DNA of 61,725 nucleotides, filler included, from Bipalium vagum (lineage: Eukaryota): assembly GCA_037834085.1 (NCBI GenBank). It is 3 parts of 3 records of this genome, joined end to end, with 100 filler letters (N's around TTAATTAATTAA, not from the genome) between each part and the next. Parts side by side here need not be neighbours in the genome. Positions count along the whole stretch, not along the records: positions 27,213 to 44,151 come from JBBMKC010085188.1; 2 more parts are not named here. The stretch is one strand, 5' to 3'. Shown piece by piece: positions 1-61,725 of the stretch; the first letter of the stretch is position 1; the number at the start of each line of letters is the position of its first letter. The notes below the pieces were generated by a model that did not search any database, had not been told where the DNA came from, and worked only from the letters and a program-made list of their open reading frames with translations. Both the position numbers and the translations under genes were made by a program.

Positions 1-2169
1 ATAAATAATAATAATAAATAATAATAATAAATACATAAATAAAATAAAGAAAAAATTTTTATTTTCATGAGATTTATTAAGAAGCAAAATTTTTTGAAAT
101 AATTATTAGTAATAAAATAAAATAATTTTTTTAATTGAACGATTTTACTCGTACCTATTGAATTTTGCATTATTGATAAAATATTATATTTATATTTTAC
201 TTTCTCTGATCCTTTTTTTGAAAGTATAATAATTCGACAAATATAATTCTGTGTGATCTGAAATTCTTCAAGGATAATGGAAAGGATATTAATCTGAGAT
301 TATTTATTTTTAAATATCTTCACTAAAAATATTTGGATTAAAATAACAAAAACAACCACAAAATATACATAAAAATTCCTGTTGTAAAATTTGTTTTTTT
401 CCTAATTTATTTTCAATTTTTATCAAAACTCACTTTTTTCCTATTGCAAATAATGTATCCATAATGAAATTGTGTGATGAAAAATTTTTTTCTCTTGAGA
501 CTTTCCTAAGTAAAATTCTCAGAAAATATAAATTGTGTGCTCATAAAAATAATTTTTACAGTTTTGTGCGATGTTTGTGGAGATTTTTGTTGATTATGGG
601 AAATTGATCTTCTGAACTGAATATTGTGGTCAGAGATTTGATTGGAAATAATACGCAGTCAAAAATTTTCAAGTTGAACGCTTTTTAAGCTGAACAGTTT
701 TTGAAATGAACAAACTTTTAAATTTTTTGGAACGACGGGTGTTCTAACTTAAGGTCACATTTTAAATTTTCAATAAAATAAGCAAATGTAACAATATGTC
801 TAATTACAATGATGGCACATAGATTGCGATTTAATAATAAAGAATAATGCAAAGTAAGTGACCTCCCGTTGCTACTTGTCAAGAATCCATTCTTTTACAA
901 AAGTTTTGTATGATATTTTGACCTATTGCACAATTTGAGGTATGGGTATCCGGAGTGTTAAATTCAGAATGGAAAAAATGCATCAAAAATTGTGTTGAGT
1001 GAAAGCCGAAAAAAGTATTTTTTTGTTTGGTTTCTTAGTCAAATACTCTCCTTTAGTCAGTACTCTCCAATAAATTCAACGTATTTATCAATAATCAGAA
1101 AATTTCCATCTAATCTTAATTTACAATTGGAACCACCTATCTAAACATGGTAACAAATTTGAATTTTTTAATTGAATCTTCAGTAACGTTATTGGAAATT
1201 CTAAAAATATCCCCCACAAAACTGATAACATTTTATTAATTAATACTATAATTATAATTAATACTATAAATTGCAAGTTATTATTGAACAGTTTCATTAA
1301 CTTTTAATGTCAAAAAATCCTCCTGGAAATGTATTTAATCTCCCCGTTATTCTCGAATCAGAAATTAGTCGAAGTAATTAAATATTAAATAAACAAATAT
1401 TTGTATTAATAAAACTATTTCCTTCGTCTATCGATGTCGGATTTCGGTAGGTCGAAAGAACTTTCAACTTTATCTAAGAAATAAAATATTTTATGATTGA
1501 TTTTTCAACATTGGCTGATCGATCAACCTCGTTTCGTAATGAAGAATTTTAAATCAAAAAGAAACTGGATAATTATTTTATCTAATCGTTTTGAGAAATG
1601 TGATAATGCCAGAGATTCGAACAATGTAATCATGATGAATTCCTTTTACTAAATACATTAAATTGTCTGCGATTAGAATAAGAATGATAATCTCGATAAT
1701 TTATCAAGAGAAGTTCTAGATATAACCTCTTATAAAAAGGTTATTAAAAAGAAAAAATAAACCTAATATTTTGGAATTATATATTTTAATTATAATTTAT
1801 AATTTATAATTAATTGATATTTATCGACCAGTACACTCTTCTGCTCTAATTGGTTCTAATTGTTTCTAATATTTTAATAGATTTTCTATATATTTAAATA
1901 AAATAAACACTACATTATTTTTGAAAGTAAAAACTAATTAGAAACACAATACATTGATTATTCATAGATTGTGCAAAATAAAAATATTTTTGATTTTGCA
2001 AATAATTATAAAATTATTTTAAAAAATAATAAAAAATATTCTTAAGTCATTTGCAAATTTGAGTAACAAAGATGTTTATTTTGGTCATAAAGTTTGCAGA
2101 AATGACGTCCTTTAAAAGACCCTTAAATATTGTAAAAGATAAACAAAAAATATTTAAGATTACTTCGGT

Positions 2170-2790
2170 AAAATCTCGTAATGCCTTTTCTATTTTAAAC
2201 GAAGTTCAACATGATCACCTTACGATACAAAATTTCGAGATGCAGGACCTTGGATGGGTTCTCATTTTTGAAAACCCATAGCTTTGATTATCTTTTATAG
2301 AAAGGGAGATAGATTTTTATTCTGTCTCATCTTTAGTCATTATATTGAATAAATAATTTGGTCTGATTGCCCTCTAGAAGGGGAAGATTCCTTCCACAGT
2401 CCATTTTTCATCTAGTCATCATTTCAACTCTTAAATATCTTGACACGAATCTGATACATATCTTTCGGATTCCCATTTGCTCTAGAAGCCGCAGGACAGT
2501 TCTTTTGCATACATTTAGCCTCTCAGATAGCTACGGTTTAGTAGTTTTTCGTTCACATGTCACAATATCTTTCAATTTTGTAATTTCTTCACTAATTTCG
2601 ACAGGTCTTCCACTTTTAGTTTCATTAACAGCACTTGTTCAACCAGATGAAAATTATCGAATCTTGTTATAAATGGTTGCCTGAGATGGCGCTTCTTTAC
2701 CGTATATCTCTTGAAGCTGATTGATAATTTCATTATTGCCAAATCCATTGAGAAGTTAAAAAAAGATCGCTCTGCGAAATTCAACATTTC
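2170..2790 (-). mobile_element. Decayed mariner transposase (N-terminal HTH to start of DDD domain)
   Basis: With stops: EIINQLQEIYGKEAPSQATIYN...KSGRPVE...GIRKICIRFVSRYL (WVPxxL-like). Confidence 0.8.
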
Positions 2791-3241
2791 CGAACTTTTT
2801 TTGAACTAATCTAATTTAGTGCTAACAAAAATCAGAATATTTAAACAAATCGTACATTTCATACTTATATATGATTATTATTTTATGTGTAAACTTTATT
2901 TAAGAACCGTAAATATAATATAGGGCCTAAGTAATTCTTAGCCTTACCATATATGTCAACAATAAGATGCAAAAAACAGTGAAGGAAAAAGAATTGAAGT
3001 TGGTCGTTGGTATTAAAAAAATCAAAAAATTAAGTATCAAAAAATTAATTCATGTATTGATTAAAATTGAATGCCACGAGGGCACTAATCGGTATACTTT
3101 TGAGGGCATCAGATTAATTCTTTATTTTAGTTGTAAATCTCATTATTTTATTTCCCTGTATTATATATTTATATATTATGTTTATTAATTATATATAATA
3201 ATATTATATTAAATCATTCATTACATTATTTATATTTTTAG

Positions 3242-26340
<23,099 letters not shown>

Positions 26341-27112
26341 TGAAAAGGTTATTTAATGTGGTCGTGGCCATGAATTTAAGAAAAGTAGGTTGAGAAAAGA
26401 TAGAATCTCAAAATGGAAACTTAAAACGAAATGTGTTGATGAAATGAAAATTTATTGGTTTTGAAATATCTTCTTGACACTGAATAAAATTTTGCCAAAG
26501 TGAAGAGCTTTGAAGGTTCAATTTATTCTGCATTGCGGGAATTAGTATAATCTCAAAAGAATGGTTTTCATTTTTTATCTCTATCTAACTTTCTCATGGG
26601 AAAACCATTGAATTTGAAAACCATGGGAAGTTTTTATATCCACTCTCGTCAGATTTTTGCCATGCTGTTTAACAAAACCAATAAAGTTTTTTCACAACTT
26701 CTGAGGAAATAAATCTTTAATCTTCAATGCAATATTTCAATTTAATTTCAATATATACACGACTTAACTTTTTTACTAGTGTGATCCTGTAAGATTCTTG
26801 GTTTGCATTTAATATATTTATGACATTGTTTAAGGTAACCATGTTTGTTTGAGAGTTGAAATGTAAAGATATTATTCACGTCATTATTCATTATGAAATT
26901 CTATGATTAAATGTTAAATTCATAATAATTATTGATCAATTATCGTTCCTAGCGAAAATTATAATCGAAACAAATATAACAAAATTAACATCGACATCAT
27001 GTATATATTTGAAACAAGTATATAACTGCTAGTAGCTTGCGACTCAAGGGTTGTAGTTTACCTTCTATATGGACTTATTTTTATAAATAAAATCTTGTCT
27101 GAATTTATATTT

Positions 27113-27212
27113 NNNNNNNNNNNNNNNNNNNNNNNNNNNNNNNNNNNNNNNNNNNNTTAATTAATTAANNNNNNNNNNNNNNNNNNNNNNNNNNNNNNNN
27201 NNNNNNNNNNNN
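27113..27212. other. Artificial 100-bp contig spacer (44N-TTAATTAATTAA-44N)
   Basis: Six-frame stop linker, identical to 44152-44251. Confidence 0.97.
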
Positions 27213-28284
27213 GTACGCGCACTAAATCCTTCTGAATTTGCATATATTTTATGTTAAGTTCCTAAAAAGACCACTATCGACATTCTTAATCCAATAAATA
27301 TAAAAAGTCCACTATCGATATTTTTAACCGATTAAATATTAATCAATATTAATTATTATTATTTATAATCATTTATCTTTTAAATCTCTCGTCTTTTTAA
27401 AACTTAACAAATTTAATTTATAAATAAGGAATTGTTTTCCGAAAGTTTCACAAGAACACTTCATTGTAGAGTTATTGTCTCCTAGATCAATATGGATAAA
27501 TATTACAACAATGGAAAACTTGTAAATCATGAAATTGGAATTTAACTTACAGAACAGCAAAGGGTCATAATTATAACTATATCATCGATCCCAAGATAAT
27601 CTGATGGAAATTACAGTTCAGATTTTGGTTAACTTCTGATTCACAAGAAACACTAACCAAGTAATACCCGTTCATCAATTGTATAGTAAAATAATTATAA
27701 ACCTTAACCTTATTCGTACAAGATGCAATATTTTTTGTAAAATATCTTTATAATATCACATCGAGGCAAACTAGACGCACTAGATAACAATGGAATATGT
27801 AGAAAGATCTATTTATGAAACTGGAAGAAAAATTGAATCTTATTTGATTTAAATACCATCGATTAGTCATTTGTTTTAAATAATCAATTAAATCAAAAAT
27901 AACAAGAAATATTTTAATAAAAACCTTTAAATTTTAGTTTTTAATAATAATAATAATAATTATTATTATTATTATTATAAAACTTGAAAATTATTAAAAA
28001 TTCATTTGCGAATAAAATAAATTAAAAAATAAATTTTAAATTACCGTGTAAAATAAAATTTAAAAATTTTTAATTTAAATAATATTTTAAAAATTATTTA
28101 AAGTTCTTTTAAAGTATATAATTATTTTTATTAACTTTATCTTAATAAAATCATAATTACAGATTAATTAATTATTTATTTTAAAAAGCTTTTAAAATAT
28201 TTAAAGGTTTATTAACTCTAAAATTTTGGACTTTTTTACAACTATGTTTAATACATTACTTTAAACTTTTTTTAATTTAATCCT

Positions 28285-28520
28285 TTTACTCCTCCACAAT
28301 TACAGTTTTTAAGTTTTCCACATTCCTTTTTTTTCTATCTGTCTTGAATTTTTAGCGATATTTTCTCCAGAATCCTAAGAGGGCCTAAATATTTTTCATT
28401 TTCCTTTTATCTTTCATCTAAGATGACTAATGACTTTTCCTACTTCGAACTGTCGTTTTGCTAGGTTGTTTTCGATGATTTATTTTTCATCTTATTCACT
28501 ATCGACCCATTGTTCTCTGT
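28285..28520 (-). mobile_element. Decayed Gypsy-type integrase C-terminus (GPY/F module)
   Basis: KRQFEVG..., EKYLGPLRILEKIS, RNVENLK, ending in purine-rich gtggaggag. Confidence 0.6.
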
Positions 28521-29112
28521 GTATTCTGATATCGAATATAACTCTATTTTGACATTCCTATTGTCTTTTGATTTATTTCCTTTATAATATAATCAATATC
28601 TGAGATCTTCATGCATTTTCTAACAATTATGTTATAACATTACTTTAAAAATTTTTAAATTTAGTTTTTAATTCTAATTTACAATTTACAACATTTACAC
28701 ATAAATAAACCTAATAAGTAATCTAATACAATTTTGATTGCAATTTTAAATTTCACAGATCATAATTGATTCAAATAAACAGAAAAATAAACTTCGTCGC
28801 TTTAATTGATTAAAATAAACTTAAGCATTTTAATTGATTTAAATAAACAACCAAATGAACTTTAATATTTAAATCAGATTTCAATAAAAATTTTTAATTA
28901 AATTCTTTTTATTTTAAGAATAAATTAATTAGAATTAATTAGAATAAATTAATTTAAATAAATAAGAATAAATTTATTAAATTTTTAAAAATAGACCTAA
29001 ATTTTAATAATTTATTAAAATAAGTGTAATATTCAAAAAAATTATTTAATTTCTAATTTAAAAAAATAAAATAATTTGTTTAAATAATAAAGAAAAGAAC
29101 TTCAATAAAAAA

Positions 29113-30192
29113 GTGTTCAGAAAAATAAATGGTCTTCAGAACCAATTTGAGATAAATAACAAAAATAAAAATTATTGGGTTAATCAGAAATTAGGACCTA
29201 AAAGTTTAGTGGACAACAGATTTCGTGAGAGCCGGTTCAAAAGTGAGAATCTAAGCAAAGAAAAATTAGCAAGCCGAGCAGATCGGTTCAAAGATCACCT
29301 GTCAAACGAAAAATTTACTTCCCAGAATGATTTCAACAGAATCAATACCAATTTAGATGAAACTGGGACGTGGAGAAGTGAAAAGATTATCGGTACATGT
29401 CAGAATTTGGAAAAGAAATACCTCAGGTTAACAAGATCTCCTAAACCGTCAGAGGTTCGTCCAGAAAGTGTTTTGAGAATGTCTTTGGTATACATTAAAA
29501 AACTCTGGTACGAAGACCACATCGATTATCGTCACATAAATGAACAGTTTAAAAGCATTAGACAAGACTTGACCGTTCAATATATTCGGAACGACTTTAC
29601 ATTAACCGTTTATAAAGAACATGCTTACATTGCCTTAGAGGTGAATGACCACGAAGAATTCAATCGCTGTCAAAGTCAAATAAAACTTCTCTACGAAGAA
29701 GGGGTAGTTTGTCAAGACTATTTAGAATTCACTGCTTACCGATTAATATATTACATGTTCGCCAAGGACTTTTTAAATATCAATACCACCATGGCTTCTC
29801 TACAGGAGCATCACAAGGAAAACCCTTGTCTTTCCTTTGCCTTAAAATTAAGGACAGCGTGGTCCACTAATAATTTCTATTGCTTTTTTAAACTCGCCTG
29901 TTCTGACTTTGTTCCCAAACGATGTAGGTCCATCGTTAGTTGGTTTATCGACCGTGAAAGAAAAAATACAATCAGGTCAATTCTTAAAAGTTACAGACCT
30001 CATGTGGAGATACCCTTTCTGACTAATTTGCTCGGGTTTCGAACGCGAGAGGAGTTCATTAAATTTGTTTCTTTGACAATGGTAAAACCTGGTTCCGAAA
30101 CACGCCCTCTGAAATACCTCTTTGTCAACGGTGATACCTCCAGCGACAAGCTGGATGTAAAGTCGTGCTCAGCAGCTTTTTATGATTTATAA
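29113..30192 (+). CDS. LENG8: SAC3/GANP-domain protein, LENG8/THP3-like; true 5' end unresolved
   Basis: IIGTCQNLEKKYLRLT..P.PSEVRPE.VL, EQFKSIRQDLTVQ, HAYIALE.ND.EEFNRCQSQ, EFTAYR; uninterrupted ORF with no in-frame ATG upstream of the domain. Confidence 0.9.
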   Translation: MFRKINGLQNQFEINNKNKNYWVNQKLGPKSLVDNRFRESRFKSENLSKEKLASRADRFKDHLSNEKFTSQNDFNRINTNLDETGTWRSEKIIGTCQNLEKKYLRLTRSPKPSEVRPESVLRMSLVYIKKLWYEDHIDYRHINEQFKSIRQDLTVQYIRNDFTLTVYKEHAYIALEVNDHEEFNRCQSQIKLLYEEGVVCQDYLEFTAYRLIYYMFAKDFLNINTTMASLQEHHKENPCLSFALKLRTAWSTNNFYCFFKLACSDFVPKRCRSIVSWFIDRERKNTIRSILKSYRPHVEIPFLTNLLGFRTREEFIKFVSLTMVKPGSETRPLKYLFVNGDTSSDKLDVKSCSAAFYDL

Positions 30193-30529
30193 TTGCTTTG
30201 TTATGTAAATTATTTTCTTTCTCAAAGATCGGAGATCTTGAAATATCTTTTAAAAAATAAATCTTACATCGTTTTCTCTGAGTCTTTTCAATTTTAGTTG
30301 TAGAAAGTATCACCAAGATTTCTTACTATAAGGTTATACATGGACATTTAAGACCCTCTAAAGGAAAAGTACTAATGATGTACAGAATTATATCTTTGAA
30401 AGGGGCCCTGGGTATTTGTAATGCTATTTATGTTATCCTTGACCACAGTGTTTATTCTAGTAATAAACAGCAACATTGATATGGGGACACTCCTACATGG
30501 CTCCTCTTATTGTTGGAATCGAGACGGTT

Positions 30530-31560
30530 ACGTAAAAAAAATCCTAGTGCAACAGTTAGGTATAGCTAATGAAGGGAGTTTTTCAATATCATGTATCCAA
30601 AGAATTTCAATAATTAGGAAACGCTTCAGGAGGTATACAAAGACACCATAATCGTACATACCTTCTTGCAAAGGTTGTCCAAAATTGTTTTTCATCTCAA
30701 TATTTATGTAGTTTGCATCATCAAAGAAGTTGTTCAACATATATTATTCTGTTCAGCCTTTTGTGGAAATCTTTTGTACAGTTTGAAGGTCGCAGTGGAT
30801 CCAACAGCAGGGATATGAAAAGCAGTCAGTGATTGTCGTTCCATGAAATTGGTCACAGTATTATTTCCCAATCTTCTAAGTGGTTAAAAAGAATAAACCG
30901 AAAAACCCGACATGTTATCAAGGCTGGTTCTGGACCCACCTGTACGCAAAGCTTAAGATCTTTTTGGGTTACATTAGTCTGAATGAATGCTTCAATATCA
31001 TAATTTGAAAGTTAATCTGACAATCTTGTTTTTTGAGGTATTTCTATCAGGTGGTATATGTGATAACTCGTTGTTTGGTAAGGTTTCTCCTTTGTGTTGT
31101 TTTCAGTGCTTGAATATTATCGTCAATGTTCTTATATGCTTTTCAACGGCCTCCCAAAAAAATTTTCACTTTTTCTGATTTGATGAATATAGTTTTGAAG
31201 TGAAATTTTTGAGACTTCAATTTTCCTTGTCTGGTAATAGATTATAATTTCTTAAATGCTCGGGTGGCAGTCGGTTGTTTGCTTTTATCTGCATTATTGC
31301 TTTCTTTATGATGATATTATGTGTTGCTGATACTGTTAAGGCCGACTGATGGCTATAGATCTGGTTCTCCACAAAAACCTTGTAGTTTTCATATATTGCA
31401 GTCATGATTGAAGAAATCGATCCGGGTTGGTCCAGTTTGACGCCAGTTTGTTGGTGTTGTGGCTCATGAATCCGTTCTCTATATCTTTTGACTTCGGTAT
31501 TATTCTTATTCAGGCCATTTTTTGTCCTCAGTGTGGTGGTGTGAGAAGTCACGCCAGTTT
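30530..31560 (-). pseudogene. Decayed Ulp1/C48 peptidase-containing ORF, probably transposon-derived
   Basis: Ordered motifs D*LSNYDIEAF, IIL*PISWNDNH*LLFI..LLDPL, PLQEGMYDYGVFV, with stops and frameshifts. Confidence 0.65.
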
Positions 31561-32269
31561 GTTGGATGATTGTTGGTCAAAGGTAGCTCGCAAATCTTGT
31601 CATTCCGCGGGAGAAAGTGAGTTATTGAGTGGAACCCGTCATGTCTGGACTGACTGATTGATTTTTATAACAGTTCCCTTAAGTTTTTTTTGTGTTATTT
31701 TTGATGCATGGAATTTAGCATTATCATCTGCTAACCAAACTGGGTCTTATTTTTTGAAGAGCGAAATCGAAATTGTCTAATTAATGGTATTAATGTTAAT
31801 GAATGTTCAGTGTAAAGGGATTGGAAAAATCAACAATAATAATAAATATAAAATTTTGATCAAGAAGGTCAATGCTTTCAACATGTTGAACAATTTCATA
31901 CTTACATTTGTCTGACGCTTTCGATTCATATTTGAACTATCTAAAATATTAGAGTAAAATTATAATACTCAGCGTGTTTCATAAAAACCACGCTTTTTAT
32001 CAACTCTTACAAGAGAAAAAACAAAATAAAATAGATTAATACAAACAGGAGTAGTTAAGAGTCTTGAAACGCTTGTTCATTTTTAGAAGTTAACACCTGA
32101 TGACTGTCTTGTCGTAACCTTTCCCATTTTGATTCTTTGGTTTTGCAATTTCTTCTAAAACTTTTATGAATAAAAATAAATTTGCCAAACCCCAAAGATT
32201 TAGCTCGATCTTTAATATTTTCTCCAAAACTTCGAATTTGTTAAGTCACTTTTTCTAATGACATTATTA

Positions 32270-32660
32270 AATAAATAAATTATTTATTACTAATGAAATA
32301 TATTATATTAATAATATATTTTAAAATATTATTTATTACTAAAAAAAATATATTATTTATTATTTAAAAATGTATTATTTATTACTTAAAAAATTTATTA
32401 TTTATTACTAATGATATATATTATATTAATAATATATTTTAAAATATTATTTATTACTAAGAAAATATATTATTTATTATTAAAGAAATATATTATTTAT
32501 TATTAAAGAAATATATTATTTATTATTAAAGAAATATATTATTTATTATTAAAAAAATATGTGATTTATTATTAAATAAATATATATTATTTAATAATAT
32601 TATTTATTATAATATTTTTATTATTATAATATTATTTATTATTAAATAAATATATTATGT
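32270..32660. repeat. AT-rich minisatellite (about 23-bp unit aaatatattatttattattaaag)
   Basis: Tandem copies visible, near-perfect at about 32463-32555. Confidence 0.85.
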
Positions 32661-33929
32661 TTATAATTGGAATATTTAAAGGTTTAATTTTTTTCTTTTC
32701 TTTTTCTTTTTAAAAAAATAATTAAAAATATTAATTTTATTTGAATAAAATTTTAATTAAAAAACTAATTATTTATTTATTATTTTCGATTAAATTAAAT
32801 TAACAAAAAATTTTTTTAATTAAATCGATCTGAAATGAGAAAAATCATTTACAAAATTTTAATATTGTAAACCAAGTTTTAAAGATGATTTAAATAACAA
32901 AAATATTTTTTATTAAAATAATTCTTAGTCATAATATGAATAAACATGACCAAAATGGCCAAATTTTTTGGTCGTTGCTATCACCTTAAATAATGATTTT
33001 TTTTAAAATAAATGTCATTAAATTTTTAATTTATTATTATTAATTTCTATAGAGAATCATCGAATTTGTGAATAAAACTTTCTTTAAAAAATGTAAATAG
33101 ATCGATTGAAAAAATTTTTAAAAAATTGTCTAATTTATTTATATTTTTAAAATGAAAATATAAAAAATTATTTAAAATTGTATTAGTAAAAATAAATAAT
33201 TAATGAAAAATACTTTATTTAGCATTTTTATTTGAATAATATTTTATTATTTAATTATTTATGTAACGAAACATTAATACTTGATGGTTTTATGAGATTG
33301 TTCTATTTTTAAACATTTTTCAGACCTCAATTTTAATTTTATTCTTTCAGTTTTTCTGTTTTAATTTCGAGTCTTGCGCTCACAGACCATTCTCCTCGTT
33401 AAATTTAATTTACCTTTCCAACATAAACGACGCCTGTTTTTAATCAAGAATTTTGTCAATTATTGCCCTGATAGGGCGCAGTCTGAACATTGTAATACAA
33501 TTATCGCGTAGTCACAGAATTCAGCACGAAAATAATTTCAACATTATTATTAATGTCGACTGATAAGAGGGGTTAGAAAGCAGTAGAGCTGCTGCACCTG
33601 GTTCAGCTGCTGCGAACCGAAAACAGGGACATGGAATCAAGGACACCATAAGATAAACTTGAAAATATCACAGTGCCAATGTACAGAGCTTTCGGAACGG
33701 CTTTGAACTATTTTTTTAAAATTCTACAGCATAGAAATAAAAATATTTACATTGAATAAAATCAGGTCTGTTCGACAATCGATTAAGGTAATTTTAAAGT
33801 CGAAACAAAAATTGAATTCCAAAAAATATGTTCCAAACTTTGCCCTCCCTCCTTCAAGAACTGTCTTAGGTTATCCCGAAAGACTTGGTTGTCTGCAATA
33901 ACAAAGAAAACCTTTCATTATTACACATA

Positions 33930-34370
33930 CTGTACAAATTTCTGTAAAAATAAGTTGCCATCTTTCGGGTAATTTCATTATTCCATTTTCGTAAAGATTA
34001 TTTTTTCAAGAAGAGAAAATCTTCAAGATATGTTTTATGGTTTCTCCAGAGCTTTTATTTTTAAAATCAAATTTGTTACATAGAAAGGAACAAATGGTAA
34101 TCTTTGAGTGTAATGTCTGGCATGCACTATAGATATGGAAATACATTCCATCAAGTTCCACCAATTTCGAACAAATGATATGAATGAGATGAAATATTAT
34201 ATGTGTGTGTGATTTGCGAATTCTGGACGCTTCTGTTGCAAGGAATTGATGACTTTTCATTGTGCATATATATTTTTGTTAGATGCATTGCTTCTGTTAG
34301 GTGATAGGACCAGTATACAATGATATTGTAATTCAACCTACCGGATACTGTGCAAATCAAGTTATGATTT
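33930..34370 (-). mobile_element. Decayed mariner transposase C-terminal half
   Basis: QQKRPEF, WNVFPYL*CMPDITLKDYHLFLS, YENGIMKLPERWQ. Confidence 0.8.
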
Positions 34371-35095
34371 GAATTGAAATAACTCATACTATTTAAAATT
34401 GAAAATTTTAATATTTGAATAATAAACAAGCACGCTAATTTCCTTTTTTATGATTAGATACTAAGATAATCTTATAGATCAAATGATACACAGCAACACT
34501 AAGATTTATTATTCTTTAACTAAAAATCGATAACAATGATCACAAAGCGGTAAAACTAATCACCAAATATCCCGTAAATCAATTATGAGTTTTTCAACAC
34601 TTCTCCAAATCCTATTCAGTACAATACTCCTACCTCCAAAAGATTTCCCAAGCACCCCACAATCTCGTCAAGCGATACCCTCAAAATAAATAAATCACGC
34701 CACCAATATCAAGAACGAATGACCCACAAATCCGCTGGATAATAATTATTGTAAAATTAAGATAAGAAAGTAAATTAAAGAACAAATTAAGTAATGAAAA
34801 AATTAAATAGAAAGAATATCCTTCAAGATTGGAGAACCCTCTGGATCTCTGGGCCAGCAACGAGTCGCTCACCGGGTCATTCATCGCAGACCGAGCTTGG
34901 CGGAATCCAATATTGTTGAAGAATAATGGATCTGACACATTTCTTGAATTTCACAAATTCAAATATTTCTTTCTGCAAGTTTAAATTCATTAACGAAAAT
35001 TTCCCATAAACAAAGTCGGGAAATTCTTAAATAAAATATCGCCCATAACAATAAGCACAATAAATTTTATCGGTCCTCATTTAAAAAATATGAAG

Positions 35096-35420
35096 ATCTC
35101 AATTGAAAGAAAAGATCGTGTCCAGATTATTTTGCCAACCTAACAATTTGCTGATGTTTATCACCTCCTCGTCGCATGATGAAAGGAAAAACCATTGATG
35201 TTTTAAACGTTCCCAGACCACGCCTTCAACCAACTATCCGCTTTTGATGGTCTGGTTGAACTTGTTTTTCTTGTCATATCCAATAAGGTGGTTGAAAGAC
35301 GAAAAAATTACCCGGCTTTCCATAATAGTAACATTCATTAAAAAATCTGTACATTCGCTCAAAATCCTTTCCAAGCTACAAGTATCAGTTGATATCAGAT
35401 TTAACATGCCATCGGTAGTG
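35096..35420 (-). pseudogene. Decayed tandem copy of the 3' part of the adjacent sirtuin gene
   Basis: SSCDEEVINISKLLGWQNNLDTIFSFN* vs intact STCDEAVKSISELLGWQKELNEIYSTFN*; collinear at an offset of 646-649 bp; in-frame TAG. Confidence 0.85.
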
Positions 35421-35744
35421 TTATTGACTAATTTACGGACAAATACTGAATAATGATCACACTGAACAAGTTCTGGTAAGAAAATTTAAAAGTAAAATTC
35501 CCGATTGAAATTCATTAATAAAAATCTCTACACATGAATATCTAATGAACAAATAAACATCTTTAGATATAATGAGACGATTTCAATAAAGAAATATTAT
35601 TATTCATTAAAAATATTATTAAATTTTAACGATTCTCTTTCAAATGAAAACGACATCGACTTTTTATTTATTAAATAAAATCAATTAAAAATTATGAAAG
35701 CCAACTCAACCAAATTCAGTACAATAATAGTGCCGAAAACCATC

Positions 35745-36644
35745 TCAATTGAAAGTGGAATAAATCTCGTTCAGCTCCTTTTGCCATCCTAACAATTCGC
35801 TGATGCTCTTCACAGCCTCGTCGCAGGTCGAGAGGAGAAAGCAATCTTGTTTCGAACGTTCCAAGGCAACACCTCCGACCGGTTCTTCGTTGTTGATGGT
35901 CAAGATTGGAGTGTCCTTCGCGGCCATCCCAATGAACTGGTTGAACGGTGAAACCATTAGCGAGCTCCCCATGACAATGATCAGATCGGCTTGAGCGATC
36001 TTGTCGATGTTTTCAAACACCTTCCGCGGCAACGACTCTCCGAACAGAACGATATCGGGCTTGACGAGACCTTGGCATGATTTTTTTCCAGTGCATTTTA
36101 TGTAGTCCCGGTTGGCCAGTTCTTGGTTCATTTCCTCGAACGAGAATTCCTTATTGCAGGCCAAGCAATGACCGGTTCGGAAGTGCCCGTGACACTCGAC
36201 GTTGATGGAATCTGAAATGCCGACTTTGTGATCGAGTCCGTCAACATTTTGGGTAAAATTGCGATACAAAAGACCCTTGTTCTGGAGAAGTTTGATGAAG
36301 CAGTGAGTGAGAGTCGGCTTGTACTGCTTTTCAAGGAACTCTTTGGCGATACAATAAAAGACTTTTGGGTCAATTTTGAAATAGCTCAAGTCGAACACGA
36401 GCTCGGGATTGGAAATTTTCATTTTTGACTTCAGCAGATTGTACAAACCATCCTCACTACGAAAGTCAGGTATCCCGGCAGCAGTGGAGATTCCTGCCCC
36501 GGTGAATGTAATAATTTTGCAATTTCCGTTACGGATGCGCTTAACAATGTCGTTGAGATTTTCAGTTTTACAAGGCAGCGTGACATTGTTTAATTCTTCT
36601 AATAAATTGGAAACGTCGAAGGACTTGGAACTTTTGTCGGCCAT
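35745..36644 (-). CDS. SIRT2: NAD-dependent deacetylase, sirtuin class Ib (SIRT2-like), intronless, 299 aa
   Basis: GAGISTAAGIPDFRS, TQNVDGL, HG, Zn cysteines CLAC...CTGKKSC, KPDIVLFGE, GSSLMVSPF; first ATG at 36644 (MADKSS). SIRT2 vs SIRT3 needs phylogeny. Confidence 0.9.
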   Translation of the reverse strand: MADKSSKSFDVSNLLEELNNVTLPCKTENLNDIVKRIRNGNCKIITFTGAGISTAAGIPDFRSEDGLYNLLKSKMKISNPELVFDLSYFKIDPKVFYCIAKEFLEKQYKPTLTHCFIKLLQNKGLLYRNFTQNVDGLDHKVGISDSINVECHGHFRTGHCLACNKEFSFEEMNQELANRDYIKCTGKKSCQGLVKPDIVLFGESLPRKVFENIDKIAQADLIIVMGSSLMVSPFNQFIGMAAKDTPILTINNEEPVGGVALERSKQDCFLLSTCDEAVKSISELLGWQKELNEIYSTFN

Positions 36645-37279
36645 TGAAATGATACTGTTTTGGTTAAGGTTAACGATGATTAATGGAATGACTGAATCAA
36701 GTTTGAAAGTGACATAAACTTTGTTAGTTGGTTTAAACAAATTCTGTTAAGTGTTTATTTGGATTTACTTTAGGTAATAAAAAATATTGAAGTTGATAAC
36801 AAAATTCTTAAATAAAATGAAAAATAAAAATTGTTAATAATAATGATAATATCTAATAAAAGTAATGAATCTAAGGAAATTACAAAAAAGATAAACTTAA
36901 AATTTCCAAGTCTTCGAAGCAGAAATTTAATATTTTCTATTATTATTATTATATATCATATAAGAAATTTAATTGAGAAAATAACTATGAAGACGTACAT
37001 AATGTGGTTTTATGAAGCTTTTCGGAGTTAAATATTTTCTATGAATAATTTCCAATAAATTAAATTATAAATTTCCTGTTATCTTTTTCAAGTTTTAGTA
37101 ACTGTTTTGTAAGTTCAAAGTTTATAAATACATACTTAAAATTCATGATATCAAGAATTTAATTAAAGTATAGAAATAGAAAAACTTTTATTTCCGTACT
37201 TTAAAATATATTTGAGATCTATAATAGTAAAAAAATATTAATAGTGAAATATCACTAGTTAATTGAACACCATTGTTTA

Positions 37280-37930
37280 TGAATAACTTTGTAGATTTAA
37301 TTTGTTTCTTTATTTGTCAAAGAGTTGACTAAATTTTCCAAAGTTATCTTTTCGATCTTTTCTTAGTTAAGCTGGTCTGTAAATTTCAGCTTCTCAAAAG
37401 ACTGAAATTGTCTTCCAACTATATAGACTTGACAACCAGGTTGTTCCGATGAATATTCTATAGCATTAAAGTTCGGATTACATGGGGGTCATTGCTAGAC
37501 AATAATTTAGATTTGTCTTTCTTTATTCCATTTTAAAGAGGAGCTAAAAGCATGACATAAAAAGTTATCTTGCTGAAGTATGTATCATCACTGTCTTATT
37601 TATTGAGGAAAGGGAAAAGATTATTTGTTAAGTTCTTCTAGCACACCCACCGGTTTTGATTTTGAGAAGCAAACTCAAGAGCTAACTTTTCATGTAAGCC
37701 AAAACACGAAATCATTAAGGATTCCATTAAAGTTTGTTTTCTTCAATTAATTAACTCCTCCTGTCTCAGGTCGTGCCAATTGTTAAACACCATTTGGTCT
37801 GCCTAAGTTAAATTTCTATTCATCATTCCTCATCACATATTTTCTAATAAACGTTCAAAACCATTTTAATTTTAGCCCAATACAATCGATGTTCTTTGTG
37901 TTCAGTTCTCACTAGTGGCTTTACCATAAT
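37280..37930 (-). mobile_element. Decayed Tc1/Tc3-like transposase
   Basis: KPLVRTEHKEHRLYWAK, NWHDLRQEE, LQQDN, *PPCNPNFNAIE, VYIVGRQF. Confidence 0.8.
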
Positions 37931-38556
37931 TTTCTTACATATCCTAACCAAAGACTTCTTTAAAACACTTCTTATGATCTGTTACTTAACATAAATAGAG
38001 TTAACTTAAACAAATCAATGATCATTGGTATTTTAATTACACATCAGCCTTTTAATTATTAAATTTACTTATTCTAATAATTTTATTTTTAATTTAATTA
38101 TTTTTATATCGTTACAAAGCACATTTTTTGATTAAGATTTATAATTTATATTTTTTGAATTTTAAGTTAATTATTAATAATATTTTGATCAAAAAAGATT
38201 TTATTATTAATTATTACTTTTACCAAATAATTATACACTACATTTAAAATGAATTTACAAAATAAGGAGATGCCACATGGATTTTTCATGCATAAAATCA
38301 AATTTTTTACTTTTTAATTCCTTATATTTTTCAAAATACTATTCATTGCCTAATTTTTCGTATTGCATAGAAAACTCTAAGTCCAGCATCATTGATATAA
38401 AGTTTTTTGTTTGTAGATTGAGTACGTTATACACTCTAAAACATTACATTTTTGTTAATTTGATTCTTTTCAAAAATCGAACGGCACAAAATTTGTTAAT
38501 AATAACAATCAATGAAAAGAGATCAAAACCAACTCTTTATTAAACAATACACCAAC

Positions 38557-41500
38557 TTATTGATAATTCTTCACGGTTTCATGCCATCGCCTGACGTTGG
38601 CATATTTCCCCAGCAGAGCCTCGCTGACCTTGTTCTCGTCCAAATAATACCAGAGAAGACCATCTGCTATGGTAGGCGTTTTAGAACCGGCTAAGAACGT
38701 TTCCTTGGTTAATCGCTCATTTACAAAGTCCAACGTATCCTTCACAGCCATTTTGGCACCACTTGTCGCCTGGCCATTAAGCCAGTTACACCACTGCTTC
38801 ACTAGCACTATCTCCAACTCCGTTTTAACGCCACGACAATCAACGAATCTCAACTGCTTACATACGTTCCGCTTCTGTTCCTCCGTCGTTCTTACAGTGA
38901 ACATTTGTTCCAACAAGCGATCACAAAATAGATCCTCCCCACCGGGAAAAGCCGACTCGGAAGAATCGATTGCCGTAAAGATTTTTAACTTTGAATTCTC
39001 AAAAATCAATACTGAACCCTCTCCACTGTTAACGCTGTTATCGCCTTGGCAATAATCATTCGACAATCGACAATTACTCAAAGGCAAAATGACATCGTCA
39101 ACGAAATCTCGACAAAAATCGACATCGATCGATCGGTAGGAAATCGATAAAGTCTGTTTGTCAAGCATTGATCGTTCTTTGCGAAACGATCGAATCTTTC
39201 GAACGGTTTCCATGGCCAGGTCCATATTCCTATCGATATCCGGTTGGTGGAATTGTGAATATCGACTAGTATCTGGGTACGGTGACACCATTATTGATTC
39301 TTCTTCCTGTGGTTGTTCATCCTCCATTTTCTCTTCCTGCTTACAGTCACTATTCCTCTTCATTTTGTCCGGTAATCGCTGGAACAATTCCTCCGTAATG
39401 AACGGCATTATCGGATGCAACAGGCGCAGACCGACGTCGATACATTGCCATAGCACTCGGGCAATTATCGATTTTCGGGAACCCTGTTCCGACGACAATC
39501 GGAACGGTTTCGCATACTCGATGTAAACGTCGCAGAACTCATACAACCAAAACCGATAAATCGATGTCGTTGCCGCCGAGAAATTGTACGCTCCAAAATG
39601 TTCATTCATTTCCTTGACAACCATTGCTAAGCAAGATAGAATCCATTGATCGGTGCTGGATAAAAGATTTTTGTTATCATTAGTTTCTTTCTTCTCCAAT
39701 CGATTTTCGATCCATCGATCACTATCTTCATCAATCGATATCGACCCCGAGAACATTTGGCAGAACTTGAACGCCTGCCAGATCTTGTTGCAGAAGTTCC
39801 GATACCCCTTGACCCGCAATACATCCAGATTGATGTCACGAGCCTGGGATGTGTATGCGAGCAGTGCAAACCTTAGTGCATCTGTTCCACACTGGGGAAT
39901 GCCCTGTGGGAAGTCTTTGGCCTGGGTAGCGCGAGCCTGTGTCAGTTCGCGCTGGTCCAAGTTCCCGTGTTCTAGTGCTGCTTGGAGCGCCTCCAGAGTG
40001 ATTCCGTGGATGATATCGTACGGGTTGAGAACATTTCCCAATGATTTGCTCATTTTACGACCATGGGCGTCGCGGATCATTGCGTGCAAATACACAGTAT
40101 CGAATGGAAGCCGTCCTTTCATCATTTTTAGGCCGATCATGACCATGCGAGCAACCCAGAAAAAGATTATATCATGTCCTGTTTCAAGGAGATTGCCCGG
40201 ATAGAATTTTTCGAGGTCAGCTGTCTGATCGGGCCAACCGAGCGTTGCAAAAGGAAATAGTTGCGATGAGAACCATGTATCCAGCACGTCCGGGTCCTGC
40301 TCCACTGTCACGTCGGCCGAGTCTCTGCCGTACTTTTGTCGAGCTAGCTCCAGAGCTTCTTGTTCCGATCGAGCAGCAATCCAGTCCTCCTCAGGCCCCT
40401 GGTCGTGCTCAACTTTGTATTCCTCTGATTCTTTTTTACCATTTTCCGGTATACCTGCTTCGTTTCTCCTCACGACCCGGTACATAGGGATCCGGTGACC
40501 CCACCACAGCTGGCGAGAGATGCACCAATCGTGACAGTCTTCCATCCAACGCTGCCAGACCAGATCGTGCACGCCCTCCGGCAGCAGCTTCAGCGTTCCG
40601 TCACGTACCACTCGCAGTGCTTCCGATGCCATGTCTTGGCATCGCAAGTACCATTGACGCTTGATCATTGGCTCAATGATGTCCTTGCTCTTGCTGCATA
40701 CAGGGATAACCATGGCGTTGTCGGTGGTGCGGTCGAAGAGGCCAAGCTCGACCAATCGCTTTTCAACAGCGCGTCTGGCGTCGAACCGCTTCATACCGCT
40801 GAACTCACCGTAGCCGTCGCAAACCCGACCGTCGTCTGTGAACACGGTGACGAATTGGAGCCCATGTCTCATGCCCACCTCGTAGTCGTTATGGTCGTGT
40901 GCAGGTGTGATCTTGACGGCCCCCGTCCCAAACTCACGGTCCACAAACTCGTCGCAGATGATCGGTATCGAACGATCGGCTACAAACGGATGACGTGCAA
41001 AGCGGCCCTGTAGGTGCCAGTAGCGATCATCGTCAGGGTGGACGGCAATGGCCGTGTCGCCCAGCATCGTCTCGAGACGCGTCGTGCCCACAAAAATCTT
41101 TTCCTCTTCATCCCCGGAAGAAGTCCCGGTTCCGATGACCCGGTATGCGAAGTGGGACATGGTACCGAACTCGATAGGCCGCTCGTACCCTGGTACGGTG
41201 ATAAAGGTACGCTTCGCGATTTCGATTTTCTCTACTTCGATGTCGCTGATTGCTGATCGCAGCGAGCATGACCAGTTGACGAGGCGCTTCGACCGGTAAA
41301 TGAGACCGTCTCCGTGCAGTCTGATAAATGTTTCCACGACAGCCCGGTTCATTGACGCATCCATCGTGAAGCGTAGTCGAGTGAAGTCACAACTCGAGCC
41401 CAACTGTTTCAGCTGGTCGATGATTTGGTTGCCCTTGTCCTGCTTCCAGCGCCAGATCTCCTCCACGAATCTATCCCGGCCCAAATCGTGTCGCGTCTGG

Positions 41501-42069
41501 TTGCGCTCCCGAAGTATTTTCTTTTCCACCACCGTCTGTGTAGCAATCCCCGCGTGGTCTGTGCCTGGCAGCCACAGCGTTTGCTTGCCCAACATCCGGT
41601 TCCAGCGTACGATTGTATCTTCAATGCTTATGGTTAGAGCGTGTCCGATGTGCAAAATTCCCGTCACGTTTGGCGGCGGAATCATGATAACGAACTTCTC
41701 ATTGGATTTCTTTTCGTTGTATTCCGGTCGGAAATACCCCTGGGCTTCCCACCAGCTGTGCCAGCCTTCTTCAGTGTACAGAGGACAATAAGTCTTTGGT
41801 AACTCTCGCTCTACGTCTTTCTTGGTGCCCACAGGCGTGCTGATGTCCACTTTTGTTTTATCGGATACTTTTATGGTGATTTTCTATTTTTATAAAGATT
41901 ATTATTTTTAATGATTATCGCAATATTTTTTTAAAGTCTTTACTTTGTCAACATTGTTCTTGAATTTTGGCTTATTTAGAAATTTCTGTAATGTTTCCGC
42001 TTTCTTTTTCTCTTTTGCAAGCTTTTTTTCTTCCTTTGAAAGTTTTATGTTACACGCAATTTTTTCCAT
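38557..42069 (-). CDS. VARS1: Cytosolic valyl-tRNA synthetase with C-terminal GST-C-like domain; exons 42069-41944 and 41883-38557
   Basis: PPPNVTGILHIGH, DHAGIATQ, TTRLETMLGD, GTGAVKITPAHD, DWCISRQLWWGHRIP, KMSKS. A 60-nt GT-AG intron (41943-41884) joins a Lys-rich ATG exon (MEKIAC...VDK) in frame. Confidence 0.96.
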
Positions 42070-44151
42070 TGGCTTAATTTGTTTTCAAATATTATTTAAA
42101 CAAACATTTCAAGTGTTGTAATTAAATTATTGATGCTAAAATAAATGTTTTATATTGATGTATCAATTACTGTTAAAAATTGAGAAAATTAATTTAATGA
42201 ATAATTTAATTTAATTTAAAAAATTAAAATTAATAAAGAAAAATTAATGACTGAATAAAATATTTTTATCACTCAATTTAAAAAAACTTACTCAGAACTT
42301 ATTCATTAATTTTATGAGGTATTTCAATAAATAAAAAATTATTTATGTCAAATATGTTTAGATCTTAAATAAGATAAATTAAAAGTTTTAATTACAATTT
42401 TTCGATGTGAGATTTCACGATAAAATATTTCTGAATTCTAAATTAATATGCCTCGGGATGTCATATTTCTGTTAAATATTTCATTAAGATTATTTAATCT
42501 GAATAGGATTTATCTTTTTTCCGAATTTAACTTCTTCGTCCTTAATTTTTTTATTTTAGTTGAAGCTAAACTTGAAAGAATGAGTCCTAACTTTCTGGAA
42601 CTTAACTGGGTTCTAGTTCGATCATTATATTTTATGTCACTCCTCTGGGGTTAAAAAATTTTTTTAATCCAATGTTTCCTATATTTTCTTTTGATCTCAT
42701 CTCATTCATCTACCAATCTAAGATGAAAACATATTGACATGTAGTATAAAAAACTCATATTTTGTGCCCATTCGTCATTCTTAATAATAAAAAGGTTATG
42801 ATTATAACAGAGATAAAATCTTAAATTAACATTCTATCTGTAATCGGTTAAAATGGACTTTATTGTCAAAGAAATTTTTTCCTCACCTTTGAATTGAGAG
42901 ATTATTCTTGTCTTTAATTAAATTTTATTCAGTTTGAAAATTGTAATATTACCAATATTATTAAGTGGCAATAAACAAATTTCTTTATTGTGCTGATTTT
43001 TACTTATGAATCTTCTTTAAATCTTTTGAAGTCAGGTTTCATTTTAACTTATAATAAATTAAATAGATTATAACTCAAAAGAATACCATTTGAGTGAATA
43101 AACGACTAGTAAAAATGTTTTTGTTAAAGTTTATATAAAAATTAAAGTTGTCTGTTTGAAAGACCATTCATTAAAAGTAAAATAGAACTTGAACCTCAAA
43201 GAAACATCACACAAAGTAAAATTTTTGCAATTTTTCGAAAGCCATGATATTTTTGGTCATTTTGAGTCTAATATTGAAAAGATTCTCATTGTCTTCATAA
43301 AAGACAATGAAAAATTTTTTATTAAAAATTTTAGTTTTATTTTAATAAGTGATCTACTTCATGGAAAACTAAGATACTTGACATTAGTAACTTTCATTTA
43401 CTCCTGTATTCTATATTACCTTGTGGATCCTTCTTTGCACTCTTTCATCCCAATTTTTAATTTTAGATGCAAGTAGAATAAGAAATTCAACCTGAAGACC
43501 ACCACCCAACCATAACATTTTTTCAAAGAATTTACGACTGGTTGAGATCTTCACCCATCATTTTTATTTGTAGGTTAGATCATGTATACACATCAAACAA
43601 TTTATTTTCTGAAAAAATAGATGAAAACTGATATTGTAAATTTTGTAAAAAAGATATTTTAAAAAACAAAAGTCATCATAAAGGTACGATAAGCTATGAA
43701 AAAAAATAAACAAAAAGCAACAAGAACAACCAAAAAAGCCACACAACTTTTCATCTATTTACATATATTTAAATATTTTGAATTTTATGTATAAAATGTA
43801 TTAGATGAATTTGTAAACGAACTAAATAAAATAAATAATATTTTAACTTCAACAGTCAAAAAGACAAGTAATTATTATAAAGATGAAAAAATAATATTTG
43901 AAGATGAAAAAATTAACTATTCAAAATAAAGAAAGTGAATATGTTAAGTTTTTGCTTAAAAGGTTGATTCTACAAGAACTTAACAAAATTTCGACTCTCA
44001 GAAGGGTTTACGGATTTGAGACCTTTTCGATAGTGATGATTCTTCTGCGCGTTCAAATATGAATAATTGTATATATGATTCGTCTTGGTATTTGATCTTT
44101 CTACGATGACTATCTTGCTATTCTATTTCTTTCTGCCTGCTTTACCTAACC

Positions 44152-44251
44152 NNNNNNNNNNNNNNNNNNNNNNNNNNNNNNNNNNNNNNNNNNNNTTAAT
44201 TAATTAANNNNNNNNNNNNNNNNNNNNNNNNNNNNNNNNNNNNNNNNNNNN
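44152..44251. other. Artificial 100-bp contig spacer (44N-TTAATTAATTAA-44N)
   Basis: Identical to 27113-27212. Confidence 0.97.
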
Positions 44252-44486
44252 ATATAATATAATATAATATTATTTCCGTATAGACTAGATTTATATGAAC
44301 AAAAATTCTAATAATATAAAAATATATTTAATGAAAAATGAAAATAGATTTACATCTTTAAATAACAGAATAAATGTTTTATGAATATGTTGATGAACGA
44401 TTTACATAATAATAATTTTACTTTAAACACGAAAATCTTCATGATATCAAATGTCCAAAGAGCTCATGTATGCATTTTTGCAGACC

Positions 44487-45530
44487 TTAGACCTCGTGTC
44501 TTGCGGTCAATTCGGTTAAATAAATGTTGGACCTGGTAGTTGAGATGTGGAGCATTTCTTTCAATTTCATTCGAAATGTCGGATTGGAAATGGTATAAAC
44601 GAGAATATTTATTACGGAATCCATGTATACAAGCAGATTTGCTATCGTTGCCAAAAGAAGATCCTCTATCACTTTCCCGTTTTTCATGAGATACGATTGT
44701 AGGACTTTGCTGAAAAATGACGGTGTCTCCAGAAAGAAAAACGTGAAACATATAACTAACATCAAAATATCACCGGACACGGCATTATTTGACTTTTTGG
44801 ATTTTCTCGATATTGAATGTCGGTATTTTTTCATTTTCCATATCACTCGCATTACAGATATACTGAGGATACTTGTAATGACAACCGGAGCTCCCGTTTG
44901 AATGATGAAGATCAACGATCCTTGATATCCGTATTTATACCAGTGGTATTTAAGTAGACCCGGTCTAAGGTCTAGTTGTCCCTCACAGAACCTTGCTTCA
45001 AATTCAAAAGTTCTGGGAAACGCAATGATAGCAGCTATGAAATAGGTCAACCATAAGATTTTAACTGTCGTATTTTCGTGGTAAATCTTTTTACTGCCTA
45101 AAGGTCTACATATACTTTCAAATCGATAGGTTGCAAGAAGCAGGATAGTCCAATTTCGACAAATCAAGCTGGTAGAAACGCAAAATATCCCCGTCTGTAA
45201 TATGACAACCCAAAATACTTTCGAATGGTAACTTATTGAAGGGTAATCGATGACTTTCGTCACAGCGTACAAAAAGCCTGAAAAGTTGAACAGAATCTCT
45301 GTTGCTGACAAATACTTCAAAAGGGTACTGAGAATTGATTTTTTCCAAATATTATCAAAGAATATAAGCAAGCAGAATCCATTCAATATTATACTGATTA
45401 TAGGCAAAACAAGCAGTACGTAATTATGGAAATTGTATATCAATAATGCAAATTGTACGGGATATTCTTGGGAGTTGTTCGAATAATTTCCTCCCAAATC
45501 AAGTCTGTTGGTACAATTAAGATTTTCCAT
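44487..45530 (-). CDS. Intronless class A (rhodopsin-like) GPCR, peptide-receptor-like orphan, 347 aa
   Basis: Seven hydrophobic segments; N-terminal sequons NCT, NYS, NNS; TM3 RNWTILLLATYRFESICRP; TM6 FFLETP; TM7 DSVINILVYTISNPTFR; first ATG at 45530. Confidence 0.92.
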   Translation of the reverse strand: MENLNCTNRLDLGGNYSNNSQEYPVQFALLIYNFHNYVLLVLPIISIILNGFCLLIFFDNIWKKSILSTLLKYLSATEILFNFSGFLYAVTKVIDYPSISYHSKVFWVVILQTGIFCVSTSLICRNWTILLLATYRFESICRPLGSKKIYHENTTVKILWLTYFIAAIIAFPRTFEFEARFCEGQLDLRPGLLKYHWYKYGYQGSLIFIIQTGAPVVITSILSISVMRVIWKMKKYRHSISRKSKKSNNAVSGDILMLVICFTFFFLETPSFFSKVLQSYLMKNGKVIEDLLLATIANLLVYMDSVINILVYTISNPTFRMKLKEMLHISTTRSNIYLTELTARHEV

Positions 45531-46397
45531 TGAACATTGCCTCTGAATTGAAATTGCTTTCAAAAATGCAATTAATATATTTCAATAATAAAACGAAATA
45601 TATTTCCTACTCCTTTCATTATCATGGCCCATTGAATAAATTAAATGGGGATTTGAAAAAAACAAAGCCACTGACGTTCAATGGGAAATTTTTCAATTGC
45701 AAAACCGTACAAAAAATAAACTTCCTATGACAATTGTAACTAAAATTCTTATGAAAATTGGTTTTGTCCCATTTACAATTTGATAACAGGGGTCTAAATC
45801 TACTCATAGAAATCGAAAAATCTGAGAAAAGTCTCTTTGGAAATTATTAATTTTAATTTACTTTTGATAAACGGGATTAAATAATTTTACAAATTTTATC
45901 GTTTTATTAAAAAAAATTAAGATTTTTTAGATTTTATTTCTTTTTCCATTTTTAATTTCTTTATTACATTTTTTTTAATTAATTAAATTGCTTTTGTGAT
46001 ATGAAAATTTTCTTTTATATAACAAAAATAACTAGAGAAAATAACATGAAAAAATTAAAACAAAACATAATCCGATATAAATAGGATTAATAAGACTAAA
46101 TATGTTTTGTTGACAAGGAATTTTACAGGAATATATTCTTTTAATTTTATATATTATATTTTTTATTATATTTTTCTTTTATTTAATATTTTCAATTGTA
46201 GTATTGTGGAGACTTCCAGGTGGTGCAAAAAATTAAAAATCTTTTTTATCATATTTTTATAAAGAAATAAAACTTGGTTGCTTTGATTTCAGTTTATTTT
46301 GTATGGAATTTTAATGAAAGTATATTTTTTATTTTTGTGTAAAAATAAAATCCAGAGATCCTTCTTTTTTTCTATAAAAAATTATTTTAAAAATAAA

Positions 46398-46481
46398 ATA
46401 TTAGATCATTCGGAAAGTAACGAGGAAATTTTAAGTCAATTAATTCCAAAATGTCTCATCACTTTCCGAATGACGTAATAT
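46398..46481. mobile_element. About 85-bp inverted-repeat element (two TIRs with almost no spacer)
   Basis: atattagatcattcggaaagtaacgagg vs reverse complement atattacgtcattcggaaagtgatgaga. Confidence 0.7.
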
Positions 46482-46719
46482 TAAAATACAAAAAATAAAA
46501 TGAAGTATAAAATGTAAAAAAATATTTCATAAAATTATATTAATTAAAAAAATTATTTTGATGATTAATTATAATTAATATATTATTAATTATAATAATA
46601 TTTGAAAAAATTATTAAAGAGTTAATTAGTAATATAAAGTTACCTACCATAATATTCATAAAAAATGTAATTCTAAATTACTAAAAATAGATTTATAGTG
46701 AAATAATAAAATCTAAAAC

Positions 46720-46951
46720 TATTAGGAGTATCCATAAGTAATCAATTATTTAAGTGGCGAAACAAAAAAAGAATTTAAATACATTATATATTTTTTCAGA
46801 ATAATAAAAACGTTTGAATTTAATTATAATCAATATTCAAGGTCAATGATTGTAATTTAACAAAATAAAACACGTGTTTATATAGTCTGTGCTAGACTAA
46901 AGAAAACATTGCACACTAAAAATAATTGATTACTTATGGGTCCTCCTAATA
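46720..46951. mobile_element. About 230-bp mariner-type MITE
   Basis: TIRs tattaggagtatccataagtaatcaattatt / aataattgattacttatgggtcctcctaata. Confidence 0.85.
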
Positions 46952-47299
46952 GTAACACTAAGAAAATATGTAAGATAAATTATTATAAATACAGGTATTT
47001 CATTGAAAAAAGGCATTATAATAAAGTATTAAAATCACGAAATTCTAAAGAACCAAACAACGCAAAAGAAATTAAAGTCTAAAAGAAACAAACACTAAAA
47101 AGTTCAGAAGTGAAGAATAATATATTCGGAACACTAGAAATATTTAAAAGAAAATAGTGAAACCTATACAAAACAATATTTAGATAATTTTCGAGAAGTC
47201 AAAATATAGTTAAATAGTTAAAAAATAATTTGATTTATTTAATCTAAAAGTTTGATTTTAAACTTCATTCGGACTAATTTAAATACTTAGGTAAATAAT

Positions 47300-48008
47300 A
47301 ATAAATCATTAGACTTTACAATGAGAAATCAGGTGAACCGATATTCAAATAAAAATGTTAGTAAATCAATTCGAAAACGAATCTCAAGATCTTCGATTTT
47401 TATTAAAATTAAATAAGTGCCAGTACTCGATGATCGTACCGCAGATACTATAATCAAATAATTGTCAACTCTGTTATTTCCCAGTATCTTTTCTGTGTTT
47501 TCCATGTCAAATATGTATAACGAAGTGTAAACTTCTTATTTTTTAAAATTATTTAATTCGCGTTCATCTTTTCACTAAAAATTGTAACAATAATAAATGT
47601 AAATTTTTTAAAAATTTAATTTTTATAAAAGATCTGACTTTGTGTCAGTTATTTGATTAAGTGTTTATAGGCTTTGGATTTTCTGAAAGATCGAAATCAT
47701 TTTTCTTGAATCTTTTGAAATGAGCCTTGATTGTATTATAGTGCACGGCATCAGAACCCATTACTTTGCATAAATTTCGATGAGCTTTACGTCACTGTAG
47801 AAATTCATAAGGTATACATGCTGACAACGCATGTCGATCTCCTGCTAATATTTCCGCCATTAGTTAAAATATCTAAAACAAAAATAGTTAACATTGATTA
47901 TTATAATATTAAGATCAATAACTAAATCAAAAGAATTTCAAAAGCAATTGCTAATAACAATATATAGAGAGAATAAAATAGTACAATACTTATTGGAAAA
48001 CCTAATAA
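47300..48008 (-). mobile_element. Decayed mariner 5' half with TIR
   Basis: MAEILAGDRHALSACIPYEFLQ*RKAHRNLCKVMG...FKRFKKNDFDLSE; TIR-like tacttattggaaaacctaata. Confidence 0.75.
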
Positions 48009-49449
48009 TATTCGATTCGATTTTTCAGTTATAATTTGATTTGATTAGAATTTATCCATTTATTATTATTTTTGATAAATTCCGATTAAATATTAGAATC
48101 AAATATTTTAAAGTTCCACCAAAACGTTATTTTATGTTAATTTGACCTTCTCTCTTACACCCATTTTAAGGAACTTCACAGCATGTTATTTTTATGCTTT
48201 TATCTAAATTTTTATTAGTTATAATATTTCTTTTTTATTTAAAAAAATTGTTATTCATAAAAGACAATTAGTATAAAATATGGTTATATTAAATTAATAT
48301 TTTCGCTTTCTTTTATGTTATTTTCTGGTTGACATAATTCTTCTTGATCTTTAAATTAAATATTTAACGTCTAATAACGTTATAAAAAACTTGGTATAAT
48401 TTTAAATGTATTATTACAAATAAACAAAACTTTTCTTTGACAGATCGTAAAGAAGAGAGTTACCTCATTAATAGTCTACACCCTTGAAGTTCACTATGTT
48501 TATTTCGACTGCATTCCACTAGTGGATTTAGAAAAGGAAGTGCTTTTTAATTAATAAATTAGAAAACGATAAAATCTCTCATTAAGTATCCTAAAAATGA
48601 GGACAGAAGTATATAAATAGTGATCCCTGAATAACCTAAAGCAAACAGAATTTCTTTTTAATAAGAAATGAATAATGTTGATCAAATAATAGGTTTTAAT
48701 ATCCCAACAATGTCAAAAATAACCCAAATATATTTATTCCTTTTCCGACTCTCAGATAATTATCGCGAAAAAATATAAATAAATAAATATATATAGCAAT
48801 TAATCACTTAACCTATTAAAAATGAAAGTTTTATTGCTTTAATGTCATCAAACATAAATTTTTTGATAAGTTTTTGCATTTTCTTGAAATAATAAGGTAT
48901 ATATTATTTTCTTTCACCTATTTAATTAATCTTATTGCTTCAAATTCATCTTGTCGCTCAGCTTGAAAAAATTTTTTTTCCAAGACAAAATTTTATTAAA
49001 TATAAAATTAAAAAATAAAAGAATTATTTATGTCAAGGAGAAATAAAATGCCAAAATGATAAAAAAAATAATCTGTTAAATAAGTGCTGCTAATTTTCGA
49101 AATGGATTTCTTAAATTATTTAATTATATTTTTTTTTATTCTTCAGATTCTTTTTTTAATATTTGATATCAATATATATCAGAGGTGTTTAAACATTTTC
49201 CAGCTTATAGCAAAAACATTATAAAAATGATGATTATAAATAAAATTATAAAGAATAAAGAAAACAAAACCAATTTTTATAAAAAAAATTAAAAATTTTC
49301 ATTTTTAAGGAGGTCGTTCAGGAATAAAATCATTTTAATATTATTTGAATTTACTTGAAATGTTTAAAAGAGATCATCGGAACACATAAAAATTATGCCT
49401 CAAAAGATTACACAAGTAAAAATTAAGCAAGGTAAAAATTTAGAACAAA

Positions 49450-50250
49450 TAAAGATTTATTTAAATTCATAAATAAATTCCCTTAATTCTTTAACTTGTA
49501 ATTTTTGCTTATTCTAGTAAGATTGTATATTTTGGGTATGAGCTGAAGTCACAGGATCAACGAAGTTTAATGAATGAGTAACCGATTTATGTTGAAATCT
49601 TAATAATGACAATTTCATGTATGCCCTCCATTGATCGCTATGGATAATTGTTTCTTCACGGCATAATTTTCGAATAATTGGAATCAGTGTTTCTGCCTTC
49701 CTATTTCGCACCACATCAATGTAATCTCAAACATGTATGGAGCTTGTGTTTACTGTTCCAAAAACCCATACCTCATTGCATGTTGACCGTCTTCGATGAT
49801 ATTTCGGCTTGCGACTGAACAAACTCTCATCTATTTGACAGATAACTCCCGATCAACCGAACCGTGTAGGATTTCTTTCTAAATAAGTTTCCGTACAAAA
49901 TTTCCGTACTTCATTGTAAAATCTACTAACAGAAGGTTTACAAATTGATAATTCCTGTGAAAATATTTTTTTGCCTCTTCTTTCGAAAATTCGTATAATA
50001 ATTCCAAACAAAGATTTATAGAAATTGAAAATTTGAATAAAAATGATCCTGTCCGAATAGATTTTGTTGTCTCTATATTTGGGAAAATCTTTATTATTGC
50101 ATTTCCATACATAACAGTCGTTGATGGATAGATGTTTGGTCCAGATCATATTATTTGAACAGTGATTGCGAAACATTGTTGATTTTAAAATACCCTTGTT
50201 CTTAAAATAATAATTTTGATCTTCAATTTTTGAATTCAATAATTGCTGGA
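49450..50250 (-). mobile_element. Decayed Merlin (IS1595/ISXO2-like DDE) transposase
   Basis: CQIDESLFSRKPKYHR, WVFG, RKAETLIPII, IIHSDQWRAY, SVTHSLNFVDPVTSAHTQNIQSY. Confidence 0.9.
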
Positions 50251-50429
50251 CAATAATTTCGTAACTTCTTGGCGTATTTGTGTTGAAATTTAATTTAATA
50301 ATCCAGTTAATATATACAAGTAAGCTCCCGAATATTACACTTTACGTTTACTTAAACTGGGGGCGTTATTTTTCTAAAGATTAATAATTTTAATTAGGAA
50401 TTTTTTTAGCAAATTATATATTATAAATA

Positions 50430-51130
50430 AAGGGCGAACACACCAAAATCGAGACACATAAACGTCATTCTTTAAGAATTTATTTTATTTTGAAATCTTA
50501 TTTCACAAAAACAATATATAATATTAAATTCATTACATAACACTAAAATATTAATTAGATGAAGTACAGTAGGCTACTGATCGGACTTTCCGTCTGATTG
50601 GTCCCATTAGGTTTTGCAAAAATGTTACAATAACTCACCATCACATGGTTTGAAACTACCCGATGATTTGTATCCCCTAACTGCTATTCTTTGGTACTCC
50701 TTTACCAATTGACCAATATTTCTTAATAGGTCGACGTTATGGACTATTGGACAATATATATGAACAAAATTGACTTGTTTCTCATTGCACCGCTTGTTTG
50801 TGTTATTTGCATAGTGATAACTTGCTGAATCTGGCCACAGAAAAGGTTTCATTTGTTTTAGTATCTTTAGCAAGTTTTGATCCAGATATATTTGGCTATT
50901 TATTGTTTCAGTTATCACGTAAAGTTCACTTTTCAGACCACATGAGCACATGACCTGACAAACCGGAAATGTTGTACTTTACTTTCTCTTTCCATTCTTC
51001 AGGAACATGTTTTTGTGTTCTACTGTGTGTTCAAACCTTGACCGGCAATATACTTAAACTTTTTAAACGTTTCATCATCAATAACAACACATTCATATTT
51101 TTTAACTTATGTGTCGCACAACTTCCGAAA
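50430..51130 (-). mobile_element. Decayed IS630-Tc1-mariner element (DD37E-like)
   Basis: CSCGLKSELYV...TINSQIY...FLWPDSASYHYA; terminal gacacataa / ttatgtgtc. Confidence 0.7.
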
Positions 51131-53861
51131 ACGAAATTTAATTATATATATTAATTATATTAATATTATATATTTTATATATTATACTTACAAGTTATAT
51201 ATTGTAACTTTGATATATAATGAAAAAAATAATATTTTTATAGAAAGTCTTATAATACATTATAAAATATTATAATGAAATATGAATCAAGCATGAATGG
51301 GATACCCATTGTTTTCATTTCATTTAGCATCGTTCTCAACAGGGCAAAGGCGAAAACCGGAAAATCTTAGCCTGGCTAATAAAAAATCTGTATGCCACAA
51401 TAATAGATACTCTTTAAAAGAGTCCCTTTTTGGGTCGATATTATATATATCTCATTTATACTTGATTTCTAAAATATTAAAATGTTTTCTGTCTTCACTT
51501 TCATAAATTATTTCACCACTCTCTCTTGGATTATGTTATGGTTAATAAATTCTAATTTTTGACTTGGCCAGCTTTCGTTGAAAAGTAATTCGCGATGCAA
51601 ATCTTACTAACATTAATTATTTTAATTCAATAAAATTGTAAATTATTTCGACTGAAATGTCACAAAATCAATATTTATTTTTTATTTTTTAATGAAAAAT
51701 TATTTTTGAAATGACAAAAAATATTTTTAATAAAATTAATTTTTAAACATGAAAAATATAACTTACTTTAATAAAAAAAATATTATCTTCAAACAATTTC
51801 TGGAATTAGTTTTATTCATTTAAATAACATTAACTGTTAGAAAAGTTTACTGAAGTTATTGTTAGTTTTTGTCACGTAATGTTTTCTGTTATTTTGCTAT
51901 TAAAATTATTTTTTTCAAGAGGTCCACAAATTATTTTTATTACACATGTTAATTAATTATAAATTTTATTTAACTATTATTAATATAATTTATCCAGTAA
52001 AACAAATATGTTTAAAATATAAACCACATTTCAATTAGACTGCAGTTTCTGGGTCAAGGTCATGTATATCACAACTCAAAATTTCATTCTAATTACTTAT
52101 AAAATAAAAAATGAAAACGAGGTTCTCATTGTTGGTATCATAAAACGTATTTTGCGTTAAATAAAAAATTTGAAAAAATTTACAATATCATTTTAATTGG
52201 TGAAAATAAATTAGGTAAAATTACTTGACAGAATATCCTACAAAAGGAGTTAAAACCAAAATATTTACGATCTGAGATTTTTGTTTTGAATTTCTTTTAT
52301 AACTGGAATATTGAGATTTCTTTGTAGCACTGGTACATTTAAAATAAATTATTACGATCAATTTGATTGGTCAATTAGTCAAATAAATTATTTAATGATA
52401 AAAAAACAAATATTAACATTTTTTATGCTAATTCCTAATAATAATAGAAACTATTGGTACATAAATCAAGATTTAAATGACATTTTACCTACTAAGTAAG
52501 CTGATAAAATTTATTGTTTAACTGGAAAAAAATATTTAAACTAAATAACAGAGATTTTGTAATTATACAAATGATTTACAGTGATTCTACTACAGAGAAA
52601 CTATGGTGATAAATTATTAACAATTTGAAAAGAATTTCTAAATAAAAAGATTTTTTCTTTGAATTTCAGATGGGGACTAAGTAAAAATTGTTTTTTCTTT
52701 AATTTTCGTAAATAATTTATCGGAAAATAGTAAAAAAAAAATTACCTGACCTTCTTCAAAAATTAAAATTAAATACGTTACCCGAGAATATTAAAACATT
52801 AAAATAAAATACCAGAATAATTAATTAATTTTTCAGTTTTGTCATATTTATTCTCATATTAAAATCGATGTCTTGTTTAATTGTTTCTTTCGATCGGATC
52901 ACGTATTAGATTTTATCAATATCTTTTAATTAATTTTCTGAGCTTGAACGATAATTGAATATAGATATTATATATACTTTTCATGATTGGCTTCGCATGA
53001 TCTGATAATTAAATTCGAAATAAAATTTCTCCGTTTTATTTGACTCCGAAGTCTGTCACTTTTACTTCATTTGTAACAACCTCAATTACTTAAATTTCAT
53101 GAGACTTATTAATCAGAAAAATATCTTCAAAGATGAAATTAATAATTTATTGATAATAATTATAATAACGTATTTTAAAGATTTTCCTGATTGTTAATCA
53201 AAATTATTTTCCCTTCTTATATTAGTTTTTTTCATTATTAAGTAAAAAGCTTCGAATAAAAAATCCTCAAAAAAATATATAAATAAAATATTTTTTATTA
53301 ATAAAATATATTTTTAATGAATTTTTTTAAAATGTCTTCAATATTTTTTCAAACATTTTTAATATTTTTTTTTAAAATAAAAATGGTTTCTTAAATTATT
53401 TATATTGGTTTTGATCTCTTAGACAAAGCCATCTCTCTTAACTTACATAGAAATAATTGAATTAAAAGGTAATTAAATTGGAAATAAATTAAAATTAAAA
53501 TGAGATTAAATAATCAAAATTACTTCAATCGTTTTAAAAATAAAAGAATTTTTATATTTCGAAAAGATTTCCTACTTAAAATGTTTTGTTTTATTAATCA
53601 TAAATTAAAATTATGTAATTATACTTCAAATAATTCCTCTTTAAATTAAAGGGAAAATAAATATATTTGACAATCTTAATTTTATGGCATCCAAACATTT
53701 TGTTAAAAATAATTTTTTAGTAATTTATTCTGAAATAATTTTCTTAATAATATTTAAATTAGCTAATTTTCTTTACTATATTTCCATCATAAACCTTTGT
53801 ATAAAAATCAATAATAAATAATAATGTGTTTTAATTATTATTTTTAACGAAAATTCAATAA

Positions 53862-54736
53862 TATTGGGTTTTCGCATAATTTGTTAAAGATTTTTAATAT
53901 TATATTTCATGACTATGACAAGCCTATTTTAGGTTATTATAATTAGGATAGATTGTACATTATATAAAGTATTTCAGAACATAATAATTCTACGTGCAAA
54001 AGTATCTAAATATTTTAAATAATAATAAATAAAAATTAATAATTTAAATAAATAATTTAAATTGTTTTAATTTGAATTTTAGAAATGGTATGTTAAGATA
54101 TGATTTTACGAGCTAATATGCTTTATGTTTTCATCGCCAGTTATGCGTCTCGGTATAAATAGATTGGTAATGTTACGCTTGAGCAACATATCACAAATAA
54201 TGAATCTTTGCATTAAATGATTTTTTTTGTCAATTGATGTTGAATCCAAATATCCAGCTTTTTTAAGTATCCCATCCTTACCACATGTCTGATAGCAGAT
54301 TTTTACGATATTTGTAAATATACTATATCACGAACTTTATTTCGTCATCAAGAGTTTCCATTGGCCTCTTAGAACGGAAACCATCTTGAATCTCGAAGGT
54401 TCTAGATTTAAATTTTTTATACCAAATCTGACATTTACGTTCGGTTATAGCATCAGAGCCATACAGAAGGCCTAACTTTTTATTTTACCTCTGCTAAAAA
54501 AGCAAAATATATCGGAAATGCTAAATAAACTTTATCAAGTCAAATAAGGTGATGTATTTAAACAAAGCTACCTTTAATTTTAGTCTTGTGAACAGTAATC
54601 TTTTATTTTTTAAATAAACGCCATTTAACGAAGCTACCTTTACTTATAATTATAATATTTTATGTATTTTAGATTTATTACATAAATAAATAAATAAATA
54701 AAATTTTATTAAAATAATGTGTTGGATAACCCAATA
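53862..54736 (-). mobile_element. Decayed, internally deleted mariner with TIRs
   Basis: tattgggtt / aacccaata ends; RKCQIWYKKFK, GYLKKLDIWIQHQLT, RITGDE. Confidence 0.85.
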
Positions 54737-54939
54737 TTAGTTGAAAAAGGAAAGACACAATTAATTCTGAAAAAGATTCATTTAAAAAACATTAATGTAT
54801 GAATATTGTATAGAAAAGTTCTGTTGCTAAAATTAATCTTAAAAATGGACCTTTTTCTGAACAACTATTTACATTTCATAATGGCAAAATCAATATATCG
54901 GTCGAAAATAATAATTTATCACACAGAAATTTTGATTTC

Positions 54940-55540
54940 TTAAAAATAACCACACCACAGTTGGAAGGTATTTAAAATCACTTGGCTTGATAAAGAAGTA
55001 CGATATCTGAGTTCTATGTGTATTGTCTGAAAAAACGTAATTGATCGAGTTTCTCGTTGTATTTCTTTGCTGAAGTGAAAGAAACATTTTTTACAGGATT
55101 CATTATGAGTTGAAAAGTGGATCATGTACAAAGAAAATGGCATTGGAAAAATGAGATATGGTAATCCGATAACAGCTTCAAATGCAGAATAATAGTATAT
55201 TTCTTGGTGAGACAGGTCGTCAATAAGTAATGAACTTTTACAGTAAACAGTAAAACAATAAAAATTACCAATAGAATACAAGTATGTCTTGACTTATCAT
55301 AAATTAAATGACTTTGGACTGGAACTTCTTATATATTCTCCATATGACACCTTCAGTTTATTATTTCTTTCGATCGATGTACAATGGTGTTAATGGAAAA
55401 CGATTATAGTCATTTGAAACTTTTAAAACATGTAGGTTTTCTTATCAAAATCCTCAAAAAATAACGAAGATAGAATTGTGGAACTACTTCAGGTGTGTCA
55501 GATGTCCACTAAAAACAATGATCAATATCTCGTTAAATAA
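54940..55540 (+). mobile_element. Decayed mariner transposase
   Basis: TVGRYLKSLGLIKKYDI*V, KWIMY, KLNDFGLELLIYSPY, NNDQYLVK*. Confidence 0.7.
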
Positions 55541-56089
55541 ATTTTAATTAAAAAAAAGATAATTTGCAACTGAACTTTTTTTATTCGTCAAAACATCATT
55601 CATCATTCCACTGCTTTCAAAGCCCCAGAACATAAACACCTTTGAACCAACATAATATTTTTTGATATGATGCATTTTTTATATTATCTGTAAAATGAAA
55701 ATATTTTTCGTCTGGGTATTTTTGTTTACTTTTCTGCTACCTCGGTTATGTGATAATGGCAGTTCGTTATGAAGAACAAAGTCGAAAAATGCAAATGTCA
55801 AAAGAAAATAGAAAACTACCTGGTGGTCAACAAAATATTATTAACCAAACTGTCAAACGATTGGGAATGTCAATTTAAACTGTTAAATTTCATTTTGCAT
55901 AAGTTTTAAAATTCCTTATACTGATTTTTTATCTTTTCAATCTGTGATCAGGTATTACAATTAGACAAAAATCTATATATCGAGTTTAACAATCGGTTGG
56001 CAATCCTAACTCTTAAGCATGCAAGTATGATTCCATAATTGTTAAGATTAAATTTTCAGTGACACTTATAAAAGTTTAAGTAAACTTTT

Positions 56090-56640
56090 ATTACAAATAA
56101 TTTCCATCATTGATTAAAACTTTTTCCAACATTTTGGTAAATCGATATATTCAATAATAGAAATTGACCTAGTTTCAAAGTAACAAAATCATCTTTGCAC
56201 TTTTTATATATTCATATTTGTTGAATATCTGCTCTTGCATCATTGATCTAATCATGTTTTAATCCGTAGGAGAAATTTCTCATGAACATGGTGAGTGGAG
56301 AGACATATGTCATTTGAAATCTTTAAATAAACCTGTACCATGTTTTTTGTAAAATGAGACTGACAATTGATATCCATTGTAATTGCCAGTAGCTATTTCT
56401 TTTGGTTTCAGTATTTCATAATACTGAATATTTTCTTGATCCATTAGTAAAAATAATGATACTTTTTCCATGAAAACTGCCTTTTCTGTTTGAAACTAAA
56501 TGTTATTACGTCCATTTTTGCCTAAATAAATCATATTCTGATATTCAGTGACTATATAATGGAAGGACTTTCTTTTATTCCATTCAATCAATTTTTTTCA
56601 TTTCTTTGGATATTTATTCGTTGCTCGCTTTCTTCTATTC
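56090..56640 (-). mobile_element. Decayed mariner transposase
   Basis: KRKSFHYIVT, DQENIQYYEILKPKE, LPKCWKK. Confidence 0.6.
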
Positions 56641-56779
56641 AATTGGCTGACTGAAAGATGAAATGACTAAAATAGCTAAATTACAATAAAAAATTGTCAA
56701 ACACTTAGTCAATAATTAATGGTAACAAATTCCATGTAGCAATGAGGATAAAGCAAAAAAAAGAATTTAATGTTAAAAA

Positions 56780-57052
56780 TCATATTGCATATTCTCACGG
56801 TATTGATCCTTTAAATTACCATTTTTATGACAACGAATTTTAGTATTTAAGAGACATCGAAAATCATCTGTGAATGTATTTACTCAACACCAGCCAGAAT
56901 TCTTCACTAATACCATCTTGAAACTATCCAATCAATGGCGACATATTATCGAACATTATGGTGCATATATTATTTAATAAAATTATCCATGCTCTTTAAA
57001 TGAATCGTTTAAGTCTTTTCATAAACCAAACGAACTTAGAGTTAAGCTGAAT
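56780..57052 (+). mobile_element. Mariner 3' fragment
   Basis: QPEFFTNTILKLSNQWRHIIEHYGAYII* followed by a TIR-like end. Confidence 0.6.
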
Positions 57053-57559
57053 AATTTTTTTTTCATTTAATATGTCAACTTAAGGAGTGCATATTCTGTA
57101 GTTTTACTACAAAGATTTCTTTTATTAGGGTTTGTACTTTAGTTTCATTAATTACATATTGTTAAACTGTTGTTTTAATTCTTGAATTACTTTGAATGAC
57201 ATTCGTAATGTAATCAATATTTCTTTTAATTTTTAATAAATCAAGAGGAAAAACTGTTTTAATGAAATAGAATGAACAAAGTCTAGTAATAATTTTTCAT
57301 GATCTGCTGGTTTATAATCGCTGAAACAATGAATGAATAGAAACCATATCCGCAAGGCAGACCCGAGACAATAACCAGCAACATGTTATTTATTAATTAT
57401 AAAATAATACGCGTTTTTCTTTACTATTAATTAACGACAAATGTCTTCAATTTCTCAATTTTCATTTTAGTCCCTGTGAAAAATTGCTCTTATTTCCATT
57501 ATTATATTACACGACCTGAAGTAACAATTTGTAGAGTAAGTAATAATATAAAAATCCTT

Positions 57560-57581
57560 GTTACCATAGCAACAATAAACA
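57560..57581. promoter_or_regulatory. Candidate RFX X-box with adjacent forkhead motif
   Basis: GTTACCATAGCAAC (57560-57573) fits GTNRCC-N2-RGYAAC and is immediately followed by AATAAACA. Confidence 0.4.
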
Positions 57582-60500
57582 ATGTTACGGAAAATGTGAA
57601 ACTGAAAACTTTAAAAGGATGTTGTCTTTTTTAAACTCGGTTTTTCACAGAAATAAGAAATGTTTTCTAACATATCTAAAAGCTTTCTGTAATTAATACT
57701 ACACATATTCTATGATGATGTGTATCGAAGACTTGTTAACATTTAAAACAAAAAATATTTTTTGAGAAAATTTTAATTGCATTTATATTAAATAAAATTA
57801 TACAGATTTATTTATAAATCCCTTACGAAAATAATATTATATACATAAAAAATAAAATAATTATTGATGTAGTCAGCGTTCGCGTGCAATTTTGTCAAAT
57901 AAGAATGTTAATTAAATATAATTAATTAAATTTATCAGAAAATGTCAGAAGCAAATAAATTTTTGAAATTCTTAAAATGGCATGTACTGTGTAAATTAAT
58001 AATTATTTTTCAAGTTTTTAATTTTTTTAAAAATAAAAATGATATTCAAATCATGTACAAATGTAAAATTTGTTATAGCTGTAAAACGACATTATTTTTG
58101 CACCAACCTAACACTTTAACTTAAAATTATTTGAATTTTTTTCAATTAAATAAAATCAAGATTTTCTATTTGTAAATATTTATATAATTGAAAAAAAACT
58201 TAAATTAGCTTACACGCTAATTGTTTTAATGGGGGAAAATTACTGTATTTATAACTCTATAAAAATTACTCTATTTTTAAATGTAAATATTTTAATATTT
58301 TTTAATTAATTTTTTCACTTTTAAAAGTGAGAATTTCTTTATTTAATTTAAATTATTTCTCTTTTCAATTCTTTTATAATTAGAAATCGAATTAGAACTC
58401 GTATATCAATCTCCTGAGAATATCTGATCAACAACAATGGATAAAGTCTATGTATATATTTTTGAGATTTATCACAATCTTGATAATCAGCTGAGTTCTA
58501 AACTTTTCACAAAGAAATAATCTAGGTCCAACTATTTACTCTTGTTCTTTTTAACCATCAAGAAATCAATAAATTATTTGAGGCAAAAATTCCACGGTTT
58601 CAAAATTGAAATAAATCAAATCATAAAGTGTCTTTCATTAAGAAAGGTCATTTTAAATTTAGAGCTTTTGTTTAAATATGGTATTTACAACTGTCAAACC
58701 TTATCATTTTATATTTTAATCTATACCATTGATAAAAATGAATCGATATAGTCAAAATACATTATAAAAATGGTGAACATTTAAGTGGTAAAATAATAAT
58801 CTGCTTTTAAAAATATGGTTTTCATGTATTTCAAAATGACGGTTTTTAATGAAAACCCTATATTTTAAAGATTATTTTGGAGTTCTTATATCTTAAAGAT
58901 CCAGAAAACTTTGAAAATCTCTATTTATTATAGACTCAGAAATAAAACATGAATTAAAATTTATTGAAATTATAATTATTATTTTATTTTTTAATAATTT
59001 AATTTAGGTGTACACTTAAACTTATTTTAAACTTACTAAATTTTGTAAAATTCATAATTAAAGATTTTTTAAAAATTAAAATAATTAATCTGTTTAAGTA
59101 TCGTGTAAAGAAGGATCACTGATAATAATCTCAAAGAATATTTTGATGTGTAATAAATATTCAAAATATTATATTATAATATATTTATATATATAAATCT
59201 CAATTATATCGAAAACTATGATAACGTATCAGTCACTGACAGTTGCAAACGGTAAAAAAAATAAACAATTTCAAAATGCCTTTAGCTTTTATATTTGTAT
59301 TGTTATCGACTTTTATTCCTAAAATACTTTAACAAATAATATAAATTAGAAATTAGTAATATATTAATTGATATTGATAATTGATTATATTGGTAATACT
59401 AAAATAAAACCAATGTTAAACAATTTCTGCGCTTTCAAATGTTATATAATTTAATGCGTTCAAACAAATTTTTTTAAAAATCATTATTGTCAAGTTTGAA
59501 TATATAAAAAACAATTATTTTTTACCAACCTTATAATAATTAATTTTGTAATTAAGTTCTAAAATAAAACTTTTTATAAAATATATTTTAATTACATTAT
59601 TACATGAGTATTATTCCAGTACATTCAAAAAGATATTAAAAAAATAATTAGTGAAACTATCATTATAGTTTTTCTCTTAGTAAAGATTTAATTATTACAA
59701 TATTTTGAAAAATTATCTTCTGATATATACACAATATACTTTTAAGCGAATAATATACAGGTTCGGGTATAATAATAAACCTTTCTAAATGTTTTGCTAT
59801 ATCTACCTGAATTTCATACTAAATTTGATTAGTCAAATTATAAATAATTAATATAAGGACAAAAGAACATGGAGATGTCAATGTCATTTTAGTTTTGTTC
59901 ATATGATAGTTCAGATCAAAGGAAAAGAAAGAAATTGGTTTAGTTTTTTTTCTCTTTTGAGCTTTTTTTATGTTTTTTAGAAATTAGTTCAACTAAATAT
60001 CAAAATAATTGTTAAGATTTTATGTAGCATATTCAACTCCATATTTTTTCAGATTTTTAAAAAAAATTGTAATTTGACCCATATTTAATGAAAGTAAAGT
60101 AAATTATTTTATTTGTTCAAATTTTATGAATTTCTGATTTTCAGAAATATGAAAAATAATAATGAAAATATCAACGTTCTCCTATAAAAATAACTACTTT
60201 TGTACTATCGTTTTTGGTTTCAAGATTCTTCCTTGTGTCAGAGATCACCTGAAAGCTGGCTACAGACGCAAACCGTTTTTTAATACATTAAGACATTCTA
60301 GGCTTCTGTGAACAGAAATTTTTCGACTAAAACCATCAACTGACGGAAGTGAAATTGTTTAGACTGAATTCTAAATTTCATCATTTTCAGAGAGGAAGAC
60401 TGCATATATAAACGAATTATAATGTTAAATAGTTACAGAATTCAGTATTCATAATATTATTTAAATAATATATTATTTATTTATTATACAATGAAAAATA

Positions 60501-61725
60501 TCCGAAGGCATTTTTCTGAAAACAAAAACTTTCAAAAACCACCTAACATTGAATATTACATTAAATCTCCATATTATACATCCCGGTTTTCTTTATAATT
60601 ATTTATTTCTGTTTTAAAATTACCTTTAAAAATCCCCATGAATAATTTTCAAATAATAAATAAAATATTTATTATTTTAAAAAGTATTTAAAATGAAATA
60701 ATTAATTTTTTTAATGTAACAAATCAATTTAAACTATTATATAAGATATCAATAAAATATTTGTGCAATATCTATTATCAATATTTTAAATTTATTTATT
60801 AAATTGATTAATTGAAAATATTTATAAATTTTTATTTTTATAATTATTGATAATTTTTAATAAAATTACTAAATTATATTCGACAGCTCGAAGTACTTTA
60901 TCAACGGGAAATATTATAACAAAATATAATCAAATTTGTAGAAAGAAATTGAAAATCATTAAGAAATATATAAGATAATAATTACTTGCAGAAACTACTG
61001 ATCGTGATATATTTTCGACGAGGAAGGATTAAAAATAAAATAAATAAATTTATGAAACCTGTTCAATGAAATAAAAAACTTTTAATTGGAAGTTGTTTCT
61101 GTCCAATGCCGTCTTCATGTTTGGGTAATGAAAAATTATAATAGAAAAATTCTCATTTCTTTACAACACTGGAGACAGGTTTTAAATACAAAATTATATA
61201 TGAAAGTTGTTATTGTTATTTACCGAGTTCCTGATTGTATTATTACAGATTTCATGTTCTTTAATTTGATTGTACTGCTCTTAAAATAAAATTCTTATAT
61301 TGAAAATATTTATTATTTTTACTATTACTGTTATTATTCGATGCTGAGATATGAAGCAACAAGGTGAAGATCAAGTGAACAGTCCTAACATCTCAGCAGG
61401 GCCAATACTCTGCAATTTTTGACTACATACTAACAGGATCAAAGAAAGATAGTTCTTCATATTGAAAATTTATTTATTAATATTATTATTATTAATATTA
61501 TCAAAAATCCAAATCTTTAGCAAGCTCTTTGTATATTATGTGAGGACTGGCTTCAACTAATGTCTCAGTGATTGACAGTCTGTTATCATGTACTTCCTCT
61601 TAAAGGCTCTATTTTTCATTTTTAAACCATATGAGTCAAGTTATATATAACATGGGGCCGAGCATTATCATGCAAGAAAATGACCTTCGCATGTCTTTTA
61701 GCCCATTCTGGTCGATTTTCTTGCA

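Follow-up and report, generated by a model that had tools for sequence, protein, structure and literature searches.

A predicted AIMP3-like GST C-terminal subdomain at the end of a Bipalium vagum valyl-tRNA synthetase without a detectable coiled coil

GST-like appendages are connectors of the eukaryotic multisynthetase complex (MSC), and the synthetases that carry them largely decide the composition of the complex. AIMP3/p18 (EEF1E1), a free protein of 174 amino acids with its own N-terminal subdomain, is a GST-like scaffold that joins MetRS to EPRS in the animal complex. The coiled-coil arm of valyl-tRNA synthetase (ValRS) touches the tRNA elbow and is required for efficient charging, as known from Thermus ValRS–tRNA structures. 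Assembly of the MSC is mediated by GST-like domains, and the GST domain of vertebrate ValRS mediates its association with the EF1 complex (PMC4394549). This ValRS domain is N-terminal and, according to a 2015 review, restricted to deuterostomes (PMC4394549). Caenorhabditis elegans has no p18, holds ValRS within its MSC and carries a p43-like auxiliary domain in cis on MetRS; the membership of ValRS in that complex is treated as unexplained (PMC4394549). C. elegans offers a precedent both for a synthetase that carries an MSC auxiliary protein in cis, the p43-like domain being C-terminal on MetRS, and for a protostome without free p18 in which ValRS is part of an MSC.

Here we analyze a ValRS gene in a window of 61,725 nucleotides of Bipalium vagum DNA, filler included; coordinates count along this whole stretch and all features are on the minus strand. 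The protein has 1150 amino acids, is of the metazoan cytosolic type, and is encoded by exon 1 and a single open frame at 38557-41883. The open reading frame counted from its first GTG (38557..41850) has 1097 amino acids and holds, in one frame, every string quoted in an earlier sequence-only reading, which had the ValRS frame running from the anticodon-binding region into an unusual tail without a stop. That part is borne out, as the frame runs from the anticodon-binding region to the terminal KNYQ without a stop codon. Upstream, the frame stays open as far as an AG acceptor at 41884-41885. In the gene model predicted from the sequence, exon 1 (41944..42069; ATG at 42067-42069, GT donor at 41942-41943) is followed by an AT-rich intron of 60 nt (41884..41943; GT..AG, GTAAAG...AATAG) that preserves the frame, and exon 2 (38557..41883) contains the remainder of ValRS as one open frame, with the stop codon at 38557-38559. 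An AATAAA at 38536..38541, 15 nt past the stop codon, is a candidate polyadenylation signal.

From its sequence, the gene is assigned as the cytosolic-type, class Ia ValRS of a fast-evolving, flatworm-related animal. The closest database relatives of the protein are metazoan ValRS with 50-59% identity. The class Ia catalytic core, editing insertion included, spans 39823..41763 and is recognized by Pfam as tRNA-synt_1 (E 2e-137, aa 30-676 of the open reading frame) and, for the CP1 insertion, as the tRNA-synt_1_2 editing domain (E 9.5e-9). The HIGH (aa 67-70) and KMSKS (aa 599-603) signatures, H67-I-G-H70 and K599-M-S-K-S603, occupy invariant columns of the ValRS alignment. The anticodon-binding helical domain follows at 39142..39651 (Anticodon_1, E 7.5e-33, aa 734-903), and then a junction region at 38965..39141 (aa 904-962), whose final strand is the conserved K-I-F-T-A-I-D, followed in other ValRS by the coiled coil, as judged by alignment with 13 metazoan ValRS. 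At the other end, the 42 codons of exon 1 encode, by translation and reading of the DNA, an N-terminal extension that is rich in Lys and belongs to the eukaryotic tRNA-binding type, with a motif similar to the Lys-rich N-terminus of the flatworm ValRS consensus. Neither the Pfam scan nor the translation gave an N-terminal GST domain, so the N-terminus consists of the Lys-rich extension only, as the earlier reading had stated.

The tail is coding and not read-through. In composition-preserving shuffles of the last 195 codons, 0/20000 were free of stops, and the other five frames over the tail contain 5-15 stops. GC content is 0.44-0.48 in the tail and 0.26 directly downstream. A separately assembled contig from the one public run found to contain this DNA, which is not recorded as RNA and is possibly the source of the window itself, is identical across 38300-39500 with 0 indels, and so supports the assembly only. 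We infer from the sequence that transcription crosses the tail and that the whole exon is used.

The tail contains an AIMP3-like GST C-terminal subdomain at 38560..38835, ~92 residues (aa 1006-1097) with the motifs V-K-Q-W..W, F-L-A-G-S-K-T-P-T-I-A-D and N-V-R-R-W. The Pfam match of the isolated 138-aa tail to GST_C_2 is marginal (25.1 bits against a cut-off of 24.9) and falls under the cut-off, to 20.5 bits, in the full-protein scan; weaker matches of the isolated tail are to Arc1p_N_like, GST_C_3 and GST_C. When the window tail and six trematode ValRS tails, described below, were combined into one profile and searched against the PDB, the first match was human AIMP3/EEF1E1 (E 1e-7, 35.5 bits, AIMP3 residues 66-152), followed by a delta-class GST (23.5 bits), EPRS-GST (19.8 bits) and EF1-gamma (19.0 bits, E 0.013). 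AIMP3 also came first with a trematode-only profile (E 9e-4), and the language-model features of the Schistosoma japonicum tail lay closest to EEF1E1 clusters (0.92). By itself, the window tail prefers a delta GST in phmmer, with an insect sequence at E 6e-4 ahead of AIMP3 at E 0.05; because of this, the AIMP3 assignment leans on the profile. AIMP3 (PDB 2UZ8, 4BVX, 4BVY, 5BMU) is the best profile match with the whole GST-C subdomain covered, and it shares with the window tail the Q-W start of a helix, the L-x-G...T-L-A-D N-cap and N-V-x-R-W. The Arg that precedes the C-terminal Trp is common to AIMP3 and the window tail and is not conserved in most trematodes. Sequence profiles thus support AIMP3/p18 as the closest characterised relative of the tail, in keeping with the resemblance proposed earlier. 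Both would be GST-like domains of the translation machinery that have no enzymatic role. However, AIMP3 is a free protein, whereas in the window only the C-subdomain is detectable and is fused to the C-terminus of ValRS.

Larger searches returned little. Words from residues 900-1097 of the full protein had no match among 5.8 billion proteins, and a tail-core profile gave none at E<=0.01 in the short proteins of that set. The tail matched two of 1.84 billion representatives, both internally repetitive proteins with 9-13 matched stretches, which we judged spurious. Blanks in billion-protein searches are weak evidence given that the domain is short and the databases are huge. The family link comes from PDB-sized searches, because the 1.8- and 5.8-billion-protein searches gave no significant relatives.

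Structure prediction is consistent with the profiles. The AF2 model of the window tail is all-helical (pLDDT 70.7), and in Foldseek its top two matches are AIMP3 chains, with all of the matches listed being GST-fold. In VIA-align the same model reaches Z 8.7 with the GST-like domains of yeast Arc1p, GluRS and MetRS. A model of the Trichobilharzia core is likewise all-helical (pLDDT 90.1, pTM 0.84); compared with 48161 PDB representatives by VIA-align, GST C-subdomains account for 48/50 of the top chains, with Z up to 10.2 across the entire model. For this core, Z was 10.0 for yeast GluRS-GST, 9.7 for EPRS-GST, 8.9 for AIMP2, 8.7 for EF1B-gamma and 8.4 for AIMP3, so that structural Z-scores leave AIMP3 unseparated from other GST-like domains. 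The yeast Arc1p N-domain, GluRS and MetRS domains (PDB 2HRA, 2HRK, 2HQT) are top or near-top structural matches of the window and trematode models, but their sequence similarity is far weaker than that of AIMP3 (E 0.1), and they are N-terminal. The T-I-A-D capping motif of GST-C, a fold of helices alpha4-alpha8 with an N-capping box, is conserved between the window and trematode tails. On sequence and models, then, the tail has the fold of a GST C-terminal subdomain, and the earlier identification of a GST-C domain is upheld by Pfam, the PDB profile and the GST-fold chains in both structural searches.

In the sequence-only reading the domain apparently replaced the coiled coil. ValRS gene models in public databases correct this and show that the fusion is not private to this genome. 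All seven digenean ValRS gene models examined have the same C-terminal tail, and in six of six trematode genomes checked at the DNA level a single exon that follows a conserved intron encodes the tail core. The preceding exon is free of stops from the coiled coil into the tail; with the core behind a conserved intron, this indicates a fusion and not a merge in annotation. Window and trematode tails have the same motifs in the same order (hmmsearch 14 bits, E 1.5e-6), and hhalign of the trematode tail profile with the window tail gave E 1.2e-6 and a probability of 91%. The trematode pre-core and core exons were used separately, not as joined spliced sequence. When the tail was aligned by MAFFT together with full-length proteins, its poorly conserved first half was scattered over the enzyme, and when many canonical ValRS were included, the alignment pushed the GST-C core onto the coiled coil of these proteins. 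The trematode proteins (Schistosoma, Trichobilharzia, Opisthorchis, Paragonimus, Calicophoron; 1285-1311 aa) resemble the window ValRS in the GST-C-like core, the Lys-rich N-terminus and the lack of an N-terminal GST. Unlike it, they keep the coiled-coil hairpin, their pre-core segment is longer, and their junction region contains a large acidic insertion. Many long introns split the trematode genes, in contrast to the single 60-nt intron of the window gene.

In a phylogeny that leaves out the tail, the window ValRS groups with Monogenea and Trematoda (SH-aLRT 99), on a very long branch (0.93) with deviant composition, which makes its exact placement uncertain. Since in trematodes the tail comes after a coiled coil that is still present, and the tail-less tree puts the window beside Monogenea and Trematoda, it is likely from these comparisons that the tail was gained first and that the coiled coil was lost later in the lineage of the window. 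The domain would then not have replaced the coiled coil at the fusion. As the same appendage follows an intact coiled coil in trematode ValRS, a single gain in a common ancestor is probable, unconnected with the GST domain that vertebrate ValRS has at its N-terminus. VARS1 is like the window ValRS in carrying a GST-like domain, but that domain is N-terminal, has both GST halves and is EF1B-gamma-like, while the one described here is C-terminal, comprises the C-subdomain only and is AIMP3-like. C. elegans ValRS differs in having no GST-like domain and in keeping its coiled coil; in its MetRS fusion both the module (p43/EMAPII-like, tRNA-binding) and the synthetase are different. A literature and annotation search found no published description or annotation of a ValRS with a C-terminal GST-C tail, and to that extent the architecture is undescribed, as had been suspected.

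The absence of the coiled coil was also confirmed for the window ValRS. Val_tRNA-synt_C (PF10458) has no Pfam match in this protein at E<=1, and a search for the coiled coil's hairpin-loop motif found none there. As controls, the coiled coil was detected in ordinary metazoan ValRS and, weakly, in three flatworm ValRS (two schistosomatids and one monogenean). Where other ValRS have a 66-aa coiled-coil hairpin, the window protein has a pre-core linker of ~43 aa (38836..38964, aa 963-1005) with two short predicted helices (residues 12-25 and 31-41 of the 138-aa AF2 model, pLDDT ~61-65). This linker and the trematode pre-core exon segment are weakly colinear, with 8% identity. A profile of the pre-core segment found no GST or AIMP3 match in the PDB, and the N-terminal subdomain of AIMP3 was not detectable in the window ValRS; the profile search thus gave no support for a remnant of this subdomain in the linker. 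Pfam also gave no match to the GST_N family, the thioredoxin-like glutathione-binding half, in the window ValRS, and only the two short helices precede the core.

Taken together, we consider it probable that the gene encodes a genuine, translated AIMP3-like GST-C appendage on ValRS, shared with trematodes, with a docking role and with the coiled coil lost later. The earlier interpretation thus holds for the AIMP3-like GST-C domain, the Lys-rich N-terminus and the missing coiled coil, and needs correcting in that the fusion is not private to this genome and the coiled coil was most likely lost after the fusion. A different origin of the tail is the alternative to which we give most thought, though we regard it as unlikely. 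The tail might be a GST-C-like helical module not derived from AIMP3, either the ancestral N-terminal EF1B-gamma-like GST domain of ValRS in a new position or a captured fragment of a catalytic GST, and its likeness to AIMP3 a style shared among translation GSTs. The single-sequence preference for a delta-class GST would fit such an origin, as would a weak detection of the vertebrate ValRS N-terminal GST by the trematode tail HMM (6 bits over V-R-Q-W-L-S-F and L-A-D) and VIA-align Z-scores of GluRS, EPRS, AIMP2 and EF1B-gamma that equal or exceed that of AIMP3. However, AIMP3 leads by 12 bits with the combined profile and by ~5 bits with the trematode-only profile, with the entire GST-C subdomain (66-152) aligned, and both the top two Foldseek matches of the window model and the language-model features point to AIMP3 as well.

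That the tail is missing from the mature protein seems very improbable to us. On this account, splicing or polyadenylation at the 3' side would end the mRNA past the anticodon-binding or junction region, and what lies beyond would be a remnant in decay or a small gene of its own that is in frame by chance. GC and GC3 do fall towards the 3' end of the gene, but GC stays coding-like up to the stop codon and only then drops, with the AATAAA after it, and the shuffles exclude an open frame by chance. Nine core residues are invariant between the window tail and the six trematode tails despite enzyme bodies that are only ~50% identical, and in trematodes coiled coil and tail share one exon. We give just as little credence to the idea that the domain is real but a functionless leftover on a degenerating paralogue, without tRNA-binding elements, whose work is done by another ValRS gene. 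The very long branch, the deviant composition and the loss of the tRNA-binding domain could be read in that way, and a view of the genome limited to 17 kb leaves room for paralogues. Against it, the catalytic signatures and the editing and anticodon-binding domains are intact over an open frame of 1150 codons, and the motifs of the GST-C core are conserved.

Returning to an appendage that is translated and AIMP3-like, its lack of a detectable thioredoxin-like glutathione-binding half suggests that the tail is most likely a docking module and not an enzyme. By analogy with other GST-like domains, ValRS may dock to GST-like partners within the multisynthetase or EF1 machinery. The tail would pair with a GST-like domain of the MetRS, GluRS/EPRS, AIMP2 or EF1B-gamma type, through helix-helix interfaces of the kind found in those proteins, and would thereby hold ValRS, in cis, within a multisynthetase or elongation-factor assembly. 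In the lineage of the window, loss of the coiled-coil hairpin would have left the junction strand and the GST-C core joined by ~43 residues of short helices, and the Lys-rich N-terminal extension might stand in for the coiled coil by binding tRNA non-specifically. A bolder possibility, which we offer tentatively, is that an AIMP3 scaffold gene was fused to ValRS in a flatworm-related clade as a built-in structural subunit of the MSC, free AIMP3 possibly being lost. In the lineage of the window, docking would then make the universally conserved coiled coil dispensable, tRNA(Val) being held by the partners and the Lys-rich N-terminus. Quite apart from this bolder reading, a C-terminal AIMP3-like module on ValRS of the flatworm type would be a second, independent route by which ValRS is wired into translation assemblies, and an example of a scaffold of the auxiliary kind joined in cis to a synthetase. 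Work on anthelmintic drugs already targets aminoacyl-tRNA synthetases (PMC5091859), and since trematode ValRS has the tail, a parasite-specific assembly domain could have practical interest.

The main open reading frame of the valyl-tRNA synthetase (ValRS) gene lies on the minus strand at 38557-41850, runs for 1097 aa from its first GTG and ends in KNYQ at the stop. The frame stays open upstream as far as an AG acceptor (41884-41885), where a predicted AT-rich GT..AG intron of 60 nt (41884-41943) joins it to exon 1 (41944-42069), all on the minus strand. Exon 1 opens with the ATG and contributes 42 residues rich in Lys, in agreement with the Lys-rich N-terminus described in the sequence-only reading, and the predicted two-exon gene model totals 1150 aa. 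The body of the protein is that of a normal ValRS. Pfam detects tRNA-synt_1 (E 2e-137), the editing insertion and Anticodon_1 (aa 734-903), and HIGH and KMSKS are both intact. In a 5.8-billion-protein collection, which does not contain the window's own protein, the nearest entries are metazoan ValRS that share 50-59% identity with it.

The sequence-only reading had this ValRS continuing past its anticodon-binding region into a C-terminal GST-C domain. The peptides it quoted all lie in one minus-strand frame, with no stop between that region and the terminal KNYQ. Shuffling the last 195 codons 20000 times with composition preserved never gave a stop-free version, and each of the other five frames has 5-15 stops there. 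GC is 0.44-0.48 within the tail vs 0.26 directly past the stop, and AATAAA lies 15 nt 3' of the stop. By these sequence measures the tail reads as coding. GC3 along the gene is about 0.7 over the 5' half and declines to 0.4-0.57 over the 3' third. A frameshift or join created by the window's own assembler is unlikely, since a separately assembled contig from the only public run with this DNA, a run that may be the window's source, is identical over 38300-39500.

The same tail is present in trematodes. BLASTP of the window protein against Schistosoma japonicum ValRS (1295 aa) gives a second local match, which pairs the last 90 residues of the window protein with the last 120 of the fluke protein. 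A survey of related C-termini found the extension in 7/7 digenean ValRS models examined (1285-1311 aa), and a shorter one in a monogenean. Window and digeneans share the motif order V-K-Q-W-L-S-W, (F/Y)-L-x-G-T-x-x-P-T-x-A-D and W-(L/F)..(L/I)-K. At 6/6 trematode loci retrieved, one exon of about 100 codons encodes the whole extension core (starting at L001:27173, L002:23824, L003:51208, L004:59889, L005:74907 and L006:38015). Its start maps to one shared alignment position across the six genes, no more than one codon from the AG acceptor, and the exon before it ends G-G-(D/K/E)-(Q/E), then GT, so the boundary of the GST-C module is a conserved intron. That preceding exon encodes, free of stops, the coiled coil from its second helix onward and the initial ~45-65 residues of the extension. 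This shows the trematode fusion to be a feature of the genomes themselves, not a merger of neighbouring gene predictions. Trematode ValRS (P0002-P0009, residues about 990-1050) also carry an acidic or low-complexity insertion, 45-60 residues long and poorly conserved, within the junction region, ahead of the strand leading to the coiled coil, whereas the window protein and other animals are without it.

The GST-C assignment of the tail is borne out by Pfam and by predicted structure. The isolated 138-aa tail reaches 25.1 bits for GST_C_2 (gathering score 24.9), with weaker matches to Arc1p_N_like, GST_C_3 and GST_C. By phmmer against PDB sequences, insect delta-class GSTs are matched at E 6e-4 and AIMP3 at E 0.05. 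A profile of the window tail and six trematode core exons, which have nine invariant residues, matches AIMP3/EEF1E1 first (E 1e-7, 35.5 bits, covering AIMP3 residues 66-152), followed by delta GST (23.5 bits), EPRS-GST (19.8), EF1-gamma (19.0), AIMP2 (15.2) and MetRS-GST (12.5). A profile of trematode tails only also has AIMP3/EEF1E1 first (E 9e-4; next GST 0.029), and by hhalign the trematode profile matches the window tail at E 1.2e-6, probability 91%. EEF1E1 clusters likewise rank first (0.92) in a language-model feature search with the S. japonicum tail, a lead rather than a test.

The AF2 model of window residues 960-1097 (pLDDT 70.7) has seven helices. Foldseek puts the AIMP3 chains 5BMU and 2UZ8 on top (E about 1e-2), with GST folds throughout among the matches listed, and VIA-align gives Z 8.7 for the yeast GluRS GST-like domain, 8.2 for AIMP2 and 7.5 for AIMP3. 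The Trichobilharzia core exon is modelled confidently (pLDDT 90.1, pTM 0.84). Compared with 48161 PDB representatives without the Foldseek prefilter, it has GST C-subdomains as 48 of its 50 best-scoring chains and aligns over its full length to GST residues ~85-200 (Z 10.0 for yeast GluRS-GST, 9.7 EPRS-GST, 8.9 AIMP2, 8.7 EF1B-gamma, 8.4 AIMP3). These matches firmly place the predicted fold of the tail as GST-C. The preference for AIMP3 as the nearest family is owed to the sequence profiles and not to structure. Pfam finds no GST_N in the tail, the window model has just two short, low-confidence helices ahead of the core, and a profile of the segment preceding the core retrieved nothing GST-like; on these grounds glutathione transferase activity would not be expected.

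Ordinary metazoan ValRS terminate about 75 residues past a conserved C-x-(V/I)-x-L-x-L-x-G-x-I-D strand, and those residues form the Val_tRNA-synt_C (PF10458) hairpin, whose loop reads P-x-Y-x-x-K-V-P. The window protein has this strand as K-I-F-T-A-I-D (aa 955-962), but just about 43 residues separate it from the GST-C core; it has no loop motif and no PF10458 match even at E<=1. Together these show that the hairpin is missing, as the sequence-only reading held, with one short helix at most as a remnant. Alignments of the tail with canonical ValRS forced the core onto the coiled coil in every case and were set aside because they would bias a model of the whole C-terminal third. Replacement of the coiled coil by the GST-C domain, also proposed, did not come with the fusion itself, judging by trematodes, which keep the hairpin (weak PF10458 matches in two schistosomatid sequences) and place the tail after it. 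The monogenean Cichlidogyrus casuarinus (P0051, 1165 aa) has the coiled coil and then the shorter tail in its last ~90 residues, retaining Q-W..W and lacking L-x-G...T-x-A-D; this tail has either degenerated or been predicted incompletely. In a maximum-likelihood tree of 40 ValRS, built on window residues 1-905 only with the tail left out, the window protein is sister to the monogenean and six trematodes (clade SH-aLRT 99). With this placement and the shared tail, a single gain of an AIMP3-like module in a flatworm-related ancestor would be the most economical reading, and the coiled coil would have been lost later, in the window lineage. The window branch is very long (0.93) and deviant in composition, and this single-gain, later-loss reading may be skewed by long-branch effects and narrow taxon sampling.

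Our literature search turned up no account of ValRS with a GST or AIMP3-like domain at its C-terminus; a review gives ValRS appendages as a solely N-terminal, deuterostome-restricted domain (PMC4394549). The architecture thus seems undescribed, as suspected, but the tail itself already sits in public trematode gene models, whose precomputed Pfam annotation lists no GST domain. The tail belongs to the well-known theme of GST-like synthetase appendages, and the form lacking a coiled coil is the more unusual feature. The human complex contains a heterotetramer built from the GST-like domains of MetRS, AIMP3, EPRS and AIMP2, which contact one another by two types of helix-helix interface. Interface 2 involves helix alpha7 together with the alpha4-alpha5 loop, and these two elements belong to the GST C-subdomain (PMC6760448). 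Because of this location, a module of the C-subdomain only could still pair with a GST-like partner. Its most likely role would be as a cis anchor of ValRS to a partner of MetRS, GluRS, AIMP2 or EF1B-gamma type. C. elegans offers two precedents: ValRS is within its complex despite absent p18, and MetRS has a p43-like auxiliary domain fused in cis (PMC4394549). The retained Lys-rich N-terminal extension is the obvious candidate to offset the missing tRNA arm.

A convergent MRP-L28 gene lies about 100-160 bp past the ValRS 3' end in five trematode genomes (L002-L006); none lies beside ValRS in the window. There, a Sir2-family deacetylase gene (331 aa, 35745-36740, minus strand, SIR2 E 5e-54) is ~1.8 kb downstream on the same strand. 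Directly 3' of it, a 75-codon stretch (35108-35332, minus strand) is 44% identical to the sirtuin C-terminus and may be either a partial tandem duplicate or a paralogue's last exon. A 359-aa ORF at 29113-30192 (plus strand) matches SAC3/GANP (E 5e-20) with an overlapping CSN8/PSMD8/EIF3K (PCI-type) match, and probably encodes a THP3/LENG8-like mRNA-export factor. Across 27213-44151, GC is 0.42-0.57 in coding blocks vs 0.10-0.27 in intergenic DNA, with 0.10 in one 1-kb window; 32213-33212 is an example of this extreme contrast.
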